The translations under genes were made by a program, and so were the position numbers. 32,000 nucleotides of DNA, taken from Vulcanisaeta distributa DSM 14429. GTDB taxonomy: Archaea; Thermoproteota; Thermoprotei; Thermoproteales; Thermocladiaceae. The stretch lies in the NCBI RefSeq assembly GCF_000148385.1, contig NC_014537.1, forward strand, positions 1,530,001 to 1,562,000. The letters run 5' to 3'. Position 1 is the first letter of the stretch; the number at the start of each line of letters is the position of its first letter. The notes beneath the pieces are model-generated. The model did no database searches and had not been told where the DNA came from. It saw only the letters and a program-made list of their open reading frames with translations. Below are positions 1 through 32,000 of the stretch, in pieces.

Positions 1-154
1 GTAGCTTAATCAATATTTAACATTAATGATTCACACGATACTTTACAAATAGCAAATAAAATCACAAAACTAATGATAGGATCATTCTAAAGAAAACACT
101 GGAGAAACCTTTAAATAAAAGCAAAAATAAATAAAAGTAGCAAAATATCAGGTA

Positions 155-202
155 AGCCCACTATCGTGGGCTCAAATGAAATCACTATCTCTTTTTTCTT
201 TT
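155..202 (+). terminator. Hairpin (agcccac-tatc-gtgggct, 155-172) followed by an oligo-T tract (192-202). Possibly the terminator of a gene lying upstream of the window.
   Basis: A perfect 7-bp stem with a 4-nt loop was read directly, and a T-rich run (cttttttctttt) lies about 20 nt downstream. Archaeal termination typically uses T-tracts. The strand and the cognate gene are unknown. Confidence 0.25.
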
Positions 203-354
203 CCAGTAATTATTGTACATATCATTTCCTGTTATATCAAATATTATTTTATCTTCTACAAGGGAATAATTGCAATATAATATAGAGATCTATAAAATCT
301 TTATCCAGAACATACTAAAAAGATTTAAATGCATCCCTGGCAATAACTCATCGT

Positions 355-1152
355 ATGAGTTTTGTTGAGGTTGGTCTTGGAGACGTGGTCGGGATTATTA
401 AGGAGCTGAGGTCGCTTAGGGACTCAATTAGGAATAGAATCACTATTAAGGTTCCCAGGGATTACGTTATCGGTAATGTTGATGTTCTGGCTAGGCCGAT
501 GTTTACTGACGGCTTTGTCGTGTCCTTTAGGGTTGGTCAGAGTGAGTATAGGGTTTGGTGGTCAAGTATTGAGGAGTCATTGGGTGGTAAGAGCGGTGAC
601 TGGGGTGATTATAGGATTGTAGGTGGTAAGGAGCCGTATATCGAATTCTTAAACCCTGATGGTGGTGTTGCGGCTAGGGTTAGGGTTAATGAGGAATTGA
701 TAAGTAGGTTAGACAGTATGTTGAATGCGGCATTCCTACTCAGTGTTGCGGATTGGTTTATTGAGGATGATGTCCGAAGCATAGCCAACATAGCCAATGT
801 ATTCATGCCAGAGGACTACTCAGAGCTTAGGTACATCAGCGACTTCGTGGAAACCGTACACTCAAAGTTAAGTGAGTTAAACATCATTAAGGAACTTGAG
901 GATGGCGTTAGGAGAATTGAACTCGAGTGCCACATGAATAACCATGGGAATAGGGAGATCGTCGACGTAATACCAGTCGGCAAGTACTACCTATGCCCAG
1001 AGTGCCTAAGGAAGGCGGAGAAGTACGTTGATGATGTGCTCAACAGGTGGAGGAACGTGAAGATAAGGGTACCACTCGAGACATGGCAAGGAATCCAAAA
1101 AAGTATAGAACAGACAAAGGAAATAATAAAGTCAATAACGGAAACTATATAA
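355..1152 (+). CDS. Hypothetical protein with a C-terminal Cys/His cluster (ECHMNNH...CPEC), a possible zinc-binding module
   Basis: A 265-aa ORF with a TATA-like gatttaaatg about 28 nt upstream of the ATG. I recognise no family motif. The CxH...CxxC spacing suggests a Zn ribbon or knuckle. Confidence 0.6.
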   Translation: MSFVEVGLGDVVGIIKELRSLRDSIRNRITIKVPRDYVIGNVDVLARPMFTDGFVVSFRVGQSEYRVWWSSIEESLGGKSGDWGDYRIVGGKEPYIEFLNPDGGVAARVRVNEELISRLDSMLNAAFLLSVADWFIEDDVRSIANIANVFMPEDYSELRYISDFVETVHSKLSELNIIKELEDGVRRIELECHMNNHGNREIVDVIPVGKYYLCPECLRKAEKYVDDVLNRWRNVKIRVPLETWQGIQKSIEQTKEIIKSITETI

Positions 1153-1375
1153 AATACCTCCTTCCTCCCTACAATGACTCAAAATAAAACAAACCTATTA
1201 CAACGTTATTATTAATACATAATAGGCATTAATACCAATAAATAATTAATAATGTTTTTACGAACAATAAACAATGAATAACCCACGGCACACGTTACAA
1301 TTCCACAGGATCACCCACCACAAACAATCACACCTATTAAATAGCCATAACGATAAAACCCAAACACAACGACCA

Positions 1376-1474
1376 TGGTGCGGGGGCCGGGATTTGAACC
1401 CGGGACCTCCCGGTTATGAGCCCTACGCGGGGCTGCTGCCCCAGGGCGCTCTAGCCGGGCTAAGCTACCCCCGC
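1376..1474 (-). tRNA. tRNA with anticodon CAT (elongator Met or Ile2). It has an encoded CCA end and a 21-nt intron inside the anticodon stem (about position 29/30; intron at 1423-1443).
   Basis: The reverse complement reads GCGGGGG TA GCTT AGCCCGGCTA GAGC G CCC[TGGGGCAGCAGCCCCGCGTAG]GG CTCATAA CCGGG AGGTC CCGGG TTCAAAT CCCGG CCCCCGC A CCA. All four arms pair once the bracketed insert is removed. The G1-C72 pair argues against an initiator. A TATA-like ttttaaa lies about 30 nt upstream. Confidence 0.9.
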
Positions 1475-1533
1475 TCCATGACCTTCTCCTTCTCTGGTTT
1501 AAAAGTGTTTTTCTATGGCCGTCTTATTCATGG

Positions 1534-2604
1534 TTATAGCCTTGGCATTCTTCTTCGTCTTCTTGGTCTTAGCGTGTATCTTAGCATGTATATGATTATT
1601 ATGATTAGTATTAGGAGGAGTAGGGTTTGTGTTGGTGTTGCGTAATTAACCTGTGGTGTTGTTTGTTGGTTTTGTGTGTTGTTTTCGTTGTACCATTGTT
1701 GTATTATTGTGGTTATTTCCTGGGCTATCTGTGGGTTCTCTATTATTATGCCGAGTTCCCTATTGTGATTTAGTGAGTTGTAATCGAGGTTTACGCTTCC
1801 TACGTAAACGTAATCGCCGATGACTATCGCCTTGGCCGTTAGGTCTTTGATCATTACTGCGTTCAATTCGCTGACCGCTTCTTCATTCTCGGTATGTTGT
1901 CCAACGAGTATTAGCCTATCACTATGTGTCAGGATTAGGCCGTACATACCAGAGGATGGGTAGAGCTCCTCCATGGCCATGTAAAGTGTTCCTGGCTGAC
2001 TGAGTAAGTCCTCTAGGTACTCCGCTGAGTTTATTGGTGACACCACAATACCTGGGTAATTAATCTGCGTGATTGACTCATTGTGGTAATCGGTGAGTAT
2101 TATTTCGGCGAAGACTTGGGCTATGCTTGAGTTCTCAATCACGAGGTCGATACCTAGGTCCCTCTCAAAGCCGTAGTAGGTTGGGTTTATTGAGCCTATT
2201 ATTACGGTCTCATTATCAACAACGAAGACCTTACTATGCACATAGTCATAACCGTAATTAAACGAAACGTGAGCACCAGAACTTATTAACTCATTAACGG
2301 CTGAGTACTCCTCCTTAGGTATCCCACCATACACATTACCCGACAAGACCACGTAAACCTCAACACCCCTCTGTGCCAAGTTAGCCAGCTCATTAATGAG
2401 AGGCTGATAGGTTAATTCATAAACCTCGGCATACACACAACACCTCGCTTCACCAATAACATTGAGTATGTAGGTTGAGTTCGTAGGTGAGACTACGATT
2501 GAGACTTGATTCGAACTTATAGCGACATACCAATTCTGTGCATACGAGTTTATGGATAGGGCAACGATAATAGCCAATACGAGTATTAAGACAAGCCTCA
2601 TCAA
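1534..2604 (-). CDS. Phospholipase D / HKD-superfamily protein, predicted to be exported with a C-terminal membrane anchor
   Basis: It has a canonical HKD motif, HSKVFVVDNETVIIGSINP (HxKx4Dx6GSxN). A second copy is degenerate (TAKAIVIGDYVYVGSVNL). There is an N-terminal hydrophobic signal (MMRLVLILVLAIIVAL) and a C-terminal TM segment followed by an Arg-rich tail. Confidence 0.8.
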   Translation of the reverse strand: MMRLVLILVLAIIVALSINSYAQNWYVAISSNQVSIVVSPTNSTYILNVIGEARCCVYAEVYELTYQPLINELANLAQRGVEVYVVLSGNVYGGIPKEEYSAVNELISSGAHVSFNYGYDYVHSKVFVVDNETVIIGSINPTYYGFERDLGIDLVIENSSIAQVFAEIILTDYHNESITQINYPGIVVSPINSAEYLEDLLSQPGTLYMAMEELYPSSGMYGLILTHSDRLILVGQHTENEEAVSELNAVMIKDLTAKAIVIGDYVYVGSVNLDYNSLNHNRELGIIIENPQIAQEITTIIQQWYNENNTQNQQTTPQVNYATPTQTLLLLILIIIIIYMLRYTLRPRRRRRMPRL

Positions 2605-2677
2605 GTCCTAATTCCAGCTTAATTATTTAAGCAAAGCACTAAAAGTACACAATGCCATGAAGACCCTAGAAAAATGC

Positions 2678-2686
2678 TTTTAAATT
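2678..2686 (+). promoter_or_regulatory. TATA box (ttttaaatt) for tRNA-Lys
   Basis: An A/T octamer-like element lies about 29 nt upstream of the tRNA 5' end at 2707, which is typical archaeal TATA-to-start spacing. Confidence 0.5.
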
Positions 2687-2705
2687 AGTGAAAAATAGCC
2701 GAAGA

Positions 2706-2780
<75 letters not shown>

Positions 2781-2890
2781 CTAACTTTTTACTGATTCAT
2801 AATCATGTTATTGTGCTATCGTAGATGTATTAACGAAAGACAGATTGTGTGTTTTATTTTGTATTAGAATTGAGAATTTCTATTATGCTT

Positions 2891-3640
2891 TTATGTTATT
2901 GTCCAGCCACCATCAACGATTATTAGGGCTCCCGTGATATAACTTGCCTCGTCTGAGGCTAAAAATGCGACTACAGACGCTATGTCCTCAGGCTCCGCCA
3001 ACCTCCCCACTGGTATTATTTGTTCCATCATCTTTATTTGTTCCTCACTACCTGGCTGCATTGCGCCTGGCGTCTTGACGGCGCCAGGGGCTATTGCATT
3101 TACGGTTATTCCATAACGGGCTAATTCCAGTGCCAGGGCCCTTGTGAAGCCGACAATGCCGGCCTTGGATGCGCTGTAGTGTGTTAATCCTGCGAAGCCC
3201 ATGGCATTACCTGCTACGGACGCTATGTTTATTATCCTGCCATACTTCTGCTTAACCATGTAGGGGACTACGGCTTTCGTAACATTGAAGGTACCATTTA
3301 AATTCACATTGATCACCCTATACCAGTCATCAAACGTCATTTCAAGGAATGGCTTGAATGGGTATATCCCAGCGTTATTCACCAAGATGTCGATACGGCC
3401 ATACGCGTCATAGACCCTCTTGGCCACGTCCTCAGCCATCCTCGGATCGGTCACATCTAATTTCAGCGCCATTCCCTGACCACCAAGGTTCTTTACTTCA
3501 TTGAGGGTTTCATTTTCCTTGCCCGTTATGTCCGTGACTACGACAATGGCGCCATCCCTCGCCAGCCTTAGGGCGATGCTTCTTCCTATTCCTTGTCCAG
3601 CTCCTGTGACTATTGCGACCTTATTCTTTAATATGGGCAT
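2891..3640 (-). CDS. Short-chain dehydrogenase/reductase (classical SDR, FabG or glucose-1-dehydrogenase-like)
   Basis: It carries TGAGQGIGRS (the TGxxxGxG cofactor motif), NNAG, and the YSASK (YxxxK) catalytic motif. The 249-aa length is typical of the family. Confidence 0.88.
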   Translation of the reverse strand: MPILKNKVAIVTGAGQGIGRSIALRLARDGAIVVVTDITGKENETLNEVKNLGGQGMALKLDVTDPRMAEDVAKRVYDAYGRIDILVNNAGIYPFKPFLEMTFDDWYRVINVNLNGTFNVTKAVVPYMVKQKYGRIINIASVAGNAMGFAGLTHYSASKAGIVGFTRALALELARYGITVNAIAPGAVKTPGAMQPGSEEQIKMMEQIIPVGRLAEPEDIASVVAFLASDEASYITGALIIVDGGWTIT

Positions 3641-3827
3641 AATTTATGTTTTAATAATTCAAATATATAAGCTTTTTCACAGTAAGTTATAATGATTAAA
3701 TATTATTTCATTATAGATTTTTATCTTTAATAACATGGTGTTATTGACCGCGCATTCAATGCCTTGTCTCATAAATATGCGAATATTGAGAGTAGGTAAT
3801 TTAAATGGCACGTGTTCTTCTGCGTAA

Positions 3828-4832
3828 TTGGTTTATATGCAGGCCATTAAGGTGCGTGATTTAGTTAAGATCTATAGTAATGGTGTAAGAGCCCTTGATG
3901 GTGTTTCATTAGGTGTGGATGAAGGTGAGGTCTTTGCTATGCTTGGTCCTAATGGCGCTGGTAAGACTACACTCATGAGGATATTGACGACGCAGATAAG
4001 GCCAACCTCTGGCTCGGCCTATGTGATGGGTTATGACGTGGTTAGGGAGGGTGATAAGGTTAGGAGGGTTATTGGTTATGTTCCTCAGGAGTTTAGTGTT
4101 TGGATGGATTTAACTGGCTATGAGAACTTACTCATTTATTCGAAGGTTTATGGGGTGACTGGTAGTGAGGCGCGTAGGAGGATTAGGGAGGTTTTAGAGC
4201 TCATGGATTTAATGGATGCTGCGAATAGATTGGTTGGTACGTACTCAGGTGGTATGATAAGGAGGTTAGAAATTGCCACCGCGTTAATAATCGAACCTGA
4301 GGTTTTATTCCTGGATGAGCCAACGGTTGGTCTGGATCCAGCAGCTAGGAGACTTGTGTGGGAGAAGTTAATTGCACTTAATAAGGAAAGAGACATTACC
4401 ATTTTCTTTAATTCTCATTATATGGATGAGGTGGAGATATACGCCAGAAGGGCTGCGTTACTTAATAGGGGTAAGGTTATCGCGCTGGGTACTATTGATG
4501 AGTTGAAGAGTTCCATCAGCAATGATGTTATTGAACTCGTAGTTAATGATGCTAAATTAGCCGTGAAGATATTGAAGGGGGTCAGTAATGGCGTTATAGA
4601 TGTTAATATCATTGATGAGGATATTGTTAGGGTTATGGTGAGGAATGCTGATGAGTCATTGCCTATATTAATAAGTACTATTTTTAATCATGGTATATCG
4701 ATAAGGAGGGTATCAGTACATAAGCCATCACTTGATGACGTATTCCTGAAATATGTCGGTAAGAGGATTAGTGAGATTGAGGGTAGTATGAGTGAGTTGA
4801 GGACTGTTAGGAAAGCTGTTATGAGGGGTTAA
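3828..4832 (+). CDS. ABC transporter ATP-binding subunit (ABC-2/DrrA-like exporter). The true start is more likely the ATG at 3837.
   Basis: It has Walker A GPNGAGKTT, the signature YSGGMIRRLE, and Walker B LFLDEPT. The track start at 3828 is TTG. A TATA-like taatttaaatgg at about 3797-3808 fits a nearly leaderless ATG at 3837. Confidence 0.9.
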   Translation: MVYMQAIKVRDLVKIYSNGVRALDGVSLGVDEGEVFAMLGPNGAGKTTLMRILTTQIRPTSGSAYVMGYDVVREGDKVRRVIGYVPQEFSVWMDLTGYENLLIYSKVYGVTGSEARRRIREVLELMDLMDAANRLVGTYSGGMIRRLEIATALIIEPEVLFLDEPTVGLDPAARRLVWEKLIALNKERDITIFFNSHYMDEVEIYARRAALLNRGKVIALGTIDELKSSISNDVIELVVNDAKLAVKILKGVSNGVIDVNIIDEDIVRVMVRNADESLPILISTIFNHGISIRRVSVHKPSLDDVFLKYVGKRISEIEGSMSELRTVRKAVMRG

Positions 4833-4834
4833 GT

Positions 4835-5599
4835 ATGAGCAATTTCATTAATGCTATCCTTGCCTTTGTGGAGCTTGAAACACGTAGGCTTAAGTATAAT
4901 AGGACTGAGCTTTATACGAGGGCTGTTCAGCCAATACTTTGGCTTGTTGTCTTTGGCCCCGTGATGGCTAGGGTTAGGGCATTACCCACCGGTGGTATTC
5001 CCTACATCGCATTCATAACGCCTGGCGTGATTATGCAGTCTGTGACCTTCGTATCCATTTTCTACGGCTTAACAATTGTTTGGGAAAGGGAGTCTGGGAT
5101 TTTGAAGAAGCTATTAACGATGCCCGTCTCCCGAATGTCCATTGTTCTTGGTAGGTCATCAGCATCAATAATCAGGGCATTGTTTCAGTTCATAATAATA
5201 ACGCCAATAGCCATAGCATTAGGCGTTAGGATCGAACCAAACCCAATTTATTTATTGCTTTCATTATTCATAGTGATGATTACGGCCATTGGATTCTCAG
5301 CATTCTCGATATGGATTGCCTCCCACATGAAGACTAGGGAGAGGTTTATGGGAATTGGGCAGGCAATAACAATGCCCCTATTCTTCGCGAGTAATGCAAT
5401 ATACCCGATAAGTATCATGCCCGTACCAATTAAGATTTTCGTACTTGTAAATCCATTGACCTATGCTGTCGATGCCCTGAGAAAGACGATGATAATAGGT
5501 TCTCTCAATGGATTAGTAATAGATTTATTAGCTTTGACGATATTCACAGTGTTATTCATCATATTAGCATCCATCGAATTTAGAAGGATAATTGAGTAG
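4835..5599 (+). CDS. ABC-2 type transporter permease
   Basis: It starts 2 nt after the ATPase stop codon, so the two genes are coupled. It encodes about 6 hydrophobic segments in 254 aa, which is the typical ABC-2 partner arrangement. Confidence 0.85.
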   Translation: MSNFINAILAFVELETRRLKYNRTELYTRAVQPILWLVVFGPVMARVRALPTGGIPYIAFITPGVIMQSVTFVSIFYGLTIVWERESGILKKLLTMPVSRMSIVLGRSSASIIRALFQFIIITPIAIALGVRIEPNPIYLLLSLFIVMITAIGFSAFSIWIASHMKTRERFMGIGQAITMPLFFASNAIYPISIMPVPIKIFVLVNPLTYAVDALRKTMIIGSLNGLVIDLLALTIFTVLFIILASIEFRRIIE

Positions 5600-5669
5600 G
5601 AAGGCAAAACACGTATGCATGATGTGGTTTGTTAAATAACATTATAATGAGACATCACGTTGGTCATTG

Positions 5670-5727
5670 CGTATCAGTCGGTCAAGTATTCTTCATAGTC
5701 CGTCGGGTTTATCCTCATCATCTCTTA
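5670..5727 (-). ncRNA. Candidate C/D-box sRNA (2'-O-methylation guide)
   Basis: The minus strand reads gag-ATGATGA(C)-ggataaacccga(12 nt)-CGGA(D')-ct-ATGAAGA(C')-atacttgaccga(12 nt)-CTGA(D). Both guides have the canonical 12-nt box spacing. The locus is intergenic. An A/T-rich element, aaaattaaaaatt, lies about 20-32 nt upstream on the minus strand. Confidence 0.55.
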
Positions 5728-5778
5728 ACTTAGAATTCATGCGTAATTTTTAATTTTAGGCGTTAGGCGGTCTCCTCA

Positions 5779-6372
5779 ATGTTTCAGCAGTTTTATGATT
5801 TTATGCTTGGGATGGTCTTTGGTTTCCTCCTTGCCGTTCCCCCTGGCCCTATGAATGCGTTGATAGCTGCTGAGGCTACTCGGTCGCCTATTCATGGGAC
5901 CAGTGTTGGTCTTGGGGCGATGTCTGCCGATGGTATACTCATGGTTATTACCTACCTCTTCTCCAGGGTTTTGGGTCATTACGTGTATTACCTATACTTC
6001 ATTGGTTTTGCGGTGATGATTTACCTAGCCGTGTCAATTTTAAGGTCCACCTTCTCTCCTAGGAGCTCCAGTGGTAATAGGTCTGTGCTCCTTAATTACT
6101 TTATGGGTGTTTCCATGGGTTTAACGAATCCGTATCAAGTCTTTTGGTGGCTCACGGCTGGTCTATCATTCATGAGCATATTCGGTATTTTCAGCATAGT
6201 GGGTTTGTTCACGGCAATACTCATTTGGGTCTTTACGTTTCCATACGCTGTCTATGTTGGTAAGGTTTATGGTGGTTCCAAGGTTGATTTTGCGGTTAAA
6301 CTCGTCTCGGCGTTGGGCATAATGGCCTTCGCCATCTATATAATTATTCACGCGTTAACGCATTTCATGTAG
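5779..6372 (+). CDS. LysE/RhtB-family amino-acid exporter
   Basis: A 197-aa protein with about 6 TM segments. The N-terminal PGPMN motif after the first helix is characteristic of the LysE family. Confidence 0.75.
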   Translation: MFQQFYDFMLGMVFGFLLAVPPGPMNALIAAEATRSPIHGTSVGLGAMSADGILMVITYLFSRVLGHYVYYLYFIGFAVMIYLAVSILRSTFSPRSSSGNRSVLLNYFMGVSMGLTNPYQVFWWLTAGLSFMSIFGIFSIVGLFTAILIWVFTFPYAVYVGKVYGGSKVDFAVKLVSALGIMAFAIYIIIHALTHFM

Positions 6373-6408
6373 AGGTAAGTTTATAAAGTTGAAATTATAG
6401 AATAGAAT

Positions 6409-8271
6409 GTGGATCTAGACGAACTAGCACTATCTGTAATGGGACCACTAATCCTAAGGTTAAGGAATACGAGGATTTACGAAAGGCTTGAGAAAAGCCT
6501 TTCATCATCATTATCATTCACGAGCCCTGAACGTTATTTAGCGAGGGTCTTATTTATAACAACAATAATGCTCGTAATAACGGCTCCACTCGGTATCCTT
6601 CTCATAACGCTAAACCTAAACAATGCATTAATACTACTTAGAATGAAACTCCTCTTTTCAACCCAGTACGGTATTAGGGATCTGGTGCTAATAATCATTG
6701 GTGTTGTCCTCATATTCATGCCATTGATAGTGTATGAAATAATGATTGGAATGCCAAGAATAACCTCAAGTGACCTCGCCTTTAAGGTTGATACTGAATT
6801 ACCGTTTTTCGTGGCCTACGTCTCTGCGATAACAAACTCAGGGCTTTCGGTGTTTAGGGCTGTGGAGAGAATTGCCGAGGCGAAGATACTGGAGGTCGTG
6901 GGTAAGGTGGCTAGGTGGGCATACATTAGGTTTAAGGTCTTTGGTGAGGATCCGTTGACGGCCTTATCAAACGTATCATCTGCAATAGAGAGTAGGATGC
7001 TTAGGGAGTTCATTAGTGGTTACATAACCACGGTTAGGACTGGCGGTGACGTTGTTCACTACATAAACACTAGGCTCCATGACATTGTTAGTAATGCCAT
7101 TGAGCGCATGAATAGGGCCGCCGAGTTCCTTGGAATGCTCATGGAGAGTTACATAGGTTCAGCAGCAATACTCCTAATTGGCTTGGACGTGCTTTACCTG
7201 GCACAGGCCGTGACACCCTTCGGTAATAGGTATGCGGCCTTCATGCAGGCAATAAACTCGAATTACATGTTCGGTCTATTCGTTGTACCTGCAATATCAG
7301 TAGCGTTCATATACCTCGGTGAGGTATCGGCTTTCAGATCACCATACACCGACTATAGGCCCTATAAGTGGGCTGGCGCTTCGTTGACTGTGGCTGTGGT
7401 GCTCGGTGTTCTTGAGTATGTAATGTTATTTCACAGAGATTTGAGTAATAGGATTTATATTCGTGGATTGCCGATTCCATTGGATTTCACGATAGTCTTT
7501 GGCTTAACTCTGGCTTTATCCTTCGTGCCGACCGCGATCTACTCCATGAGGGTTGTTAGTGAGAGGTGGGAGATTGATAGGGAGTATGCGGAGTTTCTTA
7601 GGGATGTGACTGAGTTGAGGAAGAGTGGTTTTACACCTGAGAAGACCTTTGAGACCTTGAAGTACACCAGGAGGTATGGTGCCTTTGATAAGTACCTAGA
7701 TACCATGGTTAGGCAGATTAGGTATGGTGTACCGATTAGGGAGGTCCTATCATCAATAATGCCCAAACTACACAGTTATTACTCAAAGGTCTTTACATTC
7801 CTACTTACCGAGACGATAGACCTTGGTGGTGCATCACCACAGGTCCTTGATATGCTCGCAAGCTTCGCATCGTCAATAGTGAGTGTCCAGGAGAACATGA
7901 GGGCTAGACTAAGGCCTCTGAGGTATGTCCCATACATTGGTGCCGTTATTTTGATAGTTACATTGGTGGTTTTGATATTCTCCGTGGTTGCAATAGTCAC
8001 TAGGGTTGGTCCTGGTGGTGTTGCTGCTGGTGGGCCTACGTCTAGCCCATTAATCAATTTATTAGCCACATCATTCTCCTTCACAATAACGATTGACTCA
8101 TTCATAATGGGATTAATAGCTGGAAAGCTTGGTGAGGGTGAGTTATCCCTTGGGTTTAGGCATGCGGTGGTATTGACGTTGATGGTGGTCCTTGTCTACG
8201 CAATGTCGCCGTTCCTAGCGAATGCGTTGTTTGGTGCCATGTCCACGCCATCAACGAGCGTACCGTATTAA
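6409..8271 (+). CDS. FlaJ/TadC-like polytopic membrane protein (two T2SS-F domains) of an archaeal type IV filament system
   Basis: A 620-aa protein with a GTG start. It has two cytoplasmic helical modules with the GspF/T2SSF pattern (LPFFVAYVSAITNSGLSVFRAVERIA... and EFLRDVTELRKSGFTPEKTFETL...), each followed by TM helices. Confidence 0.65.
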   Translation: MDLDELALSVMGPLILRLRNTRIYERLEKSLSSSLSFTSPERYLARVLFITTIMLVITAPLGILLITLNLNNALILLRMKLLFSTQYGIRDLVLIIIGVVLIFMPLIVYEIMIGMPRITSSDLAFKVDTELPFFVAYVSAITNSGLSVFRAVERIAEAKILEVVGKVARWAYIRFKVFGEDPLTALSNVSSAIESRMLREFISGYITTVRTGGDVVHYINTRLHDIVSNAIERMNRAAEFLGMLMESYIGSAAILLIGLDVLYLAQAVTPFGNRYAAFMQAINSNYMFGLFVVPAISVAFIYLGEVSAFRSPYTDYRPYKWAGASLTVAVVLGVLEYVMLFHRDLSNRIYIRGLPIPLDFTIVFGLTLALSFVPTAIYSMRVVSERWEIDREYAEFLRDVTELRKSGFTPEKTFETLKYTRRYGAFDKYLDTMVRQIRYGVPIREVLSSIMPKLHSYYSKVFTFLLTETIDLGGASPQVLDMLASFASSIVSVQENMRARLRPLRYVPYIGAVILIVTLVVLIFSVVAIVTRVGPGGVAAGGPTSSPLINLLATSFSFTITIDSFIMGLIAGKLGEGELSLGFRHAVVLTLMVVLVYAMSPFLANALFGAMSTPSTSVPY

Positions 8272-8273
8272 GC

Positions 8274-9077
8274 CTAGCCTGGTGGTACGGTCTCCATTAA
8301 ATAATCTATGTACTTAAAAATTGAGTCGAGGGCTGGCGACTCATAAAATGATAACTTAAGACTCTCTATTTCCAATGCCTGCCTAACTATTGGGAATAGG
8401 TCATCATATGGAATCACGTGGGGCTCAATGCCAACAATATCCCTAAGGAGTTTTGTCCATGGATGCCCACTCAATGCATCCACGGGATACTTAATATTTA
8501 ACATATTTAATATTGGCTTCAGTAACTTATTACTTGCCTTTAGGTCACGTATTAAATTAACCACATTACCAACAGCCCTCAAGCTGCTATGGTCAGGTAT
8601 GGCAATAAGAATCGCGTTAGTGCTAACCTCAAGTAGCGTTATTAATGTGTCATAGGATAAGCCGAGGGCTGGGGTATCAATTATTACGTACAGTGGTGAA
8701 ATGGCTCCCACAGCATTTAATAAGCCCCTGAGTAGGTACCTATCAATCCTAACCTGACTTGGGTATTGACTAAGGGATGCCGTGAACACGAGCTTAAAGG
8801 TGTCATTATCAATTTGCCAGGTCTTCACGTAGAATGTGGAGAGTGGATCGGGTATCTTACCCATGAAGTAATCAGCCAGTGTGTATGGCATTTGTTCCTC
8901 AATATTGCCGAGCATTAGTAGGGTTGCCGTACCACTGTCTAAACCCAGGTCTATAAGCACGACTGGGTATTGAGCCTTACTCCTTAATTCATAGGCTAGT
9001 ATGACGGCCATGTTCACGGCTATCGTAGTCTTACCCGTGCCGCCCTTCGTACCACTTGTTATTAGTATTGTCTTCAC
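8274..9077 (-). CDS. ParA/MinD-family P-loop ATPase
   Basis: It has the deviant Walker A TSGTKGGTGKTT and a Walker B-like YVIIDTP. The 267-aa length fits the family. Confidence 0.85.
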   Translation of the reverse strand: MKTILITSGTKGGTGKTTIAVNMAVILAYELRSKAQYPVVLIDLGLDSGTATLLMLGNIEEQMPYTLADYFMGKIPDPLSTFYVKTWQIDNDTFKLVFTASLSQYPSQVRIDRYLLRGLLNAVGAISPLYVIIDTPALGLSYDTLITLLEVSTNAILIAIPDHSSLRAVGNVVNLIRDLKASNKLLKPILNMLNIKYPVDALSGHPWTKLLRDIVGIEPHVIPYDDLFPIVRQALEIESLKLSFYESPALDSIFKYIDYLMETVPPG

Positions 9078-9172
9078 AGAATCACCAATTACATAATGCT
9101 TATTGAGTTAGTAAATAAAAATTACCAAAGTTGATGATCAAAAGACGTATGTAAAGCCTAGCATTAGTAAAT

Positions 9173-9421
9173 TCATCTCTTTGGTTTCCTGAGCGGTCTT
9201 CTCTTAATATCGTCAGGGCTTGGTTTATTGCTTTCCATCTCAAGTTTAACGAGCAGGTTCTCGATGTCCCTATTTATCATTAGTATACCCAGGATGTTAA
9301 GTAGGAACCCTATTATGAATAGTGATGATGAGAGTAATATATTACTGAGGATTGCGGATAAGGCGAACCCAATGATCATGAATACCAACCCAATTATTGC
9401 AACCATAAGGCTTGTCCTCAT
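9173..9421 (-). CDS. Small membrane protein (2 TM segments, basic C-terminal tail)
   Basis: An 82-aa ORF with two hydrophobic helices. It is co-oriented with the flanking rnhB and ParA-like genes. Confidence 0.5.
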   Translation of the reverse strand: MRTSLMVAIIGLVFMIIGFALSAILSNILLSSSLFIIGFLLNILGILMINRDIENLLVKLEMESNKPSPDDIKRRPLRKPKR

Positions 9422-9468
9422 CGGTAATAGTAATAACTCCTTAGGTATTTATACTTAATGAGTTACGG

Positions 9469-10125
9469 TCATGATAAGTACCTATCCAGACTGTTACTGA
9501 GTAACTTCCTCACCGTGGACCAACTCCTCCTAACAATAGGCGGTAAATCACCATGTCTCTTTACCCAATCCCTAAGAAATGCCATGGTCCTTGGATCACT
9601 TGGATAGCCACTACCGAAATCTCCATACTCTCTATGTAATTCCTCAATTATCGAATCCCTAATCACCTTAGCTACTATGCTTGCGGCAGACACCACAGGT
9701 ATTAATTTATCAGCGTTGTTCATAGCCACAACCTCGACATTACCCACAACACCCCTCTTAACCATGTCCCTATATCTCTCGGGTCTTGGATCTGGCGAAT
9801 CAATATACACTACCTGGGGTGATACACTATTCAATGCCCTGTTAATTAACTTAATGGCTATCTCAACCTCAAGTATGTTCAGGGCATTCATATATACGTA
9901 ATTATCAATGACCCTGGGTTCTACGATCTCATAGTCAATGTAGTTTAGTGTTGATTTAAGAATTGAAAATAGACGAGCCCTACCGGCCGGACTTAACTCC
10001 TTAGAATCCCTAATACCCATTGCCTTTAACCTATTCATATCGTTTGTAACGGCTATTGCCATGACCATGGGCCCGATGACAGGTCCTCTACCAGCCTCAT
10101 CAATTCCTCCCACGAGCACTTGCAT
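9469..10125 (-). CDS. rnhB: Ribonuclease HII
   Basis: It has the signature GIDEAGRGPVIGPMV, then DSKELS, and ADKLIPVVSAASIVAKVIRD. The 218-aa length fits. Confidence 0.93.
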   Translation of the reverse strand: MQVLVGGIDEAGRGPVIGPMVMAIAVTNDMNRLKAMGIRDSKELSPAGRARLFSILKSTLNYIDYEIVEPRVIDNYVYMNALNILEVEIAIKLINRALNSVSPQVVYIDSPDPRPERYRDMVKRGVVGNVEVVAMNNADKLIPVVSAASIVAKVIRDSIIEELHREYGDFGSGYPSDPRTMAFLRDWVKRHGDLPPIVRRSWSTVRKLLSNSLDRYLS

Positions 10126-11023
10126 TAAGAGCCTCTCTAATCACCTTCTTAAATTCCTCACATTTAATGGGCTTATTTCCATAGATTGCCGCCTCGTAAT
10201 AATCAATTAACTTATCAATAATGTCATTATTGACCCTGGGATCTCCCGCTAAGTAATTACGAATGTCCCTATGGGTTAATGATGGGTCCCTAATACCAAG
10301 CCTTCTTATGAGCCCTGCAAATAATTCATTAATGCATTCCTTATCGTTATATACCTGATACTTAAGTACTGATGGTGATATCATTAATAATGTAATTAGG
10401 GCTATGGTCGTGATCAATGAGGAATCAATTATTGCATAAACAATTGAACGATTTCCGCGCATCTTCATACTCATAATACCAGTCTTATTGGATGGTGAAT
10501 TACCTAATTGCGTACCATGAATTACCAACGCGCTATTATTTATTGCGGCGTTAATTGAGAATTCTCTCTCCAGTTGGCCTATGTGGTATGTTCGTTGTCC
10601 AATCATCTCATAATCCGAGGGATAGGTGGTAATGTTAATGCCTAATTGGGCAATGGCCTTATTATTGGTAACGCCTAGGCTCACTGATGCGTTTATTGGT
10701 ATTGTCTCGGCAATGTCTATCGTGCCATTGGCATATATAATGCCGTTAATTAGGAGGTAATTACCACCTATTAATCCAATACCTGTGAAGGTTGCGTATT
10801 CCTGGTTCAGTGGTTCCTCTGGTGATATTAATATGACTATGCCGTTGCTTGTGTATGTACCGTTAATTACCGACACACTTATTACCGGCCAATTAATTAC
10901 ATTGTAAAAACCCACATATGTATTCCCAAGTACATTAATTGATGAAAATAGAGCAGGTAATAAGATGAGCATAAGAAATACTGCCTTAAGTACCAATGAT
11001 TTATTAATTGGCATTATTAACAA
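10100..11023 (-). CDS. Membrane protein with an extracytoplasmic N-domain and a DUF4129-like C-terminal cytoplasmic domain. The probable start is the ATG at 11014.
   Basis: It has an N-terminal signal/TM, a second TM (ITTIALITLLMISPSVL), and a tail with the DUF4129-like pattern (SLTHRDIRNYL...LIDYYEAAIYGNKPI). It overlaps rnhB by 26 nt and lies divergent to the MoxR cluster. Confidence 0.6.
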   Translation of the reverse strand: MLIMPINKSLVLKAVFLMLILLPALFSSINVLGNTYVGFYNVINWPVISVSVINGTYTSNGIVILISPEEPLNQEYATFTGIGLIGGNYLLINGIIYANGTIDIAETIPINASVSLGVTNNKAIAQLGINITTYPSDYEMIGQRTYHIGQLEREFSINAAINNSALVIHGTQLGNSPSNKTGIMSMKMRGNRSIVYAIIDSSLITTIALITLLMISPSVLKYQVYNDKECINELFAGLIRRLGIRDPSLTHRDIRNYLAGDPRVNNDIIDKLIDYYEAAIYGNKPIKCEEFKKVIREALNASARGRN

Positions 11024-12273
11024 TTAATGATATGAATTTATTAATAATGCTTTTGCTACTTGAGGCGCTGCAGGGAAATTCATCGATGCCCATCAATGCA
11101 TCAATGATTTATATCGGCAGTGCATTCTCAATCACGGTATACCAATTATCATTTAAAAACGTCACAGGCTACCTAATGACTCCTCAGGGTATTTACGAGG
11201 GCACCTTCGTGGGACTACTTAAGGTGGGTAATCTAACGTACATAGGTACATACCACGGCTTAATAAGTCACTCATTATTCATAGGGTATTTCACGCCCAT
11301 AATTGCCTATGAGTCCGTGTCAATACCCACGGTATTAATGCCGGGTAATTACACGGGTTTTGAGGCCATTGCGCAGTCTAAGGTGCCTGTCTACTTAAGG
11401 TACCTGGTCTTTAATGAGTATAGCAATGGGACCTTGGTGAATACGCTATCTTTAATCAGCGTCAATACTACGAAACCACCATTAACCATATGGTTCAATA
11501 ATGGCTATGATTGTGTTGAGTATTCCATAAACATAACATTCAATGAGCCCATGAAGATAATACCAATACCAGTCATTGTTAATACGCAGCCGCCAATATC
11601 GTACTTCGTGAGTAACGTATCAATAATAGGCGTATACCCACAAACGGAATTAACGTTACTTGAGCCAGGTGACGTCGTTGTTGCTGAATCACCAATTAGT
11701 GAGGCGAATTATACCATGTATGTTTGCAGGAAGATTATGAGCACTAGTAATTCCAACTTCCTGTATGTAATTGAGTATCTAGGTCCTACCGGTATTTCAT
11801 TATCGAATTCCATCATCACGAGAATATTCGGCATTGAAAGACCGAACAATTTAATCTCAGTGGTCAATAGGGTATTCTATGTGCTAACTAGTGGTAGGTA
11901 CGTGGTCATTACGTATTCCGTGGGTCCAAATAATCTACTTAATACCGGTAAAGGCTCAATAATTGACTTTACCGCACTTGCGATGGCAGTATTAAGAAGT
12001 TACGGCATACCAACTCGAGTGGTTCTTGGTTTTTACGGCGTCAGTATTGGTAATAATACCTACGTCTTTAGCCCAGAAACAAATATTCTATGGGATGAGT
12101 CATTCGTTAACGGCTGGGTTATGTTTACCCCATACCCAATCCCCAGTAAGTCAACACTGGGTGTAAATCTGGCGGATATAGCATCATCAGTAATAGTCGG
12201 TCTAGCACTTGTTTTACCCTGGATAATTGGCTACCTAATATACGTGTTAATAAGCCATGTTAGGGCGCGCTGA
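11008..12273 (+). CDS. Transglutaminase-like (TGase-core fold) membrane-anchored protein whose catalytic triad appears substituted. The probable start is the ATG at 11032.
   Basis: DFTALAMAVLRSYGIPTRVVLGFYG...NILWDESFVNGWVMFTP matches the TGase-core pattern (C.xFa...lR..GIPaR.v.Gy...H.W.E....GW..fDPt). However, it has Ser/Ile, Leu and Thr where Cys, His and Asp are expected. It also has an N-terminal signal and a C-terminal TM segment. Confidence 0.6.
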   Translation: MALLTINDMNLLIMLLLLEALQGNSSMPINASMIYIGSAFSITVYQLSFKNVTGYLMTPQGIYEGTFVGLLKVGNLTYIGTYHGLISHSLFIGYFTPIIAYESVSIPTVLMPGNYTGFEAIAQSKVPVYLRYLVFNEYSNGTLVNTLSLISVNTTKPPLTIWFNNGYDCVEYSINITFNEPMKIIPIPVIVNTQPPISYFVSNVSIIGVYPQTELTLLEPGDVVVAESPISEANYTMYVCRKIMSTSNSNFLYVIEYLGPTGISLSNSIITRIFGIERPNNLISVVNRVFYVLTSGRYVVITYSVGPNNLLNTGKGSIIDFTALAMAVLRSYGIPTRVVLGFYGVSIGNNTYVFSPETNILWDESFVNGWVMFTPYPIPSKSTLGVNLADIASSVIVGLALVLPWIIGYLIYVLISHVRAR

Positions 12274-12317
12274 GTTTAAAATATATGCGTGTTTTCATTG
12301 ATTTTAGGTAAATAATA

Positions 12318-13262
12318 ATGGACACGGTAAATGCCAAGCAGATTGTGGATAAACTATTGAGGGAGGTCTCTAAGTCCGTGATCGGCTATGAACATGAGGT
12401 TAAACTACTCTTCGCATGCCTAATAGCGGGTGGCCATGCATTGATTGAGGGTTACCCAGGTTTGGCTAAAACCACGTTGGTTAAGGCATTCGCGAAGGCC
12501 CTCGGTCTCTCCTTTAGCCGTATACAATTCACACCTGACCTATTGCCTAGTGACATAACGGGCTCCCTCATCTTCAACCCAAAGATTGGGGACTTTGAGG
12601 TTAGGTTTGGCCCAATCTTTGCTAATATAGTCCTTGCTGATGAGGTTAATAGGGCTCCTCCTAAGGTTCAGTCTGCTTTGCTTGAGGCTATGCAGGAGGG
12701 TCAAGTGACAATTGGTGGTAAGTCCTATGAGTTGCCGAAGCCCTTTATGATAATAGCCACGCAGAATCCCATAGAGCTCGAGGGAACATACCCACTACCA
12801 GAGGCACAACTAGACAGATTCATGATAAGAATAAGACTAGGATACCCAAGTGAGGATATTGAGATGAAGATTGCTGAGAATATAGATCTCGGTAATGTGG
12901 GTTCAATTAATACTGTGGTAAATAAGGAGGAGGTTGAGGCGCTTCAGTCTCTTATGCGGTCGGTATATATTGACCAATCAATAATTAGGTATATCGTGAA
13001 TCTGATAAGGGCTACGAGAAACGCCCGCGATGTTAAGTTAGGCGCAAGCCCAAGGGCTGCGCAGGTACTTAGTAAGTTGGTTAGGGCCTGGGCTTTGTTG
13101 GATGGTAGGGACTACGTAATACCCGATGACGTGAAGGTTCTGGCGCCTTACGTCTTAAACCATAGGGTTATAACACTTGGCGCTGATAGTACTGTACTAA
13201 TTAGGCAGTTACTTCAGCAGGTACCGACGCCACTCATGGAGAGGGTGCTTCGTAGGCCATGA
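12318..13262 (+). CDS. MoxR-family AAA+ ATPase
   Basis: It has Walker A GYPGLAKTT, Walker B LADEVNRAPPKVQSALLEAMQE, then ATQNPIELEGTYPLPEAQLDRF and a GASPRA lid. This is the classic MoxR layout in 314 aa. Confidence 0.92.
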   Translation: MDTVNAKQIVDKLLREVSKSVIGYEHEVKLLFACLIAGGHALIEGYPGLAKTTLVKAFAKALGLSFSRIQFTPDLLPSDITGSLIFNPKIGDFEVRFGPIFANIVLADEVNRAPPKVQSALLEAMQEGQVTIGGKSYELPKPFMIIATQNPIELEGTYPLPEAQLDRFMIRIRLGYPSEDIEMKIAENIDLGNVGSINTVVNKEEVEALQSLMRSVYIDQSIIRYIVNLIRATRNARDVKLGASPRAAQVLSKLVRAWALLDGRDYVIPDDVKVLAPYVLNHRVITLGADSTVLIRQLLQQVPTPLMERVLRRP

Positions 13263-14356
13263 TACGCGTAATACCGAGTAATAAGTTATTGATTATATAC
13301 CTCGTTCTCTCCGGCATTATCTACATTGGATTGCTGGCTAATAACCTGTTCGGTACGTACTTCGGGTTAATACTCTTCATAGTGTTTACGTCATACGTAT
13401 TGTCGTGGTACCTATTAGCGATGCTTGCGGCATTGTATTCGCGGCTAATCTTCGAACAAAATAGTATAGAACTTACGGTAGGCTCTTCGACTATCATCAA
13501 TGCAAAGGTTTTATCGAGAATACCAATACGATGGGGAGCAAGGCTTAACTTAATTCATTCGCCCCACGTTCAATCTAACGTATTAAATGTTAAGATTAAT
13601 GGTGAATTCACGGTTAAATTAATGGGTAGGTGGATTGGAAGCGCCAGGGTTATTGGTGGGGTGATGGAATTAGAAGATTCACTGGGGCTTTTATCAATTC
13701 AGAGATTACTTCTTTGCGATTGTGCTGAAATTATTGTAAGGCCAAGGCAGTTAATTAGTGCTACTGATAGGATGGGTGTTGGTGGTTATACAGGGCATGG
13801 CTTGTCAATGGAGGGTAGACTGGGTGATTTTAGGTCGTTATTGATTTACGACTACGAAAGGCCTGCCTCATCAATACACTGGTTAACGAGCGCTAGGGTT
13901 AGTGAGTTAATGATGGTTAATAGGAGTGAGTATGGTTCATGCCCCATATTCATAATTAATGTCTCATCAAGGGTATTAATACCGCAGGATGGTGATAGAC
14001 CCATTGATGAGGCCCTACAGATTATAAGTGATTCATCTAATTACTGCGGTGAGGTTAAGGTAGTACTTATACGTAGGGGTTATGTTGAGGAGAGAGTTGT
14101 AAGTAGGGGCGTTATTCCTTACCTGGAGCGTGAAATAAGAATTAGGGTAATTAAGAGTTTTAGTGAGAGTGATATGTTTGTTGATTTGCCAGATTATTTT
14201 CGTAAGTATTTAGATAAGGACGAATTACTTAACATAGCCTATATCAGGACTTCCATAGATGATGAGCCATTAATTGACGAATTAAGTAAAGTAGTTAATG
14301 CCATAGGTAGTAGGAGTAGAATTGTTTTGCTAAATTTTAAGACAGTCGATGGTTGA
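13259..14356 (+). CDS. DUF58-family protein (the usual MoxR partner)
   Basis: It overlaps moxR by 4 nt (ATGA). It has two N-terminal TM helices, then GRLGDFRSLLIYDYERPASSIHWLTSAR, which matches the DUF58 core (G.g.eF...R.Y..GD....I.W..sAR). Confidence 0.75.
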   Translation: MIRVIPSNKLLIIYLVLSGIIYIGLLANNLFGTYFGLILFIVFTSYVLSWYLLAMLAALYSRLIFEQNSIELTVGSSTIINAKVLSRIPIRWGARLNLIHSPHVQSNVLNVKINGEFTVKLMGRWIGSARVIGGVMELEDSLGLLSIQRLLLCDCAEIIVRPRQLISATDRMGVGGYTGHGLSMEGRLGDFRSLLIYDYERPASSIHWLTSARVSELMMVNRSEYGSCPIFIINVSSRVLIPQDGDRPIDEALQIISDSSNYCGEVKVVLIRRGYVEERVVSRGVIPYLEREIRIRVIKSFSESDMFVDLPDYFRKYLDKDELLNIAYIRTSIDDEPLIDELSKVVNAIGSRSRIVLLNFKTVDG

Positions 14357-14895
14357 TAAGTATGGCGAGATTAAGTGACTATGTTTCATACATGCTGATT
14401 AGTGTCATATGGCTAATACTGGAATTAGTACTAACGCGTTATCCTCAATGCTCTAATACGGCGCTTCTAGGAATAATAATTAATGTCATCTCCATGATAG
14501 TGGTATCATATAAGTACATATACAGTAGGTACCTGTTCATACTTAACATGGCATTATTAACGATCATGGGCTTTCTAGTACCACCAGGCATAATAATGCC
14601 GTATATAATCACACTAATAATAAGTATTGTGTTATACCTATTACTAATTGGTATGCTTGAGCCTTACTCCCTAATTCTATCCCTACTTATAATATATCTA
14701 TCGTATATAATAGAGAAAATGCTCATGAAAGTATCGGCATTTTATGCGCTTGAAACATTAGTTAAGGAGGTTGGTGTTAATGTGAGTTTGTTCATGACCT
14801 TATTTACTTGGTACCTTTCATTATTTATAATCTCAATAATCATAGCATTATTAATAATACTTTTGAGCAAGAAAGTACTAACTCCTAGTTCCTAG
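14353..14895 (+). CDS. Polytopic membrane protein, the last gene of the MoxR cluster. The likely start is the ATG at 14362.
   Basis: A very hydrophobic 180-aa ORF with about 5 TM segments. It overlaps or abuts the DUF58 stop codon. No family was recognised. Confidence 0.55.
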   Translation: MISMARLSDYVSYMLISVIWLILELVLTRYPQCSNTALLGIIINVISMIVVSYKYIYSRYLFILNMALLTIMGFLVPPGIIMPYIITLIISIVLYLLLIGMLEPYSLILSLLIIYLSYIIEKMLMKVSAFYALETLVKEVGVNVSLFMTLFTWYLSLFIISIIIALLIILLSKKVLTPSS

Positions 14896-14930
14896 TAATA
14901 CTTATTAACATAATAATTTTATGAATTTAT

Positions 14931-16094
14931 ATGCCTGATCCCTTCCTAACGGATGAGCATCAGCTCATTAGGAACAGTGTTAAGGAGTTTGCGGAGAGGT
15001 ACATAGTGCCTATAGCTAGGAAGATGGATCTTGAGGATTACTACCCTAGGGATTTGATAAGGGAGCTTGGTAAGCAGGGCTTCCTAACTCCATCAGCACC
15101 GCCCGAGTATGGCGGACCTGGCATTGATCTTAGGGGTAGTGTTGTGGTTGTTGAGGAGTTAAGCCGGTACAGCCCAACCCTGGGCTTCATTACGGAAATA
15201 GTGAATGATAATATAGTGTATGCCCTGCTTAAGTACGGTAGTAATAAACAAAAGGAGGAAATATTACCAAAAATCGCCAGTGGTGAGTGGGTTGCATCGT
15301 ATGCCCTAACAGAGCCATGTTGTGGCACCGACGCTGCCGCCATAGAAACAAGGGCTGAGCGGAGGGGTGGTGAGTGGGTCATAAACGGTAGGAAGATTTG
15401 GATTACGCAGGGGGCCTACGCAGACATCTACCTGCTCTTCGCGAGGACAGGACCTAAGGAGGCTAGGCATAGGGCAATAACCGCATTCCTAGTAAGGAGG
15501 GGCGATTGTGTTGAGGTTAGTAAGTTGGAGATGATGGGTATGAGGGGTGCCGGCGAGGCCGAGGTTAAATTTAATGATTGTGTTGTTGGTGATGACGATG
15601 TATTAGGGAAGATTAACGAGGGATTTAAAATAGCCATGGTCACACTTGACCTAGCCAGGATCGGCATATCGGGTGTAGCCGTCGGGCTTTCTCAGGGAGT
15701 TCTCGATGAAGCTCTTGAATGGGCTAAGACGAGAACCGCCTTTGGTAAGCCACTAATTGATTGGGAGTGGATTCAGTTCCAGTTAGCAGATATGAAGGCG
15801 AAGCTTGAGATTGGCAGGACAGTGACCTACAAGGCTGCTTGGCTTTATGATAATAAGGATCCATCATTCATACTCTACGCCTCAATAGCCAAGCTATACA
15901 CGGCTCAAATGGCCGTTGAGATAGCGAGGGATGGCGTTCAAATACTCGGTGGTTTTGGCTACTCTAAGGAGAGTTTCTCTGAGAGGGCCTACAGGGATGC
16001 CAAGGTGCTTGAGATCGCCGAGGGTACCAACGAGGCGCAGAGAATAGTAATTCATAGAATATTGGCAAGGGGATTACCGGAGGTAGAACTATGA
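14931..16094 (+). CDS. Acyl-CoA dehydrogenase (paralog 1)
   Basis: It has LTEPCCGTDAAAIETRA (the ACAD motif TEP.aGSD) and the C-terminal catalytic-base region EIAEGTNEAQR. The 387-aa length fits. Confidence 0.9.
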   Translation: MPDPFLTDEHQLIRNSVKEFAERYIVPIARKMDLEDYYPRDLIRELGKQGFLTPSAPPEYGGPGIDLRGSVVVVEELSRYSPTLGFITEIVNDNIVYALLKYGSNKQKEEILPKIASGEWVASYALTEPCCGTDAAAIETRAERRGGEWVINGRKIWITQGAYADIYLLFARTGPKEARHRAITAFLVRRGDCVEVSKLEMMGMRGAGEAEVKFNDCVVGDDDVLGKINEGFKIAMVTLDLARIGISGVAVGLSQGVLDEALEWAKTRTAFGKPLIDWEWIQFQLADMKAKLEIGRTVTYKAAWLYDNKDPSFILYASIAKLYTAQMAVEIARDGVQILGGFGYSKESFSERAYRDAKVLEIAEGTNEAQRIVIHRILARGLPEVEL

Positions 16095-17251
16095 TACCGA
16101 TAAGACACCCATCATTAACAAAGGACCATGAGAAGTTCATTGAGTTAGTTGATGAGTTGAGTAGAAGGTTTATAGAACCTGTGGCCGATAAAATCGATAG
16201 GGAGAATTACTACCCGCGTGAGGTAATTAGGGAGTTGGGCAAGAATGGCGTATTAGCTCCAATATTACCGAGGGAATATGGTGGTTATGGGATGGACGTT
16301 TTAGGTACGGCGCTGTCCATTGAGATTATATCGAGGTATAGTGGGTCTATGGGAATACTAACTGAGGTACAGGGATTCCTGGTAACCGACGCATTCTATA
16401 CGTATGGCAATAAACAAATGAAGGAGGAGTTAGTTCCTAAGCTGGCTAGGGGTGAGTTAATAGGTTCGTTTGCATTAAGTGAGCCTTGCTGCGGCAGTGA
16501 TGCCGCTGCCATTGAGACTAGAGCCGAGAGGAGGGGTGGTGAGTGGGTAATCAATGGGAAGAAGATGTGGATTACCCAGGGGCTCTATGCTGACGTGTAC
16601 TTAGTGTTCACGAGAACGGGACCCAAGGAGGCTAGGCATAGGGCAATAACCGCATTCCTCGTGAGGAGGAATAAGTGCATTGAGGCTAACCCAATACACG
16701 TCATGGGTATAAGAGGGACGGGCACCTCCGAATTGACATTTAATGATTGTGTTGTTGGTGACGATGATGTTGTTGGCAAGATTAATGAGGGGTTCAAAAT
16801 AGCCATGGAAGCGTTGAATCAGGGTAGGATTGCCGTGGCCTCCGTGACTTTAGGCCTCGCGGAAGCTGCCCTCATGGAAGCACTTGAATGGGTTAGGAAT
16901 AGGAGGGCCTTTGATCAGCCAATGACTAATTTGGAATGGATTCAATTCCAGTTGGCAGACATGATGGCATACATAGAGACAATGAGATCCATAGTATACG
17001 ATGCAGCATTACACTTTGATCGTAAGTATGAGGACTATTACGCATTTGCATCAATAGCTAAATTAACGTCAGTGCTCCTAGGCATGGATGTGATCAGGAG
17101 GGCTGTTCAATTAACGGGGGCTTATGGCGTGTGGAGCAATAGTAAGTTGAATAGAATTTACAGGGATGCCAAGCTTATGGAGATTGGTGAGGGGACCAAC
17201 GAGGTTCAGAGAATGGTTATTTATAAGTGGTTAAGTAAATACCTAGGCTAA
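16091..17251 (+). CDS. Acyl-CoA dehydrogenase (paralog 2, translationally coupled)
   Basis: It overlaps paralog 1 by 4 nt (ATGA). It has LSEPCCGSDAAAIETRA and EIGEGTNEVQR in 386 aa. Confidence 0.9.
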   Translation: MIPIRHPSLTKDHEKFIELVDELSRRFIEPVADKIDRENYYPREVIRELGKNGVLAPILPREYGGYGMDVLGTALSIEIISRYSGSMGILTEVQGFLVTDAFYTYGNKQMKEELVPKLARGELIGSFALSEPCCGSDAAAIETRAERRGGEWVINGKKMWITQGLYADVYLVFTRTGPKEARHRAITAFLVRRNKCIEANPIHVMGIRGTGTSELTFNDCVVGDDDVVGKINEGFKIAMEALNQGRIAVASVTLGLAEAALMEALEWVRNRRAFDQPMTNLEWIQFQLADMMAYIETMRSIVYDAALHFDRKYEDYYAFASIAKLTSVLLGMDVIRRAVQLTGAYGVWSNSKLNRIYRDAKLMEIGEGTNEVQRMVIYKWLSKYLG

Positions 17252-17920
17252 TCAACAACCTGCGTATTCCATGGCCATCCTCAAAATCATCACCAAGTCC
17301 TCAATCCTCAACCTACCGGTATTAGTATTTCTTGGGCTTGGGTGGTAACTCATGAATATCCTAACGCCATTAAAATCAATATAACCACCATGCTTAAACT
17401 CAGCCTTAATACCCAGGGCTAGTTTAATGCCAAGAAACGCTATGTGGCCCAGGGCCACGATTGCCCTTGGCCTGACATGCTCAAGCTCATACCTAAACCA
17501 ATTGCTTACGCAGGTATGGATCTCCTCATTATTGGGCCTATTATTTGGCGGTGCGCACTTAACGACCGACGTTATGTACACGCACTTAATCGTAACACCA
17601 TCATTCCTAGAAATACTATAGGGCTTACTAGACAGGCCTGCCTCGTACAAAGCCCTAAACAGGAATTGGGCGCTACTATCGCCAGTGAACATACGCCCAG
17701 TCCTATTACCACCATGAGCGGCTGGTGCTAACCCCACAATCATTATCCTGGCATTACCTAGGTCACCCCATGGTGGCACTGGCCTCCTCCAGTAATCATC
17801 ATTCATAAACCTTGGCAACGGCTTAACGCTCTCCCTATAACTCACTAGTCTTGGGCATGCCCTGCACTGTACTAATCTACCTATGAAGTCGTTATACCAA
17901 CTCACAGCGTTAATGCGCAT
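17252..17920 (-). CDS. Uracil-DNA glycosylase, family 5 (UDGb-type, Fe-S cluster)
   Basis: It has GLAPAAHGGNRTGRMFTGD, the family-5 motif in which Ala replaces the family-4 catalytic Glu. It also has CRACPRL and later Cys residues (VKCAPP, HTC) for a 4Fe-4S cluster, and HPSPRN near the C-terminus. Confidence 0.82.
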   Translation of the reverse strand: MRINAVSWYNDFIGRLVQCRACPRLVSYRESVKPLPRFMNDDYWRRPVPPWGDLGNARIMIVGLAPAAHGGNRTGRMFTGDSSAQFLFRALYEAGLSSKPYSISRNDGVTIKCVYITSVVKCAPPNNRPNNEEIHTCVSNWFRYELEHVRPRAIVALGHIAFLGIKLALGIKAEFKHGGYIDFNGVRIFMSYHPSPRNTNTGRLRIEDLVMILRMAMEYAGC

Positions 17921-17959
17921 TAAGCCTTAAAATTAAGCCATTACCTTAAGTGTAGAGGA

Positions 17960-18406
17960 ATGGATCAATTAACTAGGGACATAGTCAGGGGAGTATTGTC
18001 GTACATTTATGGACCTGACATACTAAAGAAGTTGAGTGGTGAATTTAGAATTGAGGTCAGCAGGACGGGTGGTTTAAGGAGAATTTACCTGGGCGATAAG
18101 CTCGTCTTCACGATTAGGGCTAGTGATGGTCGTCCATTACCGACATTAGAGGGTGCGCGGTTGATTGATAAGGTGGTTATCGTGAGTAGGGAGGCAGCGC
18201 CATTCGTGAGGCAGGGCAGGAGTGTCATGGCTAAATTCGTCGTCGACATTAGGAATGCCGTTCCTGGCGATGAGGTGGCTGTATACTCGGAGGATGGTGA
18301 GTTCCTCGGTGTTGGTAGGCTAATGCTTTCTAAGGATGAGGTGTTAAGTGTTGGCAGGGGTGTGGTGGTTAAGTTGCGTCATCATGTAGGGACTTCTGAG
18401 GATTAA
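17960..18406 (+). CDS. PUA-domain RNA-binding protein (Nip7/Tma20-like architecture)
   Basis: A 148-aa protein. Its C-terminal half (GRSVMAKFVVDIRNAVPGDEVAVYSEDGEFLGVGRLMLS) matches the PUA pattern. Confidence 0.65.
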   Translation: MDQLTRDIVRGVLSYIYGPDILKKLSGEFRIEVSRTGGLRRIYLGDKLVFTIRASDGRPLPTLEGARLIDKVVIVSREAAPFVRQGRSVMAKFVVDIRNAVPGDEVAVYSEDGEFLGVGRLMLSKDEVLSVGRGVVVKLRHHVGTSED

Positions 18407-18515
18407 ACAACCAATAATGCTTATATTTTGCCAAATTCTTTAGGGGTACGGTGGTTATTATCTGGCGAATGAGTTCACAGTAACGCCCTGGGAGGTTAAG
18501 GGTAAGGTAGACTAC

Positions 18516-19586
18516 ATGAGGCTTGCCCGTGAGTTCGGTGTTCAATTAATAACGGAAAACGAAATCAACACGCTGCGTGAATTAACGGGTGAGGTTCATT
18601 ACCTAATAAGGAGGGGATTCTTCTATGCACATAGGGATTTACAATCAATACTGAATCGACAGAGGAGCGGCCTAAGGTGGGCACTGTATAACGGCAGGGG
18701 ACCCAGCGCTGATTTGCACATTGGTCACCTAGTTCCCTGGATGCTCAGTAAGTGGTTTGTGGATAAGTTCAATGTTGATTACTTCTTTGAGTTGACGGAT
18801 GATGAGAAGTTCCTGGTCAAGGAGGGGTATACCCTTGAGCAGACGAATAAGTATGCCTACGAAAATGCCCTGGACCTAATAGCCCTTGGCTTCACACCAG
18901 ATAAGCTACACATAATTATTGATAGTGAGGACATCAAGTACCTATACAAGATAGCCGTTAGGGTGGGCAAGAAGTTGACCTTATCGACAGTAAAGCACAC
19001 CTTTGGGTTCACGGACTCGACAAACGTTGGCGCCGCCTTCTTCCCAACACTGGAGATATCCGTGGCATTCCTACCCACCGAACTTTATGGTGAGCAGGTA
19101 CCCGTGCTAATACCAACGGCCATCGACCAGGATCCGTACTTCAGACTTGCTAGGGACATAGCCGATGAGTTGGGGTATCCCAAGCCATCCACGATATATA
19201 GCAAGTTCATACCTGGACTAACGGGTGAGGATAAGATGAGCGCCTCAAACCCAGACTCAGCAATATACGTGACGGACAGCGAGAAGGACGTTAGGAGGAA
19301 GATAATGAATGCCCTAACCGGTGGTCAACCAACGGCGGAGCTCCAGCGTAAGTATGGCGGTGACCCGGACAATTGCGTTGTCTATAAGTACCACCTATTG
19401 TTCCAGGACAGTGATGAGAAGGTTAAGAAGATCTATGAGGACTGCAGGGCAGGGAAGCTACTATGTGGTGAGTGCAAGGCAATGCTTTTCGAGAGGATTA
19501 GGGAGTTCATGAAGGAGCATAATGAGAGGAGGGAGAGGGCTAAGGATGTGATTGAGCAGTACAGGATCTCCGTGAAGTTCAGATAA
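18516..19586 (+). CDS. trpS: Tryptophanyl-tRNA synthetase (archaeal/eukaryotic type). The N-terminus probably extends upstream of the first ATG.
   Basis: It has a HIGH-type motif (DLHIGHLVP), TDDEKF, and a KMSAS motif. The in-frame sequence upstream (18462-18515) encodes ANEFTVTPWEVKGKVDY, which resembles the conserved N-terminal segment of archaeal/eukaryotic TrpRS. Confidence 0.9.
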   Translation: MRLAREFGVQLITENEINTLRELTGEVHYLIRRGFFYAHRDLQSILNRQRSGLRWALYNGRGPSADLHIGHLVPWMLSKWFVDKFNVDYFFELTDDEKFLVKEGYTLEQTNKYAYENALDLIALGFTPDKLHIIIDSEDIKYLYKIAVRVGKKLTLSTVKHTFGFTDSTNVGAAFFPTLEISVAFLPTELYGEQVPVLIPTAIDQDPYFRLARDIADELGYPKPSTIYSKFIPGLTGEDKMSASNPDSAIYVTDSEKDVRRKIMNALTGGQPTAELQRKYGGDPDNCVVYKYHLLFQDSDEKVKKIYEDCRAGKLLCGECKAMLFERIREFMKEHNERRERAKDVIEQYRISVKFR

Positions 19587-19620
19587 TACTTAATTAGTGC
19601 CATCGTGTTAATACAAAATC

Positions 19621-20643
19621 ATGGTTAACTACCCAGTTATTGACCTACATGAGGACATAGCATACTACCTAATGAACTCCGGGAGACTTGAGGAGGAATT
19701 TCAGGACTTCGACATTGACATGCCTGGCAGGCAATCGGATATACCCAAGCTCATTAGAGGGAATGTTAAGGTGGTTTTTGGTGCCGTATTCCCAATACAC
19801 GATACGTATAACCCAATGATCGGTGAGAGGATATCCTCGGGCTATGGAACACGCTCAATAAAGTCCTACACACCAGCAGCATCTAAGTTAATAGGCCTGG
19901 AAATGATCAAGATCTACCTAATACTGACAAAAAGATTCAGCAATAGGCTTAGGATAGTTGAGAATTACACCGACATTGAGCAGGTTATGAATAGCGACTT
20001 AATAGGGCTATTGATGTCCGTTGAGGGCGCCGACATGCTTGATGACGTTTACGACCTATTACTGCTCCATAGACTTGGCATTAGGGCCTTGGGCATTACC
20101 TGGAACTTTGATAATAGGTACGGTGCATCATGCTTCACAAAGAAGGACTACGGACTGACAGCAGATGGCGAGGAACTAGTCAGACTAGCCAACGAACTCG
20201 GCATCATAATCGATCTAGCCCATGCGAGTAGGAGCACCATGATCGATGTATTAAATACTTCCAAGAAGCCCGTCATAATCAGCCACGCAAATATCCAGGG
20301 CGTTCATAAGCACTTGAGGAATGTTAGTGATGACGTGTTGGAACTACTCGTCAGAAATCATGGAGTGATTGGCATAACCATGATACCATCGACGATAGGT
20401 CCAAGGCCGAATATCGACTCGCTAGTTAGGCATGTACTTTATATACATGAGCGGTTTGGGCCTGACATAATAGCCATTGGAACAGACTTTCTAGGGATCG
20501 AGAAAACTCCTGAGGACTTAACAAACATAGGCGAGATCACGAGATTCCTAAATAAATTGGCTGAGTACGGGATGAGTGATGGTGACATTAGGAAGATAGC
20601 CTTTGAGAATGCCCTTAGGGTTATTAGGAATAATCTTTCGTAA
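19621..20643 (+). CDS. Membrane-dipeptidase family (peptidase M19) metallohydrolase
   Basis: DLHEDIAY, VEGADML, LGITWNFDNRYG, IIDLAHAS, VIISHANI, RNVSDDVL and IGTDFLG follow the M19 motif order (HxD...EGG...LTHN...DxSH...SHS...RN..D...GxDFDG). Confidence 0.8.
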   Translation: MVNYPVIDLHEDIAYYLMNSGRLEEEFQDFDIDMPGRQSDIPKLIRGNVKVVFGAVFPIHDTYNPMIGERISSGYGTRSIKSYTPAASKLIGLEMIKIYLILTKRFSNRLRIVENYTDIEQVMNSDLIGLLMSVEGADMLDDVYDLLLLHRLGIRALGITWNFDNRYGASCFTKKDYGLTADGEELVRLANELGIIIDLAHASRSTMIDVLNTSKKPVIISHANIQGVHKHLRNVSDDVLELLVRNHGVIGITMIPSTIGPRPNIDSLVRHVLYIHERFGPDIIAIGTDFLGIEKTPEDLTNIGEITRFLNKLAEYGMSDGDIRKIAFENALRVIRNNLS

Positions 20644-20676
20644 AAAATTTTAAGGAATTAACAATCCCTTTAAATC

Positions 20677-21885
20677 CTAATCATGGCTCGGTCCTGTGGT
20701 TGCCTGACCACTTGCCTGTGATGTCACGAATTGTATGTATTGAAGTCTATTCTTCTCATACTCATCGACAGGTATTGGCTTTAATTTCGAGAGTATCTGC
20801 GGTAATGTTGTGTACTCCATCTCCTCAGGTGGCAATCTATGCGGCATTACTGGGCCCATCCTCCTTATGTAATCCGTTATTTGGGCAGCCAACTGCCTAC
20901 TATAGTCAAAGGCTGGATCATCAAATAAGTCCACTGGACCCTCCAGGTAACCATCATGCAACTGGAAACCAAGGGATATGACCTTCGGTGGCCCATCGAA
21001 CCTGGTCATCTTTGGACCAAGGGCTATCTTCTTCTCCTGATCAATACTTATCATCTTTGTCGGCATTAATGGACCAACGTGACTACCCCTCATCCAGCCC
21101 TCAACCAGGTGAGGATAGGCGAAGGCCTCGAGTATCTCACCAACCGCTGGTAAGCCATGCTGAGCCCTAACCATGGCCACTGGGTCGTCCTTACCAACAT
21201 AGCGGCCGGCAATTAGGTTCAACCTCTCAACACTTGTTACGGAAGCCTGAATTAGGTCTGCCTTCCTATAAATCCTCCTTATTATGTACCTGCCCGGCGT
21301 ACCTATTAGACCTAATATGTCGTAACTATTCTCAGGCGCATCAAGTAGGTAGACCTTACCTTCGTAGACATCCAGGATCTCAAACCTAAATCCCTGGTGC
21401 ATTGCAGGGTCGATGACTAGGCCAGCCGTGTTAAATGGGTCGGCGAATATTCTATAAAACGGTAAATTGAAGGCTCCAGGCTCAGTCTTATCCGCAGCAA
21501 ATACCACAAGTGGCTCACTAGGTCTCTCCTCAAGCTCCATCTCGGCAACTTGAGGACCTAAGCCCCTAATATTCCCACTAAAGGTATCCTTGAGTAGGTC
21601 CTGACCAGCTCCATAGAGTTTAACCTTCTTGGCTATATTCTCCGTGGCTTCCTTGAATATCGACCAGGCAAGGCCATGAATATCAGGGTTGTTCTCACCC
21701 TTCGTGTGGGTCATAAGTAATGACATATCGTCACCAACGTTATAAACAAAGTAATCAATTATCAACCCCCTCTTCTGCTCCTCCCTAAGCCTATCGGCTG
21801 CAAACTCAAGTATCTTAGGATGTACCCACGCATGTCCAGGCAAACCACCTATGTCCGCCTTTATTATCGAGACCGTGACCTTCAT
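20677..21885 (-). CDS. fbp: Fructose-1,6-bisphosphate aldolase/phosphatase (class V FBPase)
   Basis: The N-terminus MKVTVSIIKADIGG, together with VGDDMSL...HTKG and the overall length (402 aa), is typical of the archaeal bifunctional FBPA/P. Confidence 0.9.
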   Translation of the reverse strand: MKVTVSIIKADIGGLPGHAWVHPKILEFAADRLREEQKRGLIIDYFVYNVGDDMSLLMTHTKGENNPDIHGLAWSIFKEATENIAKKVKLYGAGQDLLKDTFSGNIRGLGPQVAEMELEERPSEPLVVFAADKTEPGAFNLPFYRIFADPFNTAGLVIDPAMHQGFRFEILDVYEGKVYLLDAPENSYDILGLIGTPGRYIIRRIYRKADLIQASVTSVERLNLIAGRYVGKDDPVAMVRAQHGLPAVGEILEAFAYPHLVEGWMRGSHVGPLMPTKMISIDQEKKIALGPKMTRFDGPPKVISLGFQLHDGYLEGPVDLFDDPAFDYSRQLAAQITDYIRRMGPVMPHRLPPEEMEYTTLPQILSKLKPIPVDEYEKNRLQYIQFVTSQASGQATTGPSHD

Positions 21886-22007
21886 TAGTGAATATTAATA
21901 AACCGATGTATTAATACTTTATCCTTATAACACTTAAAATTTTAATAATCATATAACAAGGTAAAACCGAGTATAAGCATAATTTATTTATTGACAAAAA
22001 TCAACCA

Positions 22008-22973
22008 TTATAAAAACGCACCACTCTCTAAGTACTTAAGTACAACCCCAGCGATTGCACGTGCGAGTGGCGGTGGTACAGCCTCACCTATTTGATTAAA
22101 TTGAGAGTCCTTTGGACCAAAGAATACGTGATCATCAGGAAAACCCATGAGCCTCGCCTGCTCCCTAACAGTTAATACTCTATCCTCAAATGGATGCACA
22201 AAACGCACACTACCCATGACGGTTGGTGCAGGTTTCCATGGATTAAGCCTCACGAAGTTCCTAAACGAGCCTGTGGCACCCCTAAACCTGTAAAGGGCAT
22301 CATCCCAACCAAGCCTTGCTATACCCCTAACCTTCCTATCACTAATGGTCACATACTCATGATTGGGTATCCTAGGGTCCCCAGGTTCGGGCAAATCACC
22401 GATGGCATCCCACACAGTCAACACCCTACCCAGCTTCTCAGGCCTTATCGGTATATTACTAACGAAGACCCTACGCCTAATACTAGGCGTTCCGTAATCC
22501 TCAGCATGAAGCACATTGAAGTATATCCTCTCATAACCAGCCCGGGTAAACTCACTAATCAAGGCATCCCTCAACGGACCATCCATTATGTGAACCACAT
22601 TCTCAAGAACAAAGACCCTAGGTCTCAACTCACCAACTAGTCGAATGAACTCAAGGGTCAGCCTACCCAACTCATCAACATAAAGTCTATCAAGTGGGTC
22701 CCTAGCTCTCCTTGGATTGGTCTCAGTAAATGCCTCACAGGGACTACCACCAATTATCACGTCGGGCCTACCGCCAATGTACTTAATAATGTCCTTACCA
22801 CTAACATTCCTAATATCATCGGTGATCATCACAGCCTCTGGGAAGTTATAACTAAATGTTCGTGCTGCGTTAATATCGACTTCCACGCCAAGGGCCACAT
22901 CAAAACCCACATCCTTAAATCCTCTACTAAATCCTCCTGCCCCTGCGAATAGATCAACTACGGTATACCCCAT
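22008..22973 (-). CDS. DNA (cytosine-5)-methyltransferase
   Basis: It has motif I DLFAGAGGFSRGF, motif IV GGSPCEAF, motif VI VLENV, motif VIII SIRRRVF, a late motif TVREQARLMGFPD, and GEAVPPPLA. Confidence 0.9.
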   Translation of the reverse strand: MGYTVVDLFAGAGGFSRGFKDVGFDVALGVEVDINAARTFSYNFPEAVMITDDIRNVSGKDIIKYIGGRPDVIIGGSPCEAFTETNPRRARDPLDRLYVDELGRLTLEFIRLVGELRPRVFVLENVVHIMDGPLRDALISEFTRAGYERIYFNVLHAEDYGTPSIRRRVFVSNIPIRPEKLGRVLTVWDAIGDLPEPGDPRIPNHEYVTISDRKVRGIARLGWDDALYRFRGATGSFRNFVRLNPWKPAPTVMGSVRFVHPFEDRVLTVREQARLMGFPDDHVFFGPKDSQFNQIGEAVPPPLARAIAGVVLKYLESGAFL

Positions 22974-23008
22974 TACTGCATTATGCGTATTATCTCATTA
23001 TTTTAACC

Positions 23009-23287
23009 CTAATCCTCCTCCTGCTCACTCTCAGTTTCGTAAAGATTATCAAGAAGCTGCTTAACATAGTCCTCCTTAAGCTCCTTCTCCTCCTCACTAG
23101 GTTCCTTCTCCTCATAACTCTCTACAATCACTGCACCCTTCTTCTCAATATTCTTCTTATCAACATAGGACTTGGCGTCACTACTCTTTAGTTCCTCCTC
23201 ATAACCACACCTCTGGCACCTAAGGTAAACCTTTCCCTCCCTCTTCACTGGAACCATCAAACCTCCACATCTAGGACAAAATTTCAT
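23009..23287 (-). CDS. TFS/RpoM (Rpb9)-like protein with an N-terminal zinc ribbon and an acidic C-terminal tail. The C-terminal catalytic ribbon is absent.
   Basis: MKFCPRCGGLMVP...LRCQRCGYEEE matches the N-ribbon of archaeal TFS / RNAP subunit M. The remaining ~50 aa are Glu/Lys-rich and contain no second CxxC pair. A TATA-like tttttaagtaag lies about 28 nt upstream. Confidence 0.6.
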   Translation of the reverse strand: MKFCPRCGGLMVPVKREGKVYLRCQRCGYEEELKSSDAKSYVDKKNIEKKGAVIVESYEEKEPSEEEKELKEDYVKQLLDNLYETESEQEED

Positions 23288-23369
23288 TGCGAATTAACGC
23301 AAGCAAAGAACTTACTTAAAAACCTTATGACCACCTTAACCAGGAATTACACAGTCATGAGGGTTACCG

Positions 23370-23410
23370 CCACACAGCCTCGGCTTGCCGAGTTTGCGTG
23401 TGTTGTGTGG
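23370..23410. other. Extended hairpin with a CUUG-type tetraloop
   Basis: ccacaca (23370-76) pairs with tgtgtgg (23404-10). The inner stem ctcgg/ccgag (23379-83 with 23388-92) closes the loop cttg. Confidence 0.4.
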
Positions 23411-23513
23411 TTTATGGCTGTTACGTTCGTGGGTTGTGAATAATACGTTATGACTAATCGCCGCCATGCGATGCGTTTCTCCGTGAAAGGCTCAACACCG
23501 ATTTCGGGAAGGC

Positions 23514-23521
23514 TATATAAA
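23514..23521 (+). promoter_or_regulatory. Strong TATA-like element (tatataaa) preceded by a purine-rich, BRE-like gggaagg. No ORF lies downstream.
   Basis: Read directly from the sequence. About 25-30 nt downstream begins a GC-rich structured stretch (ggggttgac...). This would fit an ncRNA promoter or a long-leader promoter. Confidence 0.35.
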
Positions 23522-23561
23522 CTACTTAGTTATTTTAGGGGTTGACTGATTTAGGCGATGA

Positions 23562-23615
23562 GCCCCCGAGGTATAGCGCCCGGGATTTGCCTGGGCGAAT
23601 TCCTCGGCTTTGGGT
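23562..23615. other. 54-nt GC-rich three-segment hairpin
   Basis: gccc/gggt (23562-65 with 23612-15), ccgagg/cctcgg (23566-71 with 23602-07) and cgcccggg/cctgggcg (23577-84 with 23590-97) surround the loop atttg. The G-T pairs are consistent with plus-strand RNA. Confidence 0.45.
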
Positions 23616-23737
23616 GATCCACCGCGACCGCTCCCGTGGGTAGTGTAGGGACTCGAGTGATGAAAAGCTCATTGAATGCATATGCAGTAAGTACAATGGC
23701 TATGATAACGATGCCGATGATAATAACAACTCAACTG

Positions 23738-23784
23738 CTTAATTACTTAGCTGTTAAGACTCCTAATCACTTAGCCGTTAAGAT
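23738..23784. repeat. Tandem direct repeat, two 23-nt units with a 24-nt period
   Basis: cttaattacttagctgttaagac (23738-60) and cctaatcacttagccgttaagat (23762-84) are identical at 19 of 23 positions. Confidence 0.8.
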
Positions 23785-23789
23785 GCTTA

Positions 23790-23955
23790 TTCCCCAAGCC
23801 CTTCCCTCGGTCCCACTCCCTCCCTCTCTTCCCGAAGCCGAGGCCTCCCTGGTCAGGGGGGCTCTCGGCACGTGAGGCCGGGCCGTGAGGAAGACGAGCC
23901 CCGAAACGGCAACCAGTAACGGCGGGAAGTTAGGTTTGAGGGAAGGGCTTGGGAA
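23790..23955. other. 166-nt GC-rich nested four-helix element, a candidate structured ncRNA of unknown class
   Basis: Four helices nest in order. The outer helix pairs cccaagcccttccctc (23793-808) with gagggaagggcttggg (23938-53), 16 perfect bp. Then cttcccg (23828-34) pairs with cgggaag (23923-29), ctggt (23849-53) with accag (23912-16), and ggggctc (23858-64) with gagcccc (23896-902). An apical cacg/cgtg stem closes the structure. The 60-nt line starting at 23821 is 43/60 G+C by hand count. Confidence 0.5.
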
Positions 23956-24041
23956 TTGAGTGCCTAAATGCAATTATGTACAGCAGTCCCTAGGCTGAAG
24001 AGGATAAAGTGTGATTAATTCATGTGGAGATTAAGAATTTG

Positions 24042-24059
24042 TTTCACGAAAACGTGAAA
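24042..24059. promoter_or_regulatory. Perfect palindrome tttcacg-aaaa-cgtgaaa, either an operator-like site or a small hairpin
   Basis: A 7-bp inverted repeat with a 4-nt spacer, read directly. It lies in the AT-rich stretch about 180 nt upstream of the ORF at 24241, next to the A/T-rich aaaaagttattaatg. Confidence 0.35.
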
Positions 24060-24099
24060 AAGTTATTAATGAATTCCCCAATACCCTAGCAAAATGGCA

Positions 24100-24211
24100 A
24101 GCAATTCCTGGGGAATTGCTGGATAAGTTGCTTTGTCAAGCCCCGTGGGCTCCTCACGGGGCGCCAACCCATTTTCAGTTCTGGGTGGCACGGCTCCGTG
24201 GGGATCGCCCA
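24100..24211. other. Cluster of four consecutive GC-rich hairpins immediately upstream of the 24241 ORF
   Basis: The stems are agcaattcc/ggaattgct (24100-20), gccccgtg/cacggggc (24140-62, 8 bp with a 7-nt loop), gccaaccca/tgggtggc (24163-89, one bulge), and tggg/ccca (24199-211). Confidence 0.45.
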
Positions 24212-24240
24212 TGGGGCATGAGGCATCAAGGTGAGGGAGT

Positions 24241-25665
24241 ATGGAGGGTGGAGAGAAGCGAATAAACGAGCCAAATAAAAACAAAGGGGAGGGAGAGGGA
24301 CCAAGGAAGGGCAGGGAAATACGCAAGCCACCAAATGAGGGCATCGACGACAACGCACCAAGTGAGGAGGAGGTTAGGGCGGCTATTTTGGAGCTTATTA
24401 AGAGACTGAGGAGGCATGAGGATGTGATTAGGAGTGGTAAGATGTTTAGTGAGATCAAGGCTGAGTTGGGGAGGTTGAGGAATGAGGTTGCGAAGTATGG
24501 CATTGATGGTTTTGAGAGGGTATTTGATGAAATGGAGAAATACGTCATGAGGGTAGAGGAGAAGTTCAAGAGGTACCATGCTAAGGAAATTCAAGGTCTC
24601 GTTGAAGAAATCGAACGGGGACAGATAAAACCAAAGGGAAGATCAATTAGATCTAGGTATATAACCCTGAGTTTTTCAACACCAAGCTATCAAGCAACAT
24701 ATCAAATATTGCTCAAGAAAATTGGGAGCATAACTGTCAAGGCACCCAAAGTTTTGCCGTACGATGTAATTACGCCACTGCAGTGGGGACTACTATTAAG
24801 CGACGCCACGGTGAGGATCTATTACCCAGCTATGGAGACTGTGAGCATGTTTCAGATCATGCTATTTATGTTAGCGTTTCCAGGTAGAATACGAATAGAT
24901 GCTACAAAGCTTGATGTTAATAAAGACGGCGTAAAAATAGTATGGCGTGTAGAATCAAAGGACTGGGACCCACCATCGTTGCCTGAGTGTGAGGATGAGG
25001 ATGAGTGTCAGCAAATTAATGAGGAGGATGCGTATATCGCATTATTTGCAGGTTTGATGGGAGATGGCTCATTTGGTACAATAAGGAGAAGGAATCACGT
25101 TTATCCAAGGATTCGTTTGACGACGACAGAAAAATATAGATGGGAACCGATACTAAAGAGTATAAAGATAAAGTATTATGAAGAACCTTATAAAAATGGC
25201 ATAATAAATATTACGTTTTGTTGTTCATATGCTGTTGAACTAATGCAAAGAATTAAGGGTATCTTTGTAGGAAAAGCACCAATATTGTTAAGATTGCTAG
25301 ATATATTAGTTAATGAAACAAAGATAGAAAGAGTAAGACACATTATGAACATGGAGATTAGGAAGTTGGGAGAGTTTAGTGTGGAATTGCTTGGCTATTT
25401 ATTTCATGTGAATATAAGTGGCAGTTGGAGTATTATGTTCATGAAAAGGATGAGTGATGTAGAGAGAGCGAATGCAATAGCAACAGAGGTCGCGCAATAT
25501 TACGGGCTTAGTAATGATGATATTAAGGTTTATCCTGAGTCCCATGCCATAATAATAAAGCCATCAGGCATACTAAAAATAATAATGAGGGATGAGAAGG
25601 TAAAGGAGGAAACCATAAGAGTACTCTGCAAAAATATCAAGACGAGAAGAGAAAAAGTAAAATAA
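24241..25665 (+). CDS. Free-standing protein with two LAGLIDADG-like motifs and a charged coiled-coil N-terminal extension. It may be a homing-endonuclease-derived protein. The start codon is uncertain.
   Basis: The second motif, DAYIALFAGLMGDGSFGTIRRR, fits the LAGLIDADG helix plus a beta-strand. An upstream degenerate copy (PLQWGLLLSDATVRIYY) lies about 90 aa earlier, as in double-motif monomeric enzymes. The N-terminal ~130 aa are Lys/Glu/Arg-rich. The first ~30 codons overlap a repeated non-coding motif. The 3' two-thirds is AT-rich (18/60 G+C in the line starting at 25141). Confidence 0.55.
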   Translation: MEGGEKRINEPNKNKGEGEGPRKGREIRKPPNEGIDDNAPSEEEVRAAILELIKRLRRHEDVIRSGKMFSEIKAELGRLRNEVAKYGIDGFERVFDEMEKYVMRVEEKFKRYHAKEIQGLVEEIERGQIKPKGRSIRSRYITLSFSTPSYQATYQILLKKIGSITVKAPKVLPYDVITPLQWGLLLSDATVRIYYPAMETVSMFQIMLFMLAFPGRIRIDATKLDVNKDGVKIVWRVESKDWDPPSLPECEDEDECQQINEEDAYIALFAGLMGDGSFGTIRRRNHVYPRIRLTTTEKYRWEPILKSIKIKYYEEPYKNGIINITFCCSYAVELMQRIKGIFVGKAPILLRLLDILVNETKIERVRHIMNMEIRKLGEFSVELLGYLFHVNISGSWSIMFMKRMSDVERANAIATEVAQYYGLSNDDIKVYPESHAIIIKPSGILKIIMRDEKVKEETIRVLCKNIKTRREKVK

Positions 25666-25711
25666 TTAGCATTTTGAAGAAAGTCATACCCACAAAGGGG
25701 GCGGCCGCGGT

Positions 25712-26311
25712 ATGTCTGAGTCGCCAGCTACTCAGGAGAACTGGATAGGCGTCAATGGTAGGTCGGTTAGGTATCTGGTATATGGTGATGGTAAACCCAT
25801 GGTCATGGTTCATGGATATAACTTCAACGCTAATGACTGGATTAACTGCTGCGGTAATGACTTCCCTGGGTTTAAAATATATGCGTTGGATATGCCCTAT
25901 GGACCTAGGTCGAGGAGTGATCACTTCATGCCTAAGGATGATAATGATTATGCCAATCACCTACATGCCATAATTAAGGCGTTGGGCATTGAAAACCCGA
26001 TACTTATTGGCGCGAGTTTGGGTGGCGAGACCGTACTTAGGTACCTAGCGCTTAACTACCCAGCGACTGCGGGTATAGTTATTGGTCCCGTGAGGGTACC
26101 CAGTATTGACCTGTCAAGGATAAGGGTTCCCGTAATGGGTATTTGGGGGAGTAATGATAAGGTCTCGGGTAGGGAGAACATGGAGGCCATGAGGAGGGCC
26201 GGCTTTAGGGTTGAGGTGATCAATGGAGCTGGTCACCCTGCTTACCTCGATAAGCCCAGGGAATTCGTGAGGTTAGTGCTTGATTTTTTAAGGTCCATTA
26301 ATGTCATTTAG
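25712..26311 (+). CDS. Alpha/beta-fold hydrolase
   Basis: It has HGYNF (oxyanion region), the nucleophile elbow GASLGG (GxSxG), and a C-terminal GAGHPAYLDKP (catalytic His region). At 199 aa it is compact. Confidence 0.75.
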   Translation: MSESPATQENWIGVNGRSVRYLVYGDGKPMVMVHGYNFNANDWINCCGNDFPGFKIYALDMPYGPRSRSDHFMPKDDNDYANHLHAIIKALGIENPILIGASLGGETVLRYLALNYPATAGIVIGPVRVPSIDLSRIRVPVMGIWGSNDKVSGRENMEAMRRAGFRVEVINGAGHPAYLDKPREFVRLVLDFLRSINVI

Positions 26312-26405
26312 TGTACAGTTAGCGGTTAATACCCATGTATTATCTACGTAATAATTACTTATTATAAGGTATAGCATAATTTAATGCTGGACTATAGTCT
26401 ATACC

Positions 26406-26924
26406 GTGGATAGGGTCGACCTGGCCTACGTAGTTGGTGTTGTGCTCGGTAAGGAGGATGTTGACGGAATTAGGGTTGCGTATACCACATACACGAGCAC
26501 ACTGGGTAAGTGGGTTAGGGACCCTGAGGGTGTTGTTCAATACCTAGTGAATATTGGCAAGGCTAAGGTTGTTAAGAGTGGCCAGGGTAGGAGTGTGATA
26601 TTGACGGATAGGGAGATGATGAGTAGGGTGAATAACCTATTAATGCCTAGGGAGGATGTTGACCCACTAACGCTGGTTATTGAAGGCATTAGGAAGCTGG
26701 CGAATCCCTTATCTGGCTATGCGGATATTGGTGATATTATTAAGTACATAGAGGGTAGACTTAATGTACCCACTAAGGAGGCTGAGGAATTCCTGATTAA
26801 GGTAATTAAGTTCCATAGGGGTAGGTTCGTATTTGCACACGGTGGTTCCCGCAGGTTAAAAATTGGTTCTTCATACTATGGCTTGATAAAGGTGGTGGGT
26901 GATGCAGAGACTCTTGGTTCCTAA
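26406..26924 (+). CDS. Hypothetical protein, possibly with a C-terminal winged-helix-like region. It is the upstream partner of the AAA+ gene.
   Basis: A 172-aa ORF with a GTG start that overlaps the next gene by about 23-26 nt. No family motif was recognised with confidence. Confidence 0.5.
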   Translation: MDRVDLAYVVGVVLGKEDVDGIRVAYTTYTSTLGKWVRDPEGVVQYLVNIGKAKVVKSGQGRSVILTDREMMSRVNNLLMPREDVDPLTLVIEGIRKLANPLSGYADIGDIIKYIEGRLNVPTKEAEEFLIKVIKFHRGRFVFAHGGSRRLKIGSSYYGLIKVVGDAETLGS

Positions 26925-27726
26925 TAGGGGCTCAGTTATAAGATTGCTTGGTCCTTCGTGGAGAGCGGCTAGGGAGAAGCTATTGAGTATGATTCGTGAG
27001 GATTACCAATTAATTGCAATAATTGGCAGGGCAGGCGCTGGGAAGACAACCTTACTCCTCAGTCTTGAGGGTATGGGTGATGGCGTCTTCATGTATACTG
27101 ACATGACTGAGGTTAGGGATAGGGACTTATCGGCGATTGTATCCACGGTATTCGCAGACAACACCCACGTGGTTAGGGATGTACAGGAGAGATTGAAGAA
27201 GACAGGTGTCAAGGGGTTGCTCAAGGCCTTCGCTAAGGCAAGCCCTGATGAGGTTGTTGAAAGCGCCAGGCTTAAGCCAATGGAGACCCTGAAATTACTT
27301 AATGATGCGATTGAGCTATTAGGTATGTCACCACTGGTGATTGGAGTTGATGAGGGCCTGCTTAGTCAGGATGATCCGAGGGCAATGGACTTCATAAATT
27401 CAATACACGCATTTAGGAATAATATGCAGGCAATGCCATCAACTAAAATAGTAATAACACTACTCCCTGACGTGGTTAACCTAATATCGAAGGTCGATAC
27501 ACCACTATTTGACATACTGAGACTAGGCGCAATAACACTACCAGACTACGTAACAAGGGAGGACCTAAAGGAGGTTATTCAGGAATACGGACTGAGCGAG
27601 GTAGATCTAAGCAAGATAGAGGCGCTGGGCCCATTAACCATGAGACAGCTCATATGCTTAATGAACACAAAAATGGATGTAATAAAGTGCGGAATAGACA
27701 CAGCAGGAGAAATATCAATAGAATGA
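26899..27726 (+). CDS. AAA+/P-loop ATPase whose motif order resembles the Orc1/Cdc6 ATPase module, without a C-terminal winged helix. The likely start is the ATG at 26902.
   Basis: It has Walker A GRAGAGKTT, Walker B VIGVDEGLL, a sensor-1-like KIVITLLPD, and a lid segment LRLGAITLPDYVTREDLKEVIQEYG that resembles the initiator-clade pattern (i.F.pY...eL..IL). At 275 aa it is long enough only for the base and lid. Confidence 0.6.
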   Translation: MMQRLLVPNRGSVIRLLGPSWRAAREKLLSMIREDYQLIAIIGRAGAGKTTLLLSLEGMGDGVFMYTDMTEVRDRDLSAIVSTVFADNTHVVRDVQERLKKTGVKGLLKAFAKASPDEVVESARLKPMETLKLLNDAIELLGMSPLVIGVDEGLLSQDDPRAMDFINSIHAFRNNMQAMPSTKIVITLLPDVVNLISKVDTPLFDILRLGAITLPDYVTREDLKEVIQEYGLSEVDLSKIEALGPLTMRQLICLMNTKMDVIKCGIDTAGEISIE

Positions 27727-27780
27727 GACTTAAAATGACCTTATCTCTCGATATATAAAACGTAAAATAATGACTTATGT

Positions 27781-27879
27781 TGGAGCCCCGGCCGGGATTC
27801 GAACCCGGGACCTCCCGCTTACAAGGCTTGCACGGGGCTGCCGCCCCAGGGCGCTCCGACCAGGCTGAGCTACCGGGGC
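27781..27879 (-). tRNA. tRNA-Thr (anticodon TGT) with an encoded CCA end and a 21-nt intron inside the anticodon stem (about position 29/30; intron at 27828-27848)
   Basis: The reverse complement reads GCCCCGG TA GCTC AGCCTGGTCG GAGC G CCC[TGGGGCGGCAGCCCCGTGCAA]GC CTTGTAA GCGGG AGGTC CCGGG TTCGAAT CCCGG CCGGGGC T CCA. A TATA-like cttaaaatt lies about 25 nt upstream. Confidence 0.9.
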
Positions 27880-27920
27880 GTGTGTGTGTTTCCCTGTGGA
27901 ATTTTAAGTTTTTCGTGATG

Positions 27921-28406
27921 TTATTGCATGGCTTTTTCCGCGAGTTCCCTAACCTTACTTATCAATGTCCTTATATCCCTAGATGCAGATTCATCATCTG
28001 GGTATGGACTTAGTATACTCTGTTTATCTGGCCCATTGTATTGGTACTCATATAACCATAATGCCATGTTTGTATATACATCAATATCACCACCTACTAC
28101 CTGAGCCACAGGCTTCAGTACTGTTGTTGGCATAACAGCCACAATCCAATAAACCTTCTCAACCCTTACCCTAAAACCCCCTAACCTCTTTATACCTGGA
28201 AACAACTTCCTTAATTCACTTATTTTATCCACCGCGTATGCCGCTACCAATGCCTTCCAGGCCTGGAATGCCTTGCCCGCTGCGTTTCTTATGAATCCCT
28301 GATTTAGAAAGGACTCCGCCAGCTCAGTCTCATACATTGCCTCCCTTAACCTAACCTCCCTATACTTATTGAGGTCGAACCAAGGCTTGGGTAATTGCTC
28401 CACCAT
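27921..28406 (-). CDS. PaREP1-family (HEPN-like) protein
   Basis: AESFLNQGFIRNAAGKAFQAWKALVAAYAV matches my recollection of the PaREP1 core (KG..rNAAGKAfqAwKAl..a). This is a family expanded in Thermoproteales. The ORF is 161 aa. Confidence 0.6.
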   Translation of the reverse strand: MVEQLPKPWFDLNKYREVRLREAMYETELAESFLNQGFIRNAAGKAFQAWKALVAAYAVDKISELRKLFPGIKRLGGFRVRVEKVYWIVAVMPTTVLKPVAQVVGGDIDVYTNMALWLYEYQYNGPDKQSILSPYPDDESASRDIRTLISKVRELAEKAMQ

Positions 28407-28468
28407 AAGGTGGTGCTGTCCTTACTTAAAAATGCTTAATCATTAACGATTATGGAATGCTCATGGTT

Positions 28469-29908
28469 TTACGGCCTATCCACTATCCTTCTTTGCTGTG
28501 TCATCGGTACCCTTGTCCTACTCCAGGATGTTGCTATCGCCACGGCTACTAAGGCTAGGGATGCCCTGAAGGCCATGTGTAGGCTGTTTATGAATGGCGC
28601 CATTAGGCTTGGTGTCAATACCGAGGTCCCCACGAATATTTGGAAGGCAACACTCCTCGGTATCGCCATTGATGAGACCACAATGGCTATTATGAAACTG
28701 AGCAGTATGCCTATATTGCCGATTGTCCTGTTCGTGCCGGAGGCTATCCCATACATGTCCCTCGGCACGTCCAGCATCACCATCTTACCATTGGCCGCGA
28801 AGAACATGCCAGCCCCAACACCACTTATCGACGCTATTATCGTTATGTAGTAGAACGGTGTCGTCAACGTCAATAACGTATCATACAGTACGTAGGCCAC
28901 GGCCTGAAGCATGAGGCCTATTGACGCTATTACCCTAGCGTCGGACCTATCCGCTAACCTACCACCGAAGGTCGCCGCTATTGAACCGAGTAGGTAACCA
29001 GGTACTAGCCATATTGATGCGTAAAATGGGTTTAGTCCCCTGACCCCCTGTAAATACATTATTAGTAGGAATAATATTGCGTTATTGGCCATGTACTGGA
29101 AGAAGTAAGAGAAGCTTGATAGTGTGAACATTTTAATCCTGAAGAGTCTTAGGCTTATTAATGGTGACTTTGCCCTAGTCTCTATGTATATAAATATAGC
29201 AAATAAAGCTAGCCCTAATAGTATCATTAAACCTACGACATTGTTATAACCAACCCCGGCATAGGTTATCCCCGCCATTGATAGAAGGCCGAGGGATAAC
29301 CCAAGGGTTATTGCACCGTAAATGTCGAAGTCCTGCTTAACCCTGACACCCCTATCCTTTAAGTATGCCAGGCCGGTTATGAAGCTGAATATCGCTATTG
29401 GGACGTTTATGTAAAATATCCATCTCCAACCAATGAACGTGGTTATGATACCACCAGCCAATATACCAGCCACAGCGCCCAGGTTCCAACCCATTGACGT
29501 TGTCCCAAACACGAAACCCCTCTCCTCAGGCCTGAAGTAATCACTGGCTATGGCCATGGTATTACTTGTCATTAATGATCCACCAAGCGCTTGTATAGTC
29601 CTAAATCCAATAAGCTCTATGGCACTTGTCGATAAGCCACATAACGCGCTGCCTATACCGAAGAGTATCATGCCAAAATTAAACATTTTAGCCCTGCCCT
29701 TTAAGTCACCGAGCTTTCCCAATTGCGTTGAGAATATCGTGACGGTGAGTATATAAATTAATATTACCCAGACGAGTATTGATAGGTCTGTGTGAAGTGC
29801 CGTAAGCATTACAGGTAATGCCAACACGACGATGGTACTGTCCAGTGCGGTCATGAATGTCGCTAGGGTAAGCAGCACCAAGACTATAAATTGTGTCTTA
29901 TCCATCAA
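28469..29908 (-). CDS. MFS transporter, 14-TM drug:H+ antiporter (DHA2/EmrB-QacA-like)
   Basis: A 479-aa protein with about 14 hydrophobic segments. Motif-A-like GKLGDLKGRAKMF lies between TM2 and TM3. Confidence 0.85.
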   Translation of the reverse strand: MMDKTQFIVLVLLTLATFMTALDSTIVVLALPVMLTALHTDLSILVWVILIYILTVTIFSTQLGKLGDLKGRAKMFNFGMILFGIGSALCGLSTSAIELIGFRTIQALGGSLMTSNTMAIASDYFRPEERGFVFGTTSMGWNLGAVAGILAGGIITTFIGWRWIFYINVPIAIFSFITGLAYLKDRGVRVKQDFDIYGAITLGLSLGLLSMAGITYAGVGYNNVVGLMILLGLALFAIFIYIETRAKSPLISLRLFRIKMFTLSSFSYFFQYMANNAILFLLIMYLQGVRGLNPFYASIWLVPGYLLGSIAATFGGRLADRSDARVIASIGLMLQAVAYVLYDTLLTLTTPFYYITIIASISGVGAGMFFAANGKMVMLDVPRDMYGIASGTNRTIGNIGILLSFIIAIVVSSMAIPRSVAFQIFVGTSVLTPSLMAPFINSLHMAFRASLALVAVAIATSWSRTRVPMTQQRRIVDRP

Positions 29909-29986
29909 TTACATCGGTTGCTTCAGACTCCTTTAAACCTTTATTACAAAGACCAAACTTAAAAATGAGCGCATTATTGGAATTAT

Positions 29987-31183
29987 ATGACGACGATTAA
30001 GGATATAGAGATATACTCAGTCAGTGACCTGGCGACCGCTAAGGCATCGCCGTGGGCTTCTGTCTCGATAATTGTTAGGGTTGTCACAAGTGATGGACAG
30101 GTTGGTTATGGGGAGGCCGTGCCCACCCTCAGGGTTAACCAAGTCGTTAAGGCCATTGAGGAGGTTAGGAGGTTCATGATTGGTAAAGATCCATTTAGGA
30201 TTGAATATTTATTCAGAGAATGGTATAAGCATGAGTTCTACATTAGCCGTTCGTTTGAGGCAGCTACTGCGTATAGCGCTGTTGACATAGCACTACACGA
30301 CCTACTGGGTAAGTACCTCGGTGCGCCCATATATCAATTCCTCGGCGGCCTTGTTAATGAGAAGATTAAGGCTTATGCAAATGGTTGGTATAGTGACTGC
30401 GTAACACCTGACGACTTTGCGAAGAGGGCTAAGGAGGTTGTGTCCATGGGTTTTAAGGCTATGAAATTCGACCCATTCGGGCCGTACTTCGATCATATGG
30501 ATGAGGAGGGCCTTGAGGAGGCTGTGGAGAGGGTTAGGGCTGTTAGGGAGGCTGTGGGTAAGTACGTGGACATATTAATAGAGGTTCATGGCCGCTTCAA
30601 TGTTAATACGGCTATTAAGATGGTTAAGGCCATGGAGCAATTCGACCCATTGTTCATCGAGGAGCCAGTACACCCTGACCTGAACTTTGAAGGTCTCGCC
30701 AAGATAAAGGCTGCGGTGCCCGGCGTCCGAATTGCGGTTGGTGAGAGGATAATCAGTGTTGAGGAGGCACTGCAGCTCCTGGAGAGGGGTTTGGTGGATG
30801 TTCTTCAGCCTGACATAACCAATGCCCTGGGTTTCACGGGTATGAGCAGGATTAGGGCTTTAACCGAGGCATATGGGGTCGAGTTGGCGCCGCACAACGC
30901 CTTTGGCCCTGTGCAGCACGTCGCGACTCTACAGTTTGATGCAAGTGCATATAACCTGCTAATTCAGGAGAGCTTCTACGAATTCTGGCCTCAGTGGAAG
31001 AGGGATATCATCAACAATGCCATTAGGCTCGAGGATGGTTATTACAGGGTGCCCAACAGACCTGGCCTTGGTGTTGACGTTAATGAGAAGGTTCTTGCCG
31101 AGATGAGGTTTGAGGGTATGGAGCCATTCCATGAGGAGGAGCCTGTCTGGGTCATAAAGGGCACATGGAAGAGGTATAGGTAA
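29987..31183 (+). CDS. gad: D-gluconate/galactonate dehydratase of the branched Entner-Doudoroff pathway (enolase superfamily, MR/MLE subgroup)
   Basis: There is long collinear similarity to my recollection of Sulfolobus solfataricus gluconate dehydratase: GYGEAVPTLRV, SRSFEAATAYSAVDIA, YANGWY, KFDPFGPY, IEVHGRFN, EEPVHP, GERI, LQPDITN and EEPVWVIKGTWK. Confidence 0.85.
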   Translation: MTTIKDIEIYSVSDLATAKASPWASVSIIVRVVTSDGQVGYGEAVPTLRVNQVVKAIEEVRRFMIGKDPFRIEYLFREWYKHEFYISRSFEAATAYSAVDIALHDLLGKYLGAPIYQFLGGLVNEKIKAYANGWYSDCVTPDDFAKRAKEVVSMGFKAMKFDPFGPYFDHMDEEGLEEAVERVRAVREAVGKYVDILIEVHGRFNVNTAIKMVKAMEQFDPLFIEEPVHPDLNFEGLAKIKAAVPGVRIAVGERIISVEEALQLLERGLVDVLQPDITNALGFTGMSRIRALTEAYGVELAPHNAFGPVQHVATLQFDASAYNLLIQESFYEFWPQWKRDIINNAIRLEDGYYRVPNRPGLGVDVNEKVLAEMRFEGMEPFHEEEPVWVIKGTWKRYR

Positions 31184-31229
31184 TCCCGAGTTATTGATTT
31201 AAATTAGACATTAAATATCAATATTTATA

Positions 31230-31625
31230 ATGTCGAACGATATAAACGCAATAATAAGTCAGCTCACGGACTTGGAGAAGAAGATACTTGCCCACATATA
31301 CCATTATGGGCCAGACACGCCCTGGTTACTGGCGAGAAGACTACTTGGTGCTGCTGGCTGGAGACCAGTAGTGCCTGAGGATGAGGTTGAGAGGGCTGTC
31401 CAACGCCTGGTTCAGCTTGGTTTATTGCAGGAGTTTAGGGGTTCGCTTAAGGGTAAGGTTACATCATCGGTTAAGCCCTGGCTGAAGGTTAAGCAGCGTA
31501 ACCCTGAGAGACGTGGTAGGGGCATTTACTATGACCTAACGAAGATCGGTAAGAAGGTGGCTGGTGAGGTTTGGAAGAACTATGTTAGGCCGAATATTAA
31601 GAAGATGCGTAATAATCAATCATAG
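31230..31625 (+). CDS. Winged-helix DNA-binding protein (archaeal DUF2250/PadR-like)
   Basis: LEKKILAHIYHYGPDTPWLLARRL...LVQLGLLQEFRGS...RGIYYDLTKIGKKV fits a wHTH with recognition helix, wing, and a trailing basic helix. Confidence 0.55.
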   Translation: MSNDINAIISQLTDLEKKILAHIYHYGPDTPWLLARRLLGAAGWRPVVPEDEVERAVQRLVQLGLLQEFRGSLKGKVTSSVKPWLKVKQRNPERRGRGIYYDLTKIGKKVAGEVWKNYVRPNIKKMRNNQS

Positions 31626-32000
31626 GTAGGGCTTGTACCAGGGATCGCCGAGGCTTGGTCTTACAATACTTGAAGTGTTCTTTACAAATTTCTCCTTGTT
31701 TTTAATGGTGTTAATTAGTAATTGAATGTCAAGTGGAAGACTTGGACCAAAGTGTGCAAGGACATCATTCGGCGTATGTATTGTTGGTCTGTTTATCCAA
31801 TTCGTTTCCTGTGGTCTGTAATCCTTTGTCTTTCCCTCATAAATCACTAGTTGCGGGTTAACTCTGTTAATTATGTTTAAAGCGCCATCCTTATTTGTGA
31901 TAAGCTCAACGCATTTAAGGCCTCTTACGTACTTAATACCAACTCTTTCAAGTGTTGATGCTATGTATGATGTCTCACAGGGTATTACGTAATCACCGAG
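31620..32000 (-). CDS. 3' part of a longer CDS that runs off the window edge, function unknown
   Basis: The track ORF (31620-31847, GTG) stays open in frame up to base 32000. My hand translation upstream reads ...LGDYVIPCETSYIASTLERVGIKYVRGLKCVELITNKDGALNIINRVNPQL. No stop codon occurs before the edge. Confidence 0.55.
   Translation of the reverse strand, partial: LGDYVIPCETSYIASTLERVGIKYVRGLKCVELITNKDGALNIINRVNPQLVIYEGKTKDYRPQETNWINRPTIHTPNDVLAHFGPSLPLDIQLLINTIKNKEKFVKNTSSIVRPSLGDPWYKPYL

Follow-up and report, generated by a model that had tools for sequence, protein, structure and literature searches.

A gene-free stretch and the insertion that carries it

The stretch of DNA analysed here, 32 kb of the Vulcanisaeta distributa DSM 14429 genome (hereafter the window), contains a gap of about 950 bp (23288-24240) bounded by an RPB9-type Zn-ribbon gene (23009-23287, - strand) and an open reading frame (ORF) of 474 amino acids (24241-25665, + strand). 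That the gap holds no credible ORF, as stated in the original prediction, was borne out: the longest ORFs within it comprise 79 and 68 amino acids, and neither has a Pfam match. It is also, as claimed, larger than the other spacers of the window, which measure ~0-190 bp when ORFs of at least 80 amino acids are counted. Along 23288-24240, the predicted alternation of GC-rich and AT-rich blocks was recovered in 100-nt windows, with GC peaks of 63% at 23550, 71% at 23800, 65% at 23850 and 63% at 24150 and troughs of 36% at 23650, 38% at 23950 and 33% at 24000; the adjoining genes have a GC content of ~45%. The density of hairpins exceeds chance, with folding better than that of shuffled sequences on both strands. 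For 23367-24240, the + strand reaches a minimum free energy (MFE) of -347.6 kcal/mol versus -296.8 +/- 6.5 in dinucleotide shuffles (z -7.8), and the - strand a z-score of -5.2. A TATA-like box, CTATATAAA, lies at 23513-23521 as described. The recurring motif CYCCGTGGG, reported as a decamer, is present at 24141 and 24194, but at 23631 the 8-mer CCCGTGGG alone occurs; two occurrences compare with 0.37 expected, and 5 of 100 shuffles reach two.

In three related Vulcanisaeta lineages (seven assemblies, L003-L009), a spacer of 118-166 bp is all that separates the Zn-ribbon gene from the abhydrolase gene, and in a blastn comparison with L003rc homology stops at 23366 and restarts at 25736. The suggestion of a resident RNA locus, to be followed by syntenic alignment, did not survive this comparison, as none of the related Vulcanisaeta assemblies examined has the region at the corresponding position. 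A resident, vertically inherited Vulcanisaeta ncRNA gene is ruled out by the empty syntenic position in L003-L009, and annotation as a host ncRNA gene is unwarranted, since the region belongs to a mobile insertion. Judged from these alignments, the 2369-nt segment is a mobile insertion, present in this Vulcanisaeta strain only among those compared, and its content is the gene-free island together with the 474-aa ORF. No target-site duplication was found at the insertion, where 63 nt were replaced instead, and the inserted DNA took the place of the neighbouring hydrolase gene's promoter and start codon. A match of GAAAAAGTAAAATAA to the host spacer was considered as a junction remnant and dropped; it was judged coincidental because it sits within family-homologous coding sequence (EKRKSKII). 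With respect to a phage or plasmid origin, the whole insertion had no blastn match in 50,697 phage records and 72,556 plasmids, and neither its protein nor three of its DNA patterns found a match in IMG/VR. The parts of the insertion and its left flank are as follows.

23288-23366, strand unassigned: host intergenic remnant at the Zn-ribbon gene's promoter side; L003, L009 and L005 align collinearly with it up to 23329-23366
23367-25735, + strand: strain-specific insertion, 2369 nt in place of 63 nt of the host spacer
23371-23400, strand unassigned: GC-rich hairpin CACACAGCCTCGGC/GCCGAGTTTGCGTG at the left junction (inverted repeat I18)
23408-23542, + strand: family upstream/promoter region with the TATA box at 23513-23521, 68% identical to L013 4870-4999
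23545-23645 (core 23615-23643), - strand: inverted copy of the family 3'-terminal block, aligned as reverse complement
23646-24240, + strand: conserved, hairpin-rich leader module without coding signal, homologous to L017-L020
24230-24243, + strand: Shine-Dalgarno (SD)-like GGTGAGGGAG followed by ATG, with GGTGA/GGTGAT 7-8 nt before the ATG
24241-25665, + strand: ORF of 474 aa with a predicted double-LAGLIDADG fold (59 homologues, AF2 model, Foldseek), frameshifted near 25630-25645
25686-25717, + strand: family 3'-terminal block, encoding PTKGAAA, at the right end of the insertion

The former 'orphan' ORF now has a family and a fold. Its family of ~59 proteins is multi-copy and confined to Vulcanisaeta and hot springs, and the members occupy different loci. 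The LAGLIDADG-like nature of the downstream gene, proposed from the sequence, was corroborated by an AF2 model (pLDDT 86.5, pTM 0.79) and by Foldseek, where nearly all of the top 50 matches belong to LAGLIDADG enzymes, maturases or WhiA (probability 0.72-1.00, best 1.00), with E-DreI, I-Tsp061I, the bI3 maturase and I-AniI as top matches. Both place two LAGLIDADG copies in one chain, and the acidic residue ending each LAGLIDADG motif (D188 and D275) is invariant in 30 family members. The Pfam LAGLIDADG models do not match the 474-aa protein, and the member P0053 matches LAGLIDADG_3 with 27.9 bits against a cut-off of 22.5. The C-terminus of the ORF carries on in frame +2, and because of this frameshift near the 3' end the DSM 14429 copy may be decaying. 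Broken copies are common in the family: besides the frameshifted 474-aa ORF, Vdis_2482 is split and L013 carries a fragmentary second copy. The gene stands alone in the insertion, is of the homing-endonuclease type and has a putative nuclease role.

Mosaic anatomy and the conserved leader module

As read from its homologies, the island is a mosaic of a family promoter region, an inverted 3'-terminal block and a leader module of ~600 nt. The hairpin at the left junction has no homologue at the other family loci compared. The L013 counterpart of the promoter region ends at the ATG of P0077, and the promoter core (23487-23519) recurs 35-65 nt before the ORFs of L011, L015 and L016; in other family members generally, the homologous promoter region is found ~25-65 nt ahead of the start codon. 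Six family genes carry a tail block (CACCCACAAAGGGGGCGGCCGCGG) with which the reverse complement of 23545-23645 aligns, and the duplex of 23615-23643 with 25686-25717 (dG -42.1) is the best of 3186 windows tested across the 32 kb. Within the 3'-terminal block itself, positions 25688-25710 match L017 and L019 without a difference (100%), identity to L013 and L018 is about 88-92%, and the L020 copy shows one difference (AAAGG to AGAGG).

The leader module is 77-80% identical to L017 (10-720), and for its 3' half L018, L019 and L020 reach an identity of 78-83%; the 5' half is covered by two sequences and the whole comparison by two to five. The ORFs behind the module in these four metagenomic contigs have diverged to ~25% protein identity. 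A module conserved at 78-83% across four elements with proteins this divergent does not fit the decayed debris that the original prediction had named as a possible outcome. Its in-frame position is identical in all five elements, and the conserved block runs on into the coding region, with homology breakpoints at 24318 (versus L017) and 24381 (versus L018). In both the DSM 14429 copy and L017, the SD-like GGTGA/GGTGAT precedes the ATG, the SD motif being complementary to the 3' end of 16S rRNA.

A decayed protein gene was rejected as the origin of the module: none of its six frames resembles the LAGLIDADG family profile, there is no Pfam match, and a 72-aa ORF that is open in the DSM 14429 copy and in L017 has no codon-position bias. 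The module is missing from the majority of family members, among them P0015, the nearest relative at the protein level, and is thus dispensable to the protein. Two scans of JGI metagenome contigs yielded no further copies, and the N-terminal leader peptide, used in a word-based search, scored nothing at E<=10.

Hairpins, alternative pairings and known RNA classes

The module and the start of the coding region contain the following pairing elements.

23786-23960, + strand: H3, a large hairpin domain in which the pyrimidine block P (23786-23826) is paired with the purine block R1 (23920-23961)
24042-24059, + strand: H4, a palindrome with 7-bp arms (TTTCACG-NNNN-CGTGAAA), the arms invariant in four sequences
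24100-24120, + strand: H5, the hairpin AGCAATTCC-TGG-GGAATTGCT, in which C-G to U-G and A-U to G-U changes predominate
24140-24217, + strand: H6, a long hairpin with four CCCCGTGGG/CCCACGGGG-type motifs of alternating orientation
24285-24319, + strand: R2, a purine block inside codons 15-26 and alternative partner of P

The arms of H3 (23 nt) are 87% complementary, and the hairpin alone (23784-23962) folds with an MFE of -96.1 (z -4.8), almost equally well on both strands. Its counterpart in L017 spans 261 nt and reaches an MFE of -161 (z -9.7); the L017 counterpart of the whole folded region has a z-score of -8.9. The loop of H4 differs among copies (AAAA, AATA, TATT), and H5 contains a single mismatch in some of them. 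The main stem of H6 is constant in 18 of 22 pairs, with a 5' arm unchanged over 33-36 nt, and an H6 covariance model found matches in module-bearing loci only (157 kb searched). R2 (AAGGGGAGGGAGAGGGACCAAG) does not change in any of five sequences, even at third codon positions. Nowhere in the 32 kb does P find better partners than R1 and R2, and the same holds in L017. The two pairings are mutually exclusive; in the DSM 14429 copy the duplex energies are -58.0 for P-R2 versus -51.6 for P-R1, and in L017 -61.3 and -67.9, respectively. Pairing of the SD motif is not conserved among copies.

Across copies, the hairpin loops change and the stems stay constant: 18/108 paired columns vary versus 66/115 unpaired columns (Fisher p = 2.5e-10). 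In the alignment of two to five sequences, 97% of the cells at paired positions can pair, some pairs are broken, and double changes occur in 3/54 pairs, a level matched by 29/500 shuffles. Covariation is weak, and compensatory changes this scarce do not amount to proof of an RNA structure. The variable pairs chiefly show G-C or A-U to G-U switches, in either direction, on the + strand. This strand test is not decisive because a G-U excess is also present on the sense strand of ordinary genes and H3 folds near-equally on both strands; a comparison of G-U with A-C as a strand test was rejected as confounded by base composition.

The absence of a known RNA family, as originally reported, was upheld by Rfam covariance models, which gave no gathering-level match over 23288-24240. 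None of the models for tRNA, rRNA, RNase P (type T included), SRP, C/D and H/ACA sRNA or riboswitches reached threshold; at E<=10, SNORD24 and miRNA models alone appeared, with 12-20 bits versus cut-offs of 38-90. ARAGORN detected no tRNA in 23288-24240, and no group I or group II intron core was among the Rfam matches. A bulge-helix-bulge (BHB) motif consists of two 3-nt bulges on opposite strands with a 4-bp helix between them, located at the junctions. None was seen among the helices inspected, and a BHB intron was rejected: the helix of 23615-23643 with 25686-25717 has a single 3-nt bulge between 7 and 8 bp, and the base of H3 is without staggered bulges. A replication origin had been suggested by an ORB-like CTCCGTGGG motif, AT-rich blocks, divergent genes and a local GC-skew minimum. 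It was rejected, since the region is missing at this site from related genomes and the motif is one of the mobile family's own, repeated as part of the tail block and of H6.

Interpretation and relation to known mobile elements

The original prediction had offered two readings of the island. Its structured RNA locus of the host fell with the insertion, and its long regulatory leader is favoured by the promoter homology and by a conserved piece of ~700 nt before the SD-led ATG. We see an even chance that the island serves the mobile LAGLIDADG gene as a structured 5' leader of great length, or as a cis element. Transcription would start ~25 nt past the family TATA box, near 23545, and the resulting mRNA would carry a very stable, hairpin-rich leader of ~700 nt, comprising the inverted tail block and H3-H6, followed by the SD-led ATG at 24241. 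Such a leader would be a cis-acting conserved module that spread by recombination among divergent family members, and its likeliest role would lie in controlling or limiting expression of the nuclease-like protein. A candidate device is the pairing of P either with R1, closing H3, or with R2 in codons 15-26.

The same blocks could act at the DNA level, a possible but rather unlikely explanation. They would then represent (sub)terminal inverted repeats along with palindromes for binding or cleavage, required in cis for mobility or recombination, bound by the LAGLIDADG-fold protein or a host factor, and the hairpin potential would be a by-product of the palindromes. The pairing of the inverted 3'-block copy near the left end with the 3' block, the strongest in the window, agrees with this, although the left block lies 250 nt inward of the insertion boundary and the module-less L013 has the 3' block without an upstream partner. 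P-R1 and P-R2 resemble terminal inverted repeats of 25-33 bp, a variable spacer separates the arms of the 7-4-7 palindrome H4, neither strand has an advantage in the stability of H3, and H6 forms two pseudo-palindromes of 22-26 bp, matching the size of LAGLIDADG target sites. To our knowledge, however, no LAGLIDADG protein acts as a transposase. Elements with ~25% identical proteins share a 3' block at 100% identity, but one shared DNA specificity is unlikely for proteins this far apart. PaREP2b relatives have been called putative transposons (PMC3558965). A target-site duplication is missing here, and 63 nt were replaced. It is unlikely, too, that the module is a nested, non-autonomous MITE-like element (with P/R1 or P/R2 as its ends) or a patchwork of rearranged mobile-element fragments, functionless and spread by gene conversion. 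The mosaic make-up of the region (promoter piece, inverted tail fragment, module), the often broken family copies, the recombination breakpoints that differ between copies and the shape of H3, like an element of 175-257 bp with inverted ends of 23-33 bp, would all suit this origin. MITE and IS elements are marked by terminal inverted repeats (TIRs) at their boundaries, a target-site duplication and multiple genomic copies. TIR-like pairs are present here, yet there is no target-site duplication, and neither the P-type repeat nor H6 has a second copy across the 32-kb window plus 157 kb of Vulcanisaeta sequence from elsewhere. Moreover, all five elements hold the module at the same in-frame position, and stems far more conserved than linkers, with R2 frozen at synonymous sites, indicate constraint.

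By analogy with maturase-intron RNPs, IS110 and IscB, in which a large structured non-coding region directly precedes a single nuclease-like ORF, the island might instead encode an independent trans-acting structured RNA, for example an RNA partner of the LAGLIDADG-fold protein. The strong folding z-scores, the GC-rich stems within AT-richer surroundings and the RNA-binding maturases bI3 and I-AniI among the structural neighbours of the protein point in this direction. We consider it very unlikely, given that most of the family lacks the module (its closest member included), that the interval between module and ORF is without a terminator-like site, that the conserved block extends into the coding region, and that covariation is weak and an Rfam match lacking. 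Broader still, and doubtful in our view, is the proposal that the module of ~600-700 nt represents a new class of large structured RNA of Thermoproteales mobile LAGLIDADG elements, working with the LAGLIDADG-fold protein. Such an RNA may serve as a maturase-like RNP partner, as a P-R1/P-R2 switch gating nuclease expression or as a mobility RNA.

Selfish nuclease genes are well known, and the element shares with the archaeal free-standing and intron LAGLIDADG genes I-Tsp061I, I-DmoI and I-Vdi141I of Thermoproteales rRNA introns the double-LAGLIDADG fold and two motifs with an invariant Asp. Like them, the element is present or absent at an otherwise conserved site and has divergent copies at different loci. 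In contrast to these genes, the DSM 14429 element encodes a protein of a ~480-520-aa type with extra N-terminal helical, beta and C-terminal domains in the AF2 model, lies in neither an intron nor an intein, judging by the lack of a group I or group II core and of a BHB motif among the helices inspected, and bears a conserved putative leader of ~700 nt and conserved terminal blocks; its protein matches no Pfam model. The phage homing-endonuclease genes I-TevI and mobE are under translational control by RNA secondary structure, their leaders being short hairpins that sequester the ribosome-binding site. A structured leader before a selfish nuclease gene is common to both systems, and a helix competing with alternative pairings would be plausible; here, however, the leader is ~700 nt long, and the alternative pairing involves codons 15-26 and not the SD motif, the pairing of which is unconserved.

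Another multi-copy, lineage-restricted ORF family of Thermoproteales is PaREP2b of Pyrobaculum (Pfam PF07775), described in the available text as repetitive, as 'putative transposons' and as located in variable genome regions (PMC3558965). In the text available, PaREP2b is not credited with a structured leader. A PaRep2b match was obtained for one of 30 family members (E 2.5e-4, below a useful threshold) and not for the 474-aa protein. The bridge RNA of IS110, the omega RNA of IscB/TnpB and HEARO resemble the island as large structured non-coding segments beside the single ORF of a mobile element. They differ in that the module has no sequence or Rfam match to them, accompanies another protein class and is optional in its family; unlike the IS110, IscB and TnpB RNAs, it shows no sign of a guide function.

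We know of no previously described archaeal free-standing LAGLIDADG element with a stable, conserved non-coding module of ~700 nt and terminal blocks. A module acting as RNA would join the very few large structured RNAs known in Crenarchaeota and would tie LAGLIDADG proteins to RNA beyond group I introns. A role as DNA would instead suggest that a LAGLIDADG family, possibly the PaREP2-type repeats shaping the genomes of Thermoproteales, lives in the manner of a transposon.

The gap and its genomic setting

The original prediction of an unusually long gap without a credible ORF was confirmed. A stretch of 953 bp (23288–24240) separates the gene of an RPB9-type Zn-ribbon protein (23009–23287, minus strand; Pfam Zn_ribbon_RPB9, E 4.7e-9) from a 474-aa ORF (24241–25665, plus strand); no other spacer of the window exceeds about 190 bp. 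The gap's two longest ORFs, of 79 and 68 aa, have no Pfam match. The predicted alternation in base composition was recovered as well (33–38% vs 63–71% GC in 100-nt windows), and the plus strand of 23367–24240 folds with a minimum free energy of −347.6 kcal/mol, compared with −296.8 ± 6.5 for shuffled sequences (z −7.8; minus strand, z −5.2). In the Rfam search that had been proposed, no match in the gap reached a gathering threshold, and relaxing the cut-off to E ≤ 10 added only noise; ARAGORN found no tRNA in the gap.

For comparison, we used contigs carrying Zn-ribbon orthologues from three lineages, namely Vulcanisaeta sp. JCM 14467 (L003, L004), four near-identical MAGs (L005–L008) and GCA_001316005 (L009, plus L010). 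In the window and all three lineages, the genes for UDG, PUA, tRNA synthetase, peptidase M19, FBPase, C5 methylase and Zn ribbon follow the same order, continued beyond the Zn ribbon by divergent abhydrolase, 172-aa and 274-aa genes. Just 118–166 bp separate the Zn-ribbon and abhydrolase genes in the relatives. Collinearity with L003 breaks at 23366 and restarts at 25736 (blastn). Since 2369 nt of the window thus stand in place of 63 nt of L003 between collinear ends, the island and the 474-aa ORF make up a single unit specific to this strain. The insertion shows no target-site duplication. The abhydrolase ATG (25712) and first ~8 codons (25712–25735) lie inside inserted DNA, and homology to the relatives begins only at 25736; the insertion therefore displaced the native promoter and start of this alpha/beta-hydrolase gene, which is now probably read through from the element.

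The C5 cytosine DNA methylase gene adjoins the Zn-ribbon gene in every Vulcanisaeta lineage examined (window 22008–23287; L003–L009); no restriction enzyme is evident beside it, and it may encode an orphan methylase. Elsewhere in the window, two tRNA genes of ~96–99 nt (1376–1474 and 27781–27879, both minus strand) apparently contain introns, as is typical of Thermoproteales; they score 43–47 bits with the Rfam tRNA model, and ARAGORN miscalls one with the anticodon 'ggcg'.

The 474-aa ORF and its family

The ORF product is 100% identical to an NCBI entry named 'hypothetical protein [Vulcanisaeta distributa]', and a word-based protein search matched only itself. An exhaustive phmmer search of 1.84 billion cluster representatives revealed 59 relatives, mostly of 450–520 aa (29 at E ≤ 1e-10). 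Named relatives come exclusively from Vulcanisaeta, including Vdis_2482 of the same genome; the others derive from hot-spring metagenome contigs, and family members occupy unrelated loci. The family alignment contains two LAGLIDADG-like motifs and the invariant residues D188, Q205, D275 and G276. For the AlphaFold model built from it (pLDDT 86.5, pTM 0.79; residues 1–35 disordered), the top Foldseek matches were E-DreI, the archaeal intron endonuclease I-Tsp061I, bI3 maturase, I-AniI, WhiA and I-SceI. The window protein has no Pfam match; one family member passes LAGLIDADG_3 and one touches PaRep2b weakly. PaREP2b elements have been termed putative transposons (PMC3558965).

The window ORF is frameshifted near 25630–25645, and the family C-terminus QDEKRKSKIISILKKVIPTKGAAAVC runs on in frame +2 beyond the annotated stop (hmmsearch E 1.7e-6). 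The 474-aa product is identical when derived from either of two independent read sets (SRR060963, SRR3924012), and the frameshift is therefore not an assembly error of one data set.

Vdis_2482 (L012 5001–6619) is another decaying copy, split into ORFs of 422 and 105 aa, with only 111 bp upstream and without the leader module. An intact copy in Vulcanisaeta sp. JCM 14467 (L013 5001–6576) stops 8 nt short of a tRNA-Asp gene. A fragmentary, inverted second copy lies 3 kb off (L013 9390–10190; E 2.6e-31 against the C-terminal part of the family, hmmsearch), and the two bracket the hemerythrin, Thi4 and PHO4 genes.

Composition of the non-coding part

Features between the Zn-ribbon gene and the 474-aa ORF
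23288–23366: host spacer
23371–23400: junction hairpin
23408–23542: family promoter region including the predicted TATA box, 68% identical to L013 4870–4999
23545–23645, minus strand: copy, carrying a 3-nt deletion, of the family 3'-terminal block
23646–24240, plus strand: leader module, 77–80% identical to the sequence upstream of family protein P0021 on contig L017

The TATA box had been described as lacking a downstream ORF. The box is present, and because homologous stretches sit at or before family ORF starts, it belongs to the family promoter, here parted from its ORF. The L013 stretch stops precisely at the ATG of family member P0077, and the TATA-box core is seen again 35–65 nt ahead of ORFs in L011, L015 and L016. 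The 3'-terminal block, CACCCACAAAGGGGGCGGCCGCGG, encodes PTKGAAA; the true block is 100% identical among the window, L017 and L019, where the proteins are about 25% identical. Pairing of the inverted copy with the true block (25686–25717) yields a dG of −42.1 kcal/mol, the lowest among 3186 windows tested across the 32 kb, with the next unrelated window at −36.2.

The 3' half of the module is 78–83% identical in L018, L019 and L020, and conservation extends over the first 26–47 codons. The AlphaFold model shows the shared N-terminal peptide (M..NKNxGEGEGPRxGRE) as disordered. In P0015, the closest relative by protein sequence, this peptide is missing, and the promoter lies directly ahead of the ATG.

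The metagenomic contigs L017–L020 (1.5–2.3 kb, 13–33x coverage) all start inside the module at differing points, which look like assembly breaks at repeated or multi-variant sequence. Scans of JGI metagenomes and IMG/VR gave no further copies. Both module copies contain an ORF of 67–72 aa (MKSSLNAYA…GALGT) whose frame survives the indels (window 23660–23875; L017 20–223). It shows no coding signature (codon-position differences 16/11/17; 10 synonymous vs 21 non-synonymous) and, as the substitutions are without codon-position bias, is probably non-coding.

Constraint on the putative leader and its possible role

In a four-sequence alignment of the module 3' half, variation affects 18 of 108 paired columns, compared with 66 of 115 unpaired ones (p = 2.5e-10). 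Hairpin H4 (24042–24059) keeps its 7-bp arms while the loop changes, and 33–36 nt of the 5' arm of H6 (24140–24217) are invariant. Across 157 kb of Vulcanisaeta DNA, an H6 covariance model found only module-bearing loci. The L017 copy folds with z −8.9 overall and z −9.7 for its counterpart of the H3 hairpin domain (23786–23960 in the window). A pyrimidine block, P (23786–23826), has two mutually exclusive partners, the purine blocks R1 (23920–23961) and R2 (24285–24319), which are its top two in the entire 32 kb (control mean −13.7, sd 7.2). Duplex free energies for P–R1 and P–R2 are −51.6 and −58.0 kcal/mol in the window, and −67.9 and −61.3 kcal/mol in L017. R2, covering codons 15–26 of the ORF, is invariant across five sequences, including third positions. 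This arrangement is a candidate switch.

RNA-level readings of the module are tentative. Real covariation is thin: double changes occur in 2 of 50 pairs (RNAalifold) and, after refinement of the alignment, in 3 of 54, a level met by 29 of 500 shuffles. Most variable pairs switch from G-C or A-U to G-U, or back, on the plus strand, but some are broken. Base composition confounds the G-U vs A-C comparison of strands, since the sense strand of ordinary genes carries the same bias. The stability of H3 is about equal on the two strands. Alternatively, the repeats and palindromes could act as DNA, serving as element termini or binding sites, or the module could be a mobile fragment, nested or rearranged, that gene conversion keeps homogeneous. 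It could also be an RNA in its own right that partners the protein.

Other candidates were rejected. A known RNA family was dismissed on the empty Rfam result, and a decayed protein gene because none of the six frames of the module resembles the family profile. An origin of replication was set aside as the region is absent from this site in related genomes, and a BHB or group I/II intron as the helices inspected showed no BHB motif and the Rfam search no intron core. The original interpretation is supported in part: of the two readings offered, the host structured-RNA locus was discarded given the close spacing of the flanking genes in related lineages, and the leader of the LAGLIDADG-like gene was retained.

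Read most economically, the region would be an extended and strongly structured 5' leader belonging to a mobile gene of the LAGLIDADG type. Transcription would start from the family promoter and translation from the SD-led ATG, and a function in cis would account for the leader's conservation. The most plausible such function is to hold back or time the production of a nuclease that could be harmful, a kind of control known from homing-endonuclease genes of phages.

What the first reader, a model, noticed from the sequence alone, without database searches (positions are those of the whole stretch)
23789..24320. One ~36-nt motif in three copies gives mutually exclusive long-range pairing that reaches into the start of the downstream ORF
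The pyrimidine-rich segment 23789-23826 is the reverse complement of two different downstream purine-rich segments. The proximal one is 23938-23955 (16 perfect bp, and it forms the outer helix of the nested element). The distal one is 24286-24320, with about 30 matches over about 36 aligned positions by hand alignment (gggagggag-gggacc-agg-aagggc-ggg-aat). The distal copy lies 45-80 nt inside the annotated 24241 ORF. There it encodes the low-complexity stretch GEGEGPRKGRE. If all three copies are on one transcript, the 5' arm can pair with either partner. That is the logic of a riboregulator or RNA thermometer controlling the translation initiation region. Alternatively, copies 1 and 3 could be the terminal inverted repeats of a ~530-bp non-autonomous (MITE-like) element.
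Basis: seen in the sequence. Interest (0 to 1): 0.7.

Follow-up and report, generated by a model that had tools for sequence, protein, structure and literature searches.

The report
Bistable leader RNA on archaeal endonuclease gene
The three-copy motif is real. It belongs to a conserved, roughly 700-base structured leader in front of a mobile LAGLIDADG (homing-endonuclease-like) gene found only in the hot-spring archaeon Vulcanisaeta. This RNA is predicted to flip between two folds, and I found no description of it in Rfam or in the papers I could search.

Summary
Arm 1 (23784-23830) pairs with copy 2 (16 perfect bp, -54 kcal/mol) or with copy 3 inside the ORF (-60 kcal/mol). Copy 3 is the best partner in the whole 32 kb; the next unrelated site scores -42.

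The window is from Vulcanisaeta distributa. About 2.3 kb (~23360-25735) is an insertion that three related genomes lack at this locus. It carries a promoter, a ~700-nt non-coding leader and a 474-aa ORF whose predicted fold is a double LAGLIDADG endonuclease.

Paralogues only 26-34% identical in protein share the leader at ~80% nucleotide identity. The 22-nt core of copy 3 is 100% identical in four loci, synonymous sites included. One locus keeps all three copies. Another keeps only arm 1 and copy 2. Three have no leader.

Folding predicts a bistable RNA. The nascent transcript forms arm 1:copy 2; the full-length RNA switches to arm 1:copy 3. Predicted SD/AUG accessibility does not change, so this is not a classical thermometer.

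A second pairing joins the leader (23606-42) to the ORF's 3' end (25687-729), with nine compensatory pairs between two loci.

The MITE, BHB-intron and Rfam readings are not supported. No transcript data exist, so function is inferred.

The parts
23360..25735 (+). Insertion specific to V. distributa: promoter, leader and LAGLIDADG-type ORF. Boundaries are approximate.
   Evidence: In three related Vulcanisaeta genomes (L004, L005, L006) the Zn-ribbon gene and the hydrolase gene are only about 100-150 nt apart. Homology to the window stops at 23324-23359 and resumes at 25736.
23513..23522 (+). Conserved TATA-like box CTATATAAAC. The inferred transcription start is near 23545.
   Evidence: The box is the same (identical in L028, TATATAA core kept in L030) and in the same register. 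In L030 the ORF's ATG follows this box by about 22 nt, giving a leaderless mRNA. The start site itself is inferred, not mapped.
23545..24240 (+). Non-coding structured leader of about 700 nt.
   Evidence: Its nucleotide identity is 77-80% to L008 and 70-84% to L028, although the proteins are only 24-26% identical. No conserved ORF is present. No Rfam family matches.
23606..23642 (+). IR-L, the 5' strand of the 5'-3' panhandle.
   Evidence: It pairs with 25687-25729 at -49 kcal/mol. It is the best partner of the 3' motif anywhere in the 32 kb.
23784..23830 (+).
   Evidence: The core ACTCCCTCCCTC is invariant in the window, L008 and L028.
23837..23869 (+). Conserved inner hairpin GCCGAGGC...GCUCUCGGC.
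   Evidence: It is predicted at both 37 and 85 C. The same hairpin sequence is present in L008 and L028.
23915..23960 (+). Copy 2, purine-rich, the proximal partner of arm 1. Its perfect core is 23938-23953.
   Evidence: The duplex with arm 1 is -53.7 kcal/mol in the window, -68.8 in L008 and -62.0 in L028.
24140..24217 (+). Conserved GC-rich hairpin just upstream of the ribosome-binding site.
   Evidence: It is predicted at 37 and 85 C. It is conserved in L008, L027 and L007, with G-U to G-C changes.
24230..24243 (+). Shine-Dalgarno-like GGUGAGGGAG followed by the ATG of the ORF.
   Evidence: Read directly from the sequence. Indels among the four loci in codons 1-27 are multiples of 3, so this start is translated.
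24283..24330 (+). Copy 3, purine-rich, the distal partner of arm 1, covering codons 15-30. Its core is 24284-24305.
   Evidence: The duplex with arm 1 is -60.4 kcal/mol in the window and -62.5 in L008. The core is 100% identical in four loci while the flanks are 58-81% identical. The encoded peptide lies in a segment with pLDDT below 50.
24241..25665 (+). 474-aa ORF with a predicted double LAGLIDADG fold and a C-terminal frameshift.
   Evidence: AlphaFold2 gives pLDDT 82. The Foldseek top hit is I-Tsp061I, and hits 1-9 and all but two of the top 50 (TliVMA intein chains carrying a homing-endonuclease domain) are LAGLIDADG-fold proteins. D188 and G274-D275-G276 are invariant in the family. Family homology continues in another reading frame at 25626-25715.
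25687..25729 (+). IR-R, the 3' strand of the panhandle. It includes the conserved 23-nt motif ACCCACAAAGGGGGCGGCCGCGG.
   Evidence: The motif is 100% identical over 23 nt in L008 and L027 and 92% in L030. It pairs with IR-L, and this pairing covaries with the one in L028.

Best explanation
The three copies are functional parts of one RNA. That RNA is the ~700-nt 5' leader plus the first ~30 codons of the mRNA of a mobile, Vulcanisaeta-specific LAGLIDADG (homing-endonuclease-like) gene cassette.

Transcription is inferred to start near 23545 from the cassette's own promoter, so all three copies would lie on one transcript. As the RNA is made, arm 1 first closes a GC-rich hairpin with copy 2. 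Once codons 15-30 (copy 3) exist, arm 1 can swap to copy 3. That swap locks the ribosome-binding site, the AUG and the first 27 codons inside a 540-nt closed domain with a ~35-bp helix across the early coding region. Holding copy 3 single-stranded, as a translating ribosome would, sends arm 1 back to copy 2.

I propose a bistable, translation-coupled or kinetically set switch that limits output of a potentially toxic endonuclease. The limit would act through an early elongation block or through mRNA fate. It would not act by masking the SD/AUG.

The switch is nested in a 5'-3' panhandle (23606-23642 with 25687-25729) that ties the ends of the cassette transcript together.

Shown: the complementarity, its conservation and covariation, the insertion, and the predicted protein fold. 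Inferred: the transcription start, the two folds, and any regulatory output.
For: - The complementarity exceeds chance.
- L008, whose protein is only 26% identical, keeps all three copies with comparable energies: -68.8 and -62.5 kcal/mol, against -53.7 and -60.4 in the window.
- Arm 1's AA changes to UU in L008. This is matched on the partner strands: UU in window copy 2 and AA in L008 copy 3. L008 and L028 also differ by a U-A to C-G change in the arm 1:copy 2 helix.
- The copy 3 core is 100% identical in four loci, including 7 synonymous sites, while its flanks are 58-81% identical. The peptide it encodes is predicted to be disordered.
- Across all the helices there are 21 G-U pairs against 4 A-C mismatches on the + strand, as expected for an RNA read from this strand.
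- A conserved TATA box lies upstream of all three copies. A leaderless paralogue starts translation about 22 nt after the same box.
- In both the window and L008 the nascent RNA folds arm 1:copy 2 (22-32 bp) and the full-length RNA folds arm 1:copy 3 (27-33 bp). Blocking copy 3 restores arm 1:copy 2. At 85 C the two states differ by only about 3.3-3.5 kcal/mol by MFE and by 1.2-6.4 kcal/mol by ensemble energy.
- The panhandle shows 9 double compensatory changes in 12 positions between the window and L028.
Against: - There is no transcript, structure-probing or expression evidence of any kind.
- Predicted SD/AUG accessibility is the same in both states, so the output step is unknown.
- L028 keeps arm 1 and copy 2 but has no convincing copy 3 (-31 kcal/mol).
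- Three family loci (L009, L030, L032) have no leader at all, so the leader is dispensable for the gene.
- Only two or three independent sequences cover each helix, so covariation statistics are weak for the three-copy motif itself.
- The window's ORF carries a C-terminal frameshift and may be decaying.
- Energy models at 85 C are extrapolations.
Confidence: 0.42

Rival explanations
1. The repeats are an evolutionary by-product at the DNA level. A hairpin-forming (MITE-like) module with arm 1 and copy 2 as its inverted ends, plus a stray third copy, was inserted or duplicated in the 5' end of one family member. It was then spread among paralogues by gene conversion. It has no switch function.
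For: - The leader is present or absent as a block among paralogues, and its distribution does not follow protein similarity. P0128, which has the leader, is 36% identical to the leaderless P0184 but only 26% identical to P0001.
- The interior of the arm 1-copy 2 hairpin varies in length by 80-150 nt.
- L028 lacks copy 3.
- Assemblies break inside or next to the leader in L003, L007, L008 and L027.
Against: - No target-site duplication is present.
- Conservation extends about 240 nt left of arm 1 and about 60 nt right of copy 3.
- The motif was not found outside these leaders in 148 kb of Vulcanisaeta DNA.
- The copy 3 core is invariant while its flanks are not.
- The G-U over A-C excess of 21:4 points to RNA-level selection.
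- The panhandle covaries across deep divergence, which recent gene conversion cannot explain.
Confidence: 0.22
2. The cassette is an intron-like or processing element. The long helices (arm 1:copy 3 and IR-L:IR-R with its conserved 3-nt bulge) are recognition stems for an RNA endonuclease. Cleavage, possibly followed by ligation or circularisation, would release the endonuclease mRNA and free the downstream host mRNA.
For: - The closest structural match of the protein is an archaeal intron-encoded endonuclease.
- The ends are conserved around a divergent interior, as described for archaeal rRNA intron cores (PMC4496867).
- The panhandle has the same geometry in the window and L028: a 7-bp inner helix, a 3-nt bulge on the 3' strand, and a long outer helix.
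- The cassette abuts the start codon of a co-oriented host gene in the window and in L028. A co-oriented gene also follows closely in L009, and further downstream in L030.
Against: - No canonical bulge-helix-bulge motif is formed by the arms or by the IRs. A scan of the cassette found 3 BHB-like motifs against 1-6 in shuffles, and none lay at these helices.
- The element is not inside an rRNA or tRNA gene.
- There is no evidence of cleavage or circles.
Confidence: 0.15
3. The purine motif (GGGAGGGAG..., also present at the ribosome-binding site) is a binding site for a trans factor. The factor could be the encoded LAGLIDADG protein acting like a maturase or autorepressor, or the 16S rRNA 3' end. 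In this reading arm 1 is a built-in competitor.
For: - The SD region 24228-24239 is a 12-nt direct repeat of the copy 3 core (D8), and 24233-24240 is an exact complement of arm 1 positions 23815-23822.
- LAGLIDADG proteins include RNA-binding maturases; the hit list contains the bI3 maturase and I-AniI.
- The nucleic-acid-level invariance of copy 3 fits a binding site as well as it fits a pairing partner.
Against: - The match between the SD region and arm 1 is not conserved in L007, L008 or L027.
- Nothing tested here bears on protein-RNA binding.
- The covariation between the arms is better explained by direct pairing.
Confidence: 0.1

Closest known systems
Archaeal rRNA introns that carry LAGLIDADG homing endonuclease genes (for example the Thermoproteus 16S intron encoding I-Tsp061I and the Vulcanisaeta intron encoding I-Vdi141I)
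   Same: - The protein fold is the same, and the best PDB match is I-Tsp061I.
- The host lineage is the same (Thermoproteales).
- Conserved RNA 'cores' near both ends pair with each other around a divergent ORF (PMC4496867).
   Different: - The element is not in an rRNA or tRNA gene but between two protein genes.
- No bulge-helix-bulge motif is present.
- The protein is more than twice as long, with an extra ~170-aa N-terminal region.
- It has its own promoter and a ~700-nt leader.
- No Pfam family reaches its threshold.
Translational control of phage T4 homing endonuclease genes by mRNA secondary structure (I-TevI and related free-standing genes). This comparison rests on my own knowledge and was not checked in the library.
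   Same: - A selfish endonuclease gene sits in an intergenic position.
- Its expression is thought to be restrained by RNA structure in its own leader.
   Different: - In T4 a short hairpin sequesters the ribosome-binding site, and alternative promoters decide whether it forms.
- Here the pairing partners are 110 and 460 nt away, the SD/AUG is not predicted to be masked, and a single promoter is inferred.
MITEs (non-autonomous elements with terminal inverted repeats)
   Same: A 41-47-nt imperfect inverted repeat brackets about 540 bp.
   Different: - No target-site duplication is present.
- Conservation does not stop at the repeats.
- Copies were found only in leaders of one gene family.
Archaeal pre-rRNA processing stems (long inverted repeats flanking 16S and 23S rRNA). 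This comparison rests on my own knowledge.
   Same: Long-range helices of 35-45 bp join sequences on either side of a large RNA segment, as IR-L and IR-R do.
   Different: - Those stems contain a bulge-helix-bulge cleavage motif; here there is only a single 3-nt bulge.
- The enclosed RNA here is an mRNA.
OMEGA systems (IscB/TnpB with their omega RNAs). The title and abstract of PMC13565253 were seen; the architectural details given here are from my own knowledge.
   Same: A large structured RNA is encoded next to, and overlaps, the end of a mobile-element nuclease ORF. It is better conserved at the nucleotide level than the protein.
   Different: - The nuclease family is unrelated.
- There is no evidence of a guide segment or of RNA-protein association.
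- The comparison is an analogy only.

Membership tests
RNA thermometer / ribosome-binding-site-masking riboregulator | The SD and/or AUG is base-paired in the OFF state and free in the ON state. | tested here: not met
   The mean predicted unpaired probability of SD..AUG+3 is the same with arm 1:copy 2 or arm 1:copy 3 enforced. It is 0.66 vs 0.68 in the window and 0.75 vs 0.77 in L008 at 85 C. Copy 3 lies at +45 to +90 relative to the AUG.
RNA thermometer / ribosome-binding-site-masking riboregulator | The equilibrium between the structures shifts with temperature over the physiological range. | tested here: not met
   Arm 1:copy 3 dominates the predicted ensemble from 37 to 95 C in both loci. 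This is prediction only; measurement was not possible.
Bistable / alternative-pairing RNA switch | One segment has two mutually exclusive partners of similar stability, and this arrangement is conserved in relatives. | tested here: met
   Duplex energies are -53.7 and -60.4 kcal/mol in the window and -68.8 and -62.5 in L008. The ensemble energies of the two enforced states differ by 1.2-6.4 kcal/mol at 85 C. The nascent and full-length folds differ in the same way in both loci. This feature is not kept in L028.
MITE | Terminal inverted repeats. | tested here: met
   23784-23824 matches the reverse complement of 24287-24325 at 35 of 41 columns.
MITE | A target-site duplication directly flanks the repeats. 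| tested here: not met
   The flanks are ...GATGCTT|ATTCC and GGGAAAT|ACGCAAG, and they share no direct repeat. Instead the inverted repeat simply fades out.
MITE | Many dispersed copies that are independent of any one gene, with homology ending at the repeats. | tested here: not met
   In 148 kb from at least 7 Vulcanisaeta sources the motif occurs only in leaders of this gene family. Homology extends beyond both arms. A whole-genome count in V. distributa could not be made, because the genome scan did not return this genome.
Archaeal bulge-helix-bulge intron | A BHB (or relaxed BHL) motif at the two junctions. | tested here: not met
   A scanner for 4-bp/3-nt/4-bp/3-nt/4-bp motifs found 3 in the cassette against 1-6 in shuffles, and none lay at the arms or IRs. 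The IR helix has only one 3-nt bulge.
Archaeal bulge-helix-bulge intron | Interrupts an rRNA, tRNA or other gene whose function is restored by excision. | tested here: not met
   The cassette lies between the Zn-ribbon gene and the hydrolase gene. Rfam finds no RNA gene here.
LAGLIDADG homing endonuclease (protein) | A double alpha-beta-beta-alpha-beta-beta-alpha fold with two LAGLIDADG helices. | tested here: met
   The AlphaFold2 model has pLDDT 82.2. Foldseek gives probability 1.00 to I-Tsp061I, E-DreI, the bI3 maturase and I-AniI, and hits 1-9 and all but two of the top 50 (TliVMA intein chains carrying a homing-endonuclease domain) are LAGLIDADG-fold proteins.
LAGLIDADG homing endonuclease (protein) | A conserved acidic residue at the end of each LAGLIDADG helix. 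| tested here: met
   D188 and G274-D275-G276 are invariant in 20 family members.
LAGLIDADG homing endonuclease (protein) | Sequence match to curated family models. | tested here: not met
   No Pfam hit for P0001. One of 20 members hits LAGLIDADG_2 at E = 0.0013. The family profile matches 2dch at E = 0.029.
LAGLIDADG homing endonuclease (protein) | Presence/absence polymorphism at a fixed site, indicating mobility. | tested here: met
   The cassette is present in V. distributa and absent from the same intergenic site in three relatives. Family members sit in unrelated contexts, and many are split or truncated.
LAGLIDADG homing endonuclease (protein) | Site-specific DNA cleavage of the empty site. 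| not testable with these tools
   This needs purified protein and the empty-site sequence of L004-L006.

The most novel reading that the evidence does not exclude
The cassette could be a new kind of self-contained mobile unit in Crenarchaeota: a LAGLIDADG gene wrapped in its own RNA machine. In this reading the 5'-3' panhandle, with its conserved bulge, is a processing or circularisation site. It would excise the endonuclease mRNA from the read-through transcript and so spare the host gene that the cassette landed in front of. That would make it an intron-like solution without a BHB motif. The arm 1/copy 2/copy 3 switch would time translation, and the leader might be bound by the endonuclease itself, as an RNA-protein particle like maturase-intron complexes.
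Probability: 0.12. Interest if true: 0.85.

Novelty: new variant of a known kind. Interest (0 to 1): 0.62.

Why it matters
Homing endonuclease genes in archaea are known from rRNA/tRNA introns and from inteins. A free-standing, promoter-bearing LAGLIDADG cassette with a large conserved leader RNA would widen that picture.

It would also give a rare example of a long, conserved, bistable mRNA leader in a hyperthermophile that grows at 85-90 C. Most crenarchaeal mRNAs are leaderless, and long-range RNA pairing at such temperatures is poorly studied.

The cassette sits directly on the start codon of a host gene. It therefore offers a concrete system for asking how a selfish element avoids silencing its neighbour.

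The family's highly divergent DNA-binding bodies may also be a source of thermostable meganuclease specificities.

Tried and rejected
- **Rfam:** No family matched, at gathering thresholds or at E <= 10, in the window leader or in the L008 and L028 leaders. This includes RNase P type T, SRP RNA, group I/II introns and GIR1.
- **C/D-box or K-turn sRNA at 23556-23740:** There was only a weak SNORD24 hit at E = 2.9. The box-like words are not conserved in L008. GAUGAGC is better explained as one strand of the conserved helix 23556-63/23667-74.
- **BHB intron:** Checked by hand and with a scanner; not supported.
- **Genome-wide dispersal:** The single genome-contig scan returned only a chance hit in a Thermotogae MAG and did not return V. 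distributa, so it was uninformative. The single metagenome scan gave 16 chance hits with no homology beyond the pattern.
- **Small proteins in the leader:** The ORFs 23636-23875 (+) and 23767-23973 (-) are disrupted by the length changes in L008 and L028.
- **Extension of the arm 1/copy 3 repeat beyond about 45 nt at the DNA level:** Not supported.
- **Internal promoter near 24062:** The TATA-like word there is not conserved in L008 or L028.
- **Word-indexed protein searches:** They found almost nothing. Only the exhaustive HMMER search revealed the family.
Full report
**Observation.**
- The 16-mer CCCAAGCCCTTCCCTC occurs at 23793-23808 and, reverse-complemented, at 23938-23953. No other site matches within three mismatches, and 0.23 matches are expected by chance.
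- A local alignment of 23784-23824 with the reverse complement of 24287-24325 gives 35 identities in 41 columns.
- This genome's coding strand is purine-rich, so I asked whether such a match is cheap. I ran RNAduplex of arm 1 against every 45-nt stretch of the + strand of the window. The distal site ranks first (-58 kcal/mol) and the proximal site second (-50). The best unrelated site scores -41.7. The background mean is -13.4 with sd 6.9.
- The distal copy encodes residues 16-26, GEGEGPRKGRE.
Each copy is really about 40-47 nt long.

**Where this lies.**
- The 474-aa ORF is an annotated hypothetical protein of Vulcanisaeta distributa, on a 2.37-Mb contig.
- I used the neighbouring fructose-1,6-bisphosphatase gene as an anchor and fetched the same locus from three related Vulcanisaeta genomes. 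In all three the Zn-ribbon gene and the alpha/beta-hydrolase gene are only about 100-150 nt apart.
- Homology to the window stops at 23324-23359 and resumes at 25736.
- About 2.3 kb of the window, comprising the whole ORF-free stretch and the ORF, is therefore an insertion specific to V. distributa. It replaced the hydrolase's own upstream region.

**The protein.**
- Pfam finds nothing, and word-indexed searches found no relatives.
- An exhaustive HMMER search found 59 cluster representatives of 350-570 aa. Every member that carries a source name is from Vulcanisaeta. V. distributa DSM 14429 has at least two further paralogues, and many members are split or truncated.
- The alignment has invariant D188 and G274-D275-G276, in the motif LFAGLMGDGSF.
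- An AlphaFold2 model built on this alignment has pLDDT 82. Residues 1-37 are below 50.
- Foldseek against the PDB puts the archaeal intron-encoded endonuclease I-Tsp061I first. Hits 1-9 and all but two of the top 50 are LAGLIDADG-fold proteins; the two exceptions are TliVMA intein chains that carry a homing-endonuclease domain.
- Sequence-level support is marginal.
- I file the protein as LAGLIDADG by predicted fold and catalytic residues, with an extra N-terminal region of about 170 residues.
- The window's copy has a frameshift near its 3' end. Family homology continues in another frame through 25715.

**The leader is a family feature.** I fetched DNA for several relatives.
- L008 encodes a protein only 26% identical. 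Its upstream region is nevertheless 77-80% identical in nucleotides to window 23650-24318 and contains all three copies.
- L007 and L027 are short contigs that begin inside the leader. They keep 24183-24381 and 24042-24322 at 78-83% identity.
- L028 (Vulcanisaeta sp. JCM 14467) keeps 23479-24127.
- L009, L030 and L032 have no leader. L030 keeps only the segment homologous to 23408-23542.
- Beyond the first ~45 codons the ORFs do not align at the DNA level. The exception is a 23-nt motif at the very 3' end (25688-25710), which is 100% identical in L008 and L027.
- Leader presence does not follow protein similarity. Leader-bearing P0128 is 36% identical to leaderless P0184.

**The three copies in relatives.**
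- Duplex energies, in kcal/mol:

| Locus | arm 1:copy 2 | arm 1:copy 3 |
|---|---|---|
| window | -53.7 | -60.4 |
| L008 | -68.8 | -62.5 |
| L028 | -62.0 | -31.4 (no real copy 3) |

- Some substitutions are matched on the partner strand. Arm 1 has AA in the window, facing UU in copy 2. Arm 1 has UU in L008, facing AA in copy 3. L008 and L028 differ by U-A to C-G within arm 1:copy 2.
- The 22-nt core of copy 3 is 100% identical in the four loci that have it, including all synonymous positions. The 43 nt before it are 78% identical and the 80 nt after it about 58%.
- The peptide it encodes lies in the part of the model predicted to be disordered.
- Indels in codons 1-27 are multiples of three, so the stretch is translated. 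The invariance nevertheless looks like a constraint at the nucleic-acid level.
- Across all helices there are 21 G-U pairs and only 4 A-C mismatches on the + strand. This favours an RNA read from the + strand. The counting is biased, because G-U pairs extend the predicted helices, and the loci are not independent.

**One transcript?**
- The TATA-like box CTATATAAAC at 23513-23522 and its surroundings are conserved in L028 and L030.
- In L030 the ORF's ATG follows the box by about 22 nt. This is the arrangement of a leaderless crenarchaeal mRNA (the usual spacing is from my own knowledge).
- By homology the window's transcript should start near 23545, upstream of all three copies.
- A TATA-like word near 24062 is not conserved.
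- All of this is inference. No transcript data were available.

**Predicted behaviour.** In both the window and L008:
- An RNA that ends just before copy 3 folds with arm 1:copy 2 (22-32 bp).
- The full-length RNA has arm 1:copy 3 (27-33 bp) in its minimum-energy fold and ensemble, from 37 to 95 C.
- Holding copy 3 single-stranded returns arm 1 to copy 2.
- At 85 C the states differ by about 3.3-3.5 kcal/mol by MFE. With either helix enforced, the ensemble energies differ by 1.2 kcal/mol (L008) to 6.4 kcal/mol (window).
- The predicted unpaired probability of the SD/AUG is the same in both states, and no temperature shift is predicted.

The RNA thus looks bistable, but not like a thermometer or a ribosome-binding-site mask. 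What differs between the states is whether codons 15-30 sit in a ~35-bp helix and whether the start region is enclosed in a 540-nt domain.

**A second long-range pairing.**
- The conserved 3' motif is complementary to the leader. 23606-23642 pairs with 25687-25729 at -49 kcal/mol.
- This is the best site in the window for that motif: -40.2 against -30.4 for the next, with mean -14 and sd 4.7.
- In L028 the equivalent pairing is -79 to -89 kcal/mol.
- The geometry is the same in both loci: a 7-bp inner helix GUGGGUA/UACCCA(C/U), a 3-nt bulge on the 3' strand, and a long outer helix.
- Nine of the twelve outer positions next to the bulge differ on both strands between the two loci and still pair. 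This is the strongest covariation in the locus.
- The 3' strand runs into the first codons of the hydrolase. Those codons are extra relative to the three relatives, so the cassette seems to supply that gene's present start codon.

**Alternatives tested.**
- *MITE.* There is no target-site duplication. Homology extends beyond both arms. The motif occurs only in these leaders within 148 kb of Vulcanisaeta DNA. The genome-wide test failed because the genome scan did not return this genome. Metagenome and viral scans gave only chance hits or nothing.
- *BHB intron.* No bulge-helix-bulge motif occurs at any of the helices, and BHB-like motifs are not enriched.
- *Known RNA families.* None matched.
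- *C/D-box sRNA.* Not conserved.

**Verdict.**
- The finding is real and belongs to something larger: a mobile LAGLIDADG gene cassette of Vulcanisaeta whose mRNA carries a conserved, multi-domain leader with two sets of long-range pairings.
- The best reading is a bistable leader that restrains or times expression of the endonuclease (confidence about 0.4).
- The rivals are a relic of nested insertion (0.22), an intron-like processing element (0.15) and a factor-binding site (0.1).
- The main weaknesses are the absence of any transcript data, the small number of independent sequences (two or three per helix), the loss of copy 3 in L028, and the existence of leaderless paralogues.

Noticed in passing
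window 25687-25745: The hydrolase gene (ATG at 25712) has five or more extra N-terminal codons relative to its orthologues in L004-L006. These codons lie in the 3' strand of the cassette's panhandle. The cassette therefore appears to provide the gene's current start codon and to have displaced its promoter by 2.3 kb.
   Followed up: partly
window 25626-25715: Homology to the C-termini of other family members (...PTKGAAA...) continues in a different reading frame after the annotated stop at 25665. The window's endonuclease gene is therefore frameshifted and truncated at its 3' end.
   Followed up: partly
L030 5499-5573 and 8393-8737: A tRNA gene starts 8 nt after the stop of the leaderless family member. 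About 3 kb further on, on the opposite strand, lies a 3' fragment of another family member (57% identical to P0141 residues 402-506). It ends in the same 3' motif.
   Followed up: partly
window 23740-23787: A tandem 24-nt duplication (TAATTACTTAGCTGTTAAGACTCC / TAATCACTTAGCCGTTAAGATGCT) lies directly upstream of arm 1. L008 has a single copy.
   Followed up: no
window 24228-24240 and 23815-23822: The ribosome-binding region AAGGTGAGGGAG is a 12-nt direct repeat of the copy 3 core. GAGGGAGU (24233-24240) is an exact complement of arm 1's ACUCCCUC. This makes it a possible fourth, short partner, but it is not conserved in L007, L008 or L027.
   Followed up: partly
L028 3030-4217: The leader of the JCM 14467 paralogue is about 1.2 kb long. 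It contains an extra pyrimidine-rich stretch after arm 1, a second copy of the 5' module (AGCGATGAGCC...) near the ORF start, and a TATA-like word (GGTATTTAAAC) at about 3749. The annotated 562-aa product probably includes about 72 spurious N-terminal residues read from this GC-rich RNA.
   Followed up: no
L003 (= window 23886-27807) and the starts of L007, L008 and L027: Independent short-read assemblies break inside the leader: at window-equivalent positions 23886, 24178, 23641 and 24031. This is as expected if parts of the leader are repeated among paralogues in those genomes. L008 breaks exactly at the inner end of IR-L.
   Followed up: no
window 1376-1474, 2707-2781, 27781-27879: There are three tRNA genes, two of them with introns of about 21-25 nt. 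ARAGORN could not assign an anticodon to the one at 27781-27879.
   Followed up: no
window 23360-23400: At the left junction of the insertion lies a perfect 6-bp GC hairpin (CTCGGC TT GCCGAG) followed by TTT. It matches neither the relatives' intergenic region nor the other family loci.
   Followed up: no
Genome-contig collection: A 20-base pattern that occurs twice in the window found no Vulcanisaeta record in the species-representative genome collection. The source genome seems to be absent or masked there.
   Followed up: no
L004 6860-7848 and L006 6919-7834: The C-5 cytosine methylase gene next to the insertion site (window 22008-22973) is split into two or three ORFs in two of the related draft genomes.
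   Followed up: no

Follow-up and report, generated by a model that had tools for sequence, protein, structure and literature searches.

The question raised by this locus is whether a compact, G+C-rich element lying between two genes of Vulcanisaeta distributa, here called island C, is a stable hyperthermophile RNA in its own right or a part of something larger. In the window, the 32-kb stretch of DNA that was analysed, mean G+C is 43.8%, and the only 80-nt stretches with at least 64% G+C are three tRNAs and three islands of one intergenic region (B, C and D; Table 1). G+C islands in AT-rich hyperthermophiles were reportedly used in 2002 by Klein, Misulovin and Eddy to find GC-rich stable non-coding RNAs. 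The compositional signature of C is identical to that of such RNAs; C differs from them in that it does not occupy a fixed chromosomal locus, is tied to a repeated gene and has no family assignment. In this instance, high local G+C in an AT-rich thermophile predicts a folded RNA well but does not predict a housekeeping RNA gene. The initial annotation had put the G+C content of the core at about 72%, which has to be corrected to 66.7% (65.7% over 23790-23955), with 73.8% in the best 80-nt window. The pyrimidine tract at 23793-23834, described there as about 35 nt and almost pure, is pyrimidine-rich, the exact count being 35 of 42, and the direct repeat cgtgagg was located exactly at 23871-77 and 23884-90.

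Table 1. Features of the cassette and of island C (positions in the window)
Feature	Position	Strand	Remarks
Strain-specific insertion (cassette)	23367..25650	+	About 2.3 kb; right border approximate, 25636-25650
TATA-like box CTATATAAA	23513..23521	+	About 35-45 nt upstream of island B; putative cassette promoter
Island B	23548..23663	+	Conserved hairpin between GAUGAG (23557-23562) and GGGUGAUCCA (23612-23621)
orf1 remnant	23636..23790	+	Includes stop context ACTTAGCC; tandem duplicate at 23740-23787
Island C	23786..23960	+	Structured RNA domain, from folding and homologues
P1 5' arm, CCCAAGCCCUUCCCUC	23793..23808	+	Pairs with P1 3' arm; 16 bp
J1	23809..23827	+	CU-rich, anti-Shine-Dalgarno-like strand; two overlapping CUCCCUC copies; mostly unpaired in the predicted fold
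P2 5' arm, CUUCCCG	23828..23834	+	Pairs with 23923-23929
P3 hairpin, GCCGAGGCCUCCCU-GGUC-AGGGGGGCUCUCGGC	23837..23869	+	Sequence-conserved core of C
Junction motif GAAACGGC	23903..23910	+	Conserved; GAAACGRC in homologues
P2 3' arm, CGGGAAG	23923..23929	+	
P1 3' arm, GAGGGAAGGGCUUGGG	23938..23953	+	
Spacer motif CAGCAGTCCCTAGGC	23981..23995	+	Identical in L027 (3125-3139)
Island D	24137..24222	+	Long near-perfect hairpin with conserved GGGGCGCCAAC
Shine-Dalgarno-like GGTGAGGGAG	24230..24239	+	Directly 5' of the ATG at 24241
orf2	24241..25665	+	474-codon ORF; invariant GDG in AxLGDG; about 25 codons lost at the insertion border
GA-rich orf2 segment	24286..24321	+	Encodes conserved GEGEGPRKGRE; 31/37 complementary to the C 5' strand (23788-23825)

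The 16-bp helix that closes C (P1) was confirmed as perfect Watson-Crick pairing between 23793-23808 and 23938-23953. It had been called very unlikely to arise by chance, and this is borne out: it is the sole perfect inverted repeat of at least 14 bp (loop of at most 300 nt) in the window, no perfect inverted repeat of 16 bp appeared in 40 runs of a first-order Markov simulation, and the longest helix obtained when the two 60-nt arms were shuffled 1000 times measured 11 bp. Folding of both strands, which had been proposed as a check, gave z-scores of -4.2 (+) and -3.9 (-). When the strands of C were compared in three loci, two of these showed little difference between + and -.

The internal architecture of C is another matter. 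The initial annotation had proposed four helices nested in strict order around an apical stem, and every complementary stretch on which this model was built is present, all of them Watson-Crick (7 bp between 23828-23834 and 23923-23929, 5 bp between 23849-23853 and 23912-23916, 7 bp between 23858-23864 and 23896-23902, and the apical CACG/CGTG at 23869-23872 and 23884-23887). The outer 16-bp helix stands, with pairing probabilities of 0.93-0.99, but the strict nest is not favoured and its inner part is not the structure that is conserved. The pairing probability of P2 is 0.72 at 37 °C and 0.11 at 85 °C, and that of the three inner helices of the earlier model is about zero because the 14-bp hairpin P3 wins; these helices were rejected since they are outcompeted by a hairpin that relatives conserve. 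In the predicted fold, C consists of a long closing helix around a CU-rich strand, the conserved 14-bp hairpin and a variable region. Inspection of the sequence by eye revealed no bulge-helix-bulge junction at P1.

The surroundings of C were defined by comparison with related loci. Homology to relatives ends at 23366 and restarts at about 25651/25736, between an RPB9-like gene (23009-23287, - strand) and an abhydrolase gene (25712-26311, + strand), and at the matching site in 16 related Vulcanisaeta loci the cassette is absent, with the flanking regions only about 55-125 bp apart. The cassette, a selfish and probably mobile unit known only from Vulcanisaeta, was inserted at this site in this strain alone. 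Along it lie, in order, B, the orf1 remnant, C, D, the Shine-Dalgarno site and orf2. The copy in the window is degenerate, orf1 having been deleted and the 3' end of orf2 truncated; an intact orf1 of about 205-240 aa is found at the corresponding place in two relatives, L026 and L022. In complete copies, C begins a few bases past the orf1 stop and 250-550 nt ahead of the orf2 start.

Relatives of C exist in three other Vulcanisaeta genomes (L026, L027 and L022), with B, C and D ahead of orf2 in unchanged order. The conservation of C rests on these loci and the window, four in all, of which one has the C core gapped in its assembly and one (L027) has a disrupted orf2, a pseudogene. The closing helix is present in all four although its arm sequences are unrelated. 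When arms were scored strictly against each other, the own-locus pairs gave 33, 45, 28 and 27, and no cross-locus value in the corresponding row or column reached these scores; local dinucleotide shuffles attained the closing-helix score in 0, 0, 16 and 7 of 500 cases. RNAduplex energies, by comparison, did not separate own-locus from cross-locus arm pairs. In full-length alignments of C (MAFFT/RNAalifold), the low-complexity arms were misaligned, so that P3 was recovered reliably and P1 was not, and pair-by-pair covariation in P1 could therefore not be counted. Homologues whose substitutions break the helices had been named as the finding that would speak against a structured RNA; instead, the pairing of the closing helix is retained with different sequence, and P3 is retained as well.

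P3 was recovered both by RNAalifold and by a covariance model, and it carries C-G/U-G exchanges opposite an invariant run of G, which are workable only on the + strand. The flanking islands are conserved in the same manner: nhmmer matched B in L027, L026 (twice) and L022, and RNAalifold found 23 pairs in B, seven with compensatory changes, and 27 in D, eight of them compensatory. Stability is greater on the + strand in three of four loci for B and in four of four for D, and the G-U-dependent helices in P3, B and D favour the + (sense) strand. By these comparisons, C is a folded RNA domain, conserved among relatives, within a three-part, G+C-rich, sense-strand non-coding region of a Vulcanisaeta cassette.

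How far this region extends beyond the four loci was explored by several searches. A covariance model of the C core, trained on three sequences, recovered just those three in 201 kb of Vulcanisaeta DNA, and no second copy of C was found in the window or in those 201 kb. GC islands near two further loci of the orf2 family (L030 and L033) were rejected as modules, being ordinary coding sequence. A degenerate probe, in which C was translated into a "pseudo-protein", found no relatives among viral sequences, 185,579 species genomes and metagenomes, though it also missed the source locus, whose genome is apparently absent from the genome collection. An exact scan of viral contigs for the P3 motif gave 28 matches, none a relative; when these were re-scanned with nhmmer, none matched B or D and one matched C weakly (E 0.06).

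The partner of this RNA region, orf2, looks like an orphan in a word-indexed protein search, which found no relatives; its family is visible only by exhaustive HMMER searching, which gave 59 related clusters with 22-37% identity. The named members examined are all Vulcanisaeta hypothetical proteins, and the family occupies 16 genomic loci, with at least nine in one genome. By these searches, the orf2 family is multi-copy and Vulcanisaeta-restricted. Most of its members lack any B, C or D module. A profile of the family found nothing in viral contigs, nor did BLAST of orf2 and of the non-coding part of the cassette against phage and plasmid collections.

The identity of the protein is suggested only weakly by its sequence. 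No Pfam model matched the orf2 of the window at E up to 10, and neither it nor 27 family members contain a RuvC, HNH, TnpB or DEDD domain. One of the 27 members matches LAGLIDADG_2 at 1.3e-3, and the GDG motif aligns with both motifs of an I-DmoI/I-CreI chimera (a weak match, E 0.16); a profile search of PDB sequences gave weak matches only, and AlphaFold models made for this question (pLDDT 40.6 and 38.9) are too poor for the fold to be judged. One of the 27 matches the PaREP2b model PF07775 at E 2.5e-4, below the gathering score, and the orf2 of the window does not match it. Altogether, a weak LAGLIDADG-like or PaREP2b-like signal is suggested. Two known types of element come to mind. Archaeal rRNA introns with LAGLIDADG genes (I-DmoI) resemble the cassette in being mobile insertions in which a structured, GC-rich RNA accompanies an ORF whose product has a LAGLIDADG-like GDG motif. 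The cassette differs from them in lying outside rRNA and tRNA genes, its insertion site being an intergenic promoter region, and in its 474-aa ORF, which falls below all Pfam thresholds. The PaREP2b genes of Pyrobaculum, which have been called putative transposons (PMC3558965), are similarly a lineage-restricted, multi-copy Thermoproteales family in strain-specific regions, but the match to them is weak and confined to that single member. A literature search, limited to searchable papers, found no description of an RNA element for PaREP2b.

C has the sense-strand position of a leader or intercistronic structure: in L026 and L022 it comes between the orf1 stop and the Shine-Dalgarno site that precedes the orf2 ATG, and in the window and L027 it is preceded by B and followed by orf2. 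TATA-like boxes occur at comparable spacing 5' of B in L027, L026 and L022, and the tRNA promoters of the window have similar boxes. GGTGA precedes orf2 at an equivalent position in all four loci; in crenarchaeal translation, Shine-Dalgarno sites are typical of leadered or internal cistrons.

Moreover, the 5' arm of C is complementary to positions +46..+81 of orf2 (codons 16-27) in three loci. In the window, none of 500 local shuffles reached the score; in L027, the match is 20/22 (1 of 500 shuffles); in L026, 16/19 positions are Watson-Crick and the three mismatches are G-U compatible (19/19), a result that is marginal, with 20 of 500 shuffles reaching it. Matching and shuffles revealed no arm complementarity to the coding region in L022. 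J1, for its part, is complementary to GAGGGAG(U/A) at the orf2 start codon over 8-10 nt in three of the four loci, although this match to the Shine-Dalgarno region is generic rather than locus-specific. When G-U pairs and loops were included in an energy model, the CU-rich arms paired about equally well with the GA-rich segments of other loci.

The reading favoured here, with a probability of about one half, is that C would be a cis-acting leader or intercistronic RNA domain of the cassette transcript. The CU-rich, anti-Shine-Dalgarno-like 5' strand would pair with its own 3' arm in a closed form or, alternatively, with the GA-rich Shine-Dalgarno region and codons 16-27 of orf2, and this switch would determine how the orf2 message is translated or processed, or how stable it is. 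We infer that the + strand is transcribed into a single RNA; the change of pairing partner and any effect on regulation are inferences too. Fold-back inhibition and other 5' leader structures are found in transposase mRNAs (IS10, IS50 and similar), and the proposed control of the orf2 message may be likened to them: in both cases, a same-strand upstream segment can pair with the region where translation of a selfish gene starts, and alternative pairings are possible. The differences are that C is much larger, multi-domain, GC-rich, conserved as a structure and located in an archaeal host, and that the best complementarity in the cassette is to codons 16-27 and not to the ribosome-binding site alone. 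The interval between C and D contains strong TATA-like boxes in L026, so that the orf2 mRNA could start downstream of C; C would in that case be a 3' element of the transcript that carries orf1 and B.

To our knowledge, long structured leaders have rarely been described for crenarchaeal mRNAs, and we know of little work on the movement or control of repeated "PaREP"-type Thermoproteales genes. The locus offers a clean comparison of a filled with an empty site for one PaREP-type cassette, together with the three thermostable RNA structures, all conserved, that accompany it. A cis-acting C would be an archaeal case in which mRNA structure controls a selfish gene at about 85-90 °C, and a C that partners the protein would represent a new class of ORF-associated RNA.

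The latter possibility, the main rival of the cis reading, is a tentative one, with appreciably less than an even chance. C, alone or with B and D, would be processed into a stable trans-acting RNA, either the partner of the orf2 protein in an RNP or a repressor acting through its CU-rich strand on paralogous GA-rich mRNAs; as an RNP partner it would serve as scaffold, guide or folding substrate, in the manner of the IscB/TnpB omega-RNA, the IS110 bridge RNA or intron RNA with a LAGLIDADG maturase. In G+C content it matches the tRNAs, as is classically the case for stable RNAs of AT-rich hyperthermophiles, and a structured RNA of several hundred nucleotides is physically linked to a multi-copy, insertion-prone ORF with a LAGLIDADG-like, if weak, GDG. 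The GAUGAG...UGAUCC pair in B may be a K-turn-like, C/D-like motif, similar to the sites at which proteins bind K-turns. In addition, orf2-family proteins that are otherwise about 30% identical share about 70% identity over the N-terminal segment with the GA-rich coding sequence. Against a trans-acting RNA, there is no promoter-like box right before C, where the orf1 stop context lies instead, and no terminator-like site was found.

A stronger form of this proposal is that B, C and D together are the RNA component of an undescribed Thermoproteales RNA-protein mobile element, whose LAGLIDADG-like orf2 protein would depend on the RNA, in the role of guide, scaffold or maturase-type partner, for its movement or activity. 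If true, this would be an archaeal counterpart of IscB/omega-RNA or IS110/bridge RNA built on a different protein fold, but it is unlikely. HEARO/omega-RNA (IscB), the TnpB right-end RNA and the IS110 bridge RNA do resemble the region in being structured RNAs of a few hundred nucleotides beside a same-strand, multi-copy ORF, and orf2, like their ORFs, occurs as a strain-specific insertion. The orf2 protein, however, lacks the RuvC, HNH, TnpB and DEDD domains of those systems, the cassette RNA has no Rfam model, and the RNA module is missing from most family members. The RNA shares one 9-mer with the insertion flanks, about one being expected by chance, and the idea that it encodes the insertion target was rejected. 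The missing domains, the missing module and this chance-level match also weigh against a trans-acting RNA in general.

Another explanation, to which a low probability is given, is that the element is a functionless, decaying relic, in which GC-rich, low-complexity CU and GA tracts from foreign or duplicated DNA pair by accident. The degenerate state of the cassette copy, the pseudogene in L027 and the promiscuous pairing of CU-rich with GA-rich tracts would all fit. This degenerate copy nevertheless still has the perfect 16-bp helix, a closing helix of differing sequence is retained in four loci, and conservation of P3, B and D is accompanied by compensatory or wobble substitutions.

It is slightly less probable still that the inverted repeats act as DNA, whether as MITE-like terminal repeats, as hairpins in single-strand transposition or as recombination or replication sites. 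A 166-bp unit with inverted ends of 16-23 bp within a strain-specific insertion could be read in this way, as could the third arm-like copy at 24286-24321, the fact that two assemblies break or gap inside C, and the description of PaREP2b genes as putative transposons. The arm sequences, however, are wholly different between homologous loci while pairing is retained, which fits selection on the fold and not on a protein-recognised end. The arms are internal to the cassette rather than at its ends, further copies are lacking in the DNA searched, the G-U-dependent helices prefer one strand, and neither C nor the 2.3-kb insertion is flanked by a target-site duplication or terminal repeat; the MITE reading was rejected.

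The resemblance to a stable hyperthermophile RNA noted in the initial annotation thus holds for a structured RNA element, but a stand-alone class is not supported for a strain-specific insertion tied to one gene family. A housekeeping RNA (a reduced RNase P, an SRP-like RNA, an H/ACA or C/D guide or a new universal class) is so improbable, despite the tRNA-like G+C and the significant fold, that it was rejected: Rfam cmscan gave no match in the window at gathering score, none in the C region (23300-24500) at E up to 10, with no C/D box or H/ACA guide sRNA match on C, and none in the homologues L026 and L027 at E up to 1, bearing out the earlier statement that RNase P and SRP elements are lacking; C is missing from the syntenic site of the 16 related loci and occurs only beside one repeated gene family, and the degenerate scans of species genomes and metagenomes were negative.

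One minor observation concerns the cassette outside C, where a sub-threshold, SNORD24-like match lies at 23677-23739 (19.6 bits, the gathering score being 41).

In the window, the RPB9-like gene (23009-23287, - strand) and the abhydrolase gene (25712-26311, + strand) are 2.4 kb apart, whereas about 100-125 bp separate the same two genes in 14 related loci, drawn from two assemblies of Vulcanisaeta sp. JCM 14467, V. distributa JCM 11217, three metagenome contigs, and seven MAG contigs; at two further loci, the RPB9-like gene has a different neighbour, about 55 bp away. Homology to relatives ends at 23366; it reappears at about 25651 (15 nt of identity with the old spacer) and at 25736. Given the broken homology and the difference in spacing, the stretch from about 23367 to 25650 is therefore a strain-specific insertion, for which no terminal repeat or target duplication was found. 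Its non-coding part is about 870 nt long and has three G+C islands, namely B, C (the element under study, 23786-23960), and D; a Shine-Dalgarno-like site and an ORF, orf2, follow. The AT-rich spacer between C and D also contains a palindrome, TTTCACG-AAAA-CGTGAAA (24042-24059).

The non-coding region was compared with the 16 loci of the orf2 family by BLASTN and nhmmer, the tools that the initial annotation had proposed for finding homologues. The comparison recovered all three islands, in the order B-C-D, upstream of orf2 and on its strand, at three Vulcanisaeta loci besides the window (L026, L027, and L022); the module is absent from the other family loci inspected, and it co-occurs with an extension of orf2, NKN.GEGEGPR.GRE. 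In L026 and L022, another ORF, orf1 (about 205-240 aa, depending on the ATG or GTG start), lies between B and C, and its stop codon is only a few bases 5' of C. The window and L027 have lost orf1 and retain its stop context, ACTTAGCC, which in the window is doubled in tandem directly before C.

Features of the insertion in the window and of the homologous modules, each in the coordinates of its own sequence
Sequence	Feature	Coordinates	Strand	Details
Window	Island B	23548-23663	+	G+C island
Window	24-nt tandem duplication	23740-23787		TAATTACTTAGCTGTTAAGACTCC / TAATCACTTAGCCGTTAAGATGCT
Window	P1, closing helix of C			5' arm CCCAAGCCCUUCCCUC / 3' arm GAGGGAAGGGCUUGGG
Window	Island D	24137-24222	+	G+C island
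Window	Shine-Dalgarno-like site	after D, before orf2	+	GGTGAGGGAG
Window	orf2	24241-25665	+	474 codons; stop codon at right junction of insertion
L026 (JCM 14467)	B	956-1072
L026 (JCM 14467)	C	2716-2950		P1 5' arm CCCUGCCUG.CUCCCUGGCCUU... / 3' arm ...AAGGCCAGGGA.ACAGGCGGGG; ~30 bp
L026 (JCM 14467)	D	3098-3265
L027 (JCM 11216)	B	2586-2704
L027 (JCM 11216)	C	2833-3082		P1 5' arm GCCCUCCCUGCCUCUCUUC... / 3' arm ...GAAGAGGGGGGGUAGGGAGGGC
L027 (JCM 11216)	D	3271-3395
L022 (MAG UBA163)	B	1825-1913
L022 (MAG UBA163)	C	~2588-2800		104-N assembly gap over core; P1 5' arm CCUCAAACCCC(C)UACCU / 3' arm AGGUAGGGGUUUGAGG
L022 (MAG UBA163)	D	3051-3155

An extra B-like copy lies just before orf1 in L026 (1896-1995), and others lie downstream of other orf2 genes on the opposite strand (L020, 5939-6003, and L031, 4606-4662, both - strand). 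These copies suggest that B may itself be a repeated unit. Upstream of two family members without the module sits a canonical-looking C/D box sRNA (ATGACGA ... CTGA ... GTGATGA ... CTGA; L033, ~3297-3347, and L030, ~3333-3378). One public assembly contig, L008, begins inside C (its position 1 is window 23886), and the gap in the MAG locus (L022, 2657-2760) falls exactly over the core of the C homologue. The GC-rich hairpin region of C seems hard to assemble, and copies may therefore be under-represented in draft genomes.

In word-indexed searches, orf2 is seemingly an orphan; HMMER, used exhaustively, brought up 59 clusters that are 22-37% identical to it, and the named family members are all Vulcanisaeta "hypothetical proteins". 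A scan guided by a profile, with each species represented by one genome, gave the 16 loci of the family: Vulcanisaeta sp. JCM 14467 has at least nine of them, V. distributa JCM 11217 has four, JCM 11216 has one, and two come from MAGs. The family alignment shows an invariant GDG within AxLGDG and a second motif, P.M.T.Q.WQ..LW.LLYPG. Pfam PaRep2b matches one of 27 members weakly (E 2.5e-4), LAGLIDADG_2 matches another one, also weakly (E 1.3e-3), and the GDG helix of the orf2 profile aligns, again weakly (E 0.16), with both LAGLIDADG motifs of the I-DmoI/I-CreI chimera. The PaREP2b genes of Pyrobaculum have been termed putative transposons (PMC3558965). The window copy of orf2 is truncated at the insertion border, since the last ~25 residues of the family are missing from it. 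The GA-rich N-terminal extension is about 70% identical in proteins that are otherwise about 30% identical; this observation suggests either that the nucleotide sequence is constrained or that the 5' module has recombined.

The sequence at 23790-23955 is as the initial annotation described it, down to the direct repeat cgtgagg (23871-77 and 23884-90). Its outer helix, P1, is confirmed as 16 perfect bp between 23793-23808 (CCCAAGCCCTTCCCTC) and 23938-23953, with arms that reach 23 nt if mismatches are counted. P1 is far beyond chance, as had been claimed: it is the sole inverted repeat of at least 14 bp with a loop of at most 300 nt in the whole window, no 16-bp inverted repeat arose in 40 Markov simulations, and the longest match in 1000 shuffles of the arms was 11 bp. 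The only other perfect 12-bp inverted repeats in the window with loops under 300 nt are at 7642/7782 and 10622/10760. The complementarity of the helices said to nest inside P1 is also perfect, with adjusted coordinates (23828-34/23923-29, 23849-53/23912-16, 23858-64/23896-902, and 23869-72/23884-87). As a fold, however, the inner three fail: their probability in the thermodynamic ensemble is essentially zero, and they give way to P3, a far more stable 14-bp hairpin at 23837-23869. On each strand, C folds about four standard deviations better than dinucleotide shuffles. The G+C content, put at about 72% for the core, peaks at 74% and is 66% over the element, against 43.8% for the window, where 64% over 80 nt is reached only by three tRNAs and the islands B, C, and D.

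The 3' strand of P3 is nearly invariant (AGGGGGGCUCYCGGC), and because the 5' strand varies by C/U exchanges opposite G, the pairing is kept on the + strand only. A covariance model, a step also proposed at the outset and here built on the P3 core, scores the three + strand copies at 85-87 bits and gives only weak reverse-strand echoes elsewhere in 201 kb of Vulcanisaeta DNA. P1 is present in each of the four loci, though its sequences are not alignable. With strict match/mismatch scoring, the best partner of each 5' arm is its own 3' arm (diagonal scores of 33, 45, 28, and 27, with all off-diagonals in the same row or column lower); 0, 0, 16, and 7 of 500 local dinucleotide shuffles reach these scores. 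With an energy model that includes G-U pairs and loops, however, the CU-rich and GA-rich arms pair almost equally well across loci. MAFFT misaligns these arms, which precludes a per-pair count of covariation in P1.

RNAalifold found compensatory double changes in 7 of 23 pairs of B and in 8 of 27 pairs of D, and stability favours the + strand in three of four loci for B and in all four for D; C alone is about equally stable on either strand in two of three loci. The predicted pairings of B and D are independent support for a probable RNA-level constraint on the module. The hairpin of B is conserved and lies between GAUGAG and GGGUGAUCCA, possibly a K-turn or C/D-like protein-binding motif, while D is a near-perfect GC-rich hairpin of about 86 nt, directly 5' of the orf2 Shine-Dalgarno site and conserved in the four loci around GGGGCGCCAAC.

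A TATA-like box lies about 35 nt 5' of B in all four loci (window 23513-23521); no promoter-like box belonging to C was found, and the orf1 stop codon directly precedes C. About 20 nt separate the end of D from a GGTGA Shine-Dalgarno motif and the orf2 ATG, again in all four loci. In crenarchaeal translation, cistrons that are internal or have a leader characteristically carry such a motif. Moreover, the CU-rich 5' strand of C has two complementary partners, namely its own 3' arm and a GA-rich segment of orf2 (+46..+81). The latter match is 31/37 in the window, better than that with its own 3' arm (0 of 500 shuffles reach it), 20/22 in L027 (1 of 500), and 16/19 Watson-Crick in L026 (20 of 500), where the three mismatches are G-U compatible by eye, giving 19/19; L022 has no complementarity there (75 of 500 shuffles reach the score). 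The unpaired, CU-rich strand J1 (23809-23827) is complementary over 8-10 nt to GAGGGAG(U/A) at the start codon in three loci, a match that is generic and without locus specificity.

Because of the promoter and Shine-Dalgarno layout, the position of C after the orf1 stop, the dual complementarity, and the J1 match, we prefer to regard C as a putative cis-acting leader or intercistronic domain. One strand of C, which resembles an anti-Shine-Dalgarno sequence, would alternate between the closed form, P1, and pairing at the start region of orf2, which might adjust the translation or the stability of the selfish gene's message. Counting against this are the strong TATA-like boxes that L026 has between C and D, as well as the promiscuity of CU/GA pairing.

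The main alternative is that the orf2 protein has C as a stable RNA partner. Its tRNA-like G+C, the large structured region, and the K-turn-like GAUGAG/UGAUCC motif in B would fit such an RNA, but the insertion flanks show no guide-like match, and orf2 has no known RNA-guided nuclease domain; that the module marks a new RNA-protein mobile system seems to us rather improbable. It is unlikely that C works as DNA, in the form of terminal repeats or hairpins, because the arm sequences differ between loci while pairing persists, and because the arms are internal to the cassette (the insertion carrying B, C, D, and orf2) rather than at its ends.

Rfam gave no family for the whole window with curated thresholds, for 23300-24500 with E values up to 10, or for the two longer homologues with E values up to 1, in keeping with the initial view that C is neither RNase P nor SRP RNA. 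Relatives of C are absent from phage, plasmid, and viral-contig collections, and neither Rfam nor the literature that could be searched on Vulcanisaeta or on PaREP genes yielded a description of such an RNA. The core intuition of a structured non-coding RNA was right, since C is real, conserved, and structured; a cellular housekeeping RNA is rejected, and C is instead one domain of a cassette-borne RNA module, comparable with the RNA structures that accompany the ORFs of selfish genes or form their leaders. ARAGORN detected three tRNAs and nothing else in the window. Two of the genes, at 1376-1474 (- strand) and at 27781-27879 (- strand; ARAGORN was unable to assign its anticodon), contain insertions of about 32 nt, which are presumably introns.

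What the first reader, a model, noticed from the sequence alone, without database searches (positions are those of the whole stretch)
24241..25665. Free-standing LAGLIDADG-like ORF with a coiled-coil N-terminal extension and foreign (AT-rich) composition
Known archaeal LAGLIDADG enzymes sit inside rRNA or tRNA introns or inside inteins. This 474-aa ORF lies between genes instead. It carries one good motif (ALFAGLMGDGSFG) and one degenerate motif (WGLLLSDATV), spaced as in monomeric double-motif enzymes. These follow about 130 residues of Lys/Glu/Arg-rich predicted coiled coil, which is not a feature of homing endonucleases that I know. The body of the gene is visibly AT-richer (18/60 G+C at 25141-25200) than its 5' end (29/60 at 24241-24300) and than the neighbouring genes. 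That pattern suggests horizontal acquisition. It could be a mobile free-standing homing endonuclease. It could also be a domesticated DNA-binding or maturase-like protein that works with the structured RNA island immediately upstream.
Basis: partly seen in the sequence, partly recalled or inferred. Interest (0 to 1): 0.7.

Follow-up and report, generated by a model that had tools for sequence, protein, structure and literature searches.

The report
Strain-specific free-standing LAGLIDADG nuclease gene
This gene encodes a previously undescribed kind of LAGLIDADG ("homing") endonuclease-like protein with extra domains, and it sits on a 2.4-kb piece of DNA that this Vulcanisaeta strain has and five close relatives lack, so it is most likely a selfish mobile nuclease gene and not a housekeeping protein.

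Summary
ORF 24241-25665 (+) is real and is identical to a Vulcanisaeta distributa "hypothetical protein". It has the two motifs at the stated places, a charged helical N-terminus and an AT-poor-to-AT-rich gradient. The query gets no Pfam, NCBIfam, PHROGs or PADLOC hit. An exhaustive HMMER search found 58 other cluster representatives. Every member that carries a source name is from Vulcanisaeta, and each genome holds several paralogs.

With that alignment AlphaFold gives pLDDT 90.5. Foldseek returns LAGLIDADG enzymes first (I-Tsp061I, bI3 maturase, E-DreI, I-AniI, WhiA). Both motif aspartates are essentially invariant (D188 50/51, D275 54/54), so catalysis is probably retained.

Five syntenic Vulcanisaeta genomes have only a short spacer (about 100-150 nt) where this strain has about 2.38 kb (23354 to about 25737). 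A paralog elsewhere sits precisely inside a PAPS-reductase gene that is intact in other strains. Family members are 4-12 GC points below their flanks.

Best reading: a free-standing homing-type endonuclease gene of a new family. This copy has lost its conserved C-terminal tail through a 1-nt deletion in an A-run. The maturase idea is not supported, because the upstream structured RNA is not a family feature.

The parts
23354..25737 (+). Strain-specific inserted segment of about 2.38 kb (RNA island plus LAGLIDADG gene). It replaces about 75 nt of the ZnRib-to-hydrolase spacer seen in five related genomes.
   Evidence: Synteny by tblastn and blastn against L008-L012. Left-flank homology ends at about 23353 (23351-23359 in the closest genomes). 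Homology restarts at GAGAACTGG, about 25738. No terminal inverted repeats or target-site duplication were found.
23354..24240 (+). GC-rich (0.51) non-coding 'RNA island' acquired together with the gene. It holds a long closed hairpin domain at 23780-23965 and a TATA-like box CTATATAAAC at 23513-23522.
   Evidence: RNA fold z = -6.6 on the + strand and -4.7 on the - strand. The sub-domain gives z = -4.35. There is no Rfam match at E<=10, no family-HMM remnant, and the region is absent upstream of homologs.
24230..24234 (+). GGTGA Shine-Dalgarno-like motif 6 nt before the ATG. It suggests translation from a leadered or longer transcript.
   Evidence: Read directly from the sequence. The functional meaning is an inference.
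24241..25665 (+). LAGLIDADG-family ORF, 474 aa as it now reads.
   Evidence: 100% identical to a V. distributa hypothetical protein; family; model pLDDT 90.5; fold hits.
24364..24615 (+). N-terminal three-helix region (residues 42-125). It is conserved in about 38 of the 59 family sequences.
   Evidence: AlphaFold secondary structure and pLDDT 93-98. Family coverage. PDB profile hits here are only generic helical proteins.
24643..24744 (+). Four-strand beta segment (residues 135-168) preceding the first LAGLIDADG helix.
   Evidence: It is conserved in 47 family sequences.
24760..24957 (+). LAGLIDADG domain 1 (residues 174-239), with the degenerate motif G183..S187-D188-A189. The family consensus is G(L/F)xxTD(G/E), followed by P.M.T.Q.WQ.
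   Evidence: G183 50/51, D188 50/51, Q205 54/54. hhalign puts this motif in register with motif 2 (P = 0.004).
25021..25275 (+). LAGLIDADG domain 2 (residues 261-345), with the canonical motif ALFAGLMGD275G276 and a conserved Lys/Trp (K298, W301) after beta2.
   Evidence: D275 and G276 54/54. The family profile hits I-Tsp061I and E-DreI here. Pfam LAGLIDADG_3, LAGLIDADG_2 and WhiA hits occur in some members.
25279..25629 (+). C-terminal alpha/beta domain (residues 347-463, ending at the conserved VLC). [quoted passage not shown]
   Evidence: Some members' C-terminal parts give weak hits to the tail of LAGLIDADG_2 and to PaRep2b. There is no PDB sequence match.
25630..25634 (+). A5 run where a 1-nt deletion shifts the frame. 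A6 would restore the reading VLCKKYQDEKRK...
   Evidence: together with the sequence. The same sequence appears in the deposited genome and in two read-set assemblies.
25635..25748 (+). Ancestral C-terminal tail, now out of frame (-1): YQDEKRKSKIISILKKVIPTKGAAAV..., running to the TAG at 25746-25748. It overlaps the start codon (25712) of the downstream hydrolase gene.
   Evidence: The family HMM matches positions 450-479 (16.3 bits, E 1.3e-4 in the six-frame search of the window; 16.1 bits for the stretch scanned alone). Tails of P0021, P0025, P0031 and P0008 carry the same PTKGAAA motif.

Best explanation
The ORF encodes a member of a previously unannotated, apparently Vulcanisaeta-centred family of free-standing monomeric (two-motif) LAGLIDADG endonuclease-like proteins. 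The core nuclease is elaborated by an N-terminal three-helix region, a beta-rich pre-domain and a C-terminal alpha/beta domain. The proposed mechanism has four steps.

1. The two LAGLIDADG helices pack to form a single active centre, with D188 and D275 binding the catalytic metals.
2. The beta-sheet saddle, helped by the extra domains, recognises a long DNA site.
3. The enzyme cleaves gene-less alleles at or near its own insertion point.
4. Recombinational repair from a gene-bearing chromosome copies the whole cassette, with flanking donor DNA, into the cut site. This is 'intronless homing'.

What is shown: the fold, conservation of both acidic residues, presence/absence polymorphism at this locus, a second precise polymorphic insertion inside a gene, AT-skewed composition, and multiple divergent paralogs in unrelated contexts. 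What is inferred: DNA cleavage, the target site, and the homing route. This particular copy has a 1-nt deletion that removes the conserved 37-codon tail. It may therefore be an element that is already fixed and beginning to decay.
For: Fold. [quoted passage not shown] The top 50 Foldseek PDB hits listed are almost all LAGLIDADG proteins, led by I-Tsp061I at E 6.5e-5; the top-ranked ones have probability 1.00. The viral structure library is likewise led by LAGLIDADG and intein-type homing endonucleases.

Sequence. The family profile hits I-Tsp061I (E 0.003) and E-DreI (E 0.004) at motif 2. Four members hit Pfam LAGLIDADG_3 (best 2.9e-6), three hit LAGLIDADG_2 and two hit the WhiA LAGLIDADG domain.

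Active site. D188 is conserved in 50/51 sequences, D275 in 54/54, G276 in 54/54 and Q205 in 54/54. Lys is present in 34/55 at the post-beta2 position, which aligns with the I-CreI TQK segment. The criteria come from PMC3384342.

Mobility. Five Vulcanisaeta genomes keep the full gene order but lack 23354 to about 25737. Paralog P0036 splits a PAPS-reductase gene exactly at RWC|CK. No codon is lost, there is no duplication, and the junction carries one synonymous change. The DSM 14429 allele is intact, and nearly all of the 120 PAPS-reductase homologs listed are of full length. The paralogs have no conserved neighbour.

Composition and selection. Seven of eight other members examined are 4-12 GC points below their flanks, six of them by 8-13 points. 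dN/dS is 0.17 between near-identical copies. A relative in L024 is broken and has GDG changed to GGG, whereas its L023 ortholog is intact. This is the decay expected of selfish nuclease genes.
Against: No biochemical activity is known for any member. The query itself does not reach any Pfam LAGLIDADG threshold. Domain 1 lacks the conserved lysine seen in canonical enzymes. The extra domains are unprecedented for homing endonucleases, so another activity is possible. The target site is unknown. The right junction at this locus is a replacement of about 75 nt, not a clean insertion. This copy is frameshifted near its 3' end. At least one paralog lineage (Vdis_1223) is kept at >=90% identity in V. 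souniana, which could also mean host benefit. DNA exchange between Vulcanisaeta cells, which homing requires, has not been demonstrated as far as I know.
Confidence: 0.55

Rival explanations
1. The family consists of domesticated LAGLIDADG proteins. The host would use them as a site-specific nuclease (HO-like) or as a DNA-binding regulator or oligomeric scaffold (WhiA-like). The N-terminal helices would mediate oligomerisation or partner binding, and the dispersed paralogs would be ordinary lineage-specific gene expansion.
For: The multi-domain architecture is conserved across 59 clusters, including the non-nuclease N- and C-terminal domains and a conserved C-terminal PTKGAAA tail. Purifying selection is indicated (dN/dS 0.17). 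The Vdis_1223 lineage is shared at >=90% identity with V. souniana. WhiA and the bI3 maturase are among the structural hits.
Against: WhiA-type domestication is defined by loss of the acidic and basic active-site residues (PMC3384342), whereas here both aspartates are nearly invariant. No helix-turn-helix or other regulator domain was detected. The gene is absent from five syntenic relatives. One paralog disrupts a conserved gene. The AT-skewed composition and the decayed copies fit dispensable selfish genes better.
Confidence: 0.2
2. The protein is the mobility enzyme of a transposon-like repeat element of Thermoproteales related to Pyrobaculum paREP2b ('putative transposons'). On this reading the cassette moves by a mechanism other than homing.
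For: The C-terminal domain of member P0015 matches Pfam PaRep2b positions 165-247 of 512 at 20.2 bits, with a gathering score of 20.4. paREP2 genes mark strain-specific regions in Pyrobaculum and were called putative transposons (PMC3558965). Family cassettes sit at many unrelated sites. The L007 cassette has an imperfect terminal complementarity of about 11 nt (p about 0.02).
Against: The similarity to PaRep2b is sub-threshold, partial and seen in one or two members only. No terminal inverted repeats or target-site duplications exist at the window insertion or in the PAPS-reductase insertion. LAGLIDADG enzymes are not known to act as transposases (my own knowledge). The copies are divergent paralogs (20-37% identity), not near-identical repeats.
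Confidence: 0.1
3. The protein is a maturase-like or RNA-binding protein that works with the structured RNA immediately upstream. The 2.4-kb segment would then be an intron-like RNA element with its own ORF.
For: The RNA island and the ORF lie on the same strand and were acquired together. The island is strongly structured (z -6.6). An SD-like GGTGA before the ATG suggests a long leader. The bI3 maturase is the second-best structural hit. A paralog lies inside a protein-coding gene in such a way that exact removal would restore the frame.
Against: No Rfam intron or other family matches. The window insertion is intergenic, so there is nothing to splice. Upstream regions of the closest homologs and of the PAPS-reductase cassette are unrelated, AT-rich and not structured. 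The intragenic cassette shows no canonical bulge-helix-bulge motif and no group I or group II termini. Maturases typically lose the catalytic acids, which are retained here.
Confidence: 0.07

Closest known systems
Archaeal rRNA-intron LAGLIDADG homing endonucleases (I-Tsp061I, I-DmoI, I-Vdi141I)
   Same: All are monomeric two-motif LAGLIDADG proteins. I-Tsp061I is the best structural and profile match. Acidic residues sit at the end of both motif helices. The enzymes come from the same order of hosts (Thermoproteales).
   Different: This protein is not in an intron or intein. At 474 aa it is more than twice the size of those enzymes (about 200 aa). It carries an N-terminal helical region, a beta pre-domain, a C-terminal alpha/beta domain and a conserved tail. 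Motif 1 is degenerate (TD(G/E)). It falls below the Pfam thresholds. It forms a multi-paralog family scattered among chromosomal genes.
Free-standing homing endonuclease genes ('intronless homing', e.g. phage T4 seg/mob genes; yeast HO as a free-standing LAGLIDADG)
   Same: This is a stand-alone nuclease gene between host genes or inside one. It shows presence/absence polymorphism between close strains, precise junctions without target duplications, and divergent flanking sequence next to the insert, which is compatible with co-conversion.
   Different: The T4 examples are GIY-YIG or HNH enzymes in phage genomes. HO is intein-derived and has zinc fingers. The present case is a chromosomal family in a hyperthermophilic crenarchaeon, and its mobility route is unproven.
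WhiA/DUF199 and LAGLIDADG maturases (domesticated LAGLIDADG proteins)
   Same: They share the double LAGLIDADG core fused to or accompanied by additional domains, and they appear among the structural hits.
   Different: [quoted passage not shown] Maturases reside in group I introns. Here both aspartates are nearly invariant, no HTH was found, and no conserved RNA partner exists.
Pyrobaculum PaRep2b (Pfam PF07775), an uncharacterised repeat-gene family
   Same: Both are Thermoproteales-specific, multi-copy and associated with strain-variable regions. There is a borderline profile match to the C-terminal domain of one member.
   Different: The match is sub-threshold and partial. The query itself does not match. 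Whether PaRep2b contains a LAGLIDADG core was not testable here.

Membership tests
LAGLIDADG homing endonuclease (monomeric, two-motif) | [quoted passage not shown] | tested here: met
   AlphaFold with the alignment gives pLDDT 90.5. The elements are H174-185/E189-192/E195-200/H203-212/E215-226/E231-239 and H261-275/E276-283/E286-295/H298-307/E313-316/E322-327/H329-345. Foldseek PDB and viral hits are led by LAGLIDADG enzymes. Helix packing itself could not be inspected because no coordinates are returned.
LAGLIDADG homing endonuclease (monomeric, two-motif) | An acidic residue at the C-terminal end of each LAGLIDADG helix (the metal ligands) | tested here: met
   D188 and D275 are present. 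In the family they are conserved in 50/51 and 54/54 sequences.
LAGLIDADG homing endonuclease (monomeric, two-motif) | A conserved basic residue (Lys) near each active site, after beta2 | tested here: inconclusive
   In domain 2, K298 is present in the query and Lys occurs in 34/55 members at the adjacent column, which aligns with the I-CreI TQK segment. Domain 1 has no conserved Lys and instead has an invariant Q205.
LAGLIDADG homing endonuclease (monomeric, two-motif) | Sequence-profile membership (Pfam LAGLIDADG_1/_2/_3 gathering score) | tested here: not met
   The query has 0 Pfam families at E<=10. Some family members give hits; every individually tabulated hit is below the gathering score, and bit scores were not returned for the best ones (LAGLIDADG_3 best E 2.9e-6).
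LAGLIDADG homing endonuclease (monomeric, two-motif) | Site-specific double-strand DNA cleavage of a long target | not testable with these tools
   This needs biochemistry on empty-site DNA.
LAGLIDADG homing endonuclease (monomeric, two-motif) | Mobility: sporadic presence at a site that is uninterrupted in relatives | tested here: met
   The gene is absent from 5 syntenic genomes. A paralog is precisely inserted in a PAPS-reductase gene that is intact elsewhere.
Intron- or intein-encoded archaeal LAGLIDADG enzyme | The gene lies within an rRNA/tRNA intron or in frame within an intein | tested here: not met
   No rRNA or tRNA is interrupted. The ORF is bounded by stops and is not fused to a host ORF.
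WhiA/DUF199-type domesticated LAGLIDADG regulator | [quoted passage not shown] | tested here: not met
   The acidic residues are retained. No HTH family or PDB match was found in the C-terminal domain.
LAGLIDADG maturase | The protein is encoded in, and acts on, a cognate structured intron RNA that is conserved with the protein | tested here: not met
   The upstream RNA island is not found with homologs. There is no Rfam intron match.
PaRep2b (PF07775) | Profile score at or above the gathering threshold over the family domain | tested here: not met
   The query has no hit. The best member, P0015, scores 20.2 bits against a gathering score of 20.4 and covers only profile positions 165-247 of 512.
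Archaeal bulge-helix-bulge intron (considered for the intragenic paralog cassette in L007) | Two 3-nt bulges separated by a 4-bp helix at the two junctions | tested here: not met
   Folding the junctions gives an exon-exon helix, a 5x5 internal loop and an intron-intron helix, with no canonical BHB. Terminal pairing is only marginal (p about 0.02).

The most novel reading that the evidence does not exclude
The family may define a new class of archaeal mobile cassette of about 2.1-2.4 kb, built around an enlarged LAGLIDADG nuclease with a third pseudo-LAGLIDADG domain. These cassettes would home into intergenic and intragenic chromosomal sites. At least the intragenic copy (in PAPS reductase, where exact excision restores the frame) might be removed at the RNA level. 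That would make it a new kind of intervening sequence in an archaeal protein-coding gene. The window copy would additionally have carried in an unknown structured RNA of about 0.9 kb as cargo.
Probability: 0.1. Interest if true: 0.85.

Novelty: new variant of a known kind. Interest (0 to 1): 0.6.

Why it matters
Characterised archaeal LAGLIDADG enzymes are intron- or intein-borne. A chromosomal, free-standing, multi-paralog family with three added domains would show another way in which these nucleases persist and diversify in hyperthermophiles. It would also give direct evidence for homing-like gene flow between Vulcanisaeta strains. The family offers thermostable, probably long-site nucleases with new accessory domains as engineering scaffolds. 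It gives a functional lead for hypothetical proteins scattered through Vulcanisaeta genomes, and possibly for the enigmatic paREP2 genes of Pyrobaculum. The locus is a natural before/after pair, with empty sites in five genomes, which makes the target site experimentally testable.

Tried and rejected
- **Direct family scans of the query.** Pfam, NCBIfam, PDB phmmer, PHROGs and PADLOC gave nothing meaningful.
- **Single-sequence AlphaFold.** The model was useless, with pLDDT 40.
- **Word-indexed homolog search.** It returned only the query itself for the single sequence and 2 proteins for the alignment.
- **Genome-collection scans.** A scan with the protein found nothing, and alignment A1 was too divergent for pattern scanning. 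A viral-contig scan found no relative.
- **Ends of the window insertion.** A search for terminal inverted repeats or target duplications found none.
- **Apparent right junction.** A 15-nt match (25651-25665) to the empty site looked like the right junction. It is only borderline against shuffles, and it was superseded by the frameshifted tail and by the alignment showing that homology restarts at about 25738.
- **Family remnants in the RNA island.** I looked for decayed family-gene sequence there and found none.
- **The PAPS-reductase cassette as an intron.** It shows no canonical BHB motif and no group I or group II termini.
- **Internal homology.** Profile comparison of domain 1, domain 2 and the C-terminal domain aligned only the two motifs, weakly (P = 0.004), and the C-terminal domain was not significant.
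- **P0157 as a second split PAPS-reductase allele.** It is only a frameshifted draft gene with no insertion.
Full report
**1. The observation**

The ORF at 24241-25665 (+) exists. It is 474 codons long and begins at the first ATG after an in-frame stop. The two motifs are at residues 182 (WGLLLSDATV) and 267 (ALFAGLMGDGSFG). The gene has GC 0.400 against 0.438 for the window. GC falls from 0.53 at the 5' end to 0.29-0.38 in the last 525 nt, and that last stretch is in the lowest 0.8% of windows of that size in the 32 kb. The protein is 100% identical to a 'hypothetical protein' of Vulcanisaeta distributa, on a 2.37-Mb contig.

**2. What the protein is**

Direct scans of the query found nothing: Pfam gave 0 hits at E<=10, NCBIfam gave noise, and PDB gave coiled-coil noise. 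An exhaustive HMMER scan of 1.8 billion cluster representatives found 58 other clusters with E<1e-3. Most are 380-525 aa and cover residues from about 40-90 to about 470. Every member that carries a source name is a 'hypothetical protein' from Vulcanisaeta: V. distributa, V. souniana, JCM 14467, JCM 16161 and MAGs. DSM 14429 itself has at least two more paralogs, Vdis_1223 and Vdis_2482.

The alignment shows two family motifs:
- G(L/F)xxTD(G/E), followed by P.M.T.Q.WQ..LW.LLYPG.
- Ax(I/V)LGDG, followed by I.L....K...W..IL..L.

The positions equivalent to the catalytic acids are nearly invariant: D188 in 50/51 sequences, D275 in 54/54, G276 in 54/54 and Q205 in 54/54.

The family profile hits the archaeal intron enzyme I-Tsp061I (E 0.003) and E-DreI (E 0.004) at motif 2. 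Some members hit Pfam LAGLIDADG_3 (best 2.9e-6), LAGLIDADG_2 and the WhiA LAGLIDADG domain.

With the alignment, AlphaFold improves from pLDDT 40 to 90.5, with pTM 0.84. The model contains these elements:
- A disordered segment at residues 1-34.
- Three long helices at 42-125.
- Four strands at 135-168.
- A further alpha/beta domain with a long terminal helix (347-473).

The Foldseek hits listed against the PDB are almost all LAGLIDADG proteins: I-Tsp061I at 6.5e-5, then the bI3 maturase, E-DreI, I-AniI, WhiA, I-OnuI-type enzymes and I-CreI. The viral structure library is likewise led by LAGLIDADG and intein-type homing endonucleases. The fold assignment stands.

The N-terminal helical region is a conserved family feature (38 sequences). 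It has no specific known homolog. The C-terminal domain has no PDB sequence match. In a few members it gives weak hits to the end of LAGLIDADG_2 and to Pfam PaRep2b. The best PaRep2b hit is P0015, at 20.2 bits against a gathering score of 20.4, over profile positions 165-247 of 512.

**3. The locus is a strain-specific insertion**

I used the neighbouring M19 dipeptidase gene to fetch syntenic loci and recovered five Vulcanisaeta genomes: JCM 16159, UBA163, V. distributa JCM 11216, V. distributa JCM 11217 and AZ3. All of them keep the following gene order:
- TyrRS
- M19 dipeptidase
- FBPase
- C5-methyltransferase
- RPB9-type zinc-ribbon gene
- alpha/beta hydrolase
- 172-aa ORF
- ATPase
- PaREP1 (no match found in AZ3)
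- MFS transporter
- enolase-superfamily gene

In these genomes the zinc-ribbon and hydrolase genes are separated by only a short spacer of about 100-150 nt, and nothing matches the LAGLIDADG gene.

At the DNA level, left-flank homology ends at window 23351-23359 in the closest genomes. Unambiguous homology restarts at GAGAACTGG, about 25738, inside the hydrolase gene. About 2.38 kb in this strain therefore replaces about 75 nt of spacer. There are no terminal inverted repeats or target duplications.

The hydrolase here has a different N-terminus and start codon: MSESPATQENW, against VSENW in the relatives. The segment has two parts. The first is a GC-rich (0.51), strongly structured non-coding region at 23354-24240, with fold z = -6.6 on the + strand and -4.7 on the - strand. 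The second is the ORF.

**4. A frameshift at the 3' end**

I searched the family HMM against the six-frame translation of the window. Besides the ORF, segment 25596-25745 in the -1 frame matches the family's conserved C-terminal tail...YQDEKRKSKIISILKKVIPTKGAAAV, HMM positions 450-479. The same tail occurs in P0021, P0025, P0031 and P0008.

The switch occurs at the A5 run at 25630-25634. An A6 run would read VLCKKYQDEKRK..., as in the closest homolog (VLCRKYEDYKDD...). As sequenced, the gene has lost 37 conserved codons and ends 13 codons after the shift. The same sequence is present in the genome record and in two independent read-set assemblies. A homopolymer sequencing error is not fully excluded.

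The ancestral frame would have run to a TAG at 25746-25748, across the hydrolase start codon at 25712. This places the element's right end at the hydrolase gene. It also explains why an apparent 15-nt 'junction' match at 25651-25665 is probably coincidental.

**5. Evidence from other family members**

The paralogs sit in unrelated contexts:
- Between glycolate-oxidase-like genes (L003).
- After a PfkB kinase gene (L016).
- After a superoxide dismutase gene (L017).
- Before ornithine-cyclodeaminase-like genes (L018).

No neighbour is conserved.

Most telling is member P0036 in L007 (GCA_001316125.1), which lies inside a PAPS-reductase family gene. The upstream ORF covers Pfam PF01507 positions 2-80 and the downstream ORF covers positions 83-174. 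The DSM 14429 allele is intact at 611 aa, and nearly all of the 120 PAPS-reductase homologs listed are of full length. The DNA comparison gives ...CGCTGGTGC TGC AAGGTG... for the intact allele against ...TGGTGCT[2138 nt]GTAAGGTG... for L007. This is a precise insertion with no lost or duplicated base and a synonymous TGC-to-TGT change at the junction.

The junctions do not form a canonical bulge-helix-bulge motif and lack group I or group II termini. A terminal complementarity of about 11 nt is only marginally better than shuffles (p about 0.02).

Seven of eight other members examined are AT-richer than their flanks: 0.31-0.36 against 0.43-0.47 for six of them, and 0.335 against 0.374 for L023. 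The eighth (L022) is not. Two near-identical copies give dN/dS of 0.17. A shorter 333-aa relative in metagenome contig L023 is broken into two ORFs in L024, with GDG changed to GGG. No relatives were found on viral contigs, and there were no PHROGs or PADLOC matches.

**6. Interpretation**

The anatomy and population pattern fit a free-standing homing-type endonuclease gene:
- A double LAGLIDADG core with both metal-ligand aspartates under strong conservation.
- Insertion that is polymorphic between close strains.
- Precise junctions without transposon hallmarks.
- Foreign composition.
- Many divergent paralogs, each at its own site.
- Decayed copies.

The divergent about 75-nt stretch adjoining the right end at this locus is compatible with co-conversion of donor flank during recombinational repair. 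That point is an inference.

The criteria that separate active enzymes from domesticated ones are retention of the acidic residues and of the neighbouring basic residues (PMC3384342). The acids are met in both domains. The lysine is met in domain 2 only.

The function of the added domains is unknown. I infer extra DNA contacts or oligomerisation. This copy may already be impaired by the tail truncation.

The maturase/RNA-partner idea is not supported. The RNA island is real and co-acquired. However, the 5' regions of the closest homolog and of the PAPS-reductase cassette are unrelated, AT-rich and not unusually structured (z -0.98 and +1.35), and no Rfam family matches. What the island is remains unexplained.

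A link to Pyrobaculum paREP2b, described as 'putative transposons' marking strain-specific regions (PMC3558965), is a lead only.

**7. Novelty**

No paper in the searched library links Vulcanisaeta LAGLIDADG proteins to anything but rRNA introns. The fold and the principle of free-standing homing genes are known. The family, its three accessory domains, its chromosomal multi-copy lifestyle in a crenarchaeon, and the intragenic precise insertion are new. I rate it a new variant of a known kind, with interest about 0.6.

Noticed in passing
window 23354-24240 (+): This is a GC-rich (0.51), strongly structured non-coding region that was acquired together with the gene. It folds with z = -6.6 on the + strand. 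It contains a closed domain at 23780-23965 with a 16-bp outer stem (z = -4.35) and a TATA-like CTATATAAAC at 23513-23522. It has no Rfam match and no homolog in any fetched locus. Its identity is unknown.
   Followed up: partly
window 25630-25748: A 1-nt deletion in an A-run truncates the ORF. The conserved family tail (…IPTKGAAAV) survives in the -1 frame and overlaps the start codon of the next gene. The conserved PTKGAAA C-terminal motif of the family has no known function.
   Followed up: yes
window 25712-25745: The downstream alpha/beta-hydrolase gene uses a start codon and first 8 or so codons (MSESPATQ) that lie inside the inserted element. Relatives start with VSENW. The insertion therefore replaced the gene's promoter and start.
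   Followed up: partly
L007 7441-9578 (GCA_001316125.1): Family member P0036 sits on a 2138-nt cassette inserted exactly between the two Cys codons of the RWCC motif of a PAPS-reductase family gene. Exact excision would restore the frame. There is no BHB motif and there are no group I or group II termini. The ends share an imperfect complementarity of about 11 nt.
   Followed up: yes
L023 7617-8618 and L024 7549-8549: A shorter (333 aa) relative from another hot-spring metagenome lacks the C-terminal domain. In the second contig the same gene is split in two and its GDG motif reads GGG, so that copy has decayed.
   Followed up: partly
alignment A3 (P0009, P0004, P0013 and others), N-termini: One subfamily has a conserved N-terminal NxFCxGxxxGxxYxC motif, possibly a small Cys-containing knuckle, which the window protein lacks. 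In this subfamily motif 1 reads TDE with an invariant D-E.
   Followed up: no
window 27781-27879 (-) and 1376-1474 (-): Two tRNA genes are longer than usual (99 nt) and probably contain introns. ARAGORN could not assign the anticodon of the first. A PaREP1-family gene (27921-28406, -) lies next to it.
   Followed up: no
window 26406-27726 (+): An overlapping pair of genes, a 172-aa protein without a Pfam match and a 275-aa P-loop/STAND-like ATPase, is conserved in all five syntenic genomes. Its function is unknown.
   Followed up: no
window 13259-14895 and 10100-11023: Other genes in the window are also clearly AT-rich: 14353-14895 has GC 0.328, 10100-11023 has 0.376 and 13259-14356 has 0.393. 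Low GC alone is therefore not unique to the LAGLIDADG gene.
   Followed up: no
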